Shown piece by piece: positions 1-64,000 of a stretch of DNA of 64,000 bases. How positions within the stretch are numbered: position 1 is the first letter of the stretch; each line of letters starts with the position of its first letter. The stretch is from Longimicrobiales bacterium. GTDB lineage: Bacteria; Gemmatimonadota; Gemmatimonadetes; Longimicrobiales; Gaopeijiaceae. A program made the translations under genes and the position numbers. The notes under the pieces are model-generated. The model saw only the letters and a program-made list of their open reading frames with translations, did no database searches and had not been told where the DNA came from. The stretch covers positions 569,250 through 633,249 of the forward strand of contig OZ242028.1 of NCBI GenBank assembly GCA_965205005.1. The letters run 5' to 3'.

Positions 1-2647
1 CCCAGTGGATGCGGTTCACACCGGCGTTGCTGGTGCCCGACAGCGTCCGCACGACCTCGCCCGCCGCGTCCAGGATCTCGACGGTGGGCGCTTCGGCCTC
101 ACCGCGCGACGCGGCCTCGCCCGCAGCCTCCGACAGCCAGTAGTTGATCGACGCCCCGTACTCGGGGTCCGTACCCTCGGTGGGATCGCTGTAGGGCACC
201 GACGGCGGCGTGATCGCGCGGAAGCGGTATGCATCGCGAGGCTGGAACAGGTGAGAGGCCGAAGCCATCACATCGGGCGTGAGCTGCTGGAGCGGCGCAA
301 GGTCGTCCAGGATCCAGAAGCCGCGCCCGTACGTGCCCACGACCAGGTCGCCGAAATGCTCCTGCACGACGATGCCCGACACCGGCGCGGCGGGCAGGTT
401 GTTCTGGAGCGGCTGCCAGTTGTCGCCGTCGTCGAACGAGACGTAGATCGCGTTCTCGGTCCCCACGTACAGCAGCCCCTGCCGTTTCGTGTCCTCGGCG
501 ATGACCTTCGTGTAGCTCAGCATGCTGGACGGGATCCCGGTCGTGATCTTGTCGAACGACGCGCCATGGTCCCGGGTCCTGTACACGTAGGGATCGCGAA
601 CATTCACCTGGTGGCCGTCGATGGCCACGTACGCCGTCCCCGCGTCGTAGCGGGAAGCCGCAATGGACCGCACCGCCATCCACTCCGGCAAATCCGGCAT
701 GTTGTCGGTGACATCCGTCCATGTGCCGCCACCGTCCCGGGTCACCTGGAGCCGCCCGTCGTTGGTGCCGGCCCAGATCAGCCCCTCCTCGACCGGCGAC
801 TCGGCGATGCCGAAGACCGTGCCCGCGTACTCGACGCCGATGTTGTCGCCGGTGAGTCCGCCGGAGAGCCCCATGCGGCTGCGGTCGTTCAGCGTCAGAT
901 CCGGGCTGATCACCTCCCAGCTCTGGCCCCCGTTGCGGGTGCGGTGCACGTGCTGGCTGCCCACGTACACGGTGTTGTTGTCGTGCGGCGAGATGTGGAT
1001 CGGCGCGTCCCAGATGAATCGGTAGCGCACGCCCGACGCCGCGCCCCGGCTCTGCTCCGGCCACACCTCGACGGCACGGAACTGGCGCCGGTCCTCCTCG
1101 TAGCGCACCACGATGCCGCCCACCATCCCCGATCCGGATGCGGAGGACCACACAATGTTCGGATCGGTCGGATCCGGGGTGGCCCACCCGCTCTCGCCGC
1201 CGCCCACGTGGTGCCACATGCCGCGCGGAATCCCGGTGATGCGGCGCTGGCCCTGGATGCGGCTGTTGCTCGGGCCCCGGTAGGTCGGCTCGTCCTGCTT
1301 GTTGCCGAGCACGTTGTACGGGATCGCGTTGTCGACCGTCACGTGGTACATCTGCGCGTTCGTGAGGCGCTGGCGGAACCACGTCCTGCCGCGGTTGATC
1401 GAGATCGACAGCCCCTGGTCGTGCGCGACGATCATGCGGTCGGGGTTGGTGTGGTCGATCCACATGTCGTGGTGGTCGCCGCCCGGCGCCTGGGGCCGCG
1501 GGGTCACGTCCAGCGTGCGGCCGCCGTTGGTCGAGGTGGTGAACGACGCCGTCAGGAAGTACGCCTCGTTGTCGTCGTTGGGCGAGATCACGACGCGCGA
1601 GTAGTAGTGCGGGCGGCCCATCGCGTTGCGGTTGCGCGTGATCAGCGCCCAGGTGCGTCCGCCGTCCTCCGAGCGCCAGAGCTGACCGTCCTCGGTCTCG
1701 CGCCCCTCCCACGGGATCCCGTCGCCGGTCTCCAGCATGGCATAGACGCGGTCCGGGTTGGAGCGCGCGACCGCCACCGCCACCTTGCCCACCGGCTTCT
1801 CGGGCAATCCGATCCCGTTGTCCGGCCCGTTGAGCTTCGTCCAGGTGTCCCCGCCGTCGCGCGAGACGTGCAGGCCGCCGCCGGGCCCGCCCGAGGTGCG
1901 CCCCCAGGTGTGGATCTCCAGCTGCCAGGTGCCTGCAAACAGCACACGCGGGTTGGACGGGTCCATGGCCAGATCGGAACAGCCCGTGTCCTCGTCGACG
2001 AAGAGAATCCGCTCCCAGGTCGCGCCGCCGTCGGTGGTGCGGAACACCCCGCGTTCGGGCTGCGGCCCGTACGCGTGTCCAAGCGCGCAGATATAGACCG
2101 TGTCGGGGTCGCTCGGGTGGATGACCAGGCGCGGGATCCGACCGGTGCGCTCCAGTCCCATCAGCGTCCACGTGGCCCCCGCGTCGGTGGACCGGTACAC
2201 GCCCTGCCCGATCGAGACGTGGCTGCGGATCTTCCCTTCGCCCGTGCCGGCCCAGACAATGTTCGGATCGGCCTCCGCGACGCCCAGCGACCCGATCGAC
2301 TGCACGGGGTGACCGTCGAAGATGGCGTCCCAGTGCACCCCTCCGTCGGTGGTCTTGTAGATGCCGCCCGAAGCGGCGCCAACGTAGTAGGTGTGCGGAT
2401 CGCCGACGATCCCGGCCGCCGCCGAGAAGCGGTTCCCCTCCGGACCGATGTGCCGCCACTCGAGCGCGGCGTAGTCGGAGGGATCGGGCGCCTGCTGTTG
2501 GGCGGTGGCGGGCGCGGGAGCGGGCGGGAGCGCGACGGCCAGTGCCACCACAAACGGCGTGACGGGCGCGAAGCGGGTGGCGACCTCAAGCGCGCGGGGC
2601 CGGTCGGCTATGGGGAGGCAGGGAGTCGGGTCAAACGGTGTGGACAT
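1..2647 (-). CDS. Exported BNR/Asp-box repeat (sortilin/VPS10-like) protein. The N-terminus lies in the window and the C-terminus runs off the window start.
   Basis: Absent from the ORF track because there is no stop in the window. My translation of the third minus frame from ATG 2647 gives MSTPFD...FVVALAVALPPAPAPATAQQQ (signal-like). It then shows repeated SxDxGxTW-type motifs: GGIYKTTDGGVHW, VYRSTDAGATW, VFRTTDGGATWE, VSRDGGDTWTKL. The two listed ORFs covering this span (5..2731 +, 99..2459 -) are Arg-rich shadows. Confidence 0.8.
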   Translation of the reverse strand, partial: MSTPFDPTPCLPIADRPRALEVATRFAPVTPFVVALAVALPPAPAPATAQQQAPDPSDYAALEWRHIGPEGNRFSAAAGIVGDPHTYYVGAASGGIYKTTDGGVHWDAIFDGHPVQSIGSLGVAEADPNIVWAGTGEGKIRSHVSIGQGVYRSTDAGATWTLMGLERTGRIPRLVIHPSDPDTVYICALGHAYGPQPERGVFRTTDGGATWERILFVDEDTGCSDLAMDPSNPRVLFAGTWQLEIHTWGRTSGGPGGGLHVSRDGGDTWTKLNGPDNGIGLPEKPVGKVAVAVARSNPDRVYAMLETGDGIPWEGRETEDGQLWRSEDGGRTWALITRNRNAMGRPHYYSRVVISPNDDNEAYFLTASFTTSTNGGRTLDVTPRPQAPGGDHHDMWIDHTNPDRMIVAHDQGLSISINRGRTWFRQRLTNAQMYHVTVDNAIPYNVLGNKQDEPTYRGPSNSRIQGQRRITGIPRGMWHHVGGGESGWATPDPTDPNIVWSSASGSGMVGGIVVRYEEDRRQFRAVEVWPEQSRGAASGVRYRFIWDAPIHISPHDNNTVYVGSQHVHRTRNGGQSWEVISPDLTLNDRSRMGLSGGLTGDNIGVEYAGTVFGIAESPVEEGLIWAGTNDGRLQVTRDGGGTWTDVTDNMPDLPEWMAVRSIAASRYDAGTAYVAIDGHQVNVRDPYVYRTRDHGASFDKITTGIPSSMLSYTKVIAEDTKRQGLLYVGTENAIYVSFDDGDNWQPLQNNLPAAPVSGIVVQEHFGDLVVGTYGRGFWILDDLAPLQQLTPDVMASASHLFQPRDAYRFRAITPPSVPYSDPTEGTDPEYGASINYWLSEAAGEAASRGEAEAPTVEILDAAGEVVRTLSGTSNAGVNRIHW

Positions 2648-2777
2648 GGGGGATCGTCCTCGGGGTGTTGCGAGAGGATGGGGATGCGGGAGGTCGTTGG
2701 TTGCAACGACCACGCGTGGGAATCGTGTTGACAGGATTCAGAGATGTCGGTTGGGCGTCAAGATAGCGCCACGGCCC

Positions 2778-3812
2778 TCATCCCTCATCCTCCAGGATCG
2801 GAAGCTCCCTCGTGCCGCCGCCGAGCGGAGGGTAATAGGTGGTCCCGATGGTCCGTCCGCCGTTCCCGGTGGGTCGGTTCAGGTCGCCGGATAGCGCGCG
2901 CCGTCCGAGCCGAATGGCGGATCGCAGCGTTGCAAGCGCCAGGTAGCCCAGGAAGTCGCTGAACTCGCGCAGGTCGCCCCGGTCCGCAGCTTCCAACGCC
3001 TCGATGTAGGACGGCCGGATCTCGTGGCTGATCACCGGGGGCGGCTCGCCGCGGCGCACGTACGCATGGGCCATGAGTAGGCGCGACACACGACCGTTCC
3101 CGTCTCGGAACGGATGCGTGCGCACGAACCGGTGGTGCGTCCAGGCAGCCTCCACCTCCGTAGGGTAGCCAGCGTCGCGGATCTCGCCGTGGAGCTCTAT
3201 GAACCGATCCATCTCATGCTGCACCTGCTCGGGCGGACAGTACTGGTGCACGACACCGTCCGGCCGCTTCGGGTTGTTGGGCCGGTCCTTCCAGCGCCCC
3301 CTCTCGGTGAATCGGACCTGGACCTTCCGGCCATCGAGCGTAAGCCCGGTCACGGTCTCCTGGTGACGAGTTAGCAACTGGTGCCAGGTCTTGATCGTGT
3401 GCAGGGTCAGCGGACGACCCTGCGCGATGTCGTCGAAGAGCACATGGATGGCAGCCTCCTGGTCGGCGAGCAGGCCTCGGATCGTTCGGTCCTCAACCCC
3501 CTCGACGGTGTGCGCGCCTACGACGCCGCTCAGTCCCTCGGCCATCAGCTGCAGGGTGATCCCGCGTCGCATCGTGTAGAGGCCCTCGATCTGTCCCGTT
3601 TCGATGGCGAACGCGCGTGCGCGTTCCTCAAGCCACAGGTCGACGAAGGCCTTCGGCTCGGCGCGGTTCTTCAAACGACCCCGGATCTCGGTCCACTCGT
3701 TCGCCATCGCAGCATAGCCGGGCACGGCCCAGGCGTGCGCTCCCTCCGGCATGCCGGTGAGCGGTCGCCAGATCTCGGGCTTGTGGCGCTGCGGAGTATC
3801 CGTGTCGGTCAT
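2778..3812 (-). CDS. Fic/DOC family protein (AMPylase-type)
   Basis: Canonical Fic motif HPFRDGNGRVSRLLM (HxFxDGNGRxxR). Start trimmed to the internal ATG at 3812 (MTDTDTPQRH); the upstream extension of the 396-aa ORF is Arg-rich. Confidence 0.85.
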   Translation of the reverse strand: MTDTDTPQRHKPEIWRPLTGMPEGAHAWAVPGYAAMANEWTEIRGRLKNRAEPKAFVDLWLEERARAFAIETGQIEGLYTMRRGITLQLMAEGLSGVVGAHTVEGVEDRTIRGLLADQEAAIHVLFDDIAQGRPLTLHTIKTWHQLLTRHQETVTGLTLDGRKVQVRFTERGRWKDRPNNPKRPDGVVHQYCPPEQVQHEMDRFIELHGEIRDAGYPTEVEAAWTHHRFVRTHPFRDGNGRVSRLLMAHAYVRRGEPPPVISHEIRPSYIEALEAADRGDLREFSDFLGYLALATLRSAIRLGRRALSGDLNRPTGNGGRTIGTTYYPPLGGGTRELPILEDEG

Positions 3813-4079
3813 GGACTGGTCCGGTGGACTGGACGGGTGAGTACAATCTAGCGCGGACGGCCGTCTACGAGCGAAGAGAGAGGGGGCGGCCAATCTGCGC
3901 AGATTCGCTCTCCGCATGAAGAAGGGCGGCCGCGGCGAGCCCTCCGCTCTGGCGGTGATCCTTCCCAACGGATACGGTCATGTGCGAATCGGCGAGGTGG
4001 GCGTGATTCCGATTGGAGCGCTGGGGCCGTAAGCGCCGCGGCGAGCAGCTTCCGTGCCAGACAAGGAGCGAATTCCCCA

Positions 4080-5369
4080 ATGCTGAGCCACTTCCGCCTG
4101 GAAGAGCGGAAAACCGACGTGCGCACCGAGGTGCTGGCGGGGTGCACGACCTTCCTCACCATGTCGTACATCATCTTCGTGAACCCGCTGATTCTGGGCG
4201 GTGCGGGCATCGACACCGGCGCGGTGCTGGTCGCCACCTGTCTCGCCGCGGCATTCGGTTCGATGGTGATGGGCCTCTACGCCAACTACCCCATCGCGCT
4301 GGCACCCGGGATGGGCCTCAACGCCTACTTCGCGGCGATCGCGGTGGGCACCATGGGCCTGTCCTGGCAGGTCGCGATGGGCGCGGTGTTCTGTTCCGGC
4401 GTCCTGATGCTGATCCTGTCGGTCCTGCCGGTGCGCGAGTGGGTGGTCAACGCCATTCCGCCCTCCCAGAAGCTGGCCATCGCTGCGGGAATCGGGTTCT
4501 TCCTGATCATCATCGGGCTCCGCAACGCGGGACTGGTCGTAGACAGCGAGGCGACCCTGGTGACACTGGGCCGGCTCACCCAGTGGCCTGTCGTGCTGGC
4601 CGCCCTCGGATTCGTCGGAATCGTGGCCCTGGAGCAGCGGAAGCTCCCGGGTGCGGTGATCATCTGCATTCTTGCCGTGTCGGTGATCGGCTGGGTCGCG
4701 GGGCAGTCCCCCCCTCCGGCGTCCGTGATTGCGGCCCCGCCCTCCCTGGCGCCGACTCTCTTTCAGCTCGACATCGCCGCCGCGTTCGAGGTGGGGCTGC
4801 TCGCGATCGTGTTCGCGTTCCTGATGGTGGACCTGTTCGACACCAGCGGCACGCTCGTCGCCGTGCTCAACGAAGCCGGGCTGACCGACGGCACCGGCCG
4901 GGTTCCGCACCTCCGCCGCGCCCTCGTCGCGGACAGCTCGGCGACCATGGTGGGCGCGATGCTCGGCACGTCGACCACGACCTCCTATATCGAAAGCGCG
5001 GCCGGCGTGCGCGCGGGCGGGCGAACCGGACTCACGGCCGTGGTCGTCGCCGGGCTGTTCCTCGTGGCCCTGCTGTTCGCGCCCGTGGCCACGGCCATTC
5101 CCGGCTACGCGACAGCCCCCGCGATCGTGTTCGTCGGATGCGTGATGGCGCGCGCCCTGCGCAACGTCGAATGGGACGACCTCACCGAAGCCGTGCCCGC
5201 CATCGTAACCGCGCTGGCCATGCCCTTCACGTACTCGATCGCCACCGGCATCGGCCTCGGATTCATCGCCTACGCGCTGATCAAGGTGCTTGGCGGCCGC
5301 CGACACGAACTGAACGCCGCGGTGGCGACGGTCGCGGTATTGTTCGCCATTCGCTTCGTCCTGATGTAG
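4080..5369 (+). CDS. NCS2 family purine permease (adenine/guanine/hypoxanthine, AzgA/PurP-like)
   Basis: MLSHFRLEERKTDVRTEVLAGCTTFLTMSYIIFVNPLIL and multiple TM segments typical of the AzgA-type NCS2 family. AAGGAG Shine-Dalgarno about 12 nt upstream. Confidence 0.9.
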   Translation: MLSHFRLEERKTDVRTEVLAGCTTFLTMSYIIFVNPLILGGAGIDTGAVLVATCLAAAFGSMVMGLYANYPIALAPGMGLNAYFAAIAVGTMGLSWQVAMGAVFCSGVLMLILSVLPVREWVVNAIPPSQKLAIAAGIGFFLIIIGLRNAGLVVDSEATLVTLGRLTQWPVVLAALGFVGIVALEQRKLPGAVIICILAVSVIGWVAGQSPPPASVIAAPPSLAPTLFQLDIAAAFEVGLLAIVFAFLMVDLFDTSGTLVAVLNEAGLTDGTGRVPHLRRALVADSSATMVGAMLGTSTTTSYIESAAGVRAGGRTGLTAVVVAGLFLVALLFAPVATAIPGYATAPAIVFVGCVMARALRNVEWDDLTEAVPAIVTALAMPFTYSIATGIGLGFIAYALIKVLGGRRHELNAAVATVAVLFAIRFVLM

Positions 5370-5452
5370 CGGCCGGTGGAAGAGAACCCCGCCGCACCCG
5401 GACGACGATGCGCCCGCACGACGATGTGCCCGGACTGCACCGAGGACGGCCC

Positions 5453-6784
5453 GTGACCCCCGACCGCCGCCGGTTCCTGCGGCAATCCGCCCGGTGGGCG
5501 GCGCTGGCGCCCGTTGCACCGATCGGCCGGGTCGCGGCGCTGCACGGGGACGCGTCCGCCGCCCCGGCCCCGGACGCCGCGGCCACCCCGTATGCTCACC
5601 ACCGTGCAACCCCTTCCCAGGACGCCTGGGTGGCCCGCGCCCGCGCCGAGATCCCCGCCTCCACCGGCAGCATCTACCTTCAGACGGGCGGAATCGGTCC
5701 CGCGCCGGAAGCCGTCATCGACGAAGTGAAGGAGCGCCTGGACTTTCAGAACCGGGGTCCCGCCGACCCCCGCTACGCGGCCGACATGGCCAGGATCGAG
5801 CCGGACCTGCGGGCGCAGCTCGCGCGGGTGTTCGGCGCCGAGGCCGACGAGGTCGCGCTCACCCACAGCACCTCTGAGGGGATCTCGATCGTCGCCTGGA
5901 GCCTGAACTGGCAGCCGGGCGACGAAGTGATCATCTCCAACATCGAACACCCCGCCAACGTCATCCCGTGGTACGTCCTGCGCGACCGCTACGGCATCGT
6001 GATCCGCGAAATCGACCTCTCGGCCGGCACGCGCCTCCTCGACCAGATCCGGTCCCGGCTGTCCGGCCGCACGCGCATGGTCAGCATCAGCCACGTGTCC
6101 CGCAACAACGGCCGCACGATCCGCACCGACGAGTCCGCCGAACTGGCGCGCCTCCTCCGCGCCCGCGCCATCCGCTACCACCTGGACGGCGCCCAGGGCC
6201 CCGGCTGCGTCCCCACGGACTTCCGCGCGCTCGGCTGCGACTGCTATTCCACCTGCGGCCACAAGTGGCTCCTGGGACCCAAGGGCACCGGCGCGCTCAT
6301 CGTCCGCCGCGACGTGCTCGACGACGTCCGGCTCAGCTGGGCCGGCTCCCACAGCCACGCCACCATGGACTACGAGGGCGGCTACACCCTGCTCCCCAGC
6401 GCCGCGCGCTACGAATTCGGCACCCGGGCGCTCGCCGACTTCGCCGGGTTCGCACGCGCCGTCGACTGGATGGAACAGATCGGCCTCGAACGGATCAACG
6501 GCCGCATCCAGTCACTGGTCGATCACGCGATCGAGGCGGTGGACGCCACGAACGGGCTGTCCCTCAGCTCTCCCCGTACCCGCCCCGACCGCTCCGGCGT
6601 CTTCGTGCTCGAGCTGCCCGACGGATGCGACGCCACCGATCTCTACAACGACCTGCGCGACAGCGCCGGCATCCTCGCCTCGCCGGTCCGCCAGCCGCGC
6701 GACTTCCGCCTCTCCATCCACTTCTTCAACACACGGGACGAGATCGACACCGCGATCACAGCGATCAGCGAACGGTGCCTGTGA
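5453..6784 (+). CDS. Class V aminotransferase / cysteine-desulfurase-like PLP enzyme with a twin-arginine signal
   Basis: C-terminal part of the 4013..6784 ORF. PDRRRFLRQSARWAALAP matches a Tat motif. THSTSEG, ISHVSRNNG and STCGHKWLLGPKGTG (PLP-Lys region) fit class V aminotransferases. GTG 5453 has a GAGGA SD 6 nt upstream; ATG 5408 is an alternative start. Confidence 0.8.
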   Translation: MTPDRRRFLRQSARWAALAPVAPIGRVAALHGDASAAPAPDAAATPYAHHRATPSQDAWVARARAEIPASTGSIYLQTGGIGPAPEAVIDEVKERLDFQNRGPADPRYAADMARIEPDLRAQLARVFGAEADEVALTHSTSEGISIVAWSLNWQPGDEVIISNIEHPANVIPWYVLRDRYGIVIREIDLSAGTRLLDQIRSRLSGRTRMVSISHVSRNNGRTIRTDESAELARLLRARAIRYHLDGAQGPGCVPTDFRALGCDCYSTCGHKWLLGPKGTGALIVRRDVLDDVRLSWAGSHSHATMDYEGGYTLLPSAARYEFGTRALADFAGFARAVDWMEQIGLERINGRIQSLVDHAIEAVDATNGLSLSSPRTRPDRSGVFVLELPDGCDATDLYNDLRDSAGILASPVRQPRDFRLSIHFFNTRDEIDTAITAISERCL

Positions 6785-6825
6785 CGTCCCGACGCCCCCA
6801 GCCGCCAAACCCCCGGACTCGACTC

Positions 6826-8757
6826 ATGAAATTCTCCCGCCCCGCGGCCACGGCCCCGACAACCCGGGCCGCCGCCACCGCCCTCGCCCTCCTCACCCTG
6901 ACCGCGCTCACAAACCCCACCCCCGCCACTGCCCGGACCGCCACCGCCCAGACCGTCACCGCCCAGACCGCCCCCGTCATCGAAAACGGCCAGGCCCAGA
7001 TCATCCCCGCCCTCGCCGATTCGGCCACCTGGGTCCGCCACGACCTGTGGGTCGAGACCGAATTCGACACCGACGGCGACGGCCGGCCCGACCGCGTCCA
7101 CGTCGACGTCACCCGCCCCGGCCAGACCGACACCGAGGGCCTCACCGTCCCCGTCATCTACGAGACCAGCCCCTACTACTCGGGCGTCGCCGGGATCAAC
7201 TTCGACCACTTCTGGGACCTGCGTCAGGAAGTCGGCAGCGCCCCTCCGGCACGCGACCCCTTCCCACCCACCATCCGCCACATCGCAGCCCAGCCGGTCA
7301 TCTCGCAGTCGCACATCCGCACCTGGGTCCCGCGCGGCTTCGCGGTCATCCACTCCCAGTCCCCCGGCACCGGCCAGTCCCAGGGCTGCCCCACCGTCGG
7401 CGGCGCCAACGAGTCGCTCGCGCCCAAGGCCGTCATCGACTGGCTCAACGGCCGCGCCCGCGCCTTCACCACCGTCGACGGCACAGAGCAGGTCGAGGCC
7501 TACTGGTCCACCGGCAAGGTCGGCATGACCGGCACCTCCTACAACGGCACCCTCCCCCTGGCCGCCGCGACCACCGGCGTCGAAGGCCTCGAAGCGATCA
7601 TCCCGGTCGCCCCGAACACCTCCTACTACCATTACTACCGCTCCAACGGCCTCGTCCGCTCCCCCGGCGGCTACCCCGGCGAGGACATCGACGTCCTCTT
7701 CGACTTCATCTTCAGCGGCCACCCCGACGCACGCGACTATTGCATCGCCCACGTGCGCGACGAGATGTACGCCGAGCTGGACCGCACCACCGGCGACTAC
7801 AACGACTTCTGGGCTGGCCGCGACTACCTCAACCACATCGACGGCGTCCGCGCCGCCACCCTCATGGCCCACGCCTTCAACGACTGGAACGTGATGCCCG
7901 AGCACAGCTACCGCATCACCGAGGCGCTCAAGGCCCGCGGCGTCCCCGTCCAGATCTACTATCACCAGGGCGGCCACGGCGGTCCCCCGCCCCTCGAGCT
8001 CATGAACCGCTGGTTCACCCGCTACGTCCTGGGCGTCGAGAACGGCGTCGAGAACGACCCGCGCGCCTGGATCGTCCGCGAGGCCGACGACCGCCAGCAG
8101 CCCACCGCCTACCCGGACTATCCGCACCCCGAGGCCGAAGGCGTCCCCCTGCACCCCGCGGGCGACGGCAACTGGACCGGAACCCTCTCGCCCGACACCG
8201 GCGACCCCGACACCGGCGACGAGCCCCGTACCGGCGGCATTGTGGACAATTTTGCTTTTGAGGGCGGCCAACTCGCCGCGGCGGAGTGGTCGAACCATCG
8301 GCTTCTATATGCGACACCGGTGCTCCAGCAGGATGTCCACCTCTCGGGCGTGGCCACGGCGCGCGTCCGGGTGGCCGCGGACGCCCACGCGGCGAACCTC
8401 ACCGTCTGGCTCGTCTCGCTCCCCTGGACCGACGGCGGCGACATCAACGACAACATCATCACCAAGGGCTGGGCCGACCCCGCCAACGCCGGCGCCGACA
8501 ACATCGCGAGCCCCCGGTCCGGCTCCGACCTCACGCCCGGCGAGTTCGTCGAACTGGAGTTCCCGCTGCAACCCGACGACCAGGTCATCCCGGCGGGCGC
8601 GCGCATCGGCCTCATGATCTTCTCGAGCGACAGGTACTTCACGCTGCACCCCGATCCGGGCACGACGCTGACCGTGGATCTCGGCGCGACGAGCGTGGCG
8701 CTGCCCGTGGTGGGTGGCGCCGAGGCGCTCAGGAGGGCGCTCAGGCCGGTGAGCTGA
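6826..8757 (+). CDS. Xaa-Pro dipeptidyl-peptidase (S15 family), secreted
   Basis: C-terminal part of the 5968..8757 ORF starting at MKFSRPAATAP with a signal-like region. GMTGTSYNG (GxSYxG nucleophile elbow), VPVIYETSPYY, and a C-terminal beta-sandwich-like region. Confidence 0.85.
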   Translation: MKFSRPAATAPTTRAAATALALLTLTALTNPTPATARTATAQTVTAQTAPVIENGQAQIIPALADSATWVRHDLWVETEFDTDGDGRPDRVHVDVTRPGQTDTEGLTVPVIYETSPYYSGVAGINFDHFWDLRQEVGSAPPARDPFPPTIRHIAAQPVISQSHIRTWVPRGFAVIHSQSPGTGQSQGCPTVGGANESLAPKAVIDWLNGRARAFTTVDGTEQVEAYWSTGKVGMTGTSYNGTLPLAAATTGVEGLEAIIPVAPNTSYYHYYRSNGLVRSPGGYPGEDIDVLFDFIFSGHPDARDYCIAHVRDEMYAELDRTTGDYNDFWAGRDYLNHIDGVRAATLMAHAFNDWNVMPEHSYRITEALKARGVPVQIYYHQGGHGGPPPLELMNRWFTRYVLGVENGVENDPRAWIVREADDRQQPTAYPDYPHPEAEGVPLHPAGDGNWTGTLSPDTGDPDTGDEPRTGGIVDNFAFEGGQLAAAEWSNHRLLYATPVLQQDVHLSGVATARVRVAADAHAANLTVWLVSLPWTDGGDINDNIITKGWADPANAGADNIASPRSGSDLTPGEFVELEFPLQPDDQVIPAGARIGLMIFSSDRYFTLHPDPGTTLTVDLGATSVALPVVGGAEALRRALRPVS

Positions 8758-10051
8758 TGAGCGCCTCGACCGACCGGGCATCCGTTCCCGGTGCCCTGCT
8801 GCACGTTGCACTGATTCTCGCCCTGACGGCATGTGCCGACGGTCCCGGTCCGGAATCGGGGCCGGATGCGACAACGGTCCGGGACAGCGCCGGGGTCCGG
8901 ATCGTGACCAGCGAGAGGCCACGGTGGGGAGAGGGCGCGGGGTGGACGGTCACTCCCGAGCCGGCCGTAACAATTGGCGTCGACGACGCGATGGGTGGCG
9001 ATGAGACGGACGTCCTCTTCGGATCCATTCGAGCCATGGCGGTGTTGCCAAGCGGACGCCTGGCGGTGGCCGACGAGCACTCCGCGGTCGTCTCGGTCTT
9101 TGATCCCGACGGGCAGCTCGTCCACCGCTTCGGCGGGCGTGGAGAGGGCCCCGGCGAAGTTGCCGGGATCTGGGATCTGTACGGCTGCGCCGACGACACG
9201 GTCATCGTGCGCATCCGCACCCAGCTCAGCTTCTTCGGCGGCGACGGGGAGTTCATCCGCCGCGTCATCAGTACGGGCGCGGGCACGTCCTGGGGAGTCC
9301 GCGCGATCGCCCCCGACTGCGCACACTTCGTCGTCTCGCGCAGTGCCGACGGCCCGGCCCCGCCTGCCGGTCAGGAGTGGTTGTCGCGCGGAGTGCTCGC
9401 ACGGACGGACGACACCTTTGTGGTCCGCGATACCATCGCCCGGGTGGTGACCAGTGAAGCGTTTACACGTTCACTGCGAGGAGAAGAGGTGTCCGCCTTC
9501 CTCCCCTGGACCCCCGTCGATTTCAATGTGGAACTCCGCGGCGAGCAACTGGTAGCGGGGTTCGGGAAGTGGGCGGAGTTCCGTGTCCATTCCCCTGGCG
9601 GCAGCCTGGACGAGCTGATTCGCTGGCACGCCGTTGCCGACGAGGTCACGGCCGCCGACCGCGACCGCTACAACGACAAGCGCAACCAGTTCCTTGACAG
9701 GTACGAGGGCAGTCCCGACGCACTTTTTTCGTTTCCCTCGCTACGCGAGTTTCCGCGCGTCCCGACGCACAACCGTTCTTCGACGGGTTCCTGCTCGACG
9801 ACCAGGGCAACATCTGGGCCCGTCACTTTCCGCCGAACGGGCTCGGCATACAGGATCTGCGCCCGCCCCACGACCCTCCCGCGCCCGAAACCTGGACCGT
9901 TCTGAACTCGGCAGGCGTCTGGCTGGGACCGGTGCACCTGCCCAGCGGATTCGCCGCCCACGACGTGGCGAACGACCGCGTGTACGGCGTCTACACGGCG
10001 CCGCACGGTGCGCAGACCGTCAGGGTCTACCGACTTGTCCGAGACGACTGA
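8757..10051 (+). pseudogene. 6-bladed beta-propeller (NHL/TolB-like) lipoprotein gene disrupted by a 1-nt frameshift near 9768-9772
   Basis: MSASTDRAS...ILALTAC lipobox and a GRGEGPGEV motif shared with the paralog at 13315..14442. After ...SLREFPRVPTH the listed frame turns to junk. Shifting back one base (re-reading nt 9770) reads QPFFDGFLLDDQGNIWARHFPP...RVYGVYTAPHGAQTVRVYRLVRDD to a TGA at 10049-10051, which aligns with the paralog's C-terminus. Confidence 0.65.
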
Positions 10052-10087
10052 CGACGTTCTTGAACCAGGGCAAATCTGTTTGGGCGC

Positions 10088-10516
10088 GTGCCGATGGAGC
10101 TGCTTGGCTACCTTCCGCGCCATCGGTATCTTCTCATCGCCGTGCAGGAGCTTGACCCGGGGGCGTTGGCCGATGATAGCGTGCTGGCAATGATCGCGCG
10201 GCTTGAGCAGGCTTCGACGCCTGAGGCGGTGGAGGAGGAGGAAGGACAGATGACGACATTGCTTGACCGGGCCCGCCAGTGGGGTGAGGAGCGCGACCAG
10301 TTGTGGCTGGAAAAGGGGATCGCGAAAGGACGGATTGAAGGGGAACGCGAGTTGGTCCATCGGATGGTCACTCGGAGATTCGGTCACCGCACCGCGGAAC
10401 ACGTCCTTGCGCGGCTCAACAACCTCTCCGACCCGGAGGACATTGCGGCATTGGCCGACGCAGTCATCGAATGCCAGACCGCCGCGGAGTTCCTCGAGCG
10501 AGTGCGCGACGCGTGA
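10088..10516 (+). pseudogene. Truncated Rpn-family (YhgA-like PD-(D/E)XK transposase-like) remnant retaining the C-terminal DUF4351-like domain
   Basis: GERELVHRMVTRRFGHRTAEHVLARLNNLSDPEDIAALADAVIECQTAAEFLERV has the DUF4351 pattern. The N-terminal nuclease half is absent: an in-frame stop at 10061-10063 limits any upstream extension. Confidence 0.5.
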
Positions 10517-10551
10517 GGAGCGACGGGCGGCGAGTCAGGTCCCGCCCCCCG

Positions 10552-12696
10552 CTACCGCCTCCCTTCCGTAGCCACCGCCCCGTCACCCCCCATGTAGCGG
10601 TCGAAGAAGTAGTCCGTCGCGTCGAACGTGATCAGCCAGCGCTCGTGCAGCAGGAAGTCGTGCACGTCGTCCGGGAAGACGATCAGTTCGTGCGGCACCC
10701 CCTGCGCCCGCAGCAGCTGCACCAGCCCCACCGTCTGCGAAAACGCAACATTCCGGTCGTCGTCACCGTGGATCAGCAGCACCGGCGACGTCCAGTTCTC
10801 CACCTCGGCCACCGACGACGACTGGTACGACACCGTCTCCGGATCGATCGAGTTCCCCCACAGGTGCACGCCCGCAATGTCGACGCCCGCCGCAAACAGA
10901 TCCGAGTCGCGCGCCAGCCCCTGCGCCGTCAGAATCCCGCCGTACGACAGCCCCCAGAGCCCGATCCGGGCCGGATCCACGTCGGTGCGGTCGCGCAGGT
11001 ACTCGCCGGCCGCCCTGATGTCGCGGTACTCGGTGTTGCCCAGGCGCCCGCGCCCCGGCGCGTTGCGGAACTCGCGGCCGTACCCGATGCCGCTCCGGTA
11101 GTTCACCGACAGCACCACGTAGCCCTTGTTCGCGAAGTACTGATTGATCGCGTAGGCCATGTGGTAGAAGTGCATGTAGTGGTAGCCGAGCAGCATCTGC
11201 CGCCGGGACCCGCCGTGGATGAAGATCATCGCGGGCCGCCGCTCGCCGGGTTGCAGATCGGGCGGCAGAAACAGCTGGTTGTAGAACTCGTAGCCGTCCT
11301 CGGCCTCCAGGGTGACCGCTTCCGGCACGACGTGCAGGTCGAGCGGGTAACGGTCGGGAAGCTCGCGGATCGTTCGCGCCTCACCGCCGTCGGCCGGCAC
11401 CACGGCCACGGTTAGCGGCTGGCCGGCGTCCGCGTACATCACCGCGACGTGGCTCCCCGAAGCCAGCGCCGCAGGGTAGGTCTCGATGCCGTCGCCGTGC
11501 GTCAGCTGCCGCGCATCGCCCCCCGACGTTGGCACGCGCCACAGATGGCGGCGGTCGATGTCTCCCGCGTTGGTGGCGTAGAAGAGAGTGCGGCCATCCG
11601 GCGACAGCGAAATATACTCCGCGATGCCGTCTCCCGGGGTAAGTTCGACGGGTGAAGTGGTCCCCCCTGCCGCGGCGACCGAGTAGTAGCGCCGCCACCC
11701 CTCCGGCTCGGCCTGGAAGATGATGTGGTCGCCCGCCCAGATCACCGAGCGCACCTCGCGGTGGATCTCGTCGTCGGCCGAATTGTGCCACACCTCGCGC
11801 GCCTCGCCCGTACGCACGTCACCCACCCATATCGAGAAGTCGTGGCCGCCAGCGAAACGCGCCTCGGTCATCCCGTCGGGCAGATCGTCCGGGTTCGCGT
11901 CACCCAGATCCGCGCGGGCCCCGAACGGCAGCCCCGGCCTGCGGATGAACGCGACCTTGGTCCCGTCGGACGACCACGTCGGGCTAGTGTCGCGGTCCAC
12001 CGCCGGCCCCAGGTAGGTGATGCCCGGGTTGTCGGTGTCGTAGACGCCGATGAAGCTGTGATCCTCCCGGTCGCTCACGAACGCGAGCTTGCGCGAATCG
12101 GGCGACCAGACCGGACTGCCCTGGCTGCCGAAGACGCTGAAGAGCGGCCGTTCGGGCTCGACCGTCACCACGCCCGGGTTCACCGGGGCGCGGTAGATCG
12201 CCCCGCCCTTCGCGTAGGCGACCCATTCGCCGTCCGGTGACAGCGCCACGTTCCAGGCCTCGACGACGCGCCACGGCTCGCCGCCCGCCGTACTCACCGC
12301 CCACACCGCGCGCTCGGCGCCGCGCGGATCGCTGGCCGGGTTCGCGATCCACCCGTCCCCATTGGGCGTGTGCCCGCGCAGGAACACCAGGGTGGAACCG
12401 TCGTCGGAGATGCGCAGGTTCGAGAGATCGCGCCCGTCGTCGTCCTCGTAGCGCGTGAGCCGCACCGGCTCGAACCCGGGCGCGGCCGCCGTGTAGACGT
12501 TGCGCCGTCCCTCCTCGTACTCGATCCAAGCGATCCGGTCGGCGTCCTTCGCCGCGACGAGCTGGACCGGGTAGCCGGGACTGAGCACGTCCTCGATCGA
12601 GAAGCGCTGGGCCTCGGCGGGCGAGGCGGCGAGCGCGGCGAGTGCGGCGAAGGCGAGCGGAACAACAGCGGCGAACAGGACGGTGCGGCGCTTCAT
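10552..12696 (-). CDS. S9 family serine peptidase (prolyl oligopeptidase/acylaminoacyl peptidase-like), secreted
   Basis: Start trimmed to MKRRTVLFAAVVPLAFAALAALAASPAEA (signal). GLWGLSYGG (GxSxGG), LLIHGDDDRNV, and an N-terminal WD40-like propeller region. Confidence 0.85.
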   Translation of the reverse strand: MKRRTVLFAAVVPLAFAALAALAASPAEAQRFSIEDVLSPGYPVQLVAAKDADRIAWIEYEEGRRNVYTAAAPGFEPVRLTRYEDDDGRDLSNLRISDDGSTLVFLRGHTPNGDGWIANPASDPRGAERAVWAVSTAGGEPWRVVEAWNVALSPDGEWVAYAKGGAIYRAPVNPGVVTVEPERPLFSVFGSQGSPVWSPDSRKLAFVSDREDHSFIGVYDTDNPGITYLGPAVDRDTSPTWSSDGTKVAFIRRPGLPFGARADLGDANPDDLPDGMTEARFAGGHDFSIWVGDVRTGEAREVWHNSADDEIHREVRSVIWAGDHIIFQAEPEGWRRYYSVAAAGGTTSPVELTPGDGIAEYISLSPDGRTLFYATNAGDIDRRHLWRVPTSGGDARQLTHGDGIETYPAALASGSHVAVMYADAGQPLTVAVVPADGGEARTIRELPDRYPLDLHVVPEAVTLEAEDGYEFYNQLFLPPDLQPGERRPAMIFIHGGSRRQMLLGYHYMHFYHMAYAINQYFANKGYVVLSVNYRSGIGYGREFRNAPGRGRLGNTEYRDIRAAGEYLRDRTDVDPARIGLWGLSYGGILTAQGLARDSDLFAAGVDIAGVHLWGNSIDPETVSYQSSSVAEVENWTSPVLLIHGDDDRNVAFSQTVGLVQLLRAQGVPHELIVFPDDVHDFLLHERWLITFDATDYFFDRYMGGDGAVATEGRR

Positions 12697-12775
12697 GGGT
12701 GTACTCCAGAGTGCTGGGCGTGGACGGCTCCACCGGCGGGATGCATGGGGCTCCCAATACGATGCCACACCGGGA

Positions 12776-13228
12776 ACCTTGCGGGCAAAGATGAGTATAT
12801 TATACTCAAAACATGAGTAAGAGACTGCAGGTCGTGATGTCCGACGCCGACCTCGATGAGGTCCGCGACGCAGCCGGGCGCCACAACGTCACCGTGTCCG
12901 CGTGGGTGCGCCGCACGCTGCGCGCCGCGACGGAGCTTGATCGGCGCGGTGGGGCGGCCGCGGTGCGCGAAGCACCCCTCGGCGACTCCGCAATCAAGCC
13001 GGAATTCCTCCGCTACGTGACCCTCGAAGTGAAGCTGCTGAAGGGGGACCTGGAAGCCGTGCGCCGGCGCTACAATCTGCGCGACTGGTCTTCGGCGGTG
13101 AAGGAGGCGGTCTGCCGGCAGGCGTTCCCGCCGATGACCAAGGAGGAAGCGCTCGCGATGCAGGGCTTCGGGTGGGAAGGAGACCTCGACGAAATGCGGG
13201 ACGAGCCCCCGATCGAAATGATCGACCC
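12776..13228 (+). repeat. Copy 1 of a ~453-bp duplicated promoter+antitoxin segment (the other copy is at 14539..14991)
   Basis: The two segments align end to end by eye, from ACCTTGCGG upstream of the promoter to ATGATCGACCC. Encoded proteins are about 90 percent identical by eye. Confidence 0.85.
12779..12812 (+). promoter_or_regulatory. Putative sigma70-type promoter with an overlapping palindromic operator for the orphan antitoxin gene
   Basis: TTGCGG (12779-12784), a 16-nt spacer, then TATACT (12801-12806), which ends 6 nt before ATG 12813. No SD is present, implying a leaderless or near-leaderless mRNA. Inverted repeat GAGTATA-T-TATACTC at 12793-12807; a third TGAGTA half-site overlaps the start codon. 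Confidence 0.45.
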
Positions 13229-13235
13229 CGAATGA
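12813..13235 (+). CDS. Two-domain RHH/VapB-like antitoxin paralog with no cognate toxin gene downstream (orphan)
   Basis: The N-terminal part MSKRLQVVMSDADLDEVRDAAGRHNVTVSAWVRRTLRAA is ribbon-helix-helix-like. The C-terminal part ends in GFGWEGDLDEMRD, a VapB-type motif. About 90 percent identical to 14576..15028, but no PIN ORF follows. Confidence 0.75.
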   Translation: MSKRLQVVMSDADLDEVRDAAGRHNVTVSAWVRRTLRAATELDRRGGAAAVREAPLGDSAIKPEFLRYVTLEVKLLKGDLEAVRRRYNLRDWSSAVKEAVCRQAFPPMTKEEALAMQGFGWEGDLDEMRDEPPIEMIDPE

Positions 13236-13314
13236 CGAAGTGCTCGTGGAGTTGCCCCGCCATGACCGACGGGAGCGCGGCTGACGAGGTGCGCGTTCCC
13301 CGCAACGCCGCGTG

Positions 13315-14442
13315 TCAGCCCCCCGGCACAGCACTGCATTGTTGAACGTCAACCGACTCCACGCCGAGTGCATCGGTCGCCTTCAACACCAAGTGGTCCG
13401 GGATAACAGCCATGAGGGCCTGATCCGGTGCCAACGCGACCCGGCTGGCAGGTTGCCCCTGGGCATCTACAATATCCCAAACCTGATCCCGCGCGGCCGG
13501 AGTCCGGCGCACCCACAGGAACTCGTTCGGCCCGCGCAAGAGATCGAACACCGTTGGGTGGTATCTGGGAAAGTCAACGGTTCGCCGTGCAACGTCTCTC
13601 AGGGGATCGAACACGCCCCGCTGTCCGAAGATCTCCTGCGGGATTTCGTTCTGAAGCCAGTATTCCCTGTCCTCCTCGGTGACCTCGAAACGGTCGTCAA
13701 GGGTCAGTGAGACCACTGACCTCTGCTCACCGTCGAAACCCAGAATCCTGACTTCCGGGTCCGGCCCCCGCCAAAACGCCACGCCGCCGGAAACGGGGGT
13801 CCATTGCGGAGTCGGCGAGTAGGGATGCGAAAGAGTGAGGCCCGGCGCTCCGGGTGCCGTGAGACGCAGGTCAGCCGTCCTCTGGGGGTAGACGATCACC
13901 GAGTCCCGGCGAAGCGAATCCTCGTCGGCGCCAACCCCGAACGACCGCGCGATGATGATCCTCTCGTTGGCCATGGGCACGAATCCCTCGAAGAGAACCG
14001 TATTCCCCTCAGCCAATTCGAGCCGTCGCGGGCGATAGGAAGACAGTCCAAAGTCCCGAAGACTCACGGTCCGGAGCAGGTCGCCCGTGAAATCGAAGAT
14101 GGACAATCGTGCCTGATCCGAACCGAGCGCGTAGACATGGCGGCCTGCCAACGCGACTCCTGTGGCAGACCGGAATTCGCCGGGTCCCTCGCCGCTCCTT
14201 CCCCAGCTTCGCAGGTGGGTTCCGTCGGCAAGCTCGAAGAGGTGGATTGCTGGAAAGGACCCGGTAAGCACAACCAACAGGGAATCGTTGGCGCTGACCG
14301 CCCTTACGTCACTCCAAACGAGGTCATCCCCGTCCAGGCGGTAGAGCAGGTCACGATCTGTGCACGTCTGCTGCCCAGCACTCGGGGCGGGTGTCACGAG
14401 TGCTGCCAAAAGAAGGACGGCGCACCGCTGCCAAGAGGCCAT
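13315..14442 (-). CDS. 6-bladed beta-propeller (NHL/TolB-like) secreted protein, paralog of the 8757..10051 pseudogene
   Basis: MASWQRCAVLLLAALVTPAPSAG signal and a GRSGEGPGEF motif. The C-terminus DFPRYHPTVFDLLRGPNEFLWVRR parallels the other copy. The alternative start at 14472 adds an acidic 10-aa extension. Confidence 0.7.
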   Translation of the reverse strand: MASWQRCAVLLLAALVTPAPSAGQQTCTDRDLLYRLDGDDLVWSDVRAVSANDSLLVVLTGSFPAIHLFELADGTHLRSWGRSGEGPGEFRSATGVALAGRHVYALGSDQARLSIFDFTGDLLRTVSLRDFGLSSYRPRRLELAEGNTVLFEGFVPMANERIIIARSFGVGADEDSLRRDSVIVYPQRTADLRLTAPGAPGLTLSHPYSPTPQWTPVSGGVAFWRGPDPEVRILGFDGEQRSVVSLTLDDRFEVTEEDREYWLQNEIPQEIFGQRGVFDPLRDVARRTVDFPRYHPTVFDLLRGPNEFLWVRRTPAARDQVWDIVDAQGQPASRVALAPDQALMAVIPDHLVLKATDALGVESVDVQQCSAVPGG

Positions 14443-14538
14443 GGACGGCTCCGGTTCCTCGGACGAGTTCATGCCGAACCAAATAAGCTCGATTCCGTGG
14501 CCCTTGCAAGGCGGTTCGCGGGGGATGCCGCCTGCAGG

Positions 14539-14991
14539 ACCTTGCGGCCAACAATGAGTATGATATACTCAAGACATGAGTAAAAGACTGCAGGTCGTGA
14601 TGTCCGACGCCGACCTCGAGGAGGTCCGCGACGCAGCCGGGCGCAACAACGTCACCGTGTCCGCGTGGGTGCGCCGCACGTTGCGCGCCGCCGCGGAGCT
14701 TGACCGCCGCGGCGGTGCGGCCGCGGTGCGCGAGGCGCGCCCCGGCTACTCCGTCATCAAGCCGGAGGTCCTCCGCTACGTGACCCTCGAGGTGAGGCTG
14801 ATGGAGGACCATCTGGAAGCCGTGCGCCGGCGCTACAACCTGCGCGACTGGTCGGCGGCCGTGAAGGAGGCGGTCTGCCGACAGGCGTTCCCGCCGATGA
14901 CCAAGGAGGAAGCGCTCGCGATGCGAGGTTTCGGATGGGAAGGCGACCTCGACGAGATGCGGGACAACGACCCGATCGAAATGATCGACCC
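14539..14991 (+). repeat. Copy 2 of the duplicated promoter+antitoxin segment
   Basis: See 12776..13228. The two copies flank the beta-propeller gene as direct repeats. Confidence 0.85.
14542..14575 (+). promoter_or_regulatory. Putative promoter/operator of the vapBC operon
   Basis: TTGCGG (14542-14547), a 16-nt spacer, then TATACT (14564-14569), 6 nt before ATG 14576. Inverted repeat GAGTATG-A-TATACTC at 14556-14570 (one arm mismatch). Confidence 0.45.
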
Positions 14992-15028
14992 GGCCGAGAG
15001 AGTATTCGACCGCGGCGAAACCGATTGA
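14576..15028 (+). CDS. vapB: Two-domain RHH/VapB-like antitoxin
   Basis: Same architecture as 12813..13235 (MSKRLQVVMSDADLEEV..., GFGWEGDLDEMRD). Followed 6 nt later by a PIN toxin gene. Confidence 0.8.
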   Translation: MSKRLQVVMSDADLEEVRDAAGRNNVTVSAWVRRTLRAAAELDRRGGAAAVREARPGYSVIKPEVLRYVTLEVRLMEDHLEAVRRRYNLRDWSAAVKEAVCRQAFPPMTKEEALAMRGFGWEGDLDEMRDNDPIEMIDPAERVFDRGETD

Positions 15029-15034
15029 GGTGCC

Positions 15035-15478
15035 GTGATCGTTGACACCTCGGCCTGGATCGAGTACACGCGGCGCACGGAAGGCCCATTCGACCTTTTC
15101 CTAGACGCGGCGATCCGGAGCGGGCAACCCATTGCCACCCCGGCCGCGGTCATCACGGAGCTTCTCTCCGGGACCAAAAGCGACAACAGGGCCTCGGAAC
15201 TCCTGAAACTCCTGAACCGCTTCGAGATCCTGGTTCCAAGCTCGATCGGGGAGTATGAGGGCGCGGCGCGGATCTACCGCATCTGTCGCCGGGCCGGATA
15301 CACGATTCGATCAACCGTTGATTGCCTGGTGGCGGCAACTGCGGTGGACAAGGGCCGCCCCCTGCTGGCACGCAACCGCGATTTCGACGTCATCGCCCGG
15401 CACACCGAGCTCGAGTTGCTCATTCCGCCGGACCCGGGCCCGCCGCAAAGGCCTCGGCGGGGGTGGTCGGGGGAGTAG
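15035..15478 (+). CDS. vapC: PIN-domain ribonuclease toxin VapC
   Basis: MIVDTSAWIEY (PIN N-terminal Asp), ITELLSG, VDCLVAATAV, RNRDFD. The C-terminal tail PPQRPRRGWSGE runs into a tandem repeat and may not be native. Confidence 0.85.
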   Translation: MIVDTSAWIEYTRRTEGPFDLFLDAAIRSGQPIATPAAVITELLSGTKSDNRASELLKLLNRFEILVPSSIGEYEGAARIYRICRRAGYTIRSTVDCLVAATAVDKGRPLLARNRDFDVIARHTELELLIPPDPGPPQRPRRGWSGE

Positions 15479-15536
15479 GCAGGGTGGTCCGTGTAGCCAG
15501 GGTGGTCGGGTAGGCAGGGTGGTCCGGGGAGTAGGC
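15460..15536. repeat. Four imperfect tandem copies of a 17-21-nt unit AGGGTGGTC(C/G)G..GTAG(G/C)C
   Basis: The read is gggtggtcgggggagtaggc / agggtggtccgtgtagcc / agggtggtcgggtaggc / agggtggtccggggagtaggc. It straddles the vapC stop codon. Confidence 0.6.
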
Positions 15537-15604
15537 GCCCGGCCGCGGGGCCGCGCGAGCCGGCTCCCTCGTCCCGCACGAAATGGGGACCTCGGCGCCG
15601 TAGC

Positions 15605-17428
15605 CTACCCGATCGGCGGGCGGTGGTGATACACGCCCAGCCGCTCCTCGAGCGCCCGGGCGAGCGCGAGGATCTTCCCTTCCTCGAAGAGTCGGCCATG
15701 AAAAGCCACATTACGCGTGATTGTGTGCGGCTCTCCCTGCGGATCGTCCGGAATCGGGCCCGCGCTTCGGGTCGGGCTCCGGTCCAGGCCGGCGCGCACG
15801 GTGATCCCGGGGTGCCCGGTGTAGTTCATCGCCATCAGCAGCTCGAACGAACCGTAGGTCGGGGCGAAGAGGGCGTCGACGTCGCTGTAGATGCGGTGGA
15901 ACTCGTGCATCAGGTGCCGGCGCAGGCGTTCGGCCTGCAGGTAGTCGACCGCGGACAGCATCCGCACCTGCCGCCAGGCGTTGGGCCAGCCCTCGGGAGG
16001 CAGCTGGTCGTCGCGGCCGTCGAGCGTGAGCGCCTCGTAGATCGCGGCCGCCTCGGCGTAGAGGTTGGGGATGAGCGCAGTGTAGGGGAACGGCGGCAGC
16101 TCGACCTCCACCAGTTCGACCCCGACTTCGCGGAGCGCGTCGAGGGCGGCCAGGTGGGCGTCCGCGGCCGGCACGGTGGCGCCGGTGAAGCCGACCTCGC
16201 GGAACCAGTTTGGCGAGTAGCCCACGCGGATGGCGGCGGGATCGAAGCGGGCGTCGTACCGGAAGCCCATGTCGATGGAGGACGGCGATGTCGGGTCCGG
16301 GCCGTTGATCGCGGCCATGACGGGGACCGCATCCTCGACGCGACGAGTGAGGGGGCCGATTCGGTCGAGGCTGGGTGTCAGCGGCATGGCCCCCTCGGTC
16401 GGCACGCGCCCGAACGTGGCGCGCAGGCCGACGATGCCGCACTGGTCTGCGGGGTTGAGGATCGAGCCCAGGCTGTCGGTCCCGATCGAGAACGAGCAGA
16501 GCGCGGCGGCGGTGGCGGACCCCGGCCCGGCGCTCGACCCGCCCGCGTGCTCGTCGGTGTTCCAGGGGTTGCGGACCTTGCCGCCGTACCAGCGGTAGCC
16601 ATTGGCGAGGCTTGCGGTGGCGAGCTTGCCGAGGAGTACGGCGCCGGCGTCGCGGAGCATGGTGACGATGCGGGCGTCGCTGTCGGGAAGGCGGTCCCGG
16701 TAGGGCGTTGCGCCCCAGGTGGTGGGGATCCCGGCCGTGTCGAAGCAGTCCTTGATGCCGTAGGGGATGCCGTGAAGTTCGCCGCGGTAGTTGCCGGCGG
16801 CGAGTTCGCGGTCGGACGCGTCGGCCTGGGCGAGCGCGTGGTCGGCGGTGACCGTGATGTAGCAGTAGAGGTCGGGCGCGAGCCGCTCGATGCGGTCCAG
16901 GTAGATCTCGGTGAGGCGGCGGCTGGTGATCCGGCCGGTGCGGATCCAGTGCGCCTGCTCGCGGACCGACGCGTAGGCGATGTCGGCCTCGTCGTCCGGG
17001 AGGGGAGCGGGTTCGGCCGGGGACATCTCGAGCCGGTTTTCCTGTGCGGGATAGGAGACGCCCGGCAGGCGGGGATCGAAGGTGATCGCGGGCTGGAGGC
17101 TGAGCTCGCGGGGGACCTCGCGGAGCTGGAGGATCCCGGCGACCTGGCCGCCGATGGTCTGGACGAGTTAATCGCGCTCCTCCGCGGTGTAGACGACGCC
17201 GTGGAGCGTCTCGGCTTCGGCGATTGTGGCGGCGGTGATGTCGGCGAGGCCCGCGTCGGCGGCCATGCCGTCGGCGAGGCCCGCGTCGGCGGCCACGCCG
17301 TTTGCGAGGCCCGTGTCGGCGCCGCCTCCGCCCGCGTCACAAGCGGCGAGGCCCCCGGCCGCCAGCGCCGCCGAGCCAGCGAGGAATTCCCTGCGGGTGG
17401 TGGTCGAGTGCTTGCGGGCGGATCCCAT
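15605..17428 (-). pseudogene. Tat-signal lipoprotein amidase (amidase-signature family) interrupted by an in-frame TAA at 17168-17170
   Basis: ORFs 17168..17428 and 15605..17026 are in the same frame. Reading through the TAA gives ...AETLHGVVYTAEERD*LVQTIGGQVAGILQLREVPRELSLQPAITFDPRLPG...MSPAEP..., a continuous N-terminal domain. The AS motif GGSSAGPGSATAA and GIKD are present. RREFLAGSAALAAGGLAAC is a Tat motif plus lipobox. Confidence 0.7.
17240..17329. repeat. 30-bp tandem repeat, three copies (the third degenerate), inside the amidase N-terminal linker
   Basis: gtcggcgaggcccgcgtcggcggccatgcc / gtcggcgaggcccgcgtcggcggccacgcc / gtttgcgaggcccgtgtcggcgccgcctcc. On the minus strand it encodes the repeated ADAGLADG(M/V)A. 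Confidence 0.85.
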
Positions 17429-17435
17429 GTCGCTC

Positions 17436-18740
17436 CTACCGCCGCGTGTCGCGCCTCGTCAGCGGGCTCAGGTAGTCCCGGTTGCCGAGGCCCAGCTTGC
17501 GGAGCGCGATGCCCGTCAGGCACTCGTCCACCACCTGCTTGGCATTGAGCGCGGTCGTGTAGCCGGGGTCGACCAGCGGGTTGAGCTCCACCAGGTCGAA
17601 GCCGACCACGTTGTTCTCGGAACACAGTCCGCGAACGATCGGGAAGACCTCGCGGGGGGTGAGCCCCCCGGGAACGGGCGTGCCGGTGCCCGAGGTGTAC
17701 GCCGGATCCATCACGTCGATGTCGAAGGAGATGTGCAGGTACTCGGGCCCGTCGTTGGCCTCGTCGAGGACGCGCTGCATGACCGTGGTCCAGCCGTCGC
17801 GGTCGATCTCCGCCATCGTGTGGTAGCGGAATTCGTGCTGGCGCATCCATTCGAAGCCCTCCGGGCCCGGCCAGCTACCGCGCAGCCCCACCTGGATGAA
17901 GTTCCTGCCGAGGATGTGGCCGTCGTCCACGAGGCGGCGCACCGGCTGGGCGTGCGAGATGAGGTGGCCGCTGCGGCTGCCGCCGGCGTCGTAGTGCGCG
18001 TCGAAGTGGATGACGCCGACGTTCTCCTTGCCGTAGACGTCGGCCAGTCCGGCCACGTTGGCGAACTCGATCGAGTGGTCCCCTCCGATGATGACCGGAA
18101 TCGCGCCGGTCTGCGCGATCTCTCGCACCATGCGGCGGATCGGCGGCATGCTGCGCTGGACGCTGAGGTTGTCGATCGGGGCGTTGCCGTAGTCGACGGC
18201 CGTCAGTTCGCTGCGCCAGCGCACCATCGTCTCCATGCTGCCGACGCTGCGCCTCATCGCTCGGAACGCGTTCGGTCCCTCGCCGGCTCCACGGAAGCCG
18301 ACACCCATGTCGACCGGGGCGCCCATGAACGCCACCTCGACCTCGCCCGCGACCAGGTCCTCGATGGTGCGCGCGATGGGAAGGCCGAAGAAGGTCTGCA
18401 CGGACCCCACCTGGATCGGGCCGGGTTCGCGGGGCGGATCGCCCGAGATGTCCCGGTCGCGCCAGACCTCGAGGTTGGGGTCGTTCGGATCGAGGCGGAT
18501 GATCGCGGCCTCGGGGTCGGGGGCCTCCTGCGCGGAGTCCTGTTGCGCGTCCTCGGATGTCTCGGCGGTGGCGTCGGCCTCGCCGGCGTCCGCCGCTGCG
18601 GCCGCGTCTCCGGCCTCGGTGGCCGCCCCACCCCCGTCTCCGGACTCGGCAGGCGGCGTGTCGCACGCGAGGGCAAGCGCCCCGGCAATAGCCACCAGTC
18701 TGGCGTCTCGGAGCAGTGACAGGAGTGCAGGATCTCTCAT
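17436..18740 (-). CDS. Agmatinase/ureohydrolase family enzyme with a lipoprotein signal
   Basis: C-terminal part of the 994-aa ORF starting at MRDPALLSLLRDARLVAIAGALALAC (lipobox). An acidic low-complexity linker follows. Ureohydrolase motifs GGDHS, HFDAHYD and SFDIDVMDP are present. Confidence 0.85.
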   Translation of the reverse strand: MRDPALLSLLRDARLVAIAGALALACDTPPAESGDGGGAATEAGDAAAAADAGEADATAETSEDAQQDSAQEAPDPEAAIIRLDPNDPNLEVWRDRDISGDPPREPGPIQVGSVQTFFGLPIARTIEDLVAGEVEVAFMGAPVDMGVGFRGAGEGPNAFRAMRRSVGSMETMVRWRSELTAVDYGNAPIDNLSVQRSMPPIRRMVREIAQTGAIPVIIGGDHSIEFANVAGLADVYGKENVGVIHFDAHYDAGGSRSGHLISHAQPVRRLVDDGHILGRNFIQVGLRGSWPGPEGFEWMRQHEFRYHTMAEIDRDGWTTVMQRVLDEANDGPEYLHISFDIDVMDPAYTSGTGTPVPGGLTPREVFPIVRGLCSENNVVGFDLVELNPLVDPGYTTALNAKQVVDECLTGIALRKLGLGNRDYLSPLTRRDTRR

Positions 18741-18896
18741 GTTGGCTCTCCCGGATCTCGAACCTTTGGCAGTGGTCGGGAGTTTACGCCGCGCGCCGTT
18801 TGCCCGCCAGCTTGCGGCCGCCTCATCTTGCCCCGGGTGATCCGCGCCTGCCGCGCTTCGATCGACCGCTTGCTCCCCCGGCCCCCGGAGTCCCTC

Positions 18897-20321
18897 ATGG
18901 CCCAGAAGACGCGCAGCCTCGCCAGCTGCGCATGGCTGGCCCCGCTGGCGCTGATGAACCTCGCCTGCGAGACCGGCGACGCGCCGCCCCGACCGTCCGC
19001 CGAGGCCGCCACGCTCGCCATCGAAGGCGTCTCCGTCATCCCGATGGACAGCGAGCGCTCGCTGCCGGACATGACCGTCCTGATCGGCGGCGGCCGCGTG
19101 CTCGCGGTCCGGCCATCCACCGAGGCCGACGAGGCCGACATTCCCGCGGGCGCCACGCGCGTCGACGGACGGGGCCGCTTCCTGATCCCCGGCCTCAACG
19201 ACATGCACGTGCACTTCCAAGACTCGTCGGCGCTGGGCCGCTTCGTCGCCACGGGCGTCACCGGCATCCGCGTACTGTGGGGCGGTCTCACCACCCTGGA
19301 CTTCCGCGACCGCATCGCGCGCGGCGAGCTCGCGGGGCCCGACATCCACACGGCCGGCACGATCATCGAGGGCCTGCCGCCCCCGGCGCTGGCCGCCGTG
19401 ATCGACACCGCCGGCCGCGTGATCGTGCACGACAGCACGGGCGGCGCCCGCGCGGTCCGGGAGCAGCACGCCGCCGGCTACGACTTCATCAAGGTCTACA
19501 ACAACGTCCCCATGGCGGCGTATCGCGGCATCGTGGCCGAGGCCGAGCGGCTGGACATCCCGGTCGCGGGCCACGTCCCCTTCGAAGTGGGCCTCGACGG
19601 CGCGCTTGCCGCCGGCCAGCGCAGCATCGAACACCTCCGCGGCTACATCTGGCACCTCGTGCCGCCAGACGCACCCAACCAGCCCGGCGCCGACCTCCGC
19701 TCGCGCACCCTCGCGTGGGCGCACGGCGATCTGTCCCGCATCCGGGAGCTGGCCGAACGCACCCGCGACGCCGGGGTGTGGAGCGTCCCGACGCTGTCCG
19801 TGCGCATGATCATGAAGCCCGACCGCCTCGTCGAAGCCTACCTCGCCACCGAGGAAGCATCCCACATGACCGACGCCATGCGCACCTTCTACACCGCGCG
19901 CATGTCGATCCCGTGGATGAGCAACTTCACGCCCGCCGACTTCGAGGCCGCGATGGACGGGTTCGCGGTGGCCGATTCGCTGATCCGCGCGCTCGTGGGC
20001 GTGGGCGCGCCGGTGATGGCCGGAACCGACACCCCGCCGCTCGGCTTCGCGCTCCATCGCGAGCTGGAGGAGCTGGTGGGCGCGGGGTTGTCTCCGTATG
20101 AGGCGTTGCAGAGCGCCACGGTCCTCCCGGCGCGCTTCCTGGGTCGTGGCGAGGGGGCGGGCATGGTGGCGGAGGGGAGTCCCGCCGACCTGGTGCTGCT
20201 GGAAGCCGATCCGCTCGCCGCGATCGGCAACACGCGCCGAATCGCGGGGGTGGTGCGGCGGGGGGAGTGGCTCGACCGGGCCAAATTGGACGCCATGCTC
20301 GAGGAGGCTGCAGGAAGATGA
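18897..20321 (+). CDS. Amidohydrolase family lipoprotein (metal-dependent hydrolase)
   Basis: MAQKTRSLASCAWLAPLALMNLAC lipobox. GLNDMHVHF (HxH metal site). AGTDTP and the C-terminal PADLVLLEADPL are typical of this family. Confidence 0.8.
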   Translation: MAQKTRSLASCAWLAPLALMNLACETGDAPPRPSAEAATLAIEGVSVIPMDSERSLPDMTVLIGGGRVLAVRPSTEADEADIPAGATRVDGRGRFLIPGLNDMHVHFQDSSALGRFVATGVTGIRVLWGGLTTLDFRDRIARGELAGPDIHTAGTIIEGLPPPALAAVIDTAGRVIVHDSTGGARAVREQHAAGYDFIKVYNNVPMAAYRGIVAEAERLDIPVAGHVPFEVGLDGALAAGQRSIEHLRGYIWHLVPPDAPNQPGADLRSRTLAWAHGDLSRIRELAERTRDAGVWSVPTLSVRMIMKPDRLVEAYLATEEASHMTDAMRTFYTARMSIPWMSNFTPADFEAAMDGFAVADSLIRALVGVGAPVMAGTDTPPLGFALHRELEELVGAGLSPYEALQSATVLPARFLGRGEGAGMVAEGSPADLVLLEADPLAAIGNTRRIAGVVRRGEWLDRAKLDAMLEEAAGR

Positions 20322-21736
20322 CCAAGACCATGACAGCAGGCGACCCGAATCGGCCGGCCCGCCGCCTGGTGGCGACCGTCGTTCTTGCCAAGGCGGCCGT
20401 CCTGCTCGGCACCACAGCATGCGAACCCGCGCCCGCGGACGACCCCTTCGCGCCCGGCACCGTCGCCGTGACGAACGCCGTCATCATCGACGGGTTGGGA
20501 GGCGAGCCGGTTGTGGACGGCGTGGTGGTCGTCGAGGGCGACCGGATCGCTGCGGCGGGGCCTGCTGCGCAAGTGGCCGTGCCCGACGGAGCCACCGTGA
20601 TCGACGCGGCCGGCGGCGCGGTGATGCCCGGGCTGGCCGACATGCACGTGCACATGGTGGGCGGCTGGGACGGCGTGAGCACGGACATGCTCGGCTACCG
20701 CCGCTACCTGAATGCGCTCCTGTACGCGGGCGTGACCACGGTGCTCGACGTCGGCAACGTGCTGCCGTTCATCCAGCAGATCCGGGCCGAGGTCGACGCG
20801 GGCCGCCTTTCCGGGCCGCGCGTCTACATGGCGGGACCGCTCGTCGACGGGCCGGTGCCGATCTGGCCGCCCATCACGTATGCGACGTTCGAGCCGGCGG
20901 CCATGCGCACCCACGTCCGGCAGCTCGCGGCTGCGGGGGTCGACGTGCTCAAGGGGTACGCGGGGCTCGACGCCGAGATGGTGGATTCGCTGGTGCGGGC
21001 CGGCGCGGAGCACGACCTGCCCGTCCTGGTGGATCTGGGGTGGCGGGGCGACTACGCCGCGGCGGTCGAGTCGGGTGTCGCGGCGCGGGCCCACGCGCCC
21101 TCCGGTCCGCTCAGCGACGTCGCGATCGCGGCGATGGTCGAGCGCGGCACCGCCAACATCACCACGCTGGCGGTCCTGGAGTCGTTCGCGCGGCGACGGC
21201 TGGGCGATCTGGCGTTCCTCGACCACCCGCTGATCGCGGCCACCACCCCGCCATGGTTCCTCGATGACCTGCGCACGCACGCCACCCGCTCCCTCTCGGA
21301 CGACCAGGCCGACCTCGCGGCTTCGATCCGGGAACGGCTCATGGCTGCCATGACCAACGTGAAGCGGCTGCACGACGCTGGGGTGCTGGTGGTGGCGGGC
21401 ACCGACGCGCCCTACCCCGGCGTCTTCCAGGGAGAGGGGATCCACCGCGAGCTGGAGCTGCTTGTGGAGGCCGGGCTCACCCCGTTGCAGGCGATCACGG
21501 CCGCGACCGGCAGCGCCGCCCGCCTGGTGGGTGCGAGCGACGATTGGGGAGCGATCGCGCCGGGCCTGGCCGCCGACCTGGTCGTGGTGCGCGGCAATCC
21601 GGCTGTGGACATCGAGGCAACCCGCGACATCGTTGCGGTGATTCAGCGCGGCGTCCTCCTCGACCGCTCCGCGCTGTCGTTCGCCTCGCTGGACGATCCG
21701 GGGTTCCGAACGGTGGGGTCGGTGGCGGCGAACTGA
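20318..21736 (+). CDS. Amidohydrolase family lipoprotein (second, tandem)
   Basis: ATGA overlap with the previous gene. MTKTM...AAVLLGTTAC lipobox. GLADMHVHM, AGTDAPYPG, AADLVVVRGNP. Confidence 0.8.
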   Translation: MTKTMTAGDPNRPARRLVATVVLAKAAVLLGTTACEPAPADDPFAPGTVAVTNAVIIDGLGGEPVVDGVVVVEGDRIAAAGPAAQVAVPDGATVIDAAGGAVMPGLADMHVHMVGGWDGVSTDMLGYRRYLNALLYAGVTTVLDVGNVLPFIQQIRAEVDAGRLSGPRVYMAGPLVDGPVPIWPPITYATFEPAAMRTHVRQLAAAGVDVLKGYAGLDAEMVDSLVRAGAEHDLPVLVDLGWRGDYAAAVESGVAARAHAPSGPLSDVAIAAMVERGTANITTLAVLESFARRRLGDLAFLDHPLIAATTPPWFLDDLRTHATRSLSDDQADLAASIRERLMAAMTNVKRLHDAGVLVVAGTDAPYPGVFQGEGIHRELELLVEAGLTPLQAITAATGSAARLVGASDDWGAIAPGLAADLVVVRGNPAVDIEATRDIVAVIQRGVLLDRSALSFASLDDPGFRTVGSVAAN

Positions 21737-21818
21737 CTTGGCAAGTTGCGCGGATTCTGGTGGATGATAGTTTGATACGGTAATACCGGCTATATAACTG
21801 GTAACAACGTATCGTAAT

Positions 21819-22631
21819 ATGATAAGTCTCAGCCACGCCGAATCTACGCTCCTGACCACGTTGGCAGCCAGGGGCAGGTCGGTCTTCGCCACCGGAGATG
21901 CTTATGCCATCCGGGGCAGGGGTAGGGCAACGAGAGACGCTCTGGAGCGGCTCGTCCGCAAGGGCTGGCTGGAGCGAATCGCAAAGGGGAAGTACCTGAT
22001 CGTTCCGCTGGAGGCCGGACCCGAGCGCACCTGGACTGAGAGCGCACATGTGATCGCGGGAGCGTTGGTGAGTCCCAGCATGGTTTCCTACTGGTCGGCG
22101 CTCGCCTACTGGAACCTGACCGAGCAGGTCCCACGCGTTACCTACGTTCAGACCACATCCCGCAAGGAAGCGCGTGCACCGACGGTTCTCGGAATGCGCT
22201 TCCGAATCGTCCGCGTGAAGCCCCGCAAGCTCTTCGGAGGCCACCGATACTACTCGCGCGGCGGGCCAGCCATGGTCACGGACCGCGAGAAGACCATCCT
22301 TGACTGTCTCGACCGACCCGACCTCAGCGGCGGTGTGGAAGAGGTGGCACGGGCACTGGTGGCATCGGACGGTGATCTGAACTGGGCTCGTGCCACCGAC
22401 TATCTGTGTCGGTTCGGGTCCGGAGCGATTGTGAAGCGCCTCGGCTTTCTGGTAGAACACCTGAAGCTGGCTCACCCACCCGAACCATGCATGCTCGCTC
22501 AGTGGCGTGAGCTTCTGACGGCGGGTATCGGCAAGCTCGATCCCTCGTCGCCCAGAGAGCCCCACAGGGTAGTCACCCGCTGGCGAATCGCGGTGAACCT
22601 GCCCGAGGCAGGTCTCCAGAGCCCCGGATGA
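21819..22631 (+). CDS. abiEi: AbiEi antitoxin / transcriptional regulator (type IV TA, abortive infection)
   Basis: N-terminal wHTH pattern LERLVRKGWLERIAKGKYLIVP. Mid-region VSYWSALAYWNLTEQVP. Overlaps the downstream nucleotidyltransferase gene by 4 nt. Preceded by an AT-rich promoter region. Confidence 0.8.
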   Translation: MISLSHAESTLLTTLAARGRSVFATGDAYAIRGRGRATRDALERLVRKGWLERIAKGKYLIVPLEAGPERTWTESAHVIAGALVSPSMVSYWSALAYWNLTEQVPRVTYVQTTSRKEARAPTVLGMRFRIVRVKPRKLFGGHRYYSRGGPAMVTDREKTILDCLDRPDLSGGVEEVARALVASDGDLNWARATDYLCRFGSGAIVKRLGFLVEHLKLAHPPEPCMLAQWRELLTAGIGKLDPSSPREPHRVVTRWRIAVNLPEAGLQSPG

Positions 22632-23497
22632 TCACGGACGCCGAAATCCGCCGGCTGGCGAGGTCAGAGCGCGTCGAGCCACGAATCGTGGAGTTGGACT
22701 ACGCGCTTGGTTGGGCACTTCGCGGAATCGCCAACCACCGGCATTTGTCCCGGCGCCTGGTCTTCAAGGGCGGGACCTGCCTACGCAAATGCTATTTCCC
22801 GGCATACCGATTCTCGGAAGACCTCGACTTTACCGCGACTCAACGATTCGACATGGAGGGATTGACGTCCGCTTTCGCCGAAGCGTTTGCCGAAACCCAG
22901 GCCAATTCAGGAATCGATTTTCGGATACAGGAGCCGAGGGTCCGGATCATCGACGATGAGTACGGTCGCGAAAGCGTCCGGTTTACCGTCTACTGGCGAG
23001 GTCCCCACGCACTCCACGGTTCCCCGCGTGGCCTTCGACTTGACGTCACCCGGAACGAAGTCCTGGCTTTCGATCCGCAACAGCGCACCCTCTTTCACCC
23101 CTTTTCGGACGCTTCCGACTTCGAAGAAGTCCGGGTGCCGTGCTACGTGCTGGAAGAAGTCATGTGCGAGAAGATCAGGGCCTTGCTTGGCCAGCGGATC
23201 TACGCTGTGGCCAGAGACCTCTACGACGTATTCTCTCTCATGGGATCCGTCGATGAACAGAAGGTCACCGCTGCGCTTCCCGCCAAGATCGATGCCAGGG
23301 GAGTGCCAGACGGCGGCCTCTCGCTGATGCTTGAGCGCCGCTACGAGTTCCGAGCCCATTGGGAGCGGGATTTGGCAGACCTGCTACCCCTTGGCGCGGA
23401 GCAGGATTTCGACGAAGTGTGGTCAGGCGTAAGCGATTATGTGGAACGGATCGTGGACCAGGCGACATGTGACGGCAACGCGCTGCGACCTGACTGA
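22628..23497 (+). CDS. abiEii: AbiEii/AbiGii nucleotidyltransferase toxin (DUF1814)
   Basis: LVFKGGTCLRKCYFPAYRFSEDLDF is the conserved NTase core of AbiEii-family toxins. Confidence 0.85.
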   Translation: MITDAEIRRLARSERVEPRIVELDYALGWALRGIANHRHLSRRLVFKGGTCLRKCYFPAYRFSEDLDFTATQRFDMEGLTSAFAEAFAETQANSGIDFRIQEPRVRIIDDEYGRESVRFTVYWRGPHALHGSPRGLRLDVTRNEVLAFDPQQRTLFHPFSDASDFEEVRVPCYVLEEVMCEKIRALLGQRIYAVARDLYDVFSLMGSVDEQKVTAALPAKIDARGVPDGGLSLMLERRYEFRAHWERDLADLLPLGAEQDFDEVWSGVSDYVERIVDQATCDGNALRPD

Positions 23498-23556
23498 AAT
23501 GGCACATAGTGCGAGCGAACAATCCCACTCGTTGCTCCTGATTCTGTCCGTGCCGC

Positions 23557-24450
23557 TTATCGCAAACTGTCTTCCAGAGCGGTCGCCAGATCCGTGCCAG
23601 CGTCCCGGTATTTCACGATGACCGGAGCATAAAGGGCAAGCCCTTGCGACCGACCCCACGTGGTGCCGACCGACCGCCCTCCCGGCACCACCACGGCGTC
23701 CTCGGGAATCTCGAGCGATCCGGAGGCACCGGCTCGGTAGACCTTCTCACGCACCAGGTCGAAAACCGGCGTCCCTCGCGTGAGGATGACCCCCGCCGCC
23801 AGGACCGCCCCGCGGCGGACCACCGTCCCTTCGTAGACGCCCGCATTGCCCCCCACCAGCACGTCATCCTCGATGACCACAGGGGACGCCCCTACGGGTT
23901 CGAGAACTCCGCCGATCTGGGCCGCTGCGCTCAGATGTACGCGCTCTCCGATCTGGGCGCACGAGCCCACCAGCGCGTGGGAGTCGATCATGCTGCCCCC
24001 TCCCACCCAGGCACCCACGTTTACGTACATGGGAGGCATGCAAACCACACCTGGACCCAGATAGGCACCGCTGCGGACCGCCGAGCCGCCTGGAACCACG
24101 CGAACACCCTCCCCGGCGCCGAAGCGCCGCACGGGCAGATTGTGCTTGTCCAGAAAGCTGGATGGTGCCTCACCATCGACCGGGCTTCCCCCGGGGGCGG
24201 CAACCGGCGCGATGCGCCCGCTCCGGAAGGTCACCAGGATGCCGCGCTTCACCCACGGCACCGCCGCCCAGGAGCCGTCGTCGTTGCGCACCGCGGAGCG
24301 CAAGGATCCCGCTTCCAGCCGGCCCAGCAGCTCGGCAACGACCTCTTCCGCGGCCTTCGGCAGAGCCTCGCCGGCGGGCCAGCCATGGAGCGCGTCGATA
24401 CGCTGTTCCAGCGTTGCTCCCAGCTTTGGAGCGGCTGCGCTACGGCTCAC
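23557..24450 (-). CDS. dapD: 2,3,4,5-tetrahydropyridine-2,6-dicarboxylate N-succinyltransferase
   Basis: Hexapeptide-repeat region (GAYLGPGVVCMPPMYVNVGAWVGGGSMIDSHALVGSCAQIGERVHLSAAAQIGGVLEP) with a DapD-type N-terminal domain. Last gene of the dapB-dapA-dapD operon. Confidence 0.85.
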   Translation of the reverse strand: MSRSAAAPKLGATLEQRIDALHGWPAGEALPKAAEEVVAELLGRLEAGSLRSAVRNDDGSWAAVPWVKRGILVTFRSGRIAPVAAPGGSPVDGEAPSSFLDKHNLPVRRFGAGEGVRVVPGGSAVRSGAYLGPGVVCMPPMYVNVGAWVGGGSMIDSHALVGSCAQIGERVHLSAAAQIGGVLEPVGASPVVIEDDVLVGGNAGVYEGTVVRRGAVLAAGVILTRGTPVFDLVREKVYRAGASGSLEIPEDAVVVPGGRSVGTTWGRSQGLALYAPVIVKYRDAGTDLATALEDSLR

Positions 24451-25333
24451 GGCTGGCCCCCCGCACCGCCTCTGCCACGGCCTTGCGATTGGCCTCGGCC
24501 AGAGGAGCCAGCGGCAGTCGGACTTGCGGATGGATGCGCCCCATCATCCACAATGCCGCCTTGACCGGCACCGGGTTGGACTCCACGAATGCGACACGCA
24601 TCCAGTCGGCGAGGCGGTAGTGCAAGGCCCGCGCCCGCGGCAGGTCGCCGCACGCCATCGCTCGCACCAGTTCCGCCATGGCGCGCGGAGTGGCGTTGGC
24701 CACCACGGAGATCACGCCGTCGGCACCCAGCGCCATGAACGGCACCGTCAGCGAGTCGTCCCCGGACAGCACCGCAAACCCGGCGGGCCTGTGCCGGGCG
24801 ATCTCCGCGACCTGGTCGCAGTCGCCGGCCGCTTCCTTGGTCCCGACGATGTTGGGGTGTTCGGCGAGGGCCAGAGTGGTCGCAGCGGTGATGTTGCTGC
24901 CGGTGCGCCCCGGGACGTTGTAGAGAACCACCGGGCAGGGCGCGGCGTCGGCAACCGCGCTGAAGTGCTCGATCAGTCCCCGCTGTTGCGGGCGGTTGTA
25001 CGGCGGCGAGACATGCAACAGGTGGGTGACCCCCGTCGATGCAATCCTGAGCGAGCGGTCGATCGCCTCGGCCGTGTTGTTCGACCCCGCTCCACCCACC
25101 ACCGGGACGCGGCCGGCGGCCTGGTCTACCGTAATCGCCACAACCCGTTCGTGCTCATCAGCCGCAAGCGTCGCCGCCTCCCCGGTCGAACCGGCCGGCA
25201 CCAGGAAGTCGACGCCCTCCCCGATCTGCCAGTCGACCAGCGACCGCAGCGCGGGCTCGTCAACCTCTCCCGATTCCCGGAACGGCGTCACCAGCGCCGT
25301 GCCGCATCCGCTGAGCATCTCGTGCTTCACCAT
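24440..25333 (-). CDS. dapA: 4-hydroxy-tetrahydrodipicolinate synthase
   Basis: Trimmed to MVKHEMLSGCGTALVTPF. GSTGEAATL, LYNVPGRTG, and IVGTKEAAGD (the active-site Lys region). Confidence 0.9.
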   Translation of the reverse strand: MVKHEMLSGCGTALVTPFRESGEVDEPALRSLVDWQIGEGVDFLVPAGSTGEAATLAADEHERVVAITVDQAAGRVPVVGGAGSNNTAEAIDRSLRIASTGVTHLLHVSPPYNRPQQRGLIEHFSAVADAAPCPVVLYNVPGRTGSNITAATTLALAEHPNIVGTKEAAGDCDQVAEIARHRPAGFAVLSGDDSLTVPFMALGADGVISVVANATPRAMAELVRAMACGDLPRARALHYRLADWMRVAFVESNPVPVKAALWMMGRIHPQVRLPLAPLAEANRKAVAEAVRGASREP

Positions 25334-26040
25334 GACTCTTCCGCCAGCATATCCTGCATTGTATAGACTCCCTTTCGACCACACAGCCACGCTGCCGCCC
25401 TGAGCGCGCCCTCCGCGAATACGCCACGGCCGCGGGCTTCGTGACGCAGGACCAGCCGTTCGTGGGGACCGTCGATCAGTACCTCGTGTGTGCCGGCAAC
25501 GTGCCCCGTCCGGATCGACGTCGTGTCGGAGCTCCGTCCCAGGGCCGCCCGCAGCGATGCTTCGAGGGCGATGGCCGTGCCGGAAGGGGCGTCCAGCTTG
25601 CCGGCGTGATGCGTCTCCACTACGTGCGTGTCGAACTCTGCAGCTCTGGCGAAGAGTTGGCCCGCTCTGTGTGCAAGCAACTGCAGCGCGGCCGCCCCGA
25701 AGGAATAGTTGGGTGCCCACATGAGGGTTCCTCCGCGCTCCTTCACCCAAGCCACTATCGCCGGCAGCCGGTCGGACCACCCGGTCGTGCCGGAGACGAC
25801 GGAGCACTCCGCCTCGACACACATGCGAATGTTGGAGGCCGCCGCCCCGGGCGTGGTAAATTCGAGCGCGACATCGGCCTCGGCGATCCGCTCTCGAACC
25901 GCCCCGCGGCGTGACTCCACGTCCTCACGCCCGAACCGGGCCAGCACATCAAAGCCCTGCGACGGCGCGAGCGCGGCGATCGATCGGCCCATCCGACCGG
26001 ACCCCAGGACGACAATCCGAGTTTTTTCGCGCCTCATCAC
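25327..26040 (-). CDS. dapB: 4-hydroxy-tetrahydrodipicolinate reductase
   Basis: IVVLGSGRMG Rossmann motif, ETHHAGKLDAPSGTA signature, and overlap with the dapA start. Confidence 0.85.
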   Translation of the reverse strand: MMRREKTRIVVLGSGRMGRSIAALAPSQGFDVLARFGREDVESRRGAVRERIAEADVALEFTTPGAAASNIRMCVEAECSVVSGTTGWSDRLPAIVAWVKERGGTLMWAPNYSFGAAALQLLAHRAGQLFARAAEFDTHVVETHHAGKLDAPSGTAIALEASLRAALGRSSDTTSIRTGHVAGTHEVLIDGPHERLVLRHEARGRGVFAEGALRAAAWLCGRKGVYTMQDMLAEESW

Positions 26041-26114
26041 TTCAATGTAGCAGGTCGGGCGACGCGCTCTGCTATGTTACTGCATTACTGACGGCACCGA
26101 CGAGCGATCTCCAT

Positions 26115-27350
26115 ATGCATCATCCCCCCAGTTTCCGCTTACCCATCCTCCTCCTGCTCCTCGCCGGATGCAATTCGGGCGATTCGGACCAGTCACAGGC
26201 CTACGACGGCGTTGTCCGAACCGCGCTTCACGATTTCCGGGTGGAAGAGGTCGCCGACGGCCTGGTGCGTCCGTTCGCGATGGCCTTCACGCCCGAAGGC
26301 GACCTGCTCGTGACGGAGCGTCCCGGCCGGCTCCGGATCATCCGCGACGGGGTTCTCCTTCCTGATTCGGTGGAGGGGCTGCCGCCGATCCGGGCGCTCG
26401 GACGCGGCGCCCGTTCCATGAGCGGCTTCGAGCAGGCCGGACTGCGCGACGCGATCCTTCACCCGGACTTCGCGACGAACCGCCTCCTCTACCTCAGCTA
26501 CGTGAAGCCGGGGCCGGACTCGCTGGGCGCGATCGCCATCGCCCGGGGACGGTTCGAGATCGACCGGCTGACCGATGTTGAGGAACTGTTCCACGCGGAC
26601 GCGTTCGGCAACGGGACCGACCGGAGCTCGATGTGGGGCGGGCGCCTCGTCTTCGACCACGACGGCTACCTGTTCATGACGCTGGGCGACCGGCAGTGGC
26701 CTCCGGCGGGCGACATGGAGGCCCACCCGGCCCAGGATCTGTCGAACCACAACGGCAGTACCATCCGGATTCACGACGACGGGCGGGTCCCGCCGGACAA
26801 CCCGTTCGTGGGCCAGGCGGTCGTGCACCCCGAGATCTGGACGTGGGGTCACCGCAACGCGCAGGGAATGGCGGTCCACCCCGAGACCGGAGACCTGTGG
26901 CAGAACGAGCACGGCCCGCAGGGCGGCGATGAACTGAACCTGATCGAGCCCGGCCGCAACTACGGCTGGCCCGTCGTGGGGTACGGCGTGAACTACCGGA
27001 CGGGTTCGCGCATCCACTCGGGCACGCTCATGGACGGCATGGACGAACCCACCCACCTCTGGGTGCCCTCGATCGGCGTCTCCGGCATGCTCTTCTACAC
27101 GGGCGACGCGTTTCCGGAGTGGCGCGGCGACATGCTCGTCGGCGGCCTCAGCGGCAGGCGTCTCGTGCGGCTGCGGATGGAGGGGCGCCAGGTGACGCAC
27201 GAGGAGACGCTGCTGCAAGGGATCGGCCGCATCCGCGACGTGCGGGAGGGACCGGACGGGTTCGTCTATCTGGCCATCGACGGGGAGACGCGGGACATCG
27301 ACGGTCCCGCGACCGGCATCGTGCGGCTGGTGCCGGCGGGGCGGCGATAG
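26115..27350 (+). CDS. PQQ-dependent sugar dehydrogenase (sorbosone/soluble glucose dehydrogenase family) lipoprotein
   Basis: MHHPPSFRLPILLLLLAGC lipobox. GHRNAQGMAVHP, HGPQGGDELN, NYGWP. Confidence 0.85.
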   Translation: MHHPPSFRLPILLLLLAGCNSGDSDQSQAYDGVVRTALHDFRVEEVADGLVRPFAMAFTPEGDLLVTERPGRLRIIRDGVLLPDSVEGLPPIRALGRGARSMSGFEQAGLRDAILHPDFATNRLLYLSYVKPGPDSLGAIAIARGRFEIDRLTDVEELFHADAFGNGTDRSSMWGGRLVFDHDGYLFMTLGDRQWPPAGDMEAHPAQDLSNHNGSTIRIHDDGRVPPDNPFVGQAVVHPEIWTWGHRNAQGMAVHPETGDLWQNEHGPQGGDELNLIEPGRNYGWPVVGYGVNYRTGSRIHSGTLMDGMDEPTHLWVPSIGVSGMLFYTGDAFPEWRGDMLVGGLSGRRLVRLRMEGRQVTHEETLLQGIGRIRDVREGPDGFVYLAIDGETRDIDGPATGIVRLVPAGRR

Positions 27351-27386
27351 TCCAGCTGGACCGGGAGAGGACGGTATCTCCCACAC

Positions 27387-27809
27387 TCAGGAGCAGCCCT
27401 GGTCGCGAGAAACCAGGGGAAAGGACTGGAAATCCCTGTCCCGGATCTTCACGAGCTGTGCGACAACCCAGGTTGCATCTTGAAGGGCGATCTCAGCATC
27501 AGCTCGACGCACCTCTGAATCGGATTTGTAGTCACTCTGGACGCGCTTACTGAGCAAGCGTTGGTATTGAGCTCCCACATTCCGAAGACGTGGTGAGCGC
27601 CAGATGGCGTTTACCAGGTCCCCGTGTCTGCCGGTTTTTCCGAACAGTCGATCCGGTGAAACGCCCTTCGCCTCGCAGAGCCTCCTACGCATCGTACCAT
27701 AGGCGGCATAGTAGGCCCGTCCACAGGCGGTTCGTATGTCAGCTTCGTCCGGTTGACCGTCCAGAAGGGATCTGGCGGTTTCAAGGAACCCGGCGGGGTC
27801 GAAGGGCAC
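27387..27809 (-). CDS. Small helical protein, HEPN-like by pattern (uncertain)
   Basis: 140 aa. FLETARSLL...RTACGRAYYAAYGTMRRRL and LLSKRVQSDY resemble HEPN helices with a conserved Arg. No canonical Rx4-6H motif could be confirmed. Third gene of a cassette that is visibly AT-richer than its flanks. Confidence 0.4.
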   Translation of the reverse strand: MPFDPAGFLETARSLLDGQPDEADIRTACGRAYYAAYGTMRRRLCEAKGVSPDRLFGKTGRHGDLVNAIWRSPRLRNVGAQYQRLLSKRVQSDYKSDSEVRRADAEIALQDATWVVAQLVKIRDRDFQSFPLVSRDQGCS

Positions 27810-27836
27810 GCGCGCGTCAGGCGAGTTTGAATTGAA

Positions 27837-28349
27837 TTACCGGGTCGGACCCAACCGTCCAACACCAACCGCGAGGCGAGCCAGATCCGCAGGAGGAAGA
27901 AGGTCGGCCAGGCGTCCGAAGAACTCGTCACGGAACGCCATCCCGTCCATGTTCCGAGGGATATGCACGTCCACTACGACGAAGGAAAGCTCCACACCAT
28001 CGTCGTCGCCAAGTGTCTCGACTTCCGGCAAGCTGAACTGAACGCGCGGGCTTAGCAACCTGGCCAGGGCCTTCATGCGATCGACAGCACCCCTCATGCC
28101 CTTCATCCCTTCCTCCTCGTACCAGGGTTGGGTCGTCTCGCTCCCCAATCCGGGGATGACTTCCAGCCGCACGGTATGGTCTTGCCCGGTGGTTCCACCG
28201 GTTGTGCCGGCCACCGGGGCAATCCACGATTCAAGTAGCGGTTCACTTGACTCCGAACTCACCGGGGAGAGCCACCCCACAGTATCCCAAGCCGAGGCCG
28301 AATTGGCAGAATCCGACGGCCAGGGTCCCGCCAGAGCCGGAAGTGTCAT
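27837..28349 (-). CDS. Hypothetical protein (Ser/Thr/Gly-rich N-terminal half, structured C-terminal ~90 aa)
   Basis: The start ATG overlaps the stop of the upstream ORF (ATGA at 28346-28349), suggesting translational coupling. No recognisable motif. Confidence 0.4.
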   Translation of the reverse strand: MTLPALAGPWPSDSANSASAWDTVGWLSPVSSESSEPLLESWIAPVAGTTGGTTGQDHTVRLEVIPGLGSETTQPWYEEEGMKGMRGAVDRMKALARLLSPRVQFSLPEVETLGDDDGVELSFVVVDVHIPRNMDGMAFRDEFFGRLADLLPPADLARLAVGVGRLGPTR

Positions 28350-28828
28350 GGCCAGCGTCCTTGATGAGCCATCTTCTGAAACATCAGGGCGACGATTCTC
28401 GCTCCACTCTGCACGACGTGATTGCGCCCAAGGAAATCGCTTCTCTGAATTGGCTCTTCGGTCAGGTTGGCACCGACCGTTACTCTCGCGGGGTAATCGA
28501 CGTCATCCCCTTCCTCCCCTTCGTCCGATTCAAACTCAATCATGTGTCCGATGGACTGAGTATGAAGAGCCAATTGAAGATCGTACAGGAAGGACTGCCG
28601 ATCTTCAGGCTCCAACGCCCGCCAAGCGACTCGATGGTTGTCCGCGATTCCGATGCCGACCTGAATCGCCACGTAGTTGAAATCTGCCCGCCGCTGAGCA
28701 ACGAGGGTCAGGAAGGGCTGGCCGTGCACGAGTACTGCCCACTCGAAGGCGGGATCGTCGTCCACCGAATGCGGCTCGTACGACAGCCCGAAGTCCTCTA
28801 CCCAGCGCTGTACGCATTCCAGGGTCAC
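28346..28828 (-). CDS. Hypothetical protein, possibly DUF2299/YbjN-like (T3SS-chaperone-like fold)
   Basis: The listed 186-aa ORF would overlap the tRNA, so I trimmed it to GTG 28828 (TTG 28840 is an alternative). The pattern VQRWVEDFGL...FEWAVLV...SFLYDLQLAL recalls DUF2299-type proteins, from memory only. Confidence 0.4.
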   Translation of the reverse strand: MTLECVQRWVEDFGLSYEPHSVDDDPAFEWAVLVHGQPFLTLVAQRRADFNYVAIQVGIGIADNHRVAWRALEPEDRQSFLYDLQLALHTQSIGHMIEFESDEGEEGDDVDYPARVTVGANLTEEPIQRSDFLGRNHVVQSGARIVALMFQKMAHQGRWP

Positions 28829-28873
28829 TCGATCCGGCAAGTCGGGACGATCTCCGTGTAATTGGGTCCACAA

Positions 28874-28947
<74 letters not shown>

Positions 28948-29172
28948 CTACAAGGCCAGAAAAGCTAGAAGCACCGCGCGATGGCTTCAAGGGCGGTCGT
29001 GTCACCGGTCGCGTCGACAGCACAGCCGTCACCGGCCTTCAACCGCTGCCGGGGACCGGGCCAACCCACCGTCTGGGCCATCCTCCAGCCGCCGAGCTGG
29101 CAGAGCACTCGGTGGCTCAGGGTCGTAGTCGATCGGCACTCGCCGTGAGGCGCTCGACTTCCAGGTGATGCA

Positions 29173-30105
29173 TCAGACCGACTGGACCGGGGCGGCACGG
29201 ATCCGGAACAGCTCTCCAGGATTGGTCGAGTTCATCGTGCGGATCTCCTCTTCGCTGAAACCGGCGCTTTCCAGGAGCAACATGTACTCCCGAAACGCCT
29301 CGACCGGCGGCGGCAGCAGGAAGACACCCGCATCGCTCGAGACAATGGCGCGTTCCGGGGTCGCGGCCCGGATCCTGGGCGCCATCTCGTCGATGGTCAT
29401 GCCTTTCGAACGGTGCTTCTCCCTGTCCACATGGGTCAGGCTCACCTGCGTCGCATGCGTCAGGATGAAGAACGAGAACTCGGCGTACGCACCGGCGGCG
29501 ACGACGGCTTTGATCTCGTCTTCGGTATAGCGTGCCGCCTGGGTGCGCAGTCGCTTTAGACCTCGTCGCCTGCCTTCCTCGACCAACGCGACCGCTTCGT
29601 GCCCGGCCACATGACCGCAGTCGAAGACCGCATCGGCCTCGGCGACCAGATCCATGATCCTGAGCACCACGTCCGGGACCTTGCCCGACCGGGGCACCGA
29701 GAAGGTCGTCTCGAGGTAGGCAGGACTTCGGCCCTCACGCTCGGCAACATTGCGCGTGTGATGGGTGGGCAGCGAGACGAAGCGAGCGCCGGTTCCCGGT
29801 CCGTACCCGTAGGCCAGCGCCGTACGTGCGGCCTCGACCGTGACGCCGCCAGCGATCGGCTGCATGATGATCCCGCCGAACACTTCGACGCCCAGCGACC
29901 CGAGTTCGGCCATGGCCAGGGCGGCGAACCCTGAGCTGTTGCCGAAGTTGTCCATCAGGCCGATGGCACGCATGCCGGCGTCGGCCGCCTGTCGTGTCGC
30001 CTCGAACACGTTGATCGACCGGCCGTTGATGTGCGGGCAGACATGCACATGGCAGTCGATCGCACCTCGCAGATACTGCATCCCGGGACTCGTCGATGTC
30101 GTCAT
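29173..30105 (-). CDS. Metal-dependent hydrolase-like TIM-barrel protein (DUF6282-like)
   Basis: Trimmed to MTTSTSPGMQYLRGAIDCHVHVCPH (DxHxH metal motif). No signal peptide. Confidence 0.6.
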   Translation of the reverse strand: MTTSTSPGMQYLRGAIDCHVHVCPHINGRSINVFEATRQAADAGMRAIGLMDNFGNSSGFAALAMAELGSLGVEVFGGIIMQPIAGGVTVEAARTALAYGYGPGTGARFVSLPTHHTRNVAEREGRSPAYLETTFSVPRSGKVPDVVLRIMDLVAEADAVFDCGHVAGHEAVALVEEGRRRGLKRLRTQAARYTEDEIKAVVAAGAYAEFSFFILTHATQVSLTHVDREKHRSKGMTIDEMAPRIRAATPERAIVSSDAGVFLLPPPVEAFREYMLLLESAGFSEEEIRTMNSTNPGELFRIRAAPVQSV

Positions 30106-30269
30106 CTTTCGGGTCGGTTGGAGCGGGTAGCAGATCATGAAGTATAGGACGAGGTGGCGCGGCGCGCTGTTTGGTAGCATTCTGCCACCAACCTGAGGGG
30201 TTCAGCGTTTCTCGGCCCGGCCGACTGCCACCGTACCCAAGGGCACCTCATCACGGGGGATCAGGGCAT

Positions 30270-31976
30270 TTGAAGACGTCAACCTCGATCAAATCCGCCT
30301 CGACGGCGTTGCTGCTGCTCCTCCTCCTCTTGACGGCGTTCCAATCGCAGGCGGGAGACGCACGTGAGGAGGGTATGCCGGACGGGTCGGGCACCTACGA
30401 CGACCTCGTTGCACTGTTCCAGGAATTCCTCGAGTGGACGGATCCGGCCAGGGCGTCGGGCAACGTGCCGAACCGGGACATCGCCGGCAGCGCGACCGAC
30501 GTCTATCCCGACTACGCCGAGACGACCGTCGAGCGGCGTCGCGCCACGATGCGGGACTTCCAGGCGCGGCTCGAGGACATGGCGGTCGTGGACTGGGAGT
30601 TCGAACAACAGGTCGACTATCTGGCGGTTCGTTCCCGATTCGATCGTCACGACTTCACATTGAACGTGTCCCGCCCCTGGTCCAGGGACCCCGGCTTCTA
30701 TGTGGATCAGATGCTGCGCATCACGTTCGCGGACCTGCCATTGGACGACGACGGGACCACCGCGCTCCGGACGCGCCTCGAGGCCATCTCACTCCTGGTG
30801 GAGCAGGCCAGGAACAACCTGACGGAAGTAGCCGCCGACTACGCGGACCTCGCGATCTTCAATCTGACCAACGCCGACGGCGTGGGGCACGGCTACCCGT
30901 ACCGGGCAACGCCGCCGGCCGGCGTCCTTGGCTGGTACGACGACTTCGGCGCGCGGGCGGCCGCGCAGCAGCCCGATCTCCACGCCGACATCGCCGCGGC
31001 CCGGGAGTCCGTCCGCGGCTTCCACGACTGGCTCGTCGCGAATCGAGGCGACATGACCGCGCAGGGCGGCGTGGGTCGAGAGATGTTCGACTGGTACCTG
31101 AAGCACGTGAAGCTCATGCCGTACGACGCGGATCAGATCGTCACGCTGGGCCTGCGGGAGCTGGATCGCCTCTGGAGTGTGTATGCGCTGGAACAGCACC
31201 GGAACCGGCATCTGCCGCCGCTCGAGCTGCCGGCGTCGGCGGAGGAGTATGAGGCGCGGATCGACAGCGTCGACACGCGGATCCGCAACTTCCTGGTGAA
31301 GGAGGACATCATCACGATCCCGGGCTACATCTGGGAGCTCGGTACGAACGTGCCGTGGATCGTCCGTCCCGGCGGCCCGAACTTCTGGGAGCAGGTGCAG
31401 TTCCGCGACCCGACGCCCGATCACCTGCACGCCGTCATCCCCGGGCATCGTTTCGACGGCCTGATCGCACGGCACAACACGCACCCCATCCGCGGCAAGA
31501 TCAGCAGCGGGGCGCGCACCGAAGGCTGGGCCACCTATCTGGAAGAAGCCGTCATGGAAGCCGGCTTGCTCGATGACGCGCCGCGGGTCCGTGAGCTCAT
31601 CTACGTCTTCGGTATCTTCCGGGCCGCCAGGGTGCCGGCGGACGTGTGGCTCCAGCTCAACGAGATGACAGTCGACGAAGTCGTAGCGTGGTGGATGGAG
31701 CGCACCCCGTGGCTGGACGAGAACGTTGCGCGCGTGGACGCCGAGATCTACCTGCGCCGGCCGCCCGGCTACGGGCTCGGGTACGCGATCGGCATGCTGC
31801 AGATGCGGCAGCTCCTCGCCGATCGCAAGCGCCAGCTGGGCGACGATTTCGACCTCCGGGAGTTCCACGACACGTTCATGGCAGCCGGGCGGCTCCCGAT
31901 CTCGCTGATCCGTTGGGAGATGACGGGCCTGGACGACGAGGTGCGGGATCTCTGGAAGCGGGAGCGGCTCAACTGA
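30270..31976 (+). CDS. DUF885 family secreted protein
   Basis: TTG 30270 gives LKTSTSIKSASTALLLLLLLLTAFQSQAGDA (signal). The C-terminal region EGWATYLEEAVMEAGLL and the GYGLGYAIG pattern are typical of DUF885. Confidence 0.7.
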   Translation: MKTSTSIKSASTALLLLLLLLTAFQSQAGDAREEGMPDGSGTYDDLVALFQEFLEWTDPARASGNVPNRDIAGSATDVYPDYAETTVERRRATMRDFQARLEDMAVVDWEFEQQVDYLAVRSRFDRHDFTLNVSRPWSRDPGFYVDQMLRITFADLPLDDDGTTALRTRLEAISLLVEQARNNLTEVAADYADLAIFNLTNADGVGHGYPYRATPPAGVLGWYDDFGARAAAQQPDLHADIAAARESVRGFHDWLVANRGDMTAQGGVGREMFDWYLKHVKLMPYDADQIVTLGLRELDRLWSVYALEQHRNRHLPPLELPASAEEYEARIDSVDTRIRNFLVKEDIITIPGYIWELGTNVPWIVRPGGPNFWEQVQFRDPTPDHLHAVIPGHRFDGLIARHNTHPIRGKISSGARTEGWATYLEEAVMEAGLLDDAPRVRELIYVFGIFRAARVPADVWLQLNEMTVDEVVAWWMERTPWLDENVARVDAEIYLRRPPGYGLGYAIGMLQMRQLLADRKRQLGDDFDLREFHDTFMAAGRLPISLIRWEMTGLDDEVRDLWKRERLN

Positions 31977-31990
31977 AAGGAGTGACAACC

Positions 31991-32479
31991 ATGAGAACGC
32001 TGAACTCAGTCCTGGGCTTGTCGGTACTGTTGGCGGGGTGCGCCGGGGCCGGTGACGGAGAGCTCACCGATGCCGAGCGTGCGGCGCTTGGCGACTCCAT
32101 ACGTCTGTTCGCCAACGAGATGGTCGAGACCATCGATGGTCACGATGTGGACGGCTTCATCGGATATCACCTGGACGGCCCCGACTTCGCCTGGGCGAGC
32201 CGCGGGGAGATCACCCCGCTGGAGTCACATCGTGCCTCGATGAAGGAGTACTTCCCCGGCGTCGGAAGGAACGTGCACTTCACGCTCGGAGAAAGCACAG
32301 TGCACGTGCTGGGCCGGAACGCCGCGGTGGCCACGTCGGTGATTCACTCGACCAACGTCGGCGAGGATGGAGAGCCGACCAGCGGTCACGAGGTCTGGAG
32401 CATCGTGGTGCAACGCATAGAGGGCGAGTGGAAGGTGGTGCAGGTGCACGAGTCGTACCCGCCGACCCCGGACCCCTAG
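31991..32479 (+). CDS. SnoaL/NTF2-like (DUF4440-like) lipoprotein
   Basis: MRTLNSVLGLSVLLAGC lipobox. The C-terminus EVWSIVVQRIEGEWKVVQVHES is typical of an NTF2-fold. The stop overlaps the stop of the convergent gene (CTAG at 32476-32479). Confidence 0.6.
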   Translation: MRTLNSVLGLSVLLAGCAGAGDGELTDAERAALGDSIRLFANEMVETIDGHDVDGFIGYHLDGPDFAWASRGEITPLESHRASMKEYFPGVGRNVHFTLGESTVHVLGRNAAVATSVIHSTNVGEDGEPTSGHEVWSIVVQRIEGEWKVVQVHESYPPTPDP

Positions 32480-33186
32480 CGAGGGGTCGGGCCCACCCAC
32501 CGCCCGGGCCGAGTCCCCGCTCCCGGAGCGGGCGCGCCGGCCACCAGAATGCCGTCCTCGTCGACGAGGGTCGCCAGCCCCGCCCCCCGCACCCATCCCC
32601 GCGCGGCCGCGGTCGCCTCCCTGATCACGATCCTGCCACCCGGCATGAGCACGCGCAGACACTCCCCCCACCACCCCTCCCCCGCCCCGCCATCGGCCAC
32701 CACCCCACGCACCACACCGTCGCGCAGCGGCAGCGCTGGCCCCGTCACGAACGCGCTCACCCCGGCAGCCATCAGCCCCCGGCCGCCCCACCCCACCACC
32801 ACCACCTCGATCCCGGCGACCAGCTTCGCGAGCGGCGCGGCCTCGTCGCGGCAGCCGTCCGGCACGACCATCAGCCCGGGCCCCCGCGCCACACCCAGCG
32901 CCGCGGCGAGCTTCAGCGCACGCGTCGCCGCGTCGTCGCCCCGGTCTCCCGCAGGCGCGCCTGCACCGCCATCCCCGCCGCCACGCGCGTCCCCCGGCCC
33001 CGCACTGCGCGGCGGCGGCCTCAAATCCCCGAATCCCCCCTCCACCGGGAACCGGTCACGGCAGTTGGGGCACCCGAACTCGCCGTCGTGGACGCGGCGG
33101 TCGCGCACGTCGTGCGCCAGCAGGATGAGCCCGAACGGCGGGCCACAGCGCGGACAGACGAGGTGGTCGGTGAGGGCGACGTTCAC
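32476..33186 (-). CDS. Trm112-like zinc-ribbon protein fused to a methyltransferase-like domain
   Basis: GTG 33186 overlaps the upstream stop (GTGA). LVCPRCGPPF...FGCPNCRDRFPVEGGFGDL is a Trm112-type CxxC...CxxC ribbon. The C-terminal part ends in LRVLMPGGRIVI (methyltransferase motif-like). Confidence 0.5.
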   Translation of the reverse strand: MNVALTDHLVCPRCGPPFGLILLAHDVRDRRVHDGEFGCPNCRDRFPVEGGFGDLRPPPRSAGPGDARGGGDGGAGAPAGDRGDDAATRALKLAAALGVARGPGLMVVPDGCRDEAAPLAKLVAGIEVVVVGWGGRGLMAAGVSAFVTGPALPLRDGVVRGVVADGGAGEGWWGECLRVLMPGGRIVIREATAAARGWVRGAGLATLVDEDGILVAGAPAPGAGTRPGRWVGPTPR

Positions 33187-33917
33187 GCCCGCTCGATCCG
33201 GAGCAACGGGACCGCCACGGTCTCGGGCAGCCCGGCCACGAAGCCGACCGCGCGCGCCACGTCGGCGGGACGGAGCATCTGGCCGCGGCCGGGAAGGTTG
33301 GGGGACGAGTCGGGCGCCAGGGGGTCCCAGATCGGGGTGTCCACCGCCCCGGGCTCCAGGAGGCACGCCCGCACGCCGGTCCCGCGAATCTCCTCCAGCA
33401 GTACTTCGTGAAAGCCCCGCAGGCCGAACTTGGACGCCGAGTAGGCACCGTTCTCGGGGAACGCCCGCCACCCCGCCACCGACCCCACGTGCACCACCAG
33501 CCCGGATCCTGCGGCCAGCATGCCCGGCAGGAACGCCCTCGTCACATTGAACGCGCCCTTCAGGTTCGCGTTGAGGTTGCGGTCCAGCACGGCAGCGCCC
33601 GTCTCCGCCACCCGCGCCAGATCGAACACGCCCGCGGCGTTGACGAGCACGGCAAGTCCGCCATCGGCGGCGGCCTCCGACCCCGCACCGACCTCCCGCA
33701 CCACCGCAGCCCGCGCCCCCTCGACCTCGGCCTCGACCGCCACATCGAACGGCAGCGCGACGGCGCCGACCTCGCCCGCCAGACGCACGAGGCGCTCCCG
33801 GCGGCGGCCACCCGCGAACACCCTGAACCCGTCGGCCGCCAGGCGCCGCACGATCGCCTCGCCGATCCCGCCCGTCGCCCCCGTGACCAGCGCGGTGCGG
33901 TCGGCGCCGTTACCCAC
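33183..33917 (-). CDS. SDR family oxidoreductase
   Basis: TGATGGIGEAI cofactor motif and YSASK catalytic motif. Confidence 0.85.
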   Translation of the reverse strand: MGNGADRTALVTGATGGIGEAIVRRLAADGFRVFAGGRRRERLVRLAGEVGAVALPFDVAVEAEVEGARAAVVREVGAGSEAAADGGLAVLVNAAGVFDLARVAETGAAVLDRNLNANLKGAFNVTRAFLPGMLAAGSGLVVHVGSVAGWRAFPENGAYSASKFGLRGFHEVLLEEIRGTGVRACLLEPGAVDTPIWDPLAPDSSPNLPGRGQMLRPADVARAVGFVAGLPETVAVPLLRIERA

Positions 33918-34326
33918 CCGAGTACTCCACCCAGTGACGCGGCGTCTCGCGCAGCACCAGCCTGTCCAGCGCAGCCGGCGGCGGCACCAGCGGCGCGAGC
34001 CGCTCCCAGATCTTCACCACCAGGTTCTCGGTCGAGGGGATGACCCCTTCGAGCCAGGGCACGTCCAGGTTGAGGTTGCGGTGGTCCAGGTCGGCCACCA
34101 CGCAGCTGTTGACCAGGTCCTTGAGATCCTTCAGATCCATGACGTAGCCCGTTTCGGCGTCCACCGGGCCCGCGACCGTCACCTCGAGCTCGTAGTTGTG
34201 CCCGTGCCAGTTGGGATTCGCGCAGTCGCCGAAGACGCGACGGTTCCTGTCGTCGTCCCACTCGGGCCGGGCCAGCCGGTGCGCGGCGCTGAAGTGGAGC
34301 CGGCGGGTGATTCGCACGTCAGGCAT
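33910..34326 (-). CDS. queD: 6-carboxytetrahydropterin synthase / 6-pyruvoyl-tetrahydropterin synthase family (QueD-like)
   Basis: FSAAHRL, CANPNWHGHNYELEV (Cys...HGH zinc/catalytic motif), DLDHRNLN. AGGAG SD 8 nt upstream. Confidence 0.85.
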   Translation of the reverse strand: MPDVRITRRLHFSAAHRLARPEWDDDRNRRVFGDCANPNWHGHNYELEVTVAGPVDAETGYVMDLKDLKDLVNSCVVADLDHRNLNLDVPWLEGVIPSTENLVVKIWERLAPLVPPPAALDRLVLRETPRHWVEYSGG

Positions 34327-34351
34327 CTGTGATGACTCCTGGGGGTTGGCG

Positions 34352-34391
34352 CCAAAAACAAGGGTCGGCGCCCACGACGGAGCGCCGACCC
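34352..34391 (-). terminator. Intrinsic terminator on the minus strand, about 26 nt upstream of the queD start
   Basis: Minus-strand RNA: GGGUCGGCGC-UCCGUCGUGG-GCGCCGACCC (10-bp GC stem, 10-nt loop) followed by UUGUUUUUGG. Confidence 0.6.
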
Positions 34392-34393
34392 CC

Positions 34394-34575
34394 GGCGGCC
34401 CGGGAGAGAATGCCCGGCCGCCTGCGTGCCGGAGGGTGTAACCTGAAGCCCGGGCTTAACTCTTGGTGACTCCCCCACTGCTTTCGCAGTCCCCGTGAAC
34501 GAGGCGTGACGTCCACCGCGGGAGGCAGTCCCGGCTCTTCCAGTGTTGGCTCAAATACGAAGCCCTCCAGCACGG
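34394..34575 (-). promoter_or_regulatory. Candidate structured cis-regulatory RNA (riboswitch-like aptamer plus a GC hairpin) in the fumC-queD spacer; class not identified
   Basis: A 12-bp closing helix pairs CGUGCUGGAGGG (34563-34574) with CCCUCCGGCACG (34425-34436). It contains one U-G pair that would be an A-C mismatch on the plus strand. The interior holds hairpins GCGGUG-GACGU-CACGC, CCUCG-UUCA-CGGGG and ACUGC-GAAA-GCAGU (GNRA). A separate hairpin GGCGGCCGGG-CAUUCUCU-CCCGGGCCGCC (34394-34422) abuts the terminator. Confidence 0.4.
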
Positions 34576-34612
34576 CCCGAATATGAGGTGCGACCGCCGC
34601 CGCCGCAAGCCC

Positions 34613-36007
34613 TCAGCTGCCCGGCACCCCCGGCTCGGTCATCTGGCGCACGTCCAGGGCCTCGTCCAGCTCGTCCGGGTCGATCAGCCCCATCTCCTCC
34701 ACCACCTCGCGCACCGACCGTCCCTCGCTCGCGGCCTTCTTGGCCACCACGGCAGCCTTGTCGTAGCCGATGTACGCGTTCAGCGCCGTCGCAATCGACG
34801 GGTTCCGCTCCAGCAGCTCCCGGGCCCGCTCCGGACGCGCCGTGATCCCGGCGACGCACCGGTCGGTGAAGACCGCGGCAGCGTTGCCCAGCAGCGTGAT
34901 CGACTCCAGCAGCGCGTCGGCGATCACCGGCATCATCACGTTGAGCTCGAAGTTCCCGCGCTGGCCGCCCACGGTGACCGTCGTCGCGTTCCCCATCACG
35001 CGCGCGCACACCATCATCAGCGCCTCGCAGATCACCGGGTTGACCTTGCCCGGCATGATCGAACTTCCCGGCTGCACGGCCGGCAGCTGAATCTCCGAGA
35101 TGCCCGACGTCGGCCCGCTCGCCAGCCAGCGGATGTCGTCCGCGACCTTCATCAGGCTCGCCGCCACCGTATTCAGCGCCCCAGCCAGCGACACGCACGC
35201 GTCCTTGGCGCCCTGCGCCTCGAAGTGGTCCTCGGCCTCGCGGAAATCGATCCCGTACCGGGCCGCGACCCTGGCCATCGTGCGGCTCGCGAACTCGGGA
35301 TGCGTGTTGATCCCGCTCCCGGTCGCGGTCCCGCCCAGCGCCACCTCGGCCAGCTCCTCGCCGGCGCGCTCCACGCGTTCGATCCCCTTCTCGACCTGCC
35401 GCGCATAGCCCCCGAACTCCTGTCCCAGCCGCACCGGCGTCGCGTCCATGAGGTGGGTCCGGCCCGACTTCACGATGCCGTCGAAGTCGCGCGCCCTGTC
35501 CGCGAGCGCCCCCTGCAGACGGCCAAGCGACGGGACCAGCTCGTCGCGGATCGCCGCCCGGCAGGCGATGTGGATCGCCGTCGGGATGATGTCGTTCGAC
35601 GACTGCCCGTAGTTGACGTGGTCGTTCGGATGCACGTGCGCCGATCCCGCCGCCGAACGGTTGGCCAGCGCCGCGATCACCTCGTTCGCGTTCATGTTGG
35701 TGGAGGTGCCGGACCCCGTCTGGTAGATGTCCAGCGGAAAGTGCTCGTCCCAGCGCCCCTCCGCGACCTCCCGCGAAGCCGCCGCGATCGCCTCCCCCCG
35801 CTCGGCCGAAACCAGCCCCAGCTCCACGTTCGTCTCGGCCGCAGCCTCCTTCAGCCGTCCCAACGCCTCGATGAACCGCCGCCCGAAAGGCCGCCCGCTG
35901 ATCGGAAAGTTGTCGATCGCCCGCTGCGTCTGGGCGCCGTAGAGAGCGTCGGCGGGAACCCGCACTTCGCCCATGGAGTCCTTCTCGATTCGATGGGATC
36001 GTGACAT
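34613..36007 (-). CDS. fumC: Class II fumarate hydratase
   Basis: Trimmed to MSRSHRIEKDSMGEVRVPADALYGAQTQRA. GSSIMPGKVNP signature; TGSGTSTNMN. Confidence 0.92.
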   Translation of the reverse strand: MSRSHRIEKDSMGEVRVPADALYGAQTQRAIDNFPISGRPFGRRFIEALGRLKEAAAETNVELGLVSAERGEAIAAASREVAEGRWDEHFPLDIYQTGSGTSTNMNANEVIAALANRSAAGSAHVHPNDHVNYGQSSNDIIPTAIHIACRAAIRDELVPSLGRLQGALADRARDFDGIVKSGRTHLMDATPVRLGQEFGGYARQVEKGIERVERAGEELAEVALGGTATGSGINTHPEFASRTMARVAARYGIDFREAEDHFEAQGAKDACVSLAGALNTVAASLMKVADDIRWLASGPTSGISEIQLPAVQPGSSIMPGKVNPVICEALMMVCARVMGNATTVTVGGQRGNFELNVMMPVIADALLESITLLGNAAAVFTDRCVAGITARPERARELLERNPSIATALNAYIGYDKAAVVAKKAASEGRSVREVVEEMGLIDPDELDEALDVRQMTEPGVPGS

Positions 36008-36083
36008 GATCGTACTCTTGGCTTGGCTGAGGTGGCGTGCGAACCGCCCGCGCACGGCGGACGAACGAGGAAAGATAGCAACG

Positions 36084-36803
36084 ATGACTCCAGTCGCACT
36101 CGTGACCGGCGGGGGGGTCAGGGTGGGGAGGGCGATCGCCCTGGCGCTGGCCGAGGACGGATACGACCTGCTGGTCAGCTACAACACGTCGCCTGCGGGT
36201 GCCGCCGAGGTCGAAGCGGCGGCCAGGCGGACCGGAAGGCGTGCCCACGCGGTGCGCGCCGACCTGTCACGCGAAGAGGATGCAGTCCGCCTGGCGCGCC
36301 TCGCCCGGGAGCGGTTCGGTCGCCTCGACCTGCTGGTCAACTCGGCCGCGAGCTTCGTCGCCAACGACCTGCTCGATGTCGCCGCCGACGAATGGGACGC
36401 GGTCATGGCGGTGAACCTGCGCGCGCCCTTTCTCCTGATCCGCGAAACCGCCGCGATGCTGCGCGCCACCCGGGGCGCCGTCGTCAACATCGCGGATCTC
36501 TCCGCGCTGCGGCCCTGGACGAGCCACCCGCACCACGCGGTGTCGAAGGCCGGCCTGCTGCACCTCACCCGGGTCGCCGCCAAGCGGCTGGCGCCCGAGG
36601 TGCGCGTCAACGCGGTGGCGCCGGGGTACGTGCTGCCGCCCGAGCACCACAGCGAGGCCGAGATCGAACGCACCCGGCGGCGCGTCCCGCTCGGCCGCGT
36701 GGGCACGCCCGGCGACGTGGCGAGCGCCGTTCGGTTTCTGGCCCGGGCCGGCTACGTCACCGGCCAGGTTATCGTCGTCGACGGCGGCCTGGGGCTCGGG
36801 TAG
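36084..36803 (+). CDS. SDR family oxidoreductase, pteridine reductase-like
   Basis: MTPVALVTGGGVRVGRAIALALAEDGYDLLVSY and HHAVSKAG (YxxxK variant region). GAGGAAAG SD upstream. Assignment to the pteridine reductase subfamily is by resemblance only. Confidence 0.7.
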   Translation: MTPVALVTGGGVRVGRAIALALAEDGYDLLVSYNTSPAGAAEVEAAARRTGRRAHAVRADLSREEDAVRLARLARERFGRLDLLVNSAASFVANDLLDVAADEWDAVMAVNLRAPFLLIRETAAMLRATRGAVVNIADLSALRPWTSHPHHAVSKAGLLHLTRVAAKRLAPEVRVNAVAPGYVLPPEHHSEAEIERTRRRVPLGRVGTPGDVASAVRFLARAGYVTGQVIVVDGGLGLG

Positions 36804-36881
36804 CGGTCAGCGCAGGGGCTCCGGCCCCCTCGCCGTCCGCGGTGCGACGCGACCGGCCCGCCCGCCGCATCACCCGCTCGA

Positions 36882-37271
36882 TCAGCCGTCGTGGAGGATC
36901 TTCGCGACCACCATGCCCGCGATGCCGTACATCACCACCGACACGACGGCGTCGCCCACCACCGTCGTCACGGTGTACATGCCCTCGGTGGTCCCGAACA
37001 TGGTCAGCCCCATCGAGAGGCTGAACAGCAGGCCCACGGAAGCCCCCGACTTGAACGCCTCGACGGGACCCCCGGCTGCCCTCCAGCTCAGCACGAGCGC
37101 GAGCAGCGCCCCGCTGGCCAGCTGCCCGGCCGCGACGGCCCAGTAGGCGGGCGCCTCCGCCATGGCGTCGTTGGCGAAGAAGTCCGCCAACAGAAGCCCG
37201 TAGATGACGAATCCGAGCACGAACAGGGTCACGCCGCCGGCGACGGTCGCGAGGATGCATTTCTGGTTCAC
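36882..37271 (-). CDS. Small integral membrane protein (about four TM segments)
   Basis: GTG 37271 is preceded by an AAGGAGA SD. Hydrophobic segments include ILATVAGGVTLFVLGFVIYGLLL and AVAAGQLASGALLALVL. Confidence 0.55.
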   Translation of the reverse strand: MNQKCILATVAGGVTLFVLGFVIYGLLLADFFANDAMAEAPAYWAVAAGQLASGALLALVLSWRAAGGPVEAFKSGASVGLLFSLSMGLTMFGTTEGMYTVTTVVGDAVVSVVMYGIAGMVVAKILHDG

Positions 37272-37376
37272 GGTGTCTCCTTGATCGGGAGGGATGCATT
37301 TGCTGGTGCGGCCAAGGTGCGGTTCGGTGGTGACCGGCCGCAAGGATGAGCCGAAGATCCAGGTTCATTACGCTAT

Positions 37377-37392
37377 TGAGTAAATTTACTCA
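37377..37392. promoter_or_regulatory. Perfect 16-bp AT-rich palindrome TGAGTAAATTTACTCA
   Basis: Located 14 nt downstream of the trxB stop and about 105 nt upstream of the membrane-protein start. It shares TGAGTA/TACTCA half-sites with the antitoxin operators at 12792-12808 and 14555-14571. Confidence 0.4.
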
Positions 37393-37405
37393 GTGCGCAC
37401 TCCAG

Positions 37406-38389
37406 CTACCCTTCGTGCGCCAGGAACCGCTCGGCCTCCAGCGCGGCCATGCAGCCCGTGCCCGCCGCCGACACGGCCTGGCGGTAGTAGTCGTCCATGA
37501 CGTCGCCCGCCGCGAAGACGCCGGGCACGTTCGTCTCGGTGCGCCACGGGGTGGGGAGCCGCACGTAGCCGTTGTCCTTGAGGTCGACGTGGCCGCGCAG
37601 GAAGGCCGTGTTGGGGTCGTGGCCGATGGCGACGAACATCCCGCCGACGGCGACCTCGGACTCCCGCCCGCTCACCGTGTCCCGCAGCCTGAGGCCGGTG
37701 ATGACGTCGTCGCCCAGCACGGCCTCCACCGTCCTGTTCCACAAAAAACGCATCTTCTCGCTCGCGAATGCACGATCCTGCATGATCCGGGAGGCCCGGA
37801 GTTCGTCGCGGCGATGAATGAGCAGGACCTCGCTGGCGAACTTGGTCATGTAGAGGGCTTCCTCCATGGCGCTGTCGCCGCCGCCCACCACGGCGACCAC
37901 CTGGCCGCGGAAGTGCGGCAGGGCTCCGTCGCAAACGGCGCACGCGGACACGCCGCCGCCGCTCTGGGCCAGCCGCTCCTCGCCCGGGACGCCAAGCCAG
38001 CGCGCGTTGGCGCCGGTCGCGACCACGACCGTGCTTGCGCGGACCTCCTGCCCGCCCGAGGAGCGCAGCAGGAAGGGCCTGTCCGAGAAGTCGACCTCGA
38101 CGATGTCCTCGGTGAAGACGCGCGTGTCGAAGCGAAGCGCCTGGTTCTTGAACGCCATCATCATCTCGATGCCGCCGATCCCGTCGGCGAACCCGGGGTA
38201 GTTCTCCACATCGGTGGTGAACATGAGCTGGCCGCCCGGGATCATGGTGCGGTGGCCCGCGCCCTCGAAGACGAGCGGGTTGAGGTTCGCGCGCGCTGCG
38301 TATATGGCGGCGGTCCAGCCGGCGGGGCCGGAACCGACGATCACGATCTTCTCGATGTTGTTGTCGGACATGGGGTTGGTGTTGGACAT
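37406..38389 (-). CDS. trxB: Thioredoxin-disulfide reductase
   Basis: IVIVGSGPAGWTAAIYAAR, CAVCDG redox centre, GGGDSAMEEA, FAAGDV. The start is ambiguous (38389 or 38371) because of an 18-bp tandem repeat carrying ATG codons. Confidence 0.9.
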   Translation of the reverse strand: MSNTNPMSDNNIEKIVIVGSGPAGWTAAIYAARANLNPLVFEGAGHRTMIPGGQLMFTTDVENYPGFADGIGGIEMMMAFKNQALRFDTRVFTEDIVEVDFSDRPFLLRSSGGQEVRASTVVVATGANARWLGVPGEERLAQSGGGVSACAVCDGALPHFRGQVVAVVGGGDSAMEEALYMTKFASEVLLIHRRDELRASRIMQDRAFASEKMRFLWNRTVEAVLGDDVITGLRLRDTVSGRESEVAVGGMFVAIGHDPNTAFLRGHVDLKDNGYVRLPTPWRTETNVPGVFAAGDVMDDYYRQAVSAAGTGCMAALEAERFLAHEG

Positions 38390-38419
38390 GGGTTTGGTGT
38401 TGGACGTGGGAGTTTCGTC
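38366..38419. repeat. 18-bp tandem repeat (about 2.5-3 copies) at the 5' end of trxB
   Basis: ggacatggggttggtgtt / ggacatgggtttggtgtt / ggacgtgggagtttcgtc. It encodes (T)SNTKP-MSNTNP-MSDNN on the minus strand. Confidence 0.8.
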
Positions 38420-39675
38420 TATTCCCTGTAAAGTTCGGAGTTCCGGTAGCATTCCAGACCCCGCCTCAGAAGCAGCTTGATGCCGACGGCCAGCGGGACC
38501 CCGATCAGCAGGCCCGCGAAGCCGAAGAAGAAGCCGCCCAGGGACAGGGACAGCACGATCCACACCGGGTGCAGCCCCACGGATTCTCCAACGATCCGCG
38601 GGCTGATCACCGTGCTCTCGAGCGCCTGGGCGACTCCGTAGACAACCGCGACCTTGATAAGCGAAAGGCCGATTGCGTCGCTGACGAGCGCGAGTACGAT
38701 CGCCGGAACGAGCGACACCGCCACGCCGAGATAGGGGACCACGCCGAGGACGGCGACGGTCGCGCCCAGCAGGAAGGCATACGGGAAGCCTACGATCAGG
38801 AGGCCGAGCCAGGTGACGGCGCCGGTCAGCAGCGAGGCCGAGACCTGGCCACGCAGATAGCGGGACAGGAGCTCGTCGTAGTCGCGCAGGAAGCTGGTGG
38901 CGCCGGGACGGACTCTGCCGGGAATGAGGCTGCCTGCGCGCGCGACGATGCGGTCGTAGTCGCGCAGCAGGTAGAACATGAGCACGGGCGTGAGCACGAG
39001 GTAGCCCAGGATCGTGGCCAGAGTGCCGAACCCGCGGCCGAGCCCGAGCACGGTGGCCCAGGCCCTTTCCGTGAGGTCGGCGCGTCTCGACTCCAGGAAG
39101 TCGGTGATCATCTGCCCGTCGATCGCCTGTACGCGGGCGAGCAGCGCCGCCTCGTCCAGGAACGGGATGTCGAAGCCCAGGGTCGCGGGGGTCAGCCCGT
39201 GCAGCCAGGTCGTGAAGGCATCGAGGGCCCGCGGCGTCTCGGCGATCAGCGCGCGTACCTGTTGCATGATCTCCGGGACGGCGAAGACGATGGCCAGGGC
39301 GCCCGCGGCCAGGAACGGGACCAGGAGAAGGAAGATTGCCAGCGTGCGCCCGATGCGCGGGTGCGCCGAGATCCGGTCGGCGACGGGATCCAGGATGTAC
39401 GCGAGCACGAACGCCAGGAAAAACGGGGCGAGCAGGGAGCCCGCCGTGTCCAGTACCCAGAGCGCCGCGAGGATGGTGGCGACCGTAACCATGAGGGCGT
39501 GGCCGCGGATTCCGCGAAACGGAGCCAGGAGCGCGATGAACACGCAGTAGAGCAGGAAGGGATTGAGGAGGTCGCGCAGGCTGTACAGGAAGAAACCGCC
39601 CGCCAAAACCAGTACCGCCGCCTGCGCGACGCGCCAGGGGCCGTCGGTGCCCGTGCCGGAGCCCGCGCTCACCAT
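38419..39675 (-). CDS. AI-2E family transporter (PerM/UPF0118)
   Basis: Eight or so TM segments. The C-terminal GLHPVWIVLSLSLGGFFFGFAGLLIGVPLA is typical of this family. Confidence 0.85.
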   Translation of the reverse strand: MVSAGSGTGTDGPWRVAQAAVLVLAGGFFLYSLRDLLNPFLLYCVFIALLAPFRGIRGHALMVTVATILAALWVLDTAGSLLAPFFLAFVLAYILDPVADRISAHPRIGRTLAIFLLLVPFLAAGALAIVFAVPEIMQQVRALIAETPRALDAFTTWLHGLTPATLGFDIPFLDEAALLARVQAIDGQMITDFLESRRADLTERAWATVLGLGRGFGTLATILGYLVLTPVLMFYLLRDYDRIVARAGSLIPGRVRPGATSFLRDYDELLSRYLRGQVSASLLTGAVTWLGLLIVGFPYAFLLGATVAVLGVVPYLGVAVSLVPAIVLALVSDAIGLSLIKVAVVYGVAQALESTVISPRIVGESVGLHPVWIVLSLSLGGFFFGFAGLLIGVPLAVGIKLLLRRGLECYRNSELYRE

Positions 39676-40109
39676 CCCGCCTCCGCGATTATCGCGTCCG
39701 CTCGCAGTACCACGTCACGCGTCTCCTTGTATGGGACCCGTGACGCGGCGTCGGCGACGGGAAGCCACGCGCAGGCGCTGATCCCCTCGTCGAGCTGCGG
39801 GACGGGCTCGCCCGTGCGGCTCTGCATCAGGAAGAACGTGCAGTACTTGTGCACGGTCCTGTCCCCGTGCTGGAACTTCCAGTCGATGGTATCGATGCGG
39901 GGGCCCACGATCTCCGGGCTGATCCCCGTTTCCTCCTCGACTTCGCGCAGCGCCGCTTCGCGCAGGCTTTCGCCGCCCTCGATGTGTCCCTTGGGCAGCG
40001 ACCACCGGCCGTACGGGTCCCTGATCAGCAGCGCGTGCCACACGCCGGCAACGGGACGGACGACGACTCCGCCCGCGCTGCGCTCGATCCTCGCCGTCGC
40101 TTCGGACAT
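39669..40109 (-). CDS. NUDIX hydrolase
   Basis: Nudix box GHIEGGESLREAALREVEEETGI. Confidence 0.85.
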   Translation of the reverse strand: MSEATARIERSAGGVVVRPVAGVWHALLIRDPYGRWSLPKGHIEGGESLREAALREVEEETGISPEIVGPRIDTIDWKFQHGDRTVHKYCTFFLMQSRTGEPVPQLDEGISACAWLPVADAASRVPYKETRDVVLRADAIIAEAGW

Positions 40110-40129
40110 CGTTTCCCGTGCCTCGCGGT

Positions 40130-41116
40130 CTAGAAGATCGAGAAGCTCAGGTAGCGTCGCGGATGCTGCCGGATGTCCTCCAGCAACGTGCGCAGCTGCG
40201 CGACCGCGTCCATGGCGCCTTCGGCCAGTGCCGGGTCCGCAAGCAGCCGGCCCAGCGAGCCTTCCTCGTCCTCGAACGCGGCCAGCAGTCCGTCGAGGCG
40301 TGCAAAGGTGGCATCGGCCTGACGGGCGGCGGACTGGAGGTCCGACAGCGAAGCGTCCATGCGCCCGGTCATGTTCCTGATGTTCTCCACGCCCGCGCCC
40401 GCATCGGCAAGCAGCTGCTGAACCTGGCCGTCCGCGATGATCTCGTCGACATGTTCGAACGACAACCGGGCCGCGCGTGCCGCCGCCCCGAGTTCACGAG
40501 TGGACGCGTCGACCCCCTCCGTCAGGGCGTCGAAGCGTTCGGCCTGCTGGTTGATGATCTCGTCGAATCGGTCGCTGATTTCGCCGAGGTTGTCGATCGC
40601 CCTGCCGAGATTCTGCGCCGTCTCTTCGGTGAAGGCGATCTCGAACCGCTCCGAAATGGTCGTGAGATTCTGCGCGATCTCGTCGGCGGTGGCCGTGAGG
40701 CGCGAGAAATCGGGAAGGGCCACCCCTGGAAGCACCCCTTCGTCCGGATAGTCCAGGTACGGGTGGGTGTCGTATTCGTCCCGCCGGATGATCTCGGCCT
40801 GCCAGTCCCCGAACATGGATTCCGGGGCGATCAGGACCGCCGCGTCGGCCGGAATGACCAGGTCCGGCCGAATCGACATGTCGATGAGGACGGCCTCGCC
40901 GCTGGGCACCACCGCAACCGACTGCACTCGTCCAACGGCGACCCCGCGGAACTTGACCGAGGCCCCCTCGACGAGCTGTCCGACGCTGGTGGAGGCGGCG
41001 CGCAGCGTGACCTGGTCGCGGCCCCATGCGCCCTGCAGCCAGATGGTGCCCACCACCCCGACCGCAATCCCGAGCATCACCACCAGCCCGACCGTGACTT
41101 CGCGTCTACGCTCCAT
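40130..41116 (-). CDS. mlaD: MlaD/MCE-domain protein with a long C-terminal coiled-coil region
   Basis: MERRREVTVGLVVMLGIAVGVVG TM anchor. The MCE core includes VKFRGVAVGRVQSV. Operon with the ABC ATPase and permease. Confidence 0.8.
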   Translation of the reverse strand: MERRREVTVGLVVMLGIAVGVVGTIWLQGAWGRDQVTLRAASTSVGQLVEGASVKFRGVAVGRVQSVAVVPSGEAVLIDMSIRPDLVIPADAAVLIAPESMFGDWQAEIIRRDEYDTHPYLDYPDEGVLPGVALPDFSRLTATADEIAQNLTTISERFEIAFTEETAQNLGRAIDNLGEISDRFDEIINQQAERFDALTEGVDASTRELGAAARAARLSFEHVDEIIADGQVQQLLADAGAGVENIRNMTGRMDASLSDLQSAARQADATFARLDGLLAAFEDEEGSLGRLLADPALAEGAMDAVAQLRTLLEDIRQHPRRYLSFSIF

Positions 41117-41876
41117 GTTCCCGTCCTCCTTGCAGTCCATAGTACAACCCGGGATCGCCCTCCACGAAGCCGCGAAGCACGTCGTCGCGCGCGGCATGCA
41201 CGTCCGCGGGCGTGCCCGTGAACCGGGCCTTCCCCTCATGGAGAAGTGTAATCCTGTCGGCTACCCGGAAGGCGCTTGTCATGTCATGAGTCACCACGAG
41301 TCCGGTCACGCCCAGTTCGTCGCGCATTCGGAGTATGAGTTGGTCGATCACCGACGTCGTGACGGGATCCAGCCCGGTCGTCGGTTCGTCATACAGCAGG
41401 TACTTCGGGGACGCCGCAATGGCCCGCGCCAGCCCGGCCCGCTTGCGCTGGCCGCCGCTCAGCTGCGCCGGGTAGCGCTCGCCGTAGCCGTCAAGGTCGA
41501 CCAGCGACAGGCACTCGTCCACGCGCTGCCCGATGCGCCCGGGGTCCCAGCGCGGCAGGCGCTTCAACCCCATTCCCACGTTCTGGGCGATCGTCATGGA
41601 ATCGAACAGCGCCGCGAACTGGAAGACATAGCCGATACGCCTGCGCAGCCGCGCGAGTTCCCGCCTGCGCAGGTCGGGAACCGACTCGCCGTCCACGAGA
41701 ACAGTACCCAGATCCGGCCGCATCAGTCCGACCAGGTGCTTCAGGAGCACGGACTTGCCGCTCCCCGACGGCCCGACGATCGCCGCCGTTTCACCTTCGC
41801 GGACGTCCAGGGTGAATCCGCGAAGGACCTCCTTCCGACCGAACGACTTGCGGAGATCGGCGATCCGGATGCTCAC
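41106..41876 (-). CDS. mlaF: ABC transporter ATP-binding protein (MlaF-like)
   Basis: GTG 41876 overlaps the permease stop. GPSGSGKS Walker A, LSGGQRKRAGLARA signature, LLYDEPTTGLD Walker B. Confidence 0.9.
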   Translation of the reverse strand: MSIRIADLRKSFGRKEVLRGFTLDVREGETAAIVGPSGSGKSVLLKHLVGLMRPDLGTVLVDGESVPDLRRRELARLRRRIGYVFQFAALFDSMTIAQNVGMGLKRLPRWDPGRIGQRVDECLSLVDLDGYGERYPAQLSGGQRKRAGLARAIAASPKYLLYDEPTTGLDPVTTSVIDQLILRMRDELGVTGLVVTHDMTSAFRVADRITLLHEGKARFTGTPADVHAARDDVLRGFVEGDPGLYYGLQGGREHGA

Positions 41877-42664
41877 AGCAGCGTCGCCGCCCAGAAGGCG
41901 TCCAGACAGAGGATGATCATGCTCGCGATCACCACCGTCCGGGTCGCGCTCCGTCCCACGCCCTCGGCGCCGCGCTCCGTCTGGAGCCCCTGGAAGCACC
42001 CCACGCCCGTAACGACCGCCCCGAAGGACACGGACTTGATGACGCCGAACCACACGTCCCAGGGCTCGAAGAGCAGACGAAGTCCCTTGACGAACTCCTG
42101 CGAAGACATGTCCAGCAGCTGGAGCGCCGTGAACCAGCCGGAGAGGATGCCCATTGCGATTGCGAGCAGGACGACGATCGGGAACATCAGGACCCCCGCC
42201 ATCATCCGGGGAACGACCAGGTAGGCGAGTGGATCGTAGGCGAGCGTCTCCAGCGCGTCGACCTGCTCGGTGACGCGCATCGTCCCCAACTCGGCGGAGA
42301 TGTTCGCACCGACGCGGCCCGCCAGCGTTAGGCCCGTCAGGACAGGTCCCAGTTCCAGCATCATCGTCTTGCCGACCAGCGCGCCCACGAAGTAGAGCGG
42401 AATCGTTCCGGTCAGCGTATACGATGCCTGCAGGGACATGACAATGCCGGTGAAGGTCGCGATGAAGAGCGCAATGGGAACCGACGCCACGCCGATTCGG
42501 GCCATCTGGGGGAACAGCTGGGGGCCCCAGATGCCCGGGTGGCGCAACGCCCCCGCGGTACCGGCGAAAAGAAGCCACGCACGCCCTATTGAACCGAGGG
42601 CCGTGACCGTGCTGCGTCCGGCCGTCGCGAGAGGTCTCAGGACGAAGTCATGCATGGAAAACAA
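41873..42664 (-). CDS. mlaE: ABC transporter permease (MlaE-like)
   Basis: ISAELGTMRVTEQVDAL is the conserved MlaE motif. Multiple TM segments. Confidence 0.85.
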   Translation of the reverse strand: MFSMHDFVLRPLATAGRSTVTALGSIGRAWLLFAGTAGALRHPGIWGPQLFPQMARIGVASVPIALFIATFTGIVMSLQASYTLTGTIPLYFVGALVGKTMMLELGPVLTGLTLAGRVGANISAELGTMRVTEQVDALETLAYDPLAYLVVPRMMAGVLMFPIVVLLAIAMGILSGWFTALQLLDMSSQEFVKGLRLLFEPWDVWFGVIKSVSFGAVVTGVGCFQGLQTERGAEGVGRSATRTVVIASMIILCLDAFWAATLL

Positions 42665-42670
42665 TAACCA

Positions 42671-43012
42671 TCAGAACGCGGTCAGGGTGAACGACACCCG
42701 ATCCATCAGGGGATCGATCCCTCCCGCACCACGCCAGTGTACCTCGACTTCACCGACCTGGTCCGCAGCGGCGCGGAAGACGATCTCCACTTCCAGATCC
42801 TGCTCACGGCTGCGGATCGTAGTCCGGACCAGACCCCCCTCGGGCCTCGCGCGCGACCGCGCCGGGTTTCTGAACAGCGTTTTTGTCGACTGGCGCCCGT
42901 TGGGCAGGCGGCGCGTAACCCGAATCCGATCGAGCCAATCCGGGTGATAGCTGATGCGGTAGCGGAAACCCCGCTGATCGACGCCCGTTCCCTTGCGGTT
43001 GTGTCGGGCCAT
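42671..43012 (-). CDS. Hypothetical small basic protein (113 aa)
   Basis: Trimmed to MARHNRKGTGVDQRGFRYRISYHP, immediately after the M50 peptidase stop. No recognisable motif. Confidence 0.45.
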   Translation of the reverse strand: MARHNRKGTGVDQRGFRYRISYHPDWLDRIRVTRRLPNGRQSTKTLFRNPARSRARPEGGLVRTTIRSREQDLEVEIVFRAAADQVGEVEVHWRGAGGIDPLMDRVSFTLTAF

Positions 43013-43013
43013 C

Positions 43014-44180
43014 TCAGAGCTGCAGTGGTGCGGGTGAGAAGCTGAGCAGGAATAGTACGATGGTCGCCCACCCCAGGATCCTGCGGCCCCTTTCCAGCGG
43101 CGCCTCCTCCATGAGTACCGGCGGGTGCGCGAGGCTGCCGCGCCCCAGCACCAGCGCGACCGCACTCCAGAGCCACCATCCCCACCACACGAACCCCAGT
43201 GCAAGCATGAGCGCCACGAACGCCAACGCGAAGGTGCGCTGACGGGATCCGGCAAGGGCGTAGAGGATGTGCCCGCCGTCCAGTTGCCCCAGCGGGACGA
43301 GGTTGAGCGCGGTGACGAAGATCCCCAGCCAGCCGGCGAACGCCAGCGGGTGGAGCAGCACGGTATCGCCGTTCTCGAACCCCGGGACCGCGATCAGCGC
43401 CGCCGCCTGCATGACGACGTTGTTGCCGATCCGGATCGGCTGATCCAGGAAGCGCACCAGAAACGGCTGGAGTCCGGCGTCGCTGCCCGGAATCGTCTCC
43501 GACAGACCCAGTCCGATCATCACAAGTGGCAGCGAGAGCAGAAAGCTCGCGACCGGACCCGCCACCCCGATGTCGAAGAGCACCGACCGCCGGACCATCG
43601 GGCCGTGGAGCCGGATGAAGGCGCCGAGGGTTCCGACCAGCGAGAAGTAGGGCGGGCACGGCAGGAAGTACGGAAGCGAAACGGCGACCCGGTGCCGGCG
43701 TGCAGCGACGTAGTGTGCCAGTTCGTGACCGAGGAGAACGCCGATAAACGCGATCGCGAAGGGGAGTCCGACCCCGAGGGCCGGGATTCCCAGACGCGTG
43801 GGCACCGGGAACCACTGGCCGCCGATATGACGTGAAACCGTGCCGAGAACATCGATGCCGGCAAGAAACCCGCCCGCGACCGAAACGCTCGCAAAGGCCG
43901 CCAGAAAGAGACCCAGATGCAGCAGAAGACGCCGGGGCGGCGCGGGTCCGTCCCGCCGCAGCGCGACCAGACTCGCAGTGTCTCCGTGCTCGTGGGTGTG
44001 GACTTGGTCGGCCCACGCAGCCACCTTTAGCATATCCTCCTCGGAGACATCGTCCCGCATCCGCCCGCGCACAACCTGGTACGCGCCGGCCCTGCCAGCC
44101 CCGTGGTCCGTCAGAATGCTCGTCCACGGTGGGTCGGAATGGGGAACCGTGGCCTCCTGGGATACGGTGGCTTTATCCAT
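43014..44180 (-). CDS. Site-2 protease family (M50) membrane metallopeptidase
   Basis: HELAHY zinc motif. NLVPLGQLDGGH (the second conserved M50 motif). Start trimmed to ATG 44180 to clear the divergent rho gene. Confidence 0.75.
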   Translation of the reverse strand: MDKATVSQEATVPHSDPPWTSILTDHGAGRAGAYQVVRGRMRDDVSEEDMLKVAAWADQVHTHEHGDTASLVALRRDGPAPPRRLLLHLGLFLAAFASVSVAGGFLAGIDVLGTVSRHIGGQWFPVPTRLGIPALGVGLPFAIAFIGVLLGHELAHYVAARRHRVAVSLPYFLPCPPYFSLVGTLGAFIRLHGPMVRRSVLFDIGVAGPVASFLLSLPLVMIGLGLSETIPGSDAGLQPFLVRFLDQPIRIGNNVVMQAAALIAVPGFENGDTVLLHPLAFAGWLGIFVTALNLVPLGQLDGGHILYALAGSRQRTFALAFVALMLALGFVWWGWWLWSAVALVLGRGSLAHPPVLMEEAPLERGRRILGWATIVLFLLSFSPAPLQL

Positions 44181-44241
44181 GAACCTCGCCGCGGGTCCTC
44201 CTCCCCGGACCGTCGAATCAGGCCCCATTCGTGACTTCCCG

Positions 44242-45495
44242 ATGGAAATCGCCGACCTCAAGAACAAAACGGTAGCAGAGCTCCAGGGGTACGCGGAAGC
44301 GCTCAACATCCCGAACTCCGGCGGACTCCGCAAGCAGGATCTGATCTTCATGATCTACCGCGGCCTCGCGGCGCGGAATGAGACCCCCCGGGCCGAAGGT
44401 GTGCTCGACGTCCTTCCGGACGGATACGGATTCCTCAGGTCGGCGGGCTGGAACTACCTGAACGGCCCCGATGACGTGTATGTGAGTCCCGCACAGATCG
44501 CGTCGCTGGGCCTCCGCAGGGGCGACACCGTGACCGGGCCGGTCCGTGCTCCCAGCCGCCGGGAGCGGTACGTGGCCCTGGTGAGCGTGGACAGCGTCAA
44601 CGGGCGTGGTCCCGGCACCGCGCGGGAGCGCCCCGAGTACGACGACCTGCGCCCCTTCTATCCCCAGCGGCGGCTGACGCTGGAGGTGCCCGGCACAGAG
44701 ATGGACATGCGCATCATGGACCTCATAGCACCGGTGGGACTGGGACAGCGGGGGCTGATCGTGTCCCCGCCAAAGGCCGGCAAGACCACGATCCTGCGCA
44801 ACATGGCCAATGCAATCGCGACCAACCACCGAGATGTCGAGCTGGTGGTGCTCCTGATCGACGAGCGGCCGGAAGAGGTCACCGAGATGGCCGAGACCGC
44901 CGGGGCGCGGGTCTTCGCATCCACCTTCGACGAACCCGCTAGCCGGCATCGCCAGGTTGCCGAAATGGTGCTGGAAAAGGCCAAGCGCAAGGTCGAACAG
45001 GGAGGCGACGTCGTGATCCTCCTGGACTCGATCACGCGCCTCGCCCGGGCGTACAACATCCTGGCTCCACACTCCGGGAGGATCCTCTCGGGCGGCGTCG
45101 ATGCCTACGCTCTGTCGAAGCCGAAGCGGTTCTTCGGATCGGCCCGCAACATTCACGAGGGTGGGTCGCTCACCATTATCGCCACGGCTCTGGTGGAAAC
45201 CGGCAGCCGAATGGACGAGGTGATCTTCGAGGAGTTCAAGGGGACCGGGAACATGGAACTGGTGCTCGATCGCGAAATCGCCGACAGCCGCGTCTACCCG
45301 GCGATCGACCTGAACCGGTCCGGCACGCGGCGCGAGGAACTGCTGCTCTCGCAGACCGAGCTCAACCGGGTATACCTGTTGCGCAGCTTCCTCGCCGACA
45401 TGCCCTCCCCCGACGCAATCGAGTTCCTCATGGAGCGCATGAGCCGCCATCGGACCAACGCCCGGTTCCTCGACGCGATGGTCGCCGGGGAGTAG
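44242..45495 (+). CDS. rho: Transcription termination factor Rho
   Basis: [23 protein letters not shown] (Rho N-terminal), [13 protein letters not shown] Walker [35 protein letters not shown]. Confidence 0.92.
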
Positions 45496-45505
45496 CTCCC
45501 CGCCG

Positions 45506-46042
45506 TCAGCCGTCCAGGTCCCTGTAGCGCGGGTTGACCGTCAGGCTGCCGCCCTCGAAGACCTTCCGGTCCCAGGGATAGACCAGGGTGGCGTCGGTTG
45601 CGAGCGCGTGGTAGTCGGGTGAATAGCCGCGCGTGCGGGCGAAGCTTGTGGCCGTGCGCACCTCTGCCGGGCCGACATCTCTTACCGCCGCCAAAGCAAG
45701 CCGGAGCGTCTCGCCCGAGGTGGTGATTTCGTCGACGATCAGCACCCTCTTGCCCCTGGCCTGCCTCGGGGCCGCCGAAAGGATGGAGGGGCGGTGCCGC
45801 ACGACCCGCCCACCCTCGCGCCGCGTGATCTTCAGCGAGAAGAAGTCACGGCGCATGATCGACGCGATGACGGCGCCCGGAATCACACCGGCACGCGCCA
45901 CCCCGATGACGATCTCGGGGTCGTAGTCGGCCGCTACCTTGAGTGCCAGGGCCCGGCAGAGTTCGCCGAACATCTCCCACGAGAGCTCCAGGTAGTCATC
46001 GGACGGAACGACATCGCGCTGGTCGAACGAACGGTTCAACAT
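45506..46042 (-). CDS. Phosphoribosyltransferase family protein
   Basis: PRPP-binding motif VLIVDEITTSGETL. GGAGAGGAG SD upstream of ATG 46042. Confidence 0.75.
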   Translation of the reverse strand: MLNRSFDQRDVVPSDDYLELSWEMFGELCRALALKVAADYDPEIVIGVARAGVIPGAVIASIMRRDFFSLKITRREGGRVVRHRPSILSAAPRQARGKRVLIVDEITTSGETLRLALAAVRDVGPAEVRTATSFARTRGYSPDYHALATDATLVYPWDRKVFEGGSLTVNPRYRDLDG

Positions 46043-46076
46043 TGTGTTCTCCTCTCCGCGCTTTAGACTTTCCGCC

Positions 46077-46523
46077 ATGACGACCGATCTCCAGGAGAAG
46101 GCCGACGCCCGCTTTGCCGCAGCTCTTGCCGCCAGCGGCGCCCGCGACCCCAGGGAATACTACCGCACCCGACTGCGCGAGCTGAAGCGATCCAATCCCG
46201 AGGGGTACGCGCAAGCCGTCAGATATTATCAGGACGAACTGATCCCGTCCATTGCGGAAGCGGACACCGATCCCCTGGAGGCGTGGCGGGCCTACGGTCT
46301 TCTGATCGCCCAGGTGACTGCCCCGGGGCGCGCCCTGGCGATCGATCCCAGCGGTCGGTCGCGTCCGATTGCATCAACCGGCGCAACCGACGACCTGGTG
46401 CTGCACTTCCCGGATGCGCGATCCGCGCCGCCGCTGCTGGTGGGGCTGCCGCCGAAGCCGTCGCCCGCGCAATTGGCGACGCACCGATGGCTTGTCGCAG
46501 GCCGGCGAGCACTGGCGGAATAG
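46077..46523 (+). CDS. Hypothetical protein
   Basis: MTTDLQEKADARFAAALAASG... shows coding-like composition but no recognisable motif. Confidence 0.4.
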   Translation: MTTDLQEKADARFAAALAASGARDPREYYRTRLRELKRSNPEGYAQAVRYYQDELIPSIAEADTDPLEAWRAYGLLIAQVTAPGRALAIDPSGRSRPIASTGATDDLVLHFPDARSAPPLLVGLPPKPSPAQLATHRWLVAGRRALAE

Positions 46524-46553
46524 GCACCACGCCCTGCCCGCCCGGCGCGGCGC

Positions 46554-46583
46554 GGCCCGTGTCGGCGAGGCCCGTGTCGGCGC
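46554..46583. repeat. 15-bp tandem duplication GGCCCGTGTCGGCG(A/C) in a convergent intergenic spacer
   Basis: A 21-nt stretch GCGAGGCCCGTGTCGGCGCCG (46565-46585) is identical to 17304-17324 inside the amidase tandem repeat. Confidence 0.7.
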
Positions 46584-46585
46584 CG

Positions 46586-48442
46586 TCAGTCCTCCACCAT
46601 GTAGGCAACGCCCCACGCCCCGGGCCCCAGATGCGCCGAGATCGTCGGCGTAATCGGCGAAACCAGAATCTCCGCGTCGCCGAAGCGCTGCGTCAGTTCC
46701 TCGCACACCTGGCTCGCGATCTCGGGTGCCGCCACATGGACGACCCCGAAGCGGACCTTTCCGACATCGGGCGGAATCTCCGCTGCGACCTTCTCCATGA
46801 TTATCTTCCGCGCGCGCGCCGGGCCCCGGGCCTTGCCGTAGGCCTTGATCCTGCCGTCCGGCCCCACGCCCAGCACGGGCTTCAGGTCCAGGACGCCGCC
46901 GAGCCAGCCCGCGAACTGGCTCACGCGTCCCGACGCCATGAGCCGGTCCAGGTTGCGAACGGTGAACAGGATGCCTGACTGGCGCCGGATCCGCCGAACC
47001 TCCGCGACGACTTCGTCCGCCGGCACGCCCGCTTCGGCCAGCTCCGCCGCCTTGAGCGCCAGCAGTCCGACCAGCAGCGAAGCGGCCTCCGAGTCGACGA
47101 GCCGGACATCCAGATCCGGCACCATGCGAGCGGCGTTCTCCGCCGAGCGATAAATGCCGCTCAAAGTGGCGGCCACCAGCACCCCGATCACCACCTCGGC
47201 CTCGCTCGAGGCGCGCTCGAAGGCAGCGACGAAGTCCCCGGGAGGAGGCTGCGACGTCGATGGCAGCGTCTCGCCGCTCTCCATTCGGGCATGAAACTCC
47301 TCCGCGGTGACGTCGACGCCGTCCCGCAGGGTCCTGCCGTCTTCGATCAGGAGCAAAGGGACCACCCGGATCCCGTGCGCCCGGACGACCGCCTCCGGGA
47401 GATCCGCGCCCGAGTCCACCAGTATGCCCACCGGACGCCGTACGACACCCCGGTCCGCGCGCCGCGCCGCTTCGAACTGGGCCAGCATGTCCTCGGCCTT
47501 GTGCGCGGTGACCGTCCCCACGCTCGCACAGTAGTCGATCACGGAGCGAGGGTCGTCCGTATGCAGGTGCACCTTGAGGATCTCCTCGCTCCGGATGACC
47601 AGGAGCTCCTCCGTACCTTCGGACAGCGCCGCCCGCACGACCTTCTCGGAAGGCAGGTCCGAACCCTCGACGAGGATCTCGGTGCAGTACCGCCTGCTGC
47701 CGTGGGTGAACGGATGGGCCGTCCCGGCGATCGGCGACCAGTCGGGACGCGACATATCGTCGAGGATGCTCTCGTCGATCCCCTCCTGCGGGACCGCCTT
47801 CGCATCGCCCTCCTCAATCAGCTTCGCCACGCCCTCGAGCATCTCCACGAACCCCATCGCGCCCGCATCCACGACTCCCGCCTCGGCGAGGACCGGAAGC
47901 AGGTCGGGCGTGCGTGCGAGCGACTCCCGGGCCGTCTCGAGCACGCGCATCATGGCGTCGGCGAAGTCTCCCCTCTCGTCCCGGTCACCTTCTTCGATCG
48001 CCCTGGTCGCCGAGTCGCGCACCACCGTCAGAATCGTACCCTCGACCGGGTCCTCGACCGCGGCGTCAAGCGCACGGGCCCCGGCCATGAGCGCGACCGC
48101 AAAACCGTCGAGCGAAACCCGCGACCTGCCTTCCAGTTCCCCCGACAATCCGAGCAGGAACTGTGACAGCATCATCCCGCAATTGCCGCGGGCCCCGAGC
48201 AGGGCGGAGCGGGCGACCGCGGCTGCAACCTCGTCCACGCGCCTTTGCCGGGACCCGGACAAACCGCTGGCGATCGCGTCCAGCGTCAGCGCCAGATTGG
48301 TCCCGGTGTCGCCATCGGCCACCGGGAACACGTTGATCCGATTCAGCTCGGCCTTGGCGCGCTGCGCGTGGTTGCAGGACGCAAGCATGGCACGCTTCAG
48401 ACGACGACCGTCCACGTACGCAATCTTGGACCTGTCGGACAT
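46586..48442 (-). CDS. DhaL/DAK2 (FakA-like kinase) domain fused to a complete DegV (FakB-like fatty-acid-binding) domain
   Basis: Trimmed to MSDRSKIAYVDG. The N-terminal part has VFPVADGDTGTNL (DhaL motif) and RYCTEILVEG...VHLHTDDP (FakA-like middle region). The C-terminal ~280 aa have VGILVDSGADLP, PSTSQPPPGDF, ATLSGIY and AHLGPGAWGV, which are DegV hallmarks. Confidence 0.8.
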   Translation of the reverse strand: MSDRSKIAYVDGRRLKRAMLASCNHAQRAKAELNRINVFPVADGDTGTNLALTLDAIASGLSGSRQRRVDEVAAAVARSALLGARGNCGMMLSQFLLGLSGELEGRSRVSLDGFAVALMAGARALDAAVEDPVEGTILTVVRDSATRAIEEGDRDERGDFADAMMRVLETARESLARTPDLLPVLAEAGVVDAGAMGFVEMLEGVAKLIEEGDAKAVPQEGIDESILDDMSRPDWSPIAGTAHPFTHGSRRYCTEILVEGSDLPSEKVVRAALSEGTEELLVIRSEEILKVHLHTDDPRSVIDYCASVGTVTAHKAEDMLAQFEAARRADRGVVRRPVGILVDSGADLPEAVVRAHGIRVVPLLLIEDGRTLRDGVDVTAEEFHARMESGETLPSTSQPPPGDFVAAFERASSEAEVVIGVLVAATLSGIYRSAENAARMVPDLDVRLVDSEAASLLVGLLALKAAELAEAGVPADEVVAEVRRIRRQSGILFTVRNLDRLMASGRVSQFAGWLGGVLDLKPVLGVGPDGRIKAYGKARGPARARKIIMEKVAAEIPPDVGKVRFGVVHVAAPEIASQVCEELTQRFGDAEILVSPITPTISAHLGPGAWGVAYMVED

Positions 48443-48510
48443 GTGGACTAGACTCCGCGAAAGCTCCGGCCGAAGGACACTGGCTGCACAGTAAGGAGGA
48501 CGAACTGCGA

Positions 48511-49215
48511 TTGGAACCCTTGCGTGAAGGAATCGTCTACGTCTGGGAGGGACGGCTCGAAGTCGACGCCACCATCGAGGCGGCAGCCCGAGCATTGCTG
48601 TCGCCCCGGGAAAAGGCGCGCGCCGACCGGTTCGTATACGCCCGCCACCGCCGGCGGTACACGGTGGCGCAGGCGCACCTTCGCCGCACCCTCGGCGAGC
48701 TTCGCGGCATGCACCCCGCGCGCGTCCCCTTCCAATACGGCGAGCACGGCAAGCCGTTCCTGACCGGCGGCCCGGCATTCAACCAGTCCCACTCATCGGA
48801 GCGGGTCATGATCGGCGTCGCCGCCGAAGGCCGCCTCGGCATCGACCTCGAGAAGATCCGAACCGTGCGCCTGATGGCCGAGATCGCCCGGAAGAACCTC
48901 GCACCCGACGAGGCCGCACTGTTCCGGAGGACTCCCGACCGGGACCGGCAACGCATGTTCTTCCGGATCTGGACGTGCAAGGAAGCCTTCCTGAAAGCGC
49001 TCGGCGTGGGGCTTACCGAACCTCTCCGCTCCTTTTCGGTCGACCCGTCCCCCGGTCGACGCAACGCGCTCGTGCGCGCCGACGACCACGGAGAGGCGCC
49101 CGCTCAATGGCACGTGGCCAACATCCCCTGCTCACACGGCGCCGAGGCGGCCATTGCAATCGACCGCCGGCGGATTGCGGTGGAGCCGCTCGGGTACGAC
49201 CCGGACGGTCTCTGA
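48511..49215 (+). CDS. 4'-phosphopantetheinyl transferase (Sfp-type)
   Basis: TTG start. FNQSHS, GIDLE, WTCKEAFLKALG motifs. Confidence 0.8.
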   Translation: MEPLREGIVYVWEGRLEVDATIEAAARALLSPREKARADRFVYARHRRRYTVAQAHLRRTLGELRGMHPARVPFQYGEHGKPFLTGGPAFNQSHSSERVMIGVAAEGRLGIDLEKIRTVRLMAEIARKNLAPDEAALFRRTPDRDRQRMFFRIWTCKEAFLKALGVGLTEPLRSFSVDPSPGRRNALVRADDHGEAPAQWHVANIPCSHGAEAAIAIDRRRIAVEPLGYDPDGL

Positions 49216-49226
49216 CGGACGCGGTG

Positions 49227-50216
49227 TCAGCCCCCGCAGCTGCTCGCCTGAACGGCACCCTGGGTGGCCGTCTCCACTGACTCCGCCTCGACCGACTCCC
49301 CGTCGCACGCGGCCGTGCTGCACGAAACAGGCGTTCCCGTCGTGGCGTTCGAGCAGATCGCGCCGTTCTCGTAGCAGGTGTAGCAGGCCGACTCTCCCAG
49401 GCGCGCGCGCACACCCACCGCTTCGGTGAGTGTGTCGGCGAGGCGCGCACTGGGGTAGTCGAGCAGAATGGGGCACGCATAGACGCCTGCGGCGGTGACG
49501 AGGCGCGCACGCGTGCAGAGCAGCTGGTCCAGATCGTACCCGTGCAGCATCTCGTGGGTGACCCGCTCGGAAGCGCGGTACGGCCGGTTTCGCGTGGCCT
49601 CCTCGCCAATCAGCAGCGGCGGGAGGACCTTGAGGCGCGGCTCATGGTACCCGACCGCGCCAAGCGCGTCCCGAAACGCCTGGAGCATGCAGGCCATGTG
49701 CTCGCAGGGCCAGCTCTGCATGGTCGTGATGATGGGCCGGAATCCCGCGGCCACAAGGTGCCCCACCCCCTCCATTGCGCGGTCGAAGGTGCCCTCGCCC
49801 CGGATGGGGTCGTTGATCTCGGCCGAAGGACCGTCAATGCTGACCCGGAGTTCGAGCGGATACCGGCTCTGCTCCTGGATCCGCCGGAGCTCTTCGACCC
49901 TCCGTCGGGGAAAAAGCGTGGCGTTGGTCAGCACCGTTGCCGGTCCCCGTGCGAGCGCGTCCTCCAGGATCCCCTCAATCTCGTTGTTCATGAACGGCTC
50001 GCCGCCGGTGAAGTAGTACTCCTTCACACCCATGCCTGCGGCTTCCTCGAGCGCGCCGCGCACCTGGTCCCTCGTCATGAACCAGAACGAGTGGTTGTCG
50101 GGCGAGCACGAGATGAAGCAGTGGCTGCAACGCAGGTTGCAGACCGTACCACTGACCTGGATCCAGAGCTGGTCCAGCGATGTGAGGGGGACGGTGGGAA
50201 CCAGGGGCGCAATCAT
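49227..50216 (-). CDS. Radical SAM protein with a Cys-rich (SPASM/twitch-like) C-terminal region
   Basis: CNLRCSHC (CxxxCxxC), YYFTGGEPFMN. C-terminal cysteines: LLCTRARLVTAAGVYACP, ACYTCYENGAICS, and the tail SCSTAACDG...SSCGG. Confidence 0.8.
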   Translation of the reverse strand: MIAPLVPTVPLTSLDQLWIQVSGTVCNLRCSHCFISCSPDNHSFWFMTRDQVRGALEEAAGMGVKEYYFTGGEPFMNNEIEGILEDALARGPATVLTNATLFPRRRVEELRRIQEQSRYPLELRVSIDGPSAEINDPIRGEGTFDRAMEGVGHLVAAGFRPIITTMQSWPCEHMACMLQAFRDALGAVGYHEPRLKVLPPLLIGEEATRNRPYRASERVTHEMLHGYDLDQLLCTRARLVTAAGVYACPILLDYPSARLADTLTEAVGVRARLGESACYTCYENGAICSNATTGTPVSCSTAACDGESVEAESVETATQGAVQASSCGG

Positions 50217-50381
50217 GATCCGTCAACTCCGGAGGGAAGCAGCCGGGACCGGTCGCAACCGGGCTGGCCACGATCATTGGGAGCGGGTAAGGTACCCCCC
50301 GCAACCCCGCTTCGTAAGATCGGTTCCCTCGATTCACCCGCTGTGGGCAGCACCGCCCCGGCCAGGAGACCCTGGATTGCC

Positions 50382-51752
50382 ATGGGATTCACCACCATCA
50401 ACCCCACCAGCGGCGAGATGCTGCGCAGATACCCGTTCATGTCCGACGGGGCGTTGGACGCCGCACTCACCACCGCCCGCAACGCCCAGCGCACCTGGGC
50501 CGCCGTCCCCGTGGAGGAGCGTGCCCGCATCGTAGCCGGTCTCGCGGCACACCTTCGCCAACGGGACCGGAAGCTCGCCGAGATCGTCACCATGGAGATG
50601 GGCAAGCCCCTGGGCGAAGCCGTGATGGAGGTGGACAAGTGCGCGTCCGGGTGCGAGCACTACGGCGAGATGGGTGCCGCCTATCTGCGCGACCAGGTGG
50701 TGGAGACCGAATCGCACCGCAGCTACGTCACCTTCCAGCCGCTGGGCCTCGTCCTGGCGATCATGCCGTGGAACTTCCCCCTCTGGCAGGTGATCCGGGC
50801 GGCCGTCCCCGCCCTGATCGCCGGAAACGGCGTCCTCCTCAAGCACGCGCCCAGCGTCCCCTGCTGCGCGCTCGAACTCGCCGACCTCTTCGCCGCGGCC
50901 GACCTCCCGAAGGGGCTCTTCACCAACCTCTTCATCGATCTCCCGGCCACGGCCGACCTGATCCGCGACGAGCGCGTCCAGGCGGTCACCCTCACCGGCA
51001 GCACCCGTGCGGGCCGCGAAGTCGCGCGCATCGCCGGGTCGCAGATCAAGACCTGCGTGCTGGAGCTGGGCGGCAGCGATCCCTACATCGTGCTCGAGGA
51101 CGCCGACCTGCCCCGCACGGTCGAGGCATGCGTGACCGGCCGCCTGATCAACGCGGGGCAAAGCTGCATCGCGGCCAAGCGCATGATCGTGCACGAATCG
51201 GTGGCGGACGAATTCACCGAGATGGTGATCGGGCGCATGGCGGCCACGCGGGTCGGCGACCCGATGGCCGAGATGACCGATGTCGGGCCGCTCGCGCGCG
51301 AGGATCTGCGCGACCACCTCGCCGATCAGGTCGCGCGCAGCATCGAGGCCGGCGCCGCGTGCCCGCTGGGCGGCAAGGTCCCGGACGTGCCGGGATGGTA
51401 CTACCCGGCCACGGTCCTGACGGACGTGCGCCCGGGGACGCCGGCCTACGAGGAGGAGATGTTCGGACCGGTCGCCTGCATCATCCGCGCGGGTTCCGAG
51501 GAGGAAGCGGTCCGCATTGCCAACGACACCGCGTACGGCCTCGGGGCCGCGGTCTTCACGCGCGATCTCGAGCGGGGCGAACGCATCGCCCGCACGGGGA
51601 TCGAGGCCGGCTCATGCTTCGTGAACGACTTCGTCAAATCCGACCCGCGGCTGCCCTTCGGCGGCGTGAAATCCAGCGGTTTCGGGCGCGAGCTGGCCGA
51701 CTTCGGCATCCGCGAATTCGTGAACGTGAAGACGGTGAGGGTGGAGCGGTAG
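50382..51752 (+). CDS. NAD(P)+-dependent aldehyde dehydrogenase (succinate-semialdehyde dehydrogenase-like)
   Basis: Trimmed to MGFTTINPTSGE. MPWNFPLWQ, LELGGSDP (catalytic Glu), GQSCIAAKR (catalytic Cys), PFGGVKSSGFGRE. Confidence 0.88.
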   Translation: MGFTTINPTSGEMLRRYPFMSDGALDAALTTARNAQRTWAAVPVEERARIVAGLAAHLRQRDRKLAEIVTMEMGKPLGEAVMEVDKCASGCEHYGEMGAAYLRDQVVETESHRSYVTFQPLGLVLAIMPWNFPLWQVIRAAVPALIAGNGVLLKHAPSVPCCALELADLFAAADLPKGLFTNLFIDLPATADLIRDERVQAVTLTGSTRAGREVARIAGSQIKTCVLELGGSDPYIVLEDADLPRTVEACVTGRLINAGQSCIAAKRMIVHESVADEFTEMVIGRMAATRVGDPMAEMTDVGPLAREDLRDHLADQVARSIEAGAACPLGGKVPDVPGWYYPATVLTDVRPGTPAYEEEMFGPVACIIRAGSEEEAVRIANDTAYGLGAAVFTRDLERGERIARTGIEAGSCFVNDFVKSDPRLPFGGVKSSGFGRELADFGIREFVNVKTVRVER

Positions 51753-51786
51753 GCGAACGCCTTGCCGAGGGCCCCATCCGCCGGCA

Positions 51787-53340
51787 CTACTCCCGCCGGA
51801 GCACCTTCCCGGGCGTCGCACCCGTCACGGCACCGTCCTCGTAAACGACCACGCCCGCAACCCACACCCGCTCGATCCCCTCCGCAGTCAGATGCGGTTC
51901 CTCCGTCGTCGCACGGTCGATCACCGTGGCCGGGTCGAAGAGCACCAGGTCAGCCGGCGCACCCGCCGTCAGAACCCCGCGGCCCGACATCCCCATGTGG
52001 GCCGCCGCCAGCCCGGTCATCTTGTGGACGGCGTCCTCCAGCCGCAGCCGCCCCGCCTCCCGCACGTAGCGCCCCAGCACGCGCGGATATGTGCCGAAAC
52101 CGCGCGGGTGCGCGCCCCGCAGGCCCCCGTCGCTCGACACGTTCGTGTGCGGCCAGGCCATCAGCGTCGCGATGTCGTCGACGGTCATGCTCCTCGCGAC
52201 GATGCTCTCGCGGCCGTCCCGCCCCGCCGCTTCCTCGGTCCGCGACTCCGCGATCAGGTCCAGATAGGTCGTGACCGCGTCGGTCCCCCGCTCGGCGGCA
52301 ATCCGAGCCAACGTCATCCCTTCCAGCGTCGGGTCCGGCCCGAAACGCCCGATGATCATCCCGTCGGGCGCGACCAGCTCCTCCAGCGCGTAGCGCGCGG
52401 CTTCCCGATCGGTAAAATCGCGCTCCGGAAACAGCACCGTCATCGTCGACTGCCAGTACTCGTACGGGTAAACGTCCGCCGTGATGTCCAGGCCGGCCGT
52501 GCGCGCCTCGTCCAGCCGCGCCAGCAGGTCAGCCGCCTGCCCCCACAGCCCCCGCGCGGCCAGCTTAAAGTGCGAGATCTGCACCGGCAGCCGCGCGCGC
52601 TCCGCAATCTCGATCGTCTCCTCGATGGCGTCGAGCAGGGCACGGTCCTCGCTCCGCATGTGCGAGATGTAGCGTCCCCCGCTCGCCGCCGCCGTCATCG
52701 CCAGCGCGACCACCTCGTCCGTTGACGAGTAGATCCCCGGGTCGTACTCCAGGCCGGTCGAAAGCCCCAGCGCCCCGCTCGCCAGTTCAGTCTCCAGCAG
52801 TTCCTGCATCGCCGCGACCTCTTCCCCCGTAGCCTCCCGGCGGAAGTCGTCGCCCATGACCTGCCGCCGCAGCGTGCCGTGCCCCGAATACGACGCCACG
52901 TTGACCGCCGCCGGCGTCGCCTCCAGCGCCGCGAAGAAGTCCGCAATCGGGAACCGCGACCCACCGTCCTGTCCCGCGACAATCGTGGTGATCCCCTGGC
53001 TGACTGCGGCCAGCGCCGCGCGCTCCTCAAGCAGGCCGGCGTCGTGGTGGCTGTGCGTGTCGATGAAGCCGGGCGCCAGCACGAGCCCGCTGCCATCATG
53101 GACCGGCTCGCTGTTTTTGGGTGTGAGGGCGTCGTCCCCGTCGGCGGCCACCACCGCGGCGATGACCCCGCCGTCCACACGCACGGAACCGATGTAGCCG
53201 GGACTCCCCGTTCCGTCCACGATGGTGGCGCCTTCGATAATGAACGTATCGGCGACCGGCGGCGCGCCCGTGTCGGCGCACCCGGACAGGAGGGGAAGCC
53301 ACGCGGTAAACAGCAGGCCCACCCCCAGGCGGCGACCCAT
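51787..53340 (-). CDS. N-acyl-D-amino-acid deacylase family amidohydrolase, lipoprotein
   Basis: MGRRLGVGLLFTAWLPLLSGC lipobox. GFIDTHSHHD metal motif. C-terminal PADLVLFDP. Confidence 0.8.
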   Translation of the reverse strand: MGRRLGVGLLFTAWLPLLSGCADTGAPPVADTFIIEGATIVDGTGSPGYIGSVRVDGGVIAAVVAADGDDALTPKNSEPVHDGSGLVLAPGFIDTHSHHDAGLLEERAALAAVSQGITTIVAGQDGGSRFPIADFFAALEATPAAVNVASYSGHGTLRRQVMGDDFRREATGEEVAAMQELLETELASGALGLSTGLEYDPGIYSSTDEVVALAMTAAASGGRYISHMRSEDRALLDAIEETIEIAERARLPVQISHFKLAARGLWGQAADLLARLDEARTAGLDITADVYPYEYWQSTMTVLFPERDFTDREAARYALEELVAPDGMIIGRFGPDPTLEGMTLARIAAERGTDAVTTYLDLIAESRTEEAAGRDGRESIVARSMTVDDIATLMAWPHTNVSSDGGLRGAHPRGFGTYPRVLGRYVREAGRLRLEDAVHKMTGLAAAHMGMSGRGVLTAGAPADLVLFDPATVIDRATTEEPHLTAEGIERVWVAGVVVYEDGAVTGATPGKVLRRE

Positions 53341-53401
53341 GTCAACTTTACTATACATAATGTCAATCACGGTTTACATATTGGCTGCGGTGGCAGCACC
53401 C

Positions 53402-54976
53402 TCAACCCCGATCCACCTCCGGCACGGCCCTGTCCATCTCGGCGGCCACCTCCTGCGGATCGCGCATCTGCGTCAGGTCGAGATCGTAGTTCGGCACCTC
53501 GCGCGGCACGAGCTTCTCCTTGAGCTCGCGGATCTCGCGGCCCGACAGGCCCAGCCCGGCAAGTTCGGCGTTGGTCAGCGCGGCGCCGTCACGCGCCGAG
53601 ACCCCGTCGCCGTCGGCCGCCACCAGGCGGGACAGCGCTGCGATTTCGGCGCCGGTGAGCTTGTCGCCCATGACCTGGTAGTCGATCCAGGCCTCGTAGC
53701 TCAGCGGCGCGACGCGCTTGACCATCCCGGCCATGACCCGCCCGTACTCCTGGATCTCCCACTGGGCGTGGTCGTCGACGCGGAGCGTGAGGAAATGGAG
53801 CAGGTTGTGCAGGTCGATCTTCCAGTACCACTGCGTGTAGGTCGAGAGCGGCAGGTCGATGCGGGCGAGTTCGCGGGCCACGTTCTCGCCCACCAGCCAC
53901 CCGTAGTCGTCGGCCGCCCGGGCGCGGACGTCCTCCCAGCGGCGGATGGCCTCGCCGTAGAACTCGGGGCTGACCGAACCGGGCGCCCGCCCCTGGTTGC
54001 TCGTCGCGCTCTGCAGCGAGAACTGGTCGTGCTCGGGGCTGTAGAAAAGGAGCGGCATGAGGCTGTACCGGCCGCTGTACTCGTTGACCGAGTTGTGGGT
54101 GACAATGCCGTTCGCGACGAAGTTGTGGTGCGGGCCCTCCACCTCAAGGTCGTAGGTTTCGCGTTCGCCCACAAACTCCAGGCGGGCGATGCGGATGAGC
54201 TTGGCTCTGTAGTACCAGGTCCAGTCCCGCTGCTCCGCCGCTCCGTTCACGTACACGAAGTAGTCCCCCTGCCTCCACACCGCCCGCCCGCCGGTTTCCC
54301 TCACTCCGGTCGCCCCGCGGAGCGTGTCCCAGCCCCCGGCAAACAGGAAACGGTGATCCGCCGTGGCCTCGATCGACTTGCCGTCCTCCAGCACCATCCT
54401 GAAGACCGGCTTCACACCGTTGCGGTAGACGTCCACCACACGAGTGTGCTGCATCGCAAGCTTGTCCTCGTCAACCTGCCGGAGCTTCATGCGTTTCACG
54501 CGGTCGCGGCGGAAGAAGGGGTTTCGCTGCTTGTCGGGGCGTGACCTGTTCCGCGTGGGCTGGAACCGCCGCCAGATCTCTTCGATGGGCAGTTTGTACA
54601 GCTGCCGACGCCCACGGGCCTCCGCTCCAGGCAGGTCGAAGTAGACATCAGTGCCTTCTGCCAGACACGCCGTCCGGTGCCGCACCCACTGCCGAGCCAC
54701 GAACATCGGCATCGCGCAGTGAAACTTGAACTCGACCATTTCGGACGGGGTCGTGTGAAGGTGCCGCCGCAGGTACCGGATCAGCCCCCGGGTAGCCGAG
54801 ACCTTCCGCGTCCCATAGCCGTAACTCACGCGCGCCGCCCGCTCCACCGAGTCATCGGTTCCCATGTAGTCGACAAGCGCGACAAAACCGTGGTCGAGAA
54901 CCGGGAAATAGCCGCCCAGAATCTCTTCGGCGGCGGGGACGGTGGGGCGGCGGGTGGGGTGCGAAGTCGGTTCCAT
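53402..54976 (-). CDS. thyX: FAD-dependent thymidylate synthase ThyX, interrupted by a mini-intein
   Basis: Exteins: ...GFVALVDYMGTDDSVERAARVSYG...FVARQWVRHRTA and SVNEYSGRYS...IDLHNLLHFLTLR. Joined, they give the ThyX motif RHRTASVNEYSGRY. ATG 54976 is preferred over the listed TTG 54985. Confidence 0.85.
   Translation of the reverse strand: MEPTSHPTRRPTVPAAEEILGGYFPVLDHGFVALVDYMGTDDSVERAARVSYGYGTRKVSATRGLIRYLRRHLHTTPSEMVEFKFHCAMPMFVARQWVRHRTACLAEGTDVYFDLPGAEARGRRQLYKLPIEEIWRRFQPTRNRSRPDKQRNPFFRRDRVKRMKLRQVDEDKLAMQHTRVVDVYRNGVKPVFRMVLEDGKSIEATADHRFLFAGGWDTLRGATGVRETGGRAVWRQGDYFVYVNGAAEQRDWTWYYRAKLIRIARLEFVGERETYDLEVEGPHHNFVANGIVTHNSVNEYSGRYSLMPLLFYSPEHDQFSLQSATSNQGRAPGSVSPEFYGEAIRRWEDVRARAADDYGWLVGENVARELARIDLPLSTYTQWYWKIDLHNLLHFLTLRVDDHAQWEIQEYGRVMAGMVKRVAPLSYEAWIDYQVMGDKLTGAEIAALSRLVAADGDGVSARDGAALTNAELAGLGLSGREIRELKEKLVPREVPNYDLDLTQMRDPQEVAAEMDRAVPEVDRG
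54092..54667 (-). mobile_element. 192-aa mini-intein inserted in the ThyX signature motif
   Basis: It begins CLAEGTDVYF (block A, Cys1; the codon TGT is at 54665-54667). EATADHRF supplies the TxxH block B. It ends YDLEVEGPHHNFVANGIVTHN followed by Ser+1. No LAGLIDADG or HNH signature was seen. Confidence 0.8.
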
Positions 54977-55081
54977 GGCTCCCAAGCTAACCCGTTGCCG
55001 CCGAATCGGGCGAGACGCGGTTGCGCCCCCTCACGGACCCGAGTATCGGTACCCTCACGACTCCCGACACAAGAGGATCCC

Positions 55082-56809
55082 ATGCCACAGCATGCCCCGA
55101 TGAATCGCGCCGTCACACTCGCTGCGGCAGCCGCCTGCCTGATCCTTTCGTCGTGCGGCCCCCAGCCCGAGCCGGACGTCCCCCGCGGCATGGTCACCGG
55201 CACCACGGGCGCTGCCGCCATCGAAGGCGGCGTCGAAATCCTCAAGGCCGGAGGCAGCGCCGCCGACGCCGCCATGTCGACCGCCCTCACCCAGATCTGC
55301 ATGGCCGCCGGCTCGTGGGTCAGCTACGCGGGCCTCATGACGATGGTCTACTACGACGCCGAAAGCGGCGAGGTCCACAACATGAACGCGGCCTACAACA
55401 CCGTCGCCGCCGAGACCGATCCGCTGTCCATCCCCGGAATCGACCTGACCGCCGGATTCGGCGGCTTCGAGGCCGAGCCCAACGGCCGCACCGTTCTCGT
55501 TCCCGGCTTCATGAGGGGTGTCGAGGCCGCCAGCGAGCGCTTCGGCAAGCTCCCCTTCGGCGACCTGTTCACGTCGGCCATCGCGTGCGCCGAGGACGGC
55601 TTCGAGTATCAGGAAGGCAACGCGGGTCAGTATGTGTTCAGGGAACAAGTGTTGAGCCGTCTGCCCGAAACGAAGGCTGTTTTCACAAAGGCGGACGGAT
55701 CGCCCTACGAAGCGGGCGACATGTTCACCCAGCCCGCGCTGGCCCGAACCCTGCGCATGGTGGCCGAACAGGGCGCGGACTACATGTACGCGGGGCCGTG
55801 GGCCGAAAAGCTCGTCCAGCTGGTCGGCGACATCGGCGGCCTGATGACCGTCGAGGACCTCGCCAACTACGAGGTCGTCTGGAGCGAGCCCGCGCGCGGC
55901 AGCTACCGCGGCTACGACCTGTACGCCCACGGCAGCCCGGCCGAAGGCGGCATCGGCCTGATCGAGGCCATGAACCTCGCCGAACTGGCCGGCGTCTCCG
56001 ACTACGGCCACTACGGCGACTCGCCCGAGGCGCTCTTCTGGCTCACGCAGATCGCGCGGCCGGGCCTCACCTTCGCGATCGGCGGCCAGGAAGCCGCGGA
56101 CGGCATCGCGGCGATGATCGGCAGCGACCTCACCCACGAGACGCGTGTGCGGAAGGAGACCTCGGCGAAGCTCTGGGGCGCGATCCAGGACGGATCGTTC
56201 CCCGGCGTGGTCGTTCCGGAGGGCGCCGCCGCCCCGCACTCGGACGCCGTCGTCTCCATCGACCAGTGGGGCAACATCGCCGCGGTCGTGCACTCCATCA
56301 ACACGGTGAGCTGGGGCACCACCGGAATCTTCGTCGACGGCATCTCGATCCCCGACTCCGGGATCTTCCAGCAGGGCATGATGGCCCAGATCGAGCCCGG
56401 CAGCCGCCTTCCCGACCCCACCAACTCCGGCCTGGTACTCAGGGACGGCAAGCCGTTCATGGGGTTCAGCTCGATCGGCTCGGGGCTCCACCAGCGCACC
56501 ATCGGCGGCCTGCTGAGCGTGCTGGACTTCGGGCTCACCCCGCGCGAGGCCGTCGACAAGCCAGCGCTGGGCTCGTTCTCGTTCAGCGCGCTCGGAGAGG
56601 GCGCGTCGGGCCCCGCCGGACTGGACGTGGGAGTAGGCGACTACCCCCCCGAGTTCATCGCCGAGGTCGAAGCGATGGGCCAGCCGATCGCGGAGAACGA
56701 CGCCACCAGGGGCTACTGGATCGCGATCATGATCGACCCGGAGACCGGCGACCTGCACGGGGCGTCGATCCGGGGACTCGAGTTGGGCGGGCGCGCGGTC
56801 GGGTATTGA
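55082..56809 (+). CDS. Gamma-glutamyltransferase family lipoprotein
   Basis: MPQHAPMNRAVTLAAAAACLILSSC lipobox. GGSAADAAMSTALTQ at the N-terminus. VSIDQWGNIAAVVHSINT (region of the autoprocessing nucleophile). Confidence 0.8.
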   Translation: MPQHAPMNRAVTLAAAAACLILSSCGPQPEPDVPRGMVTGTTGAAAIEGGVEILKAGGSAADAAMSTALTQICMAAGSWVSYAGLMTMVYYDAESGEVHNMNAAYNTVAAETDPLSIPGIDLTAGFGGFEAEPNGRTVLVPGFMRGVEAASERFGKLPFGDLFTSAIACAEDGFEYQEGNAGQYVFREQVLSRLPETKAVFTKADGSPYEAGDMFTQPALARTLRMVAEQGADYMYAGPWAEKLVQLVGDIGGLMTVEDLANYEVVWSEPARGSYRGYDLYAHGSPAEGGIGLIEAMNLAELAGVSDYGHYGDSPEALFWLTQIARPGLTFAIGGQEAADGIAAMIGSDLTHETRVRKETSAKLWGAIQDGSFPGVVVPEGAAAPHSDAVVSIDQWGNIAAVVHSINTVSWGTTGIFVDGISIPDSGIFQQGMMAQIEPGSRLPDPTNSGLVLRDGKPFMGFSSIGSGLHQRTIGGLLSVLDFGLTPREAVDKPALGSFSFSALGEGASGPAGLDVGVGDYPPEFIAEVEAMGQPIAENDATRGYWIAIMIDPETGDLHGASIRGLELGGRAVGY

Positions 56810-56835
56810 GGCACACATCCAGCACGGAGGAAGGC

Positions 56836-57762
56836 ATGAACAGGCGCGTTCTGGCAGCAGCGGGTGCGGCGGCGGTCGTGGCCCTGGTTTCAGGTTGTAC
56901 CGGGCCCCCGTCCGGAGACGTGGACCAATCGGTAGGCTCCGCATCTGGTGCCTTCGAGATCTACGACTCCGAGACCTTCGTGATGACTTCGACGAACGTC
57001 GGAGACGACTTTCTCATCGGCGTCAGTCTGCCCGCGAGCTACGGAACCGGCGACCAGTCCTACCAGCTGGTCTACGTGCTGGACGCCAACATCTCGTTCG
57101 GAATGACGGTCGAGATCGCCCGCCTGCACCAGATGGATCTGATCCGGCCGGGCGTCCCGGAAATGGTGCTGGTCGGAATCGGCTACCCGGACCCCTATCG
57201 CGTCGGTACGCTGCGCGCCCGCGACCTGACCCCGGAAGGGTCGCTGTCGGACGAACTCCATCAGCTTCTGCGCTCGGCTCCGGTGTTCGACGGCCTCGGA
57301 GGCGCGGCCGAGTTCCTGCGCTTCATCGAAGACGAACTGCACCCCCGCATCGTCGAGAACTACCGCGTCGAGACCGAGGGCGTCGCGATTCTGGGCGATT
57401 CGTTCGGCGGTCTGTTCACGGCCTACGCCTTCCAGCAACGGTCGCCCGTCTTCGACCGCTACTGGATGGGCAGCCCCGGGCTCCTTCCCGCCAACGAACT
57501 GCTGGAGGGACTGCCCGCCGCGATCGCACAGGGCTTCGACCGCGAAACGCGCGTGTTCATCACGCTCGGCGAACTGGAGGAGACGGGGGCCGTGGACATC
57601 TACAACGACCTCGCAGTGGGCACGCGGCGCCTCATCGAGGTCTTCGATGCGAATCCCGCTGACAACCTGACCGTGACGTCAAAGGTGTACCCGGACGCCA
57701 CGCACATCACCACGGTGCCCCCGGCGCTCACGGACGCGTTCACGGCGTTGTTCATGAACTGA
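56836..57762 (+). CDS. Alpha/beta hydrolase (putative esterase family) lipoprotein
   Basis: MNRRVLAAAGAAAVVALVSGC lipobox. GDSFGG nucleophile elbow (GxSxG). Confidence 0.7.
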   Translation: MNRRVLAAAGAAAVVALVSGCTGPPSGDVDQSVGSASGAFEIYDSETFVMTSTNVGDDFLIGVSLPASYGTGDQSYQLVYVLDANISFGMTVEIARLHQMDLIRPGVPEMVLVGIGYPDPYRVGTLRARDLTPEGSLSDELHQLLRSAPVFDGLGGAAEFLRFIEDELHPRIVENYRVETEGVAILGDSFGGLFTAYAFQQRSPVFDRYWMGSPGLLPANELLEGLPAAIAQGFDRETRVFITLGELEETGAVDIYNDLAVGTRRLIEVFDANPADNLTVTSKVYPDATHITTVPPALTDAFTALFMN

Positions 57763-57770
57763 GGGATCAA

Positions 57771-58004
57771 ATGTCCAAGCGATCGAGGCCTCCCGGGAGC
57801 CGCGCCTGCGTCGTCGAGCGCCGCGGAAAGCCGGTCGTCGAGATTCGTCCCGTGGAGCGCCGCGTCGTCACCGTGCGCGAGTTCGTCGCGCTTTTCCCCA
57901 CAGGGGCTCGCCGACCTGCCGACGAAGAGTATCTGCGGGCAGTGGAAGACGGGATCGCCTTCCTCAACCGGACGGAGATTCCGGAGAGTCCGTGGGACTC
58001 CTGA
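57771..58004 (+). CDS. Phd/YefM-like antitoxin (77 aa)
   Basis: VVERRGKPVVEIRPVE matches the Phd/YefM N-terminal beta-strand pattern. It overlaps a PIN-like stub by 13 nt. Confidence 0.55.
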   Translation: MSKRSRPPGSRACVVERRGKPVVEIRPVERRVVTVREFVALFPTGARRPADEEYLRAVEDGIAFLNRTEIPESPWDS

Positions 58005-58042
58005 TCGACTCGAGCGTGCTGATCGCGGTGGAGTACTTGTGA
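57992..58042 (+). pseudogene. 16-codon remnant of a PIN-domain (VapC-like) toxin gene
   Basis: GTG GGA CTC CTG ATC GAC TCG AGC GTG CTG ATC GCG GTG GAG TAC TTG TGA reads (M)GLLIDSSVLIAVEYL*. This is the typical VapC N-terminus with the first catalytic Asp, stopping 6 nt before the convergent typA stop. Confidence 0.4.
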
Positions 58043-58048
58043 ACTGAC

Positions 58049-59956
58049 TCACAAGCGTCTGGTCCGCGCCGCCTTTCGCCGCCTGCTCGCATCCAGTTCC
58101 CGTTTTCGCAGCCGGATTGCGTCCGGGGTCACCTCGATCAGTTCATCGTCGTCGATGAAGCCCAGCGCCTGCTCCAGCGTCATGCGCCTCGGCGGCTCGA
58201 TGCGTACGGCATCGTCGGCGGCGGTGGTGCGCATGTTGGTGAGCTTCTTGGTGCGGCCGATGTTCACGTCCATGTCGCCGGGCCGCGCGTTCTCGCCCAC
58301 GATCATGCCGCCGTAGCAGTCCAGTCCCGGCTCGACGAACATGGTGCCGCGCTCCTGCAGCCCGAAGATCGCGAATGCGACGGCCTTGCCGAGGCGGTCC
58401 GCGACCATTGCGCCGCTGCCGCGGCCGCGAATCGGCCCCGCCCAGCTGTCCCAGCGGTCGAAGCGGTGGTGGAGGATGCCGTCGCCGCGCGTGTCGGTGA
58501 GGAACTCGGTGCGGTAGCCGAAGAGGCCGCGCGCGGGGACGCTGAACTCGAGGCGGGTCGTGCCGGAGTCGCCGACTGGCTTCATGGCGGTCATCTCGCC
58601 GCGGCGGCGCGCAAGCTTCTCGATCACGGTCCCGGCGAGCTCCGACGGGACTTCGGCCACGACCTCCTCGAAGGGCTCCAGCGTTGTCCCGTCGCCACTC
58701 GTGCGCGTGATCACCCTGGGCCGCGAGACCTGGAACTCGTAGCCCTCGCGCCGCATGGTCTCCATCAGGATCGTGAGGTGGAGTTCGCCACGGCCGCTCA
58801 CCGCGAAGGTGTCCGGACGGCCGGTGTCCTCGACGCGCAGCGCGACGTTGCGCTCGAGTTCGCGACGCAGGCGGTCGCGCAGCTGGCGGGTGGTCACGTA
58901 CTTCCCGGCGCGGCCGGCGAAGGGGGAGTCGTTGACCACGAAGTCGACCGAGATCGTCGGTTTCTCGACGGTGATGCCACGCAGGCGGTCGGGGAAGCGC
59001 GGATCGGTGAGCGTATCGCCGATCTCGACGTCCTCCGCGCCCGCCAGACCGACGATGTCGCCCGCCCGCGCCTCTTCGATGTCGACGCGGTCCAAGCCGC
59101 TGAACGTGTAGAGCCCCGTCACTCTCGCGCCCTGCGCGTCCGCGCCCGCACTTCGCTCCGCACCCGCACCTCGCACGGCGCCCGCAGTTCGCCCGGCATG
59201 CTCACCGGTTGGCGCGAGCCGCAAGACCCGCTGACGCATCCGCACCGCGCCCCGCTCCACCCGCCCGATTGCGATCCGTCCCACGTACGACGAGTGGTCC
59301 AGCGTCGAGACCAGCATCTGAAACGGTCCGTCCGCGTCCACGGCCGGCGGCGGAATATGCTTCACCACCGCTTCGAAGAGCGGCGTCAGGTCGTCCCCGC
59401 CGGTGTCCGGTTCCGCCGCGACCCAGCCCTCCCGCCCCACCCCGTAGAGAAACGGCGCGTCGAGCTGGTCGTCGCTGGCCTCCAGGTCCATCAGCAGTTC
59501 CAGCACTTCGTCGTGGACCTCCTCCGCACGCGCGTCCGCGCGATCCACCTTGTTGATCACGATCACCGGCGCCAGACCGAGCGCCAGCGCCTTGCGCGTG
59601 ACGAACCGCGTCTGCGGCATCGGTCCCTCGGCGGCATCGACCAGCAGGAGCACGCCGTCGACCATGCGCAGGATGCGCTCGACCTCGCCGCCGAAGTCCG
59701 CGTGCCCGGGCGTGTCCACGATGTTGATCTTGGTCCCGTGCCACGCCACGGCCGTGTTCTTCGCGAGGATCGTGATGCCTCGTTCGCGCTCCAGCGGATT
59801 GGAATCGAGGATCCGCTCGCCCACCTCCTGCCCTTCGCGAAATACCCCCGCCTGCCGGAACATCTGGTCGACCAGCGTGGTCTTGCCGTGGTCCACGTGC
59901 GCGATGATCGCGATGTTGCGCAGCCGCATGGGATCGCCGGAGTGATCGGCCTGCAT
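58049..59956 (-). CDS. typA: Translational GTPase TypA/BipA
   Basis: [37 protein letters not shown]. The start is either ATG 59956 ([14 protein letters not shown]) or ATG 59929. Contains a ~25-30-aa Ala/Gly/Arg-rich insertion in domain II. Confidence 0.9.
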
Positions 59957-59979
59957 GACCTGCCCGGACGGCCGTCCCG

Positions 59980-61329
59980 CTACCGGCTCCCCGCGGCGTC
60001 GACGCGGGTGAACGTGTACGTCCCGATCGGCTCGTTTGAGAACGGACTGACCCCCCTGAGGCTCCTGATCGGCTGCCTGGGCGACGAATCCGCGTTGGGC
60101 GAACGGTAGCTGGGCCCGTCGTCCGTGCCGGAATCGTAGGGGTAGAGGACGACCTCCAACTCGTCCACCCACTGTCCGAACTCGTCCTGCATGGACCGGC
60201 CCGCAACGCCCACGAACCAGTCGGGACTGGGCGCGATCATGGTGACCAGTGTAATGCGCGGGTAGTCGAGGCTGAGTCGAACGCTGTTGATGGTGGTGCT
60301 CGCCGGGCTGCCGATCCCGCGGCCGTTGACGACCGAGAGCGCATGTCCGGGGATATGCGCGCGGATCTCCCGGGTCAGGATGCTCGTCCCGCCGGTCTCG
60401 GCCATCTGTTCCATGCCGTCGCTCGCGATTTCGCCCGAGGTCCAGAAGCTCACGCTGTCGTTGTGGACCGCTCCGATGAGCGGCGAGAAGTGCGGGCCCG
60501 GCGGGAAGTCGGTCGGGTGGGTCGTCGCGCTCCAGGTGGCGTTGAAGACGACCCGGTAGACGGCGGTGTCCGTCGGCACGGGGACCTCTCCCGCGACGGC
60601 CTTGACCTCGGCGGAGACGCCGTCGGCGACGGAGGCAACAAGCGACTGAACCCCCGAGACCTCGCCGAGCGTCCAGCTGGTGCTTGCCATCCCGGCCGGA
60701 CCGGTGACGACCGAAGCCGGGTCGGCGGCGCCGTGCCCCTCGGCCGCGGTAAAGGATACCGTGACGTCTGCGACGGGCGAGCCGCCCGCGTCGTCGATAC
60801 GCACGACGACGGGTTCGGGCAGCGCGCGCCCCGCAAGGCCCTCCTGCGCACCTCCCGACGTGACCGCCACCGCCGCGGGCAGCTGTTCGACCGCGACCGA
60901 GGCGGTGCCGCTGAGGTTCTCATAGGACGCGGTCAGCGTTCCCGTGCCGTTTGCGACCGCGGTTACGACACCGGCAGCCACGCTGAAGACACCCGGGTCG
61001 CCGCTCGACCAAGTGACCGTCCCGGGGAACGACACGCCGTTCTGGTCGGTGATCTGCGCCCGGAAGGTCGCGGTCTCGCCGAGCGACGCCAGAGTCGCGG
61101 ACGAAGGCGTGACGGTCACGGTGGTGGGCCGGGAGGGCTCGATTCGCATGATCGACTCTTCGTTGACACAGCCGGCAGACGCGGCGAGGGCGAGCACCGC
61201 GTATCCGCCGCGGACCCCAAGTCGAGCGCCCGTGCAGCGATCCCGGCGACGAACCCGGTCCCTGCCCGCGCTTTGAGCGCGGAGATGACCTCGGGCCCCC
61301 GCGGCTTCCACTTGCTTTGCCATTCCCAA
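59980..61329 (-). CDS. Lipoprotein with Ig-like (Big_2-type) domains and a C-terminal spondin_N-like domain
   Basis: VLALAASAGC lipobox. Two Ig-like repeats (TVTPSSATLASLGETATFRAQITDQNG...). The C-terminal FNATWSATTHPTDFPPGPHFSPLIGAVHN is the spondin_N pattern. Confidence 0.65.
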   Translation of the reverse strand: MGMAKQVEAAGARGHLRAQSAGRDRVRRRDRCTGARLGVRGGYAVLALAASAGCVNEESIMRIEPSRPTTVTVTPSSATLASLGETATFRAQITDQNGVSFPGTVTWSSGDPGVFSVAAGVVTAVANGTGTLTASYENLSGTASVAVEQLPAAVAVTSGGAQEGLAGRALPEPVVVRIDDAGGSPVADVTVSFTAAEGHGAADPASVVTGPAGMASTSWTLGEVSGVQSLVASVADGVSAEVKAVAGEVPVPTDTAVYRVVFNATWSATTHPTDFPPGPHFSPLIGAVHNDSVSFWTSGEIASDGMEQMAETGGTSILTREIRAHIPGHALSVVNGRGIGSPASTTINSVRLSLDYPRITLVTMIAPSPDWFVGVAGRSMQDEFGQWVDELEVVLYPYDSGTDDGPSYRSPNADSSPRQPIRSLRGVSPFSNEPIGTYTFTRVDAAGSR

Positions 61330-61334
61330 AACTC

Positions 61335-62885
61335 CTACCAGGCGTGCCCCTTTCCGGGCGTTGAAAAGATCCTCTCATAGGGCAGAGTGTCCAGATCGAC
61401 GACCCTGCCGTCACGTATCACCACTTCGAGCGCCCGGATGTTCCCGATCTCCTCCAGCGGGTCGGCCCCCAATACCAGGACATCGGCGTACTTGCCAGCC
61501 TCCAGCGTCCCCAGTTCGTCCAGCATCCCGCTCGCGATGGCCCCGTTGCGTGTAACCGCCACAATCGCCTCCATCGGGGTCATCCCCAGTTCCACCAGCC
61601 CCTCCGTAGCGATGACGCTACCGATCCCGAACGACTGGTTCTCCAGCTTCTTCTCCCGCCGCAACTCGGGCGCCGTGCCCAGGTAATTGTCCGTTCCGAT
61701 GGTGGTCACGCAGCCGCCGGCGATCAGCTTCTCCGCGTTCCTGCGGCGGACTTCAAGGGGCTCGCCCCACACTCGCCGCTCGGCCCGCAACTCGGCCGAG
61801 GTCTTCTCCAGTCCGGTGCGGCGGCGGGCATCGGCTTTGTCCGACGTTTCTCCCCCTGCCTGCGCGCGTGCGTCGAGGTGCCGTTGCCACGCAGGCCCCG
61901 CAATCGTGTTCGAGATCATCGCGCAGACGATCCCCCGCTCGGCGATCTCGGCAACCAGCGCGTCCGGCATCTTGTCGGTCAGCGCCTCCGGGTGCTGAAT
62001 CAGGTCGAGTCCGGCGCGAACCGAAAGCCACAGTCCCTCGACCGAGGTTGAGTGAGTCTCGGCGATCAGCCCGCGTTTGTGGGTCTCTTCCACCAGCACG
62101 CGCTGCGCCTCGGGCGAAAAACCGATCATCACGGGGTTCGAGAAGTGGCCCGTGCCGCCGTACTTGATGAAATCGGGTCCCAGGTCGAGGTACCGGTTGA
62201 CCGCATCCCGGAGGTCCGCCAGTTCCATCTCCATCCACTCCTCGCCCGACCCCTGGGTAATGAAGTCGTTGAACTGCTCCTGGAAGAGGGTCAGCCCCTC
62301 TTGCCTCGTCAGCGAGAACGAGACCGAGTACGGGCCTCCCCAGCCGACGATGTTGCCCGCGACCAGCATGCGGGGCCCCACCGTGTCGCCGCGTGCAACG
62401 GCGTCGCGGACCCGCATGAGGGGCAGGAGCGAACCGTAGCTGTCCCGCACGGTCGTGAAGCCGTGCTTGAGCTGCATCTGGGCGGCCTCCAGGGCCAGCG
62501 CCGCATTCCGGGGTGCGTAGCGTACGATGGTCTCGTGCAGCGAGAGGTAGCGGTCGGCGGGACCCGATCCGTACAGCGACAGGTGCACGTTGCTGTCGAT
62601 GAACCCGGGGGTGACGTGTCTGCCCGTCCCGTCGATTACGCGAGCGCCATCGGGGACCGTCACCGCGCCGCTCGGGCCCACCGCGGCGATGCGATCACCT
62701 TCGATCAGGAGCGAGCCATTCACGAGTGGCGGACCGCCGTTGCCGTCAATGATCGTCGCACCGACGATGGCGAGGGCCGACCCGGTGGCCTGCGCCCCGG
62801 TGCCTGCAGGGACGCACAGAACCGGTGACGCAGCCAAGGCGATGGCAGCGGCAGCCTTCAGTGGAATCGTGATTCTGGCGATCAT
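61335..62885 (-). CDS. Amidohydrolase family secreted protein
   Basis: Trimmed to MIARITIPLKAAAAIALAASPV (signal). GFIDSNVHL, IGTDNY, YADVLVLGADPL. Confidence 0.8.
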   Translation of the reverse strand: MIARITIPLKAAAAIALAASPVLCVPAGTGAQATGSALAIVGATIIDGNGGPPLVNGSLLIEGDRIAAVGPSGAVTVPDGARVIDGTGRHVTPGFIDSNVHLSLYGSGPADRYLSLHETIVRYAPRNAALALEAAQMQLKHGFTTVRDSYGSLLPLMRVRDAVARGDTVGPRMLVAGNIVGWGGPYSVSFSLTRQEGLTLFQEQFNDFITQGSGEEWMEMELADLRDAVNRYLDLGPDFIKYGGTGHFSNPVMIGFSPEAQRVLVEETHKRGLIAETHSTSVEGLWLSVRAGLDLIQHPEALTDKMPDALVAEIAERGIVCAMISNTIAGPAWQRHLDARAQAGGETSDKADARRRTGLEKTSAELRAERRVWGEPLEVRRRNAEKLIAGGCVTTIGTDNYLGTAPELRREKKLENQSFGIGSVIATEGLVELGMTPMEAIVAVTRNGAIASGMLDELGTLEAGKYADVLVLGADPLEEIGNIRALEVVIRDGRVVDLDTLPYERIFSTPGKGHAW

Positions 62886-63072
62886 CCGTGTTGCCTCCGG
62901 CGGAAGCGGGTGCTGCATGGTGAAGGCGGCAAGCTAGCCGAATTGCTCGTCGATTGCATGCCGGAATGGCCGGCGGCCAGCCCGCCGTCGTCGACCGGCC
63001 CGCTTGCCCCACTGCGCGGTTCTCGCCATATGACAGAGCGATTCACACGAACACTCAAGCCCGAGCACCGCC

Positions 63073-64000
63073 ATGTCCACGCGATCCACCCCGTCCCGCC
63101 GCAGGCAGGCGTTCTTTCTTGCCACCGCCGCCGCGCTCGTCACGGCCTTGGCACTCTACGCCACCGCGCGACAGCCCACGCTCGTCGGCTTCACCGAGGA
63201 CCGCGCGGGTACGCAACTCGCCTGCGAGGCCCTTTTCCTGGAACTGCCCCGCAGCGAATCCTTCCGTGAGCACCTCCGCACGGTCACGGCCAATCCGCAC
63301 CCCGCGGGTTCGGCAGCGCAGGCGCGCGTCGGCGAGTACATCGCGGGCGCCATGGAGCGCGCCGGGCTGAAGGTCACGAACCATCCCTACGACGTGTACC
63401 TCCCCGAGCTTACCGACGATGTCGAAGTCCACATCGTCACGCCCGTGGCAATGCAGCTGTCCAATCGTGAGCCCATGCTCGAAGAGGACCGCTTCTCCGG
63501 TCACCCCGACCTGCTAAACGGCTGGAACGCCTTCTCCGGGTCGGGCGACGTAACCGGCGAAGTCGTCTACGCCAACTACGGCCGCCGCGAGGACTACCTG
63601 GCGCTGGACTCGATGGGCATTTCCGTGGTCGACAAGGTCGTGATCGCCCGTTACGGCGGGAACTTCCGCGGCTACAAGGTCAAGTTCGCCGAAGAGCGGG
63701 GCGCAGCGGGCGTCGTCATGTTCAACGACCCCGGCTTTTCGGGATTCGACGCCTACCCGGACGGCCCGATGATGAGCGGGCAGACGATCCAGCGCGGCTC
63801 CGTCCTCACCCTCCCGTGGACCGGCGACCCGCTCACTCCCTTCGTTCCCGCGCTGCCGCTCGACGGGGACATACAGGTCGAGCGTCTCGACCCGTCCGAG
63901 GTCCCCCTGCACACCATTCCGGTGCTCCCGATCGGCTACGGGGCGGCAAGCGAAATCCTCACGCGCATGACCGGCAACGAGGTTCCGCCCGGCTGGGACG
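63073..64000 (+). CDS. M28 family peptidase with a PA domain (glutamate carboxypeptidase II / transferrin-receptor-like); the C-terminus runs off the window end
   Basis: Not in the ORF track (no stop). My translation from ATG 63073: MSTRSTPSRRRQAFFLATAAALVTALALYA (membrane anchor) ...HLRTVTANPHPAGSAAQARVGEYI...GEVVYANYGRREDYLALDSMGISVVDKVVIARYGGNFRGYKVKFAEERGAAGVVMFNDP. Confidence 0.75.
   Translation, partial: MSTRSTPSRRRQAFFLATAAALVTALALYATARQPTLVGFTEDRAGTQLACEALFLELPRSESFREHLRTVTANPHPAGSAAQARVGEYIAGAMERAGLKVTNHPYDVYLPELTDDVEVHIVTPVAMQLSNREPMLEEDRFSGHPDLLNGWNAFSGSGDVTGEVVYANYGRREDYLALDSMGISVVDKVVIARYGGNFRGYKVKFAEERGAAGVVMFNDPGFSGFDAYPDGPMMSGQTIQRGSVLTLPWTGDPLTPFVPALPLDGDIQVERLDPSEVPLHTIPVLPIGYGAASEILTRMTGNEVPPGWD

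Follow-up and report, generated by a model that had tools for sequence, protein, structure and literature searches.

A probable divergent 6S-type RNA upstream of a pterin operon in Gemmatimonadota

Introduction

6S RNA binds and dampens RNA polymerase. The consensus structure of 6S RNA comprises a closing stem, a terminal loop and, at its center, a single-stranded bubble bounded at each side by conserved G-C pairs (PMC4064990). In E. coli, 6S RNA is processed from a transcript that undergoes Rho-dependent termination inside ygfA; synthesis of product RNA on 6S RNA starts at U44, and RNA polymerase prefers a purine start (PMC3299989). The E. coli 6S gene, ssrS, lies 20 nt upstream of fau (ygfA), a 5-formyl-THF cyclo-ligase gene, and linkage of ssrS to the cyclo-ligase gene is conserved in many bacteria (PMC4064990). 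There is precedent for lineage-specific 6S RNAs that score below the Rfam threshold (PMC8414754). A literature search, the scope of which did not include Wehner 2014 and Barrick 2005, found no paper on 6S RNA in Gemmatimonadetes.

A second kind of RNA associated with folate genes is the tetrahydrofolate (THF) riboswitch, of which the THF-II class (folE motif) is found upstream of folE (PMC6800512). No paper describing a riboswitch linked to PTPS or BH4 was found in the literature search. A transcription-attenuating riboswitch was predicted, from the sequence of a single locus, in the spacer between fumC and a PTPS-family gene in a 64-kb stretch of DNA (here called the window) from a Gemmatimonadota (Longimicrobiales-like) bacterium. 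Here, we describe a comparative analysis of this spacer. The data indicate that the spacer RNA is probably a divergent 6S-type RNA, the equivalent of ssrS in this bacterium.

A conserved structured RNA in the spacer

The spacer encodes a genuine structured RNA that is conserved across the phylum Gemmatimonadota and is followed by an intrinsic terminator, in agreement with the original prediction that this is not ordinary spacer. The RNA is found in 128 Gemmatimonadota loci, confirmed with covariance models at 50–152 bits, and is present once per contig in 160 loci. Its length is ~152 nt in the window, and 148–158 nt in total across 100 copies. The covariance model R1 matches the minus strand of the window with a score of 138.6 bits (E 3e-29), this being the sole copy in the 64 kb, and has no match on the plus strand; the minus strand had been proposed as the folded one, and these scores support that proposal.

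Evidence for the structure of the RNA came from comparison between loci. The minimum free energy (MFE) of the spacer was not significantly different from that of shuffled sequences (z = −1.44 for the minus strand and −1.24 for the plus strand), and because folding energy alone was not significant, comparative evidence was adopted instead. Across the family, 94.9% of cells in six nested helices are paired, as compared to 43–57% when the partners are slid. Double changes occur in 30 of the 41 pairs, and the observed values were reached by none of 500 shuffles. The best-supported helix is P1, the 12-bp long-range helix recognized in the original prediction, which is part of the MFE fold; 97% of its cells are paired, and all 11 of the pairs scored have double changes. 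Helices 3–6 of the terminal arm are 86–97% paired, with double changes in 15 of 21 pairs. They include the predicted hairpin CCUCG-UUCA-CGGGG (34491–34504), which corresponds to helix 6 (96% paired in the family) and forms the conserved tip of the RNA. Other predicted elements did not extend to the family. The hairpin ACUGC-GAAA-GCAGU is limited to the window and the loci most closely related to it; family-wide, the same bases contribute the 3′ strands of two different covarying helices, P5 (CGNN/NNCG) and P4. The GC hairpin just downstream of P1 does exist in the window, but it occurs only there and in loci L004 and L022, and its proposed role as the alternative hairpin is not confirmed. Coordinates of all features are given in Table 1.

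Several other interpretations of the spacer were considered. An alternative partner for P2 (GAAGCC/GGCUUC) was rejected because it is not conserved beyond the main clade; the modelled P2 covaries, with A-U to G-C changes. A crude screen for pseudoknots or additional covariation between pairs yielded nothing beyond G/U-C noise. Two open reading frames that overlap the spacer (34319–34573 and 34456–34608) were rejected as protein-coding, since substitutions track base-pairing and not codons. The spacer could also be read as the 3′ UTR of fumC with its terminator, the RNA structure being incidental. fumC, which is co-oriented with the RNA, has its end at 34613, and the only terminator-like site within 33800–36300 is the one at 34359–34394. 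However, most loci lack fumC or have it at a distance of more than 1 kb, and the RNA stays with the pterin operon; a promoter-like element lies between the fumC stop codon and the RNA; and the strong covariation indicates selection on the RNA fold itself. A fumC 3′ UTR is therefore a most improbable explanation.

Table 1. Features of the RNA locus, in coordinates of the window.
Feature	Position	Strand	Remarks
Core of the 6S-like RNA	34423–34576	−	154 nt matched by covariance model
P1 closing stem, 5′ strand	34563–34574	−	Partner 34425–34436; compensatory changes in 11/11 pairs
P1 closing stem, 3′ strand	34425–34436	−	Seen in sequence and MFE fold; family covariation
P2 (helix upstream of bubble), 5′ strand, AUUUGAGCC	34548–34556	−	Partner 34441–34450
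P2, 3′ strand, GGCUUCAGGU	34441–34450	−	Aligned to CaGGuUCaA block of Rfam 6S consensus
Central bubble, 5′ strand, AACACUGGAAGAGCC	34533–34547	−	14–20 nt, median 15 (100 copies)
Candidate start site of product-RNA synthesis	C34545	−	Position 3 of 5′ bubble strand; putative template
Central bubble, 3′ strand, variable sequence	34451–34464	−	13–18 nt, median 14
Terminal arm: P3, P4, P5 and tip hairpin CCUCG-UUCA-CGGGG	34465–34532	−	Helix covariation
Extra GC hairpin	34394–34422	−	Lineage-specific; outside the conserved unit
Intrinsic terminator: 15-pair stem, 6-nt loop, UUGUUUUUGG tail	34349–34394	−	GC-rich stem-loop and U-tract
−35-like hexamer TTGCGG of the RNA's own putative promoter	34603–34608	−	Sequence match only; 17 nt upstream of −10-like hexamer
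−10-like hexamer CATATT	34580–34585	−	Sequence match; conserved position in most loci
Predicted transcription start	~34573–34575	−	First base of closing helix
Shine-Dalgarno AGGAG	34336–34340	−	
PTPS gene	33910–34326 (ATG 34324–34326)	−	First gene of pterin operon

Resemblance to 6S RNA

The overall architecture of the RNA is that of a 6S RNA. All helices are nested, so that the molecule is a mostly double-stranded rod in which a large bubble separates a closing stem from a terminal stem-loop, as described for 6S RNAs (PMC3299989, PMC4064990). Both sides of the bubble are flanked by conserved G-C pairs: on the upstream side, the three flanking pairs are GC in 100, CG in 100 and CG in 99 of 100 copies, and on the downstream side they are GC in 91, GC in 97 and GC in 85 copies, with GU in a further 12 for the last of these. 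The 3′ strand of the bubble is not conserved in sequence and could form a small hairpin of its own in some lineages. All 100 copies have a pyrimidine (C in 94, U in 6) at position 3 of the 5′ strand. This nucleotide, C34545 in the window, corresponds to E. coli U44, and the sequence prerequisite for a product RNA is in place.

Additional evidence for a relationship to 6S RNA came from searches with the Rfam 6S model, RF00013, before which the 6S hypothesis had been set down. Matches were found in three of the 31 copies tested, namely L150 (24.1 bits, E 0.0036 in 300 nt), L092 (19.5 bits) and L047 (19.2 bits), and no copy reached the gathering score of 46.4 bits. The three matches cover model positions 1–187, are on the strand of the RNA and are co-extensive with it. 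They are significant if only the single, pre-stated family is considered to have been tested, and they fall below the curators' threshold. RF00013 did not match the window copy, even when only 191 nt were searched, and the rest of the 84 kb searched contained no further 6S match. In the RF00013 alignment, the most conserved blocks of the family fall on the 6S blocks UGAGCC.A, GGG, cA.GCC...GGAAgC, CACC and CaGG.UUCAA. The UGAGCC of P2 aligns to CuGAgCC of the Rfam 6S consensus and to CUGAGCC of E. coli 6S RNA, and the terminal-arm blocks CA.GCC...GGAAG and CACC likewise align to the Rfam consensus. E. coli 6S RNA has the same order of blocks: CUGAGCC...CAUGCUCGG..CCGAGAAGCC...UUCACC...GGUUCAAG. 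In the reciprocal search, R1 and a broader covariance model, R2, matched E. coli ssrS (1201–1384) with 9.5 bits (E 0.089) and 8.3 bits (E 0.16), respectively, scores no better than those of spurious hairpins; both matches, at 1213–1369, are co-extensive with ssrS.

There are parallels between this RNA and E. coli ssrS. The two have in common a rod shape, a closing stem, a ~15/14-nt bubble, G-C flanks and a terminal arm; the blocks UGAGCC, CA.GCC...GGAAG, CACC and GG(Y)UUCAA in the same order; a pyrimidine where product RNA starts in E. coli; a sigma-70-type promoter of their own, predicted for the present RNA; and a folate/pterin metabolism gene immediately 3′ on the same strand. They differ in length, the present RNA being ~30 nt shorter (152 versus 184 nt), and in their 3′ ends, since in the present RNA the closing stem runs straight into an intrinsic terminator, in contrast to the processed E. 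coli transcript. The adjacent genes also differ, being PTPS, GTP cyclohydrolase I and SDR genes here and the 5-formyl-THF cyclo-ligase gene in E. coli.

The resemblance to 6S RNA could instead be convergent, the RNA being a different conserved small RNA that binds a protein or acts in trans and has a functional tie to pterin metabolism, or a 6S-like RNA that, as Ms1 does, has another partner. The RNA is an independent unit of promoter, RNA and terminator; all of the Rfam 6S evidence is below threshold; and the reciprocal search was not significant. Moreover, Ms1 of Actinobacteria is a lineage-specific, 6S-related rod that is missed by the 6S model and binds a different form of the polymerase (PMC9130861). 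Ms1, however, has a length of ~300 nt and its target is the polymerase core, and the RNA described here has 6S sequence blocks. The most conserved positions coincide with these blocks, in the same order and at the same structural places, and the RNA agrees with 6S RNA in the size of the bubble, in its G-C flanks and in the invariant pyrimidine. Conservation of sequence and structure across a phylum is also unusual for base-pairing small RNAs. We therefore consider a different kind of small RNA to be unlikely, and the RNA to be, with fair confidence, a divergent new member of the known 6S kind for which the curated Rfam model falls below threshold in Gemmatimonadota.

Putative promoter, terminator and gene neighborhood

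The RNA is flanked by sequences that resemble a promoter and a terminator. Strict matches to TTGAC-N16-19-TAnnnT lie 36–46 nt upstream of the closing helix in 52 of 112 homologous loci; none of the 112 has one in the gap that follows the RNA. The promoter-like element in the clade of the window is TTGCGR-17-CATATT, and most loci have a conserved TATATT or CATATT immediately 5′ of the RNA. The terminator of the original prediction was also found: in the window, a stem of 15 pairs (11 of them G-C) at 34359–34394 with a 6-nt loop is followed by TTTTT, and all 120 non-redundant copies have an equivalent GC-rich hairpin, a predicted terminator, 3′ of the RNA. The 8-nt tail after the hairpin has at least three U in 90 of these 120 copies, and the linker from P1 to the terminator has a median length of 3 nt. 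In the clade of the window, the ATG of the PTPS gene lies only ~25–35 nt beyond the U-tail of the terminator, which leaves no room for a separate PTPS promoter. One clade, comprising Gemmatimonadales-type loci, has a second promoter-like element between the terminator and the PTPS gene.

The RNA is consistently associated with pterin genes. In an RNA-first search of metagenomes, ~95% of copies lie directly upstream of a pterin operon, on the same strand. This operon consists of genes for PTPS, GTP cyclohydrolase I and an SDR, is conserved in Gemmatimonadota, and likely encodes a biopterin-type pathway. The first gene encodes PTPS in most loci and GTP cyclohydrolase I in eight (L083, L084, L094, L095, L099, L103, L139 and L150). 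The gene in the window, with the ribosome binding site and start codon anticipated in the original prediction, was described there as queD/PTPS-like; it belongs to the PTPS family (Pfam PF01242, E 8.9e-34), with a score below the NCBIfam QueD cut-off. The gene upstream of the RNA varies among loci, with fumC found there only in the clade of the window, supporting the original assignment of the RNA to the PTPS gene and not to fumC. Five loci (L018, L062, L117, L131 and L136) have no co-oriented downstream gene. All five keep the terminator and full model scores (88–125 bits), and four keep their own promoter; in the fifth, L117, the available upstream sequence is only 13 nt.

The riboswitch model

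The order of aptamer, alternative hairpin, terminator and ribosome binding site had led to the proposal of a transcription-attenuating riboswitch. According to this model, the RNA would represent a novel class of riboswitch, or would be an attenuator of some other kind that acts in cis. Its ligand would be an end product of the pterin or folate type (tetrahydrobiopterin or THF, for example), and it would use the adjacent terminator to control the operon of PTPS, GTP cyclohydrolase I and SDR genes. In favor of this model, the pterin operon is directly downstream, on the same strand, in nearly all loci with enough flank. The association extends across the phylum whichever gene of the operon comes first, and the upstream neighbor is not conserved, as would be expected of a cis-regulator. 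In the clade of the window, expression of PTPS must pass the terminator, since the gap is too short for a promoter. In addition, ~25–30 positions of the RNA are at least 97% conserved, and the THF-II riboswitch upstream of folE provides a precedent (PMC6800512).

Evidence against the riboswitch model came from tests of terminator competition. Pairing between the 3′ strand of P1 and the base of the terminator, a plausible antiterminator by eye, failed tests against both non-cognate and shuffled partners: the predicted energy with the RNA's own terminator arm is −7.5 kcal/mol, as compared to −8.1 kcal/mol with non-cognate arms and −8.8 kcal/mol for shuffled strands. No 12-nt segment of the RNA had a clear or consistent cognate advantage against either arm of the terminator. 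As no part of the RNA is complementary to the terminator arms in a cognate-specific manner, a switching platform is absent. The predicted order of elements is not conserved, the alternative hairpin being lineage-specific. Further difficulties for the model are the five copies with no co-oriented downstream gene, the promoter-like element that intervenes before PTPS in one clade, the presence of one copy per contig, the rod shape in place of a compact multi-helix junction, and the coincidence of the conserved blocks with those of 6S RNA.

Nor did the RNA match any Rfam riboswitch family. A scan of the whole window with Rfam 15 at the gathering threshold found only a tRNA, and permissive scans of the region gave only terminator-like noise (for example asX1, suhB and CC2171). 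The original prediction had not matched the core to the preQ1, THF, ZTP, Moco, SAM or cobalamin consensus, and in the window copy and 30 homologues neither preQ1-I/II/III, THF-I/II, ZTP, Moco, SAM, cobalamin nor any other riboswitch in Rfam 15 was matched at E ≤10. Weak local matches to whalefall-1 (RF01762; 17–21 bits) in the terminal arm were judged to be chance hairpin resemblance. There is a parallel with THF-I and THF-II, RNAs found upstream of folate/pterin genes including folE (PMC6800512). However, neither family was matched in Rfam at E up to 10, the present RNA is ~3 times longer than the folE motif, its rod shape includes a large symmetric bubble, and it lacks an expression platform in competition with the terminator. 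Taken together, these data make a riboswitch or other attenuator quite unlikely. We regard as similarly improbable that the RNA is a cis-regulator of pterin (BH4-type) biosynthesis, whether as a new riboswitch that senses a pterin or folate with no classical antiterminator or as a bifunctional 6S-type RNA.

A proposed mechanism

If the RNA is a 6S-type RNA, transcription would start at the first base of the closing helix from a sigma-70-type promoter, TTGCGG-17-CATATT, and would be ended by the intrinsic terminator, giving a ~152-nt rod of P1 and P2, the bubble, and P3–P5 with the tip hairpin. By analogy with characterized 6S RNAs, the rod would bind the housekeeping RNA polymerase holoenzyme, mimicking an open promoter and occupying the active site. 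Release of the rod may then occur when the polymerase copies the 5′ strand of the bubble into a short product RNA. The invariant pyrimidine, C34545, would template the first nucleotide of this product, and synthesis would then proceed into the UUGAGCC helix. The predicted product RNA is 5′-GUUGGCUCAAAUA, with the 5′ start GUUGGCUCAA, and would be complementary to UUGAGCCAAC. In the clade of the window, the genes from PTPS to SDR are probably transcribed by read-through of the terminator. The RNA and the operon may therefore form a dual-function unit, similar to E. coli ssrS-fau (ygfA).

Implications

This analysis corrects a riboswitch call for the spacer that was plausible but is probably wrong. 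It provides a covariance model and ~130 examples of what is probably a divergent 6S-type RNA for Gemmatimonadota, a phylum known mostly from metagenomes. It also adds a second case in which a 6S gene, here a probable one, heads a folate/pterin gene cluster. The two cases appear to be independent, such that the linkage of ssrS to ygfA in Proteobacteria, so far without explanation, may reflect a coupling of wider occurrence. Should the RNA prove to be a cis-regulator, this would explain the linkage of 6S RNA to folate/pterin genes in distant phyla (ssrS-ygfA in Proteobacteria; PTPS/folE in Gemmatimonadota). In the bifunctional form, if true, transcription of the RNA and read-through of its terminator would couple the state of RNA polymerase to the synthesis of a pterin cofactor.

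A conserved structured RNA between fumC and the PTPS gene

The 286-nt minus-strand spacer separates the stop codon of fumC (34613-34615), which encodes a class II fumarase (Lyase_1 and FumaraseC_C), from the start of a PTPS-family gene (PF01242) whose 3′ end is overlapped by an SDR gene. The original prediction called the PTPS gene queD-like; membership of the PTPS family holds, and its score for QueD falls below the NCBIfam cut-off (69.8 against 89.25 bits). Its remark on a nearby pteridine-reductase-like SDR was reasonable: the gene at 36084-36803 (+), divergent from fumC, scores 218.7 bits against NCBIfam PRK09135 (cut-off 288). The features it named in the spacer are present (see table), and its terminator claim is upheld, this being the sole terminator-like site in 33800-36300. 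The long-range 12-bp helix occurs in the minimum free energy fold of the spacer. The folding energy is unremarkable relative to shuffles (z = −1.44 for the minus strand, −1.24 for the plus strand), so the sequence alone is no proof of structure.

Comparative data came from 80 loci on one-genome-per-species contigs, collected with the PTPS protein as query; its close relatives are all from Gemmatimonadota (Longimicrobiales and Gemmatimonadales). With the spacer as blastn query, the central ~150 nt proved to be retained ahead of PTPS at identities as low as about 68%, and this is exactly the stretch enclosed by the 12-bp helix. In alignments of homologous spacers some blocks are invariant and the outer helix covaries. 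A covariance model of the RNA (R1; 154 positions, 41 pairs) matched 48 genome loci, all Gemmatimonadota, and found the RNA in none of the Bacteroidota and Rhodothermales PTPS loci searched. Its single match in the 64-kb window is 34423-34576 (−), at 138.6 bits. A pattern scan that started from the RNA itself matched at least 120 stretches of metagenome contigs, and R1 confirmed all 80 metagenome loci among the matches listed (72-152 bits).

Covariation was measured on 100 distinct copies, and also on a set of 50. In the modelled structure 94.9% of cells are paired, compared with 43-57% when partners are slid by 1-3 columns; the covariation score is 0.479, compared with about 0.1 for the slid control. 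Both sides have changed in 30 of the 41 pairs, and none of 500 shuffles attained the observed values. The helices (P1-P5 and a tip hairpin) are all nested. The predicted outer helix proved conserved and covarying. Of the proposed inner hairpins, CCUCG...CGGGG is the conserved tip; the GNRA hairpin lacks conservation, its bases being part of the P5 and P4 3′ strands. The GC hairpin proposed as an alternative hairpin was found only in the window and in two other loci (L004 and L022), and could have been inserted recently. The RNA is a real feature, both conserved and structured.

Features of the window and of the RNA
Feature	Position	Strand	Details
tRNA gene	28874-28947	−	71.9 bits; the window's single Rfam family at gathering score
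AGGAG and ATG of PTPS gene	ATG 34324-34326	−	5′ end of PTPS gene; read from sequence
Intrinsic terminator	34359-34394	−	15-pair stem, then TTTTT
Extra GC hairpin	34394-34422	−	Between closing stem and terminator
P1 (closing stem)	34563-34574 / 34425-34436	−	The predicted 12-bp helix; read from sequence
Hairpins CCUCG-UUCA-CGGGG and ACUGC-GAAA-GCAGU	spacer	−	Read from sequence
−10-like CATATT	34580-34585	−	Conserved promoter-like position before P1
−35-like TTGCGG	34603-34608	−	17-nt spacer to CATATT
P2			UUGAGCC/GGCUUCAA; one bulged U
P3			GGGAC/GUCACC
P4			Fourth helix; 3′ strand takes in bases of the GNRA hairpin
P5			CGNN/NNCG, 4 bp; clear covariation
Tip hairpin			CCUCG...CGGGG
UGAGCC.A	5′ side of bubble		Aligned to 6S consensus
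GGG	Start of terminal arm		Aligned to 6S consensus
cA.GCC...GGAAgC	Tip		Aligned to 6S consensus
CACC	End of terminal arm		Aligned to 6S consensus
CaGG.UUCAA	3′ side of bubble		Aligned to 6S consensus

Resemblance to 6S RNA

Because the helices nest and leave a large internal loop (the central bubble), we suspected a 6S-like rod and recorded this hypothesis ahead of permissive Rfam scans of the homologues. Among 20 short loci, RF00013 (6S) matched L150 (24.1 bits) and L092 (19.5 bits); among 10 further loci it matched L047 (19.2 bits). Each match spans model positions 1-187 and coincides in strand and extent with the RNA, and no 6S match fell beyond the RNA copies in the 84 kb searched. L150 searched alone gave E = 0.0036 against all 4227 families. 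All matches are under the gathering score of 46.4, 3 of 31 copies matched, and the window's own copy gave no RF00013 match in the permissive scan. Conversely, E. coli ssrS is co-extensive with matches to R1 (9.5 bits) and to R2, a broader model (8.3 bits), neither of them significant. Weak matches to whalefall-1 (RF01762; 17-21 bits against a gathering score of 37) inside the terminal arm, at L082 380-416, L114 828-864, L158 373-409 and L079 2774-2815, probably reflect chance hairpin similarity.

In the alignment of L150 to RF00013, the best-conserved blocks of the family fall on 6S consensus blocks, and these also occur, identically ordered, in E. coli 6S. The E. coli sequence compared shows 100% identity to annotated ssrS in 5426 of 5426 genomes. 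Among 100 copies, the 5′ bubble strand is 14-20 nt long (median 15) and the 3′ strand 13-18 nt (median 14); the upstream flanking pairs are G-C or C-G in 99-100 copies and the downstream ones G-C in 85-97. The third position of the 5′ strand is a pyrimidine in every copy and by analogy corresponds to U44 of E. coli, the start site for product RNA, which begins with a purine (PMC3299989). These statistics fit the published 6S definition (PMC4064990, PMC3299989). Judged by sequence and structure, 34423-34576 (−) is probably where this Gemmatimonadota genome encodes its 6S RNA (ssrS), in a gene that has a promoter and a terminator of its own. With the low RF00013 scores on one side and the block order and bubble statistics on the other, a small RNA of another kind appears unlikely.

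Transcription and genomic context

In 52 of 112 loci the strict motif TTGAC-N16-19-TAnnnT occurs 36-46 nt ahead of P1, and the same scan found none in the gap after the RNA. In the window, the placement of TTGCGG and CATATT puts the predicted transcription start on the first P1 base. A GC-rich hairpin directly follows the RNA in 120 of 120 non-redundant copies (median 15 pairs, median linker 3 nt), with at least three U in the 8-nt tail in 90. In the window's clade the gap from terminator to ATG, about 25-35 nt, contains AGGAG, and its shortness suggests that PTPS is probably reached via read-through; the PTPS-SDR operon would probably be transcribed in this way, by analogy with the E. coli ssrS-ygfA dual-function unit. 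Gemmatimonadales-type loci have a second promoter-like element, TTGAC-N17-CAnCTT, between terminator and PTPS (L123, L084, L158, L149, L121, L148, L144, L114, L102, L130, L138, L096, L160, L115 and L082). In the last three, CATCTT about 7 nt before the PTPS ATG hints at leaderless mRNAs.

The RNA stays with pterin genes and not with fumC, which is directly upstream in the window's clade only; the upstream neighbour is not conserved (largest cluster, 14 of 96 loci). That the RNA is a fumC 3′ UTR, as its position in the window could suggest, is extremely improbable. PTPS comes next after the RNA in most metagenome loci listed, and GTP cyclohydrolase I (PF01227) in at least eight. The usual order after PTPS is GTP cyclohydrolase I, SDR, a further COG0720 paralogue scoring above the QueD cut-off, and a zinc-ribbon ORF that is also conserved. 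This conserved PTPS, GTP cyclohydrolase I and SDR operon suggests a biopterin-type pathway in Gemmatimonadota. The window's pterin operon (32476-34326, −) comprises PTPS (C-x5-HGH type), SDR and a zinc-ribbon ORF that matches nothing in Pfam or NCBIfam; the conserved operon is also present at L007 3001-5833, L120, L135 and L159. The mechanical 331-aa ORF at 32476-33471 (−) overlaps the SDR gene by ~290 nt, and its true start is probably internal, as the conserved part begins near 33180.

Five loci among those listed are exceptional. An opposite-strand Na/Ca-exchanger-family gene lies between the RNA and PTPS in L062, L117 and L131; in L018 the RNA is inverted, just 3′ of such a gene; and in L136, where pterin genes are absent over 2.8 kb, it is convergent with a histidine-kinase gene. 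These copies score 88-125 bits and all keep the terminator. The promoter-like element is kept in four; for L117 the available upstream sequence spans 13 nt. The exchanger gene encodes a membrane protein (PF01699; L062 1805-3022, −; L018 1732-~2950, −). Elsewhere, ~190-nt hairpins of long imperfect inverted repeats (GGGAGT or GGAGTC units), which may be REP-like elements, lie 3′ of the terminator in the RNA-PTPS gap (L012 2748-2935; L068, L074, L079); microRNA-family Rfam matches there are spurious and due to these repeats.

Evidence bearing on a riboswitch

A riboswitch that controls a terminator requires an aptamer portion that competes with the terminator. Duplex energies between the RNA and the terminator arms were used to look for such a structure. 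The 3′ strand of P1 pairs with its own terminator 5′ arm at −7.5 kcal/mol, compared with −8.1 kcal/mol for non-cognate arms and −8.8 kcal/mol for shuffled P1 strands, and a 12-nt window slid over the whole RNA against both arms had no clear or consistent cognate advantage. No Rfam riboswitch family matched the window copy or 30 homologues, even at E up to 10, and a literature search turned up no publication about a riboswitch linked to PTPS or BH4. The predicted transcription-attenuating riboswitch is not supported: a competing structure was not found, certain copies stand alone, a promoter-like element lies between the RNA and PTPS in one clade, and the RNA is a rod. A cis-regulatory role survives as a minority reading because the RNA is so tightly syntenic with the pterin operon; a riboswitch or other cis-attenuator is quite unlikely.

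Relation to known 6S systems

In E. coli the gene 20 nt downstream of ssrS is fau, which encodes 5-formyl-THF cyclo-ligase, and many bacteria conserve this linkage (PMC4064990). The Gemmatimonadota RNA heads a pterin operon. The parallel between a 6S gene next to a folate gene and this RNA next to pterin genes is striking. Lactic acid bacteria have lineage-specific 6S RNAs that are missed by the Rfam model and end in a terminator (PMC8414754). The RNA would represent an unannotated 6S lineage in Gemmatimonadota, and a second case of a 6S gene linked to folate or pterin genes.

What the first reader, a model, noticed from the sequence alone, without database searches (positions are those of the whole stretch)
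54092..54667. Mini-intein splitting the catalytic signature of ThyX
The thyX ORF (524 codons) is about twice the usual ThyX length. Its translation breaks the family signature: ...FVARQWVRHRTA | CLAEGTDVYF...NFVANGIVTHN | SVNEYSGRYS.... Deleting the 192-aa insert restores RHRTASVNEYSGRY, the RHR...S...SxRY ThyX motif. The insert has the hallmarks of a Hint splicing domain:
- Cys1 in a CLxxxT block A.
- TADH as a TxxH block B.
- A YDLEVEGPHHNFVANGIVTHN block F/G ending in His-Asn, with Ser as the +1 extein residue.
No homing-endonuclease signature is visible. A very basic segment (RFQPTRNRSRPDKQRNPFFRRDRVKRMKLRQ) sits where an endonuclease would be. An essential dTMP-synthesis enzyme here therefore depends on protein splicing.
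Basis: partly seen in the sequence, partly recalled or inferred. Interest (0 to 1): 0.7.

Follow-up and report, generated by a model that had tools for sequence, protein, structure and literature searches.

The report
Mini-intein inside thymidylate synthase ThyX
The thyX gene here is interrupted, inside its active-site motif, by a 192-residue self-splicing protein element (an intein) that has lost its homing nuclease; this kind of element at this exact site is common and already known, so the finding is real but ordinary.

Summary
The thyX ORF (53402..54976, minus strand, 524 codons) carries a 192-codon in-frame insert at 54092..54667. Removing it restores RHRTASVNEYSGRY and one uninterrupted ThyX profile match.

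The insert is a canonical class 1 intein:
- It passes the curated intein profile cut-offs.
- Cys1, TADH, the block F Asp, the terminal His-Asn and Ser+1 sit in conserved alignment columns.
- A confident AlphaFold model (pLDDT 89) matches only solved inteins and other Hint-fold domains.

The basic segment is not in the endonuclease slot. Close relatives carry an HTH+HNH endonuclease of 189 extra residues about 85 residues further on, between AAEQR and AKLIR. The window allele keeps only a fast-evolving scar there. The basic segment is a conserved helix-loop-helix insert before block B, shared by many ThyX inteins.

The same insertion point is occupied in:
- 71 of the 150 best 50%-identity cluster representatives;
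- Mycobacterium phages;
- Thermoplasmata archaea.

Intein-free alleles exist in the same order (Longimicrobiales, Gemmatimonadota).

Verdict: a degenerate, vertically inherited, probably splicing-competent mini-intein, and a new member of a known kind. Splicing itself, and whether ThyX is the only dTMP source, remain untested.

The parts
53402..54976 (-). thyX precursor ORF: 524 codons from the ATG at 54976, plus the stop codon at 53402-53404
   Evidence: PF02511 and TIGR02170 match above their cut-offs. Homologues start at the same Met.
54668..54976 (-). N-extein, ThyX residues 1-103, ending ...ARQWVRHRTA
   Evidence: It aligns to solved ThyX up to the junction.
54092..54667 (-). Class 1 mini-intein, 192 residues, from Cys1 to Asn192
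   Evidence: PF14890, TIGR01445 and TIGR01443 match above their cut-offs. phmmer hits DnaB, RecA and DnaE mini-inteins. The AF2 model has pLDDT 89.4. Foldseek TM-scores (normalised by target length) reach 0.86 against solved inteins.
54629..54667 (-). Block A, CLAEGTDVYFDLP, with the Cys1 nucleophile
   Evidence: C1 is invariant in 72 ThyX inteins. TIGR01445 starts at residue 1.
54476..54568 (-). Basic insert RFQPTRNRSRPDKQRNPFFRRDRVKRMKLRQ (intein residues 34-64), a family-specific helix-loop-helix addition to the N-terminal lobe of the Hint domain
   Evidence: - It has no counterpart in the DnaB mini-intein.
- It is conserved in many ThyX-intein cluster representatives and in the HNH-bearing alleles.
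- It is modelled with pLDDT 90-94.
- dN/dS is 0.01-0.09 where computable.
54353..54364 (-). Block B, TADH (Thr102, His105)
   Evidence: It aligns to TANH and TGNH of the DnaB inteins. The His is invariant.
54200..54235 (-). Scar of the deleted HTH+HNH homing endonuclease, EQRDWTWYYRAK (residues 145-156)
   Evidence: - Relatives L003 and L007 have 189-190 extra codons here.
- This is the only model segment with pLDDT below 50.
- dN/dS is 0.14-1.2, against about 0.07-0.13 for the intein as a whole where computable.
54092..54157 (-). Blocks F and G, TYDLEVEGPHHNFVANGIVTHN, with the block F Asp, the penultimate His191 and the terminal Asn192
   Evidence: TIGR01443 matches. D, H and N are invariant. 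It aligns to the C-termini of solved inteins.
54089..54091 (-). +1 Ser, first residue of the C-extein and first Ser of the ThyX motif S-x-N-E-x-S-x-R-Y
   Evidence: It is invariant in 72 ThyX-intein proteins.
53405..54091 (-). C-extein, 229 residues: the ThyX core followed by a C-terminal tail of about 95 residues with no family match
   Evidence: The tail evolves faster, with dN/dS 0.11-0.55.

Best explanation
The insert is a canonical class 1 mini-intein sitting in the active-site motif of the flavin-dependent thymidylate synthase ThyX. It is the remnant of a mobile intein that once carried an HTH+HNH homing endonuclease.

**History.** The endonuclease module (189 codons) was deleted in an ancestor of this lineage. 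What remains is the Hint splicing domain plus a 12-residue scar. The element can therefore no longer home on its own and is inherited vertically. Selection keeps it only in so far as it must still excise itself.

**Mechanism (inferred from the conserved residues, not shown).**
1. The 60 kDa precursor folds.
2. Cys1 makes a thioester with Ala-1.
3. The Ser+1 hydroxyl attacks the thioester and forms a branched ester.
4. Asn192 cyclises, helped by His191 and the block F Asp and His, and releases the 22.6 kDa intein.
5. An O-to-N shift makes the Ala-Ser peptide bond. This yields a 37.6 kDa ThyX with an intact RHRTASVNEYSGRY motif.

Until then the RHR arginines and the SxRY residues, which in solved ThyX enzymes line the dUMP site, are held apart. 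The precursor should therefore be inactive.

**The basic segment.** It is not an endonuclease substitute. It is a conserved structured insert in the N-terminal lobe of this intein family. It is most likely a structural element that also served DNA contact during homing.
For: **Shown**
- The intein profiles match above their curated cut-offs, and ThyX is restored by deleting the insert.
- All catalytic positions are invariant in 72 ThyX inteins: C1, the block B His, the block F Asp, His-Asn and Ser+1.
- The model is confident (pLDDT 89.4, pTM 0.84), and all 50 listed Foldseek PDB hits are inteins or Hint-fold domains.
- Close relatives at 92-96% extein identity carry PF01844 HNH plus an HTH exactly between AAEQR and AKLIR. 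Intermediates of 213-261 residues show stepwise decay.
- Purifying selection on the intein (dN/dS 0.07-0.10 against the four closest alleles) equals that on the exteins (0.04-0.22). The scar is relaxed, at 0.14-1.2.
- The distribution is sporadic. Intein-free alleles occur in the same order: L005 (331 aa, reading RHRTASLNEYSGRYS, extein identity 91-96%), L048, L010 and L013.
- The same site is occupied in 71 of the 150 best cluster representatives, in Mycobacterium phage Norm and in Thermoplasmata archaea. The endonucleases there are of several types: HNH_3+NUMOD4 in 26 members, HNH in 18, LAGLIDADG in 2.

**From the literature**
- ThyX inteins are catalogued. The Ter ThyX intein splices at about 100% efficiency after its endonuclease domain is removed (PMC3620165).
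- Mycobacteriophage ThyX inteins lie in the active centre (PMC5050341).
Against: - No experiment shows splicing of this allele.
- The scar region and the basic insert have not been tested for any effect on splicing rate.
- It is not shown that ThyX is this organism's only thymidylate synthase, so physiological dependence on splicing is an inference.
- Pairwise dS values are near saturation (0.6-1.3). The dN/dS values are therefore approximate.
Confidence: 0.88

Rival explanations
1. The intein has been domesticated as a conditional switch. The conserved basic helix-loop-helix insert binds a ligand (DNA, RNA or a nucleotide) and makes ThyX maturation depend on cell state. Splicing would then be regulated rather than constitutive.
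For: - The insert is conserved across many ThyX-intein clusters.
- It is confidently modelled as structured.
- It has low dN/dS even between two endonuclease-free alleles (window against L009, 0.09).
- In the window allele it is still close to the family consensus (divergence 0.10, against 0.09 for the core).
Against: - In several other mini-intein lineages the central loop of the insert has drifted much more than the Hint core. In P0043, P0044, P0046, P0047 and P0049 the insert divergence is 0.40-0.53 against 0.14-0.21 for the core. The insert-to-core divergence ratio is 1.69 in minis against 1.2 in endonuclease-bearing alleles, Mann-Whitney p = 0.025, not corrected for phylogeny. This fits a homing-related role that relaxes after endonuclease loss better than it fits a host-beneficial switch.
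- No ligand-binding family matches the insert.
Confidence: 0.08
2. The gene is a non-functional relic. The intein no longer splices, ThyX is dead, and dTMP comes from ThyA or salvage encoded elsewhere.
For: - The endonuclease is lost, and the scar evolves almost neutrally.
- At least one relative (L004) has an aberrant allele with a duplicated extein segment and only the C-terminal intein remnant.
Against: - The ORF is intact in the window and in dozens of independent assemblies.
- Every splicing residue is kept.
- Both exteins and the splicing blocks are under strong purifying selection, with dN/dS 0.04-0.11 against the closest alleles.
- No ThyA signature is found in the window, although 64 kb is a small sample.
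Confidence: 0.03
3. The insert is a lineage-specific ThyX domain that is not removed and is not a Hint domain.
For: None beyond the fact that splicing was not observed directly.
Against: - The profile matches, catalytic residues and predicted fold are all intein-specific.
- Intein-free orthologues at more than 90% extein identity lack the insert precisely, to the residue.
Confidence: 0.01

Closest known systems
ThyX inteins of cluster C1 mycobacteriophages (Bixzunavirus, e.g. phage Norm gp94; Kelley et al. 2016, PMC5050341; bioRxiv 10.1101/2025.01.02.630785)
   Same: - The host protein is the same, and so is the insertion point, immediately before the first Ser of SxNExSxRY.
- They are class 1 inteins with Cys1, a terminal His-Asn and Ser+1.
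- They have an extra segment between the first helix and the following strand of the N-terminal lobe.
- Their endonuclease is an in-frame HNH, as in the window allele's full-length relatives.
   Different: - Identity to the window intein is only about 34% in the N-terminal part and 62% in the C-terminal part.
- The phage alleles keep the HNH domain (257 residues).
- Their N-lobe insert is of the 'WHEG' type, not the FQPT...RPDKQ type.
- The phage ThyX has one more residue between RHR and the intein.
Ter ThyX intein of Trichodesmium erythraeum (InBase; Lin et al. 2013, PMC3620165)
   Same: It is a catalogued intein in ThyX. It splices at about 100% efficiency once its endonuclease domain is deleted. 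That makes it the engineered equivalent of what deletion has produced naturally here.
   Different: I could not obtain its sequence with these tools. Identity of the insertion point and presence of the basic insert are therefore not tested. Any resemblance I recall is from memory only.
Full-length HTH+HNH ThyX inteins of Gemmatimonadota/Longimicrobiales MAGs (L003, L007, P0019, P0085) and Thermoplasmata archaea (L011, L012)
   Same: - They are the same intein family at the same site.
- Splicing-domain identity is 83-92% in the Gemmatimonadota alleles and 61-78% in the archaeal ones.
- They carry the same basic insert.
   Different: They carry 189-273 extra residues (one or two HTH modules plus PF01844 HNH) where the window has the scar EQRDWTWYYRAK.
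DnaB, RecA and DnaE mini-inteins with solved structures (4o1r, 1mi8, 2in9, 4kl5)
   Same: The Hint fold and the catalytic blocks A, B, F and G are the same.
   Different: They lack the roughly 30-residue basic insert; residue 60 of the window intein aligns to residue 30 of Ssp DnaB. Their host proteins differ.

Membership tests
Class 1 intein (Hint splicing domain) | Nucleophilic Cys or Ser as the first residue (block A) | tested here: met
   Cys1 lies in CLAEGT. It is invariant in 72 ThyX inteins. TIGR01445 aligns from residue 1.
Class 1 intein (Hint splicing domain) | Block B TxxH | tested here: met
   TADH at residues 102-105 aligns to TANH and TGNH of the DnaB inteins. The His is invariant.
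Class 1 intein (Hint splicing domain) | Block F Asp and His, and block G penultimate His with terminal Asn | tested here: met
   The sequence is YDLEVEGPHHNFVANGIVTHN. D, H191 and N192 are invariant. TIGR01443 scores 29 bits against a cut-off of 15.6.
Class 1 intein (Hint splicing domain) | Ser, Thr or Cys as the first C-extein residue | tested here: met
   Ser+1 is present and invariant.
Class 1 intein (Hint splicing domain) | Hint fold | tested here: met
   This rests on a predicted structure only. The AF2 model has pLDDT 89.4. All 50 listed Foldseek PDB hits are inteins or Hint domains, with E down to 9.5e-10 and target-normalised TM-score up to 0.86.
Class 1 intein (Hint splicing domain) | In-frame insertion whose precise removal restores a contiguous conserved host protein, with intein-free alleles in existence | tested here: met
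   The intein-free orthologues are L005, L048, L010 and L013.
Class 1 intein (Hint splicing domain) | Autocatalytic protein splicing | not testable with these tools
   This needs expression and detection of the 37.6 kDa ligated product.
Mini-intein (no homing endonuclease) | No endonuclease domain between blocks B and F | tested here: met
   No HNH, LAGLIDADG, GIY-YIG or similar hit at E<=1. There is a 189-codon gap relative to the HNH-bearing alleles.
Mobile (homing) intein | An encoded, intact homing endonuclease | tested here: not met
   Only a 12-residue scar remains.
ThyX / flavin-dependent thymidylate synthase (PF02511, TIGR02170) | Family profile match above the cut-off | tested here: met
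   For the joined exteins, PF02511 scores 170.9 bits (cut-off 24.8) and TIGR02170 scores 169.2 bits (cut-off 87.9).
ThyX / flavin-dependent thymidylate synthase (PF02511, TIGR02170) | ThyX motif RHRxxSxxxxSxRY | tested here: met
   RHRTASVNEYSGRY is present after in-silico splicing. It is split as RHRTA|S... in the precursor.
ThyX / flavin-dependent thymidylate synthase (PF02511, TIGR02170) | FAD- and NADPH-dependent dUMP methylation activity | not testable with these tools
   This needs an enzyme assay or complementation test.
ThyX-site intein allele family | Insertion immediately before the first Ser of SxNExSxRY, after the RHR motif | tested here: met
   The same junction occurs in 71 of 150 cluster representatives, in phage Norm and in the archaeal loci L011 and L012.

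The most novel reading that the evidence does not exclude
The conserved basic helix-loop-helix insert (FQPTxNxxRPDKQxNPxFKRDRVxxMxLR) in the N-terminal lobe of many ThyX inteins is an uncharacterised functional module. One possibility is a DNA-recognition element that gives the low-specificity HNH nuclease its target specificity for the thyX site. The bolder possibility is that, in endonuclease-free alleles such as this one, it is a nucleic-acid or nucleotide sensor that makes ThyX maturation, and hence dTMP supply, conditional.
Probability: 0.1. Interest if true: 0.5.

Novelty: new member of a known kind. Interest (0 to 1): 0.2.

Why it matters
For annotation, the gene should be read as thyX plus an intein, not as a double-length or fused ThyX. 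The mature enzyme is 332 residues.

Biologically it is a clean natural example of the late stage of the homing cycle. Within one bacterial order there are empty sites, full HTH+HNH alleles, partly deleted alleles and this minimal allele. The splicing blocks are kept under selection because the host enzyme needs them.

It adds nothing conceptually new. ThyX inteins at this site are numerous across Bacteria, Archaea and phages, and their splicing has been demonstrated for at least one allele (Ter ThyX).

The only open point of some interest is the function of the family-specific basic insert. No solved structure covers it.

Tried and rejected
- **Exact look-up of the window protein in public assemblies.** It is not on record. 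The nearest is P0002 (97% identity) on a 5.03 Mb contig with the same neighbouring genes.
- **Ter ThyX sequence and insertion point from the literature.** The paper text holds no sequence and the figures are not held. That comparison is left untested.
- **MAFFT DNA alignment of mini against full inteins.** It misplaced the large gap. I read the breakpoints from the protein alignment and from the flanking DNA instead.
- **Regular expressions for HNH and for the basic motif.** They were too crude. I replaced them with a Pfam scan of all 72 members.
- **The idea that the basic segment replaces the endonuclease.** I considered it and rejected it. The segment lies before block B and co-occurs with HNH in relatives.
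- **A second intein or a ThyA gene in the window.** None was found.
- **Foreign base composition of the intein.** GC3 is 0.84, against 0.83 and 0.94 for the two exteins. That is within the window's gene range of about 0.70-0.92 for long ORFs, so there is no sign of recent acquisition.
- **Selection analysis of the basic insert.** The results are mixed. dN/dS is low in the pairwise tests, but the central loop has drifted in several mini-intein lineages. No firm functional call is possible.

Full report
**Observation**

The minus-strand ORF 53402..54985 has 527 codons from a TTG. It has 524 codons from the ATG at 54976, which is where all homologues begin. The segment CLAEG...IVTHN is 192 residues and maps exactly to 54092..54667.

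In the intact protein the Pfam Thy1 profile matches in two pieces. With the insert removed it matches once, over profile positions 2-190 of 191 (E 3.5e-50). TIGR02170 then covers positions 1-211 of 211.

The joined exteins align without a gap across the junction to solved ThyX enzymes. 6j61 reads RHRTASVNEiSGRYS and T. maritima 1kq4 reads RHRiASyNElSGRYS.

**What the insert is**

- All three intein profiles pass their curated cut-offs: PF14890 (45.1 bits against 35.8), TIGR01445 (27.2 against 24.5) and TIGR01443 (29 against 15.6).
- phmmer against PDB sequences finds DnaB, DnaE, RecA and gp41-1 mini-inteins. TADH aligns to TANH or TGNH, and the C-terminus ...HNFVANGIVTHN aligns to ...HNFVANdIIVHN.
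- An AlphaFold2 model built on 36 homologues has mean pLDDT 89.4 and pTM 0.84.
- All 50 listed Foldseek matches in the PDB are inteins or other Hint domains. E-values go down to 9.5e-10 and the target-normalised TM-score reaches 0.86.
- In an alignment of 72 ThyX proteins with an intein at this site, these positions are invariant: Cys1, the block B His, the block F Asp, the penultimate His, the terminal Asn and Ser+1.

This is a canonical class 1 intein. No endonuclease family matches it, even at E<=1.

**Where the endonuclease was**

The protein search returned 120 listed homologues. All carry Thy1 plus Intein_splicing, and many of about 660-750 residues also carry PF01844 HNH and an HTH.

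Alignment shows the extra module lies between ...VNGAAE(Q/E)R and ...KAKLVRI... This is after block B and before block F, the usual endonuclease position.

The window has only EQRDWTWYYRAK there. The full alleles L003 and L007 have 189-190 more codons, giving inteins of 381-382 residues. Intermediate alleles of 213-261 residues keep fragments of the module, so the decay occurred in steps and more than once.

The scar is the only model segment with pLDDT below 50. It has dN/dS of 0.14-1.2. The intein as a whole has about 0.07-0.13 where computable, and the exteins 0.04-0.22 in the same comparisons.

**The basic segment**

- It has no counterpart in the DnaB mini-intein; window residue 60 aligns to DnaB residue 30.
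- It is present and conserved in the HNH-bearing relatives.
- It recurs as FQPTxNxxRPDKQxNPxFKRDRVxxMxLR in many of the 50%-identity cluster representatives of ThyX inteins. A second subfamily, including the mycobacteriophage alleles, has a 'WHEG' type insert of similar length.
- The model places a helix at 28-35, a loop, and a helix at 52-59, with pLDDT 90-94.

Pairwise dN/dS of the segment is 0.01-0.09 where computable. This includes the comparison with L009, which is also endonuclease-free. However, in several other mini-intein lineages the central loop has drifted far more than the Hint core. The insert-to-core divergence ratio is 1.69 in minis against 1.2 in HNH-bearing alleles, with p = 0.025, not corrected for phylogeny.

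My reading is as follows. The flanking helices are structural parts of this intein family. The basic loop probably helped DNA contact during homing and is slowly relaxing now. This is an inference.

**Distribution**

- In the 50%-identity representative library the intein alone finds 3082 proteins at E<=0.001.
- 71 of the best 150 have the junction RHRxx|C...HN|SxNExSxRY, and all of them are Thy1 plus intein.
- Their endonucleases are diverse: HNH_3+NUMOD4 in 26 members, HNH in 18, HNH_2 in 3 and LAGLIDADG in 2. Intein lengths run from 156 to 479 residues.
- Mycobacterium phage Norm ThyX has an HNH intein immediately before the same Ser. This class is described in PMC5050341 and in bioRxiv 10.1101/2025.01.02.630785.
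- Two Thermoplasmata archaeal MAGs carry the same family with two HTH modules plus HNH. Their intein identity to the window (61-78%) exceeds C-extein identity (46-47%). This points to horizontal spread between domains.
- Among GTDB species representatives labelled Gemmatimonadota, Longimicrobiales or Palauibacter, only 5 of about 27 classifiable loci have the intein (my count).
- L005, a Longimicrobiales chromosome, has an intein-free 331-residue ThyX reading RHRTASLNEYSGRYS, at 91-96% extein identity.

This sporadic pattern is the hallmark of a mobile element.

**Organism and context**

The nearest protein (97% identity) lies on a 5.03 Mb contig. It has the same neighbours as in the window: gamma-glutamyltranspeptidase, thyX, amidohydrolase. 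Names given by the sources point to Gemmatimonadota/Longimicrobiales, with several evidently inconsistent MAG labels.

The intein's GC3 (0.84) is within the range of the window's genes. The window holds no second intein and no ThyA signature.

**Mechanism**

From the conserved residues I infer the standard four steps:
1. An N-S acyl shift at Cys1.
2. Transesterification to Ser+1.
3. Asn192 cyclisation.
4. An O-N shift that makes the Ala-Ser bond.

The 60.2 kDa precursor would be converted into a 37.6 kDa ThyX and a 22.6 kDa intein. Engineered removal of the endonuclease from the Ter ThyX intein leaves about 100% splicing (PMC3620165), so a natural deletion of this kind is compatible with activity.

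None of these steps was observed here. Whether the cell depends on this ThyX is also untested.

**Verdict**

It is a further member of a large, already catalogued family of ThyX inteins, in the endonuclease-free end state of the homing cycle. Interest is low. The only loose end worth an experiment is the role of the family-specific basic insert.

Noticed in passing
L004:3001-4224 (CBDCSL010000002.1, labelled Vicinamibacterales): An aberrant thyX allele of 408 codons. It has a duplicated extein stretch (HCAMP...RHRTSSINEYSGR), followed by only the C-terminal ~45 residues of the intein, and then SVNEYSGRYS again. It has no Cys1 and no N-terminal splicing domain. It could be a recombination product, a dead gene or a long-read assembly error.
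   Followed up: no
L011:3001-5271 and L012:3001-5262 (Thermoplasmata archaeon MAGs): Archaeal ThyX genes carry the same intein family at the same site, with two HTH modules plus HNH (465 residues). Intein identity to the window (61-78%) is higher than C-extein identity (46-47%). This suggests intein transfer between Bacteria and Archaea.
   Followed up: partly
window 53405-53689 (-), ThyX residues ~430-524: The ThyX of this clade has a C-terminal tail of about 95 residues with no Pfam or NCBIfam match. It evolves faster than the core, with dN/dS 0.11-0.55 and amino-acid identity falling to 40-50% where the core keeps 73-77%. Its function is unknown.
   Followed up: partly
P0020 (582 aa homologue), intein residues ~17-75: There is a secondary insertion of about 58 residues (ASSAGMNPAEHRERSGAGLARRDEGAV...) inside the loop after block A of an otherwise near-identical mini-intein.
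   Followed up: no
P0162, P0193, P0215, P0216, P0242 (representative search hits, 897-1025 aa): These ThyX proteins have the intein at residue ~395-450 instead of ~100. The ThyX is therefore fused to an N-terminal region of about 300-350 residues of unknown identity.
   Followed up: no
(source names of homologues): Near-identical ThyX-intein proteins are labelled Gemmatimonadota, Longimicrobiales, Gammaproteobacteria, Akkermansiaceae or Vicinamibacterales by their sources. This probably reflects mis-binning or mislabelling of MAGs.
   Followed up: no
window 53222-54544 (+) and other long ORFs overlapping thyX: A 440-codon antisense ORF and several others overlap thyX. They are the usual stop-poor frames of DNA with about 68% GC, not genes.
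   Followed up: partly
window 51787-53370 (-) and 54677-56809 (+): The neighbours of thyX are an Amidohydro_3-type amidohydrolase and a gamma-glutamyltranspeptidase. The same arrangement is found in the closest relative (L082).
   Followed up: partly
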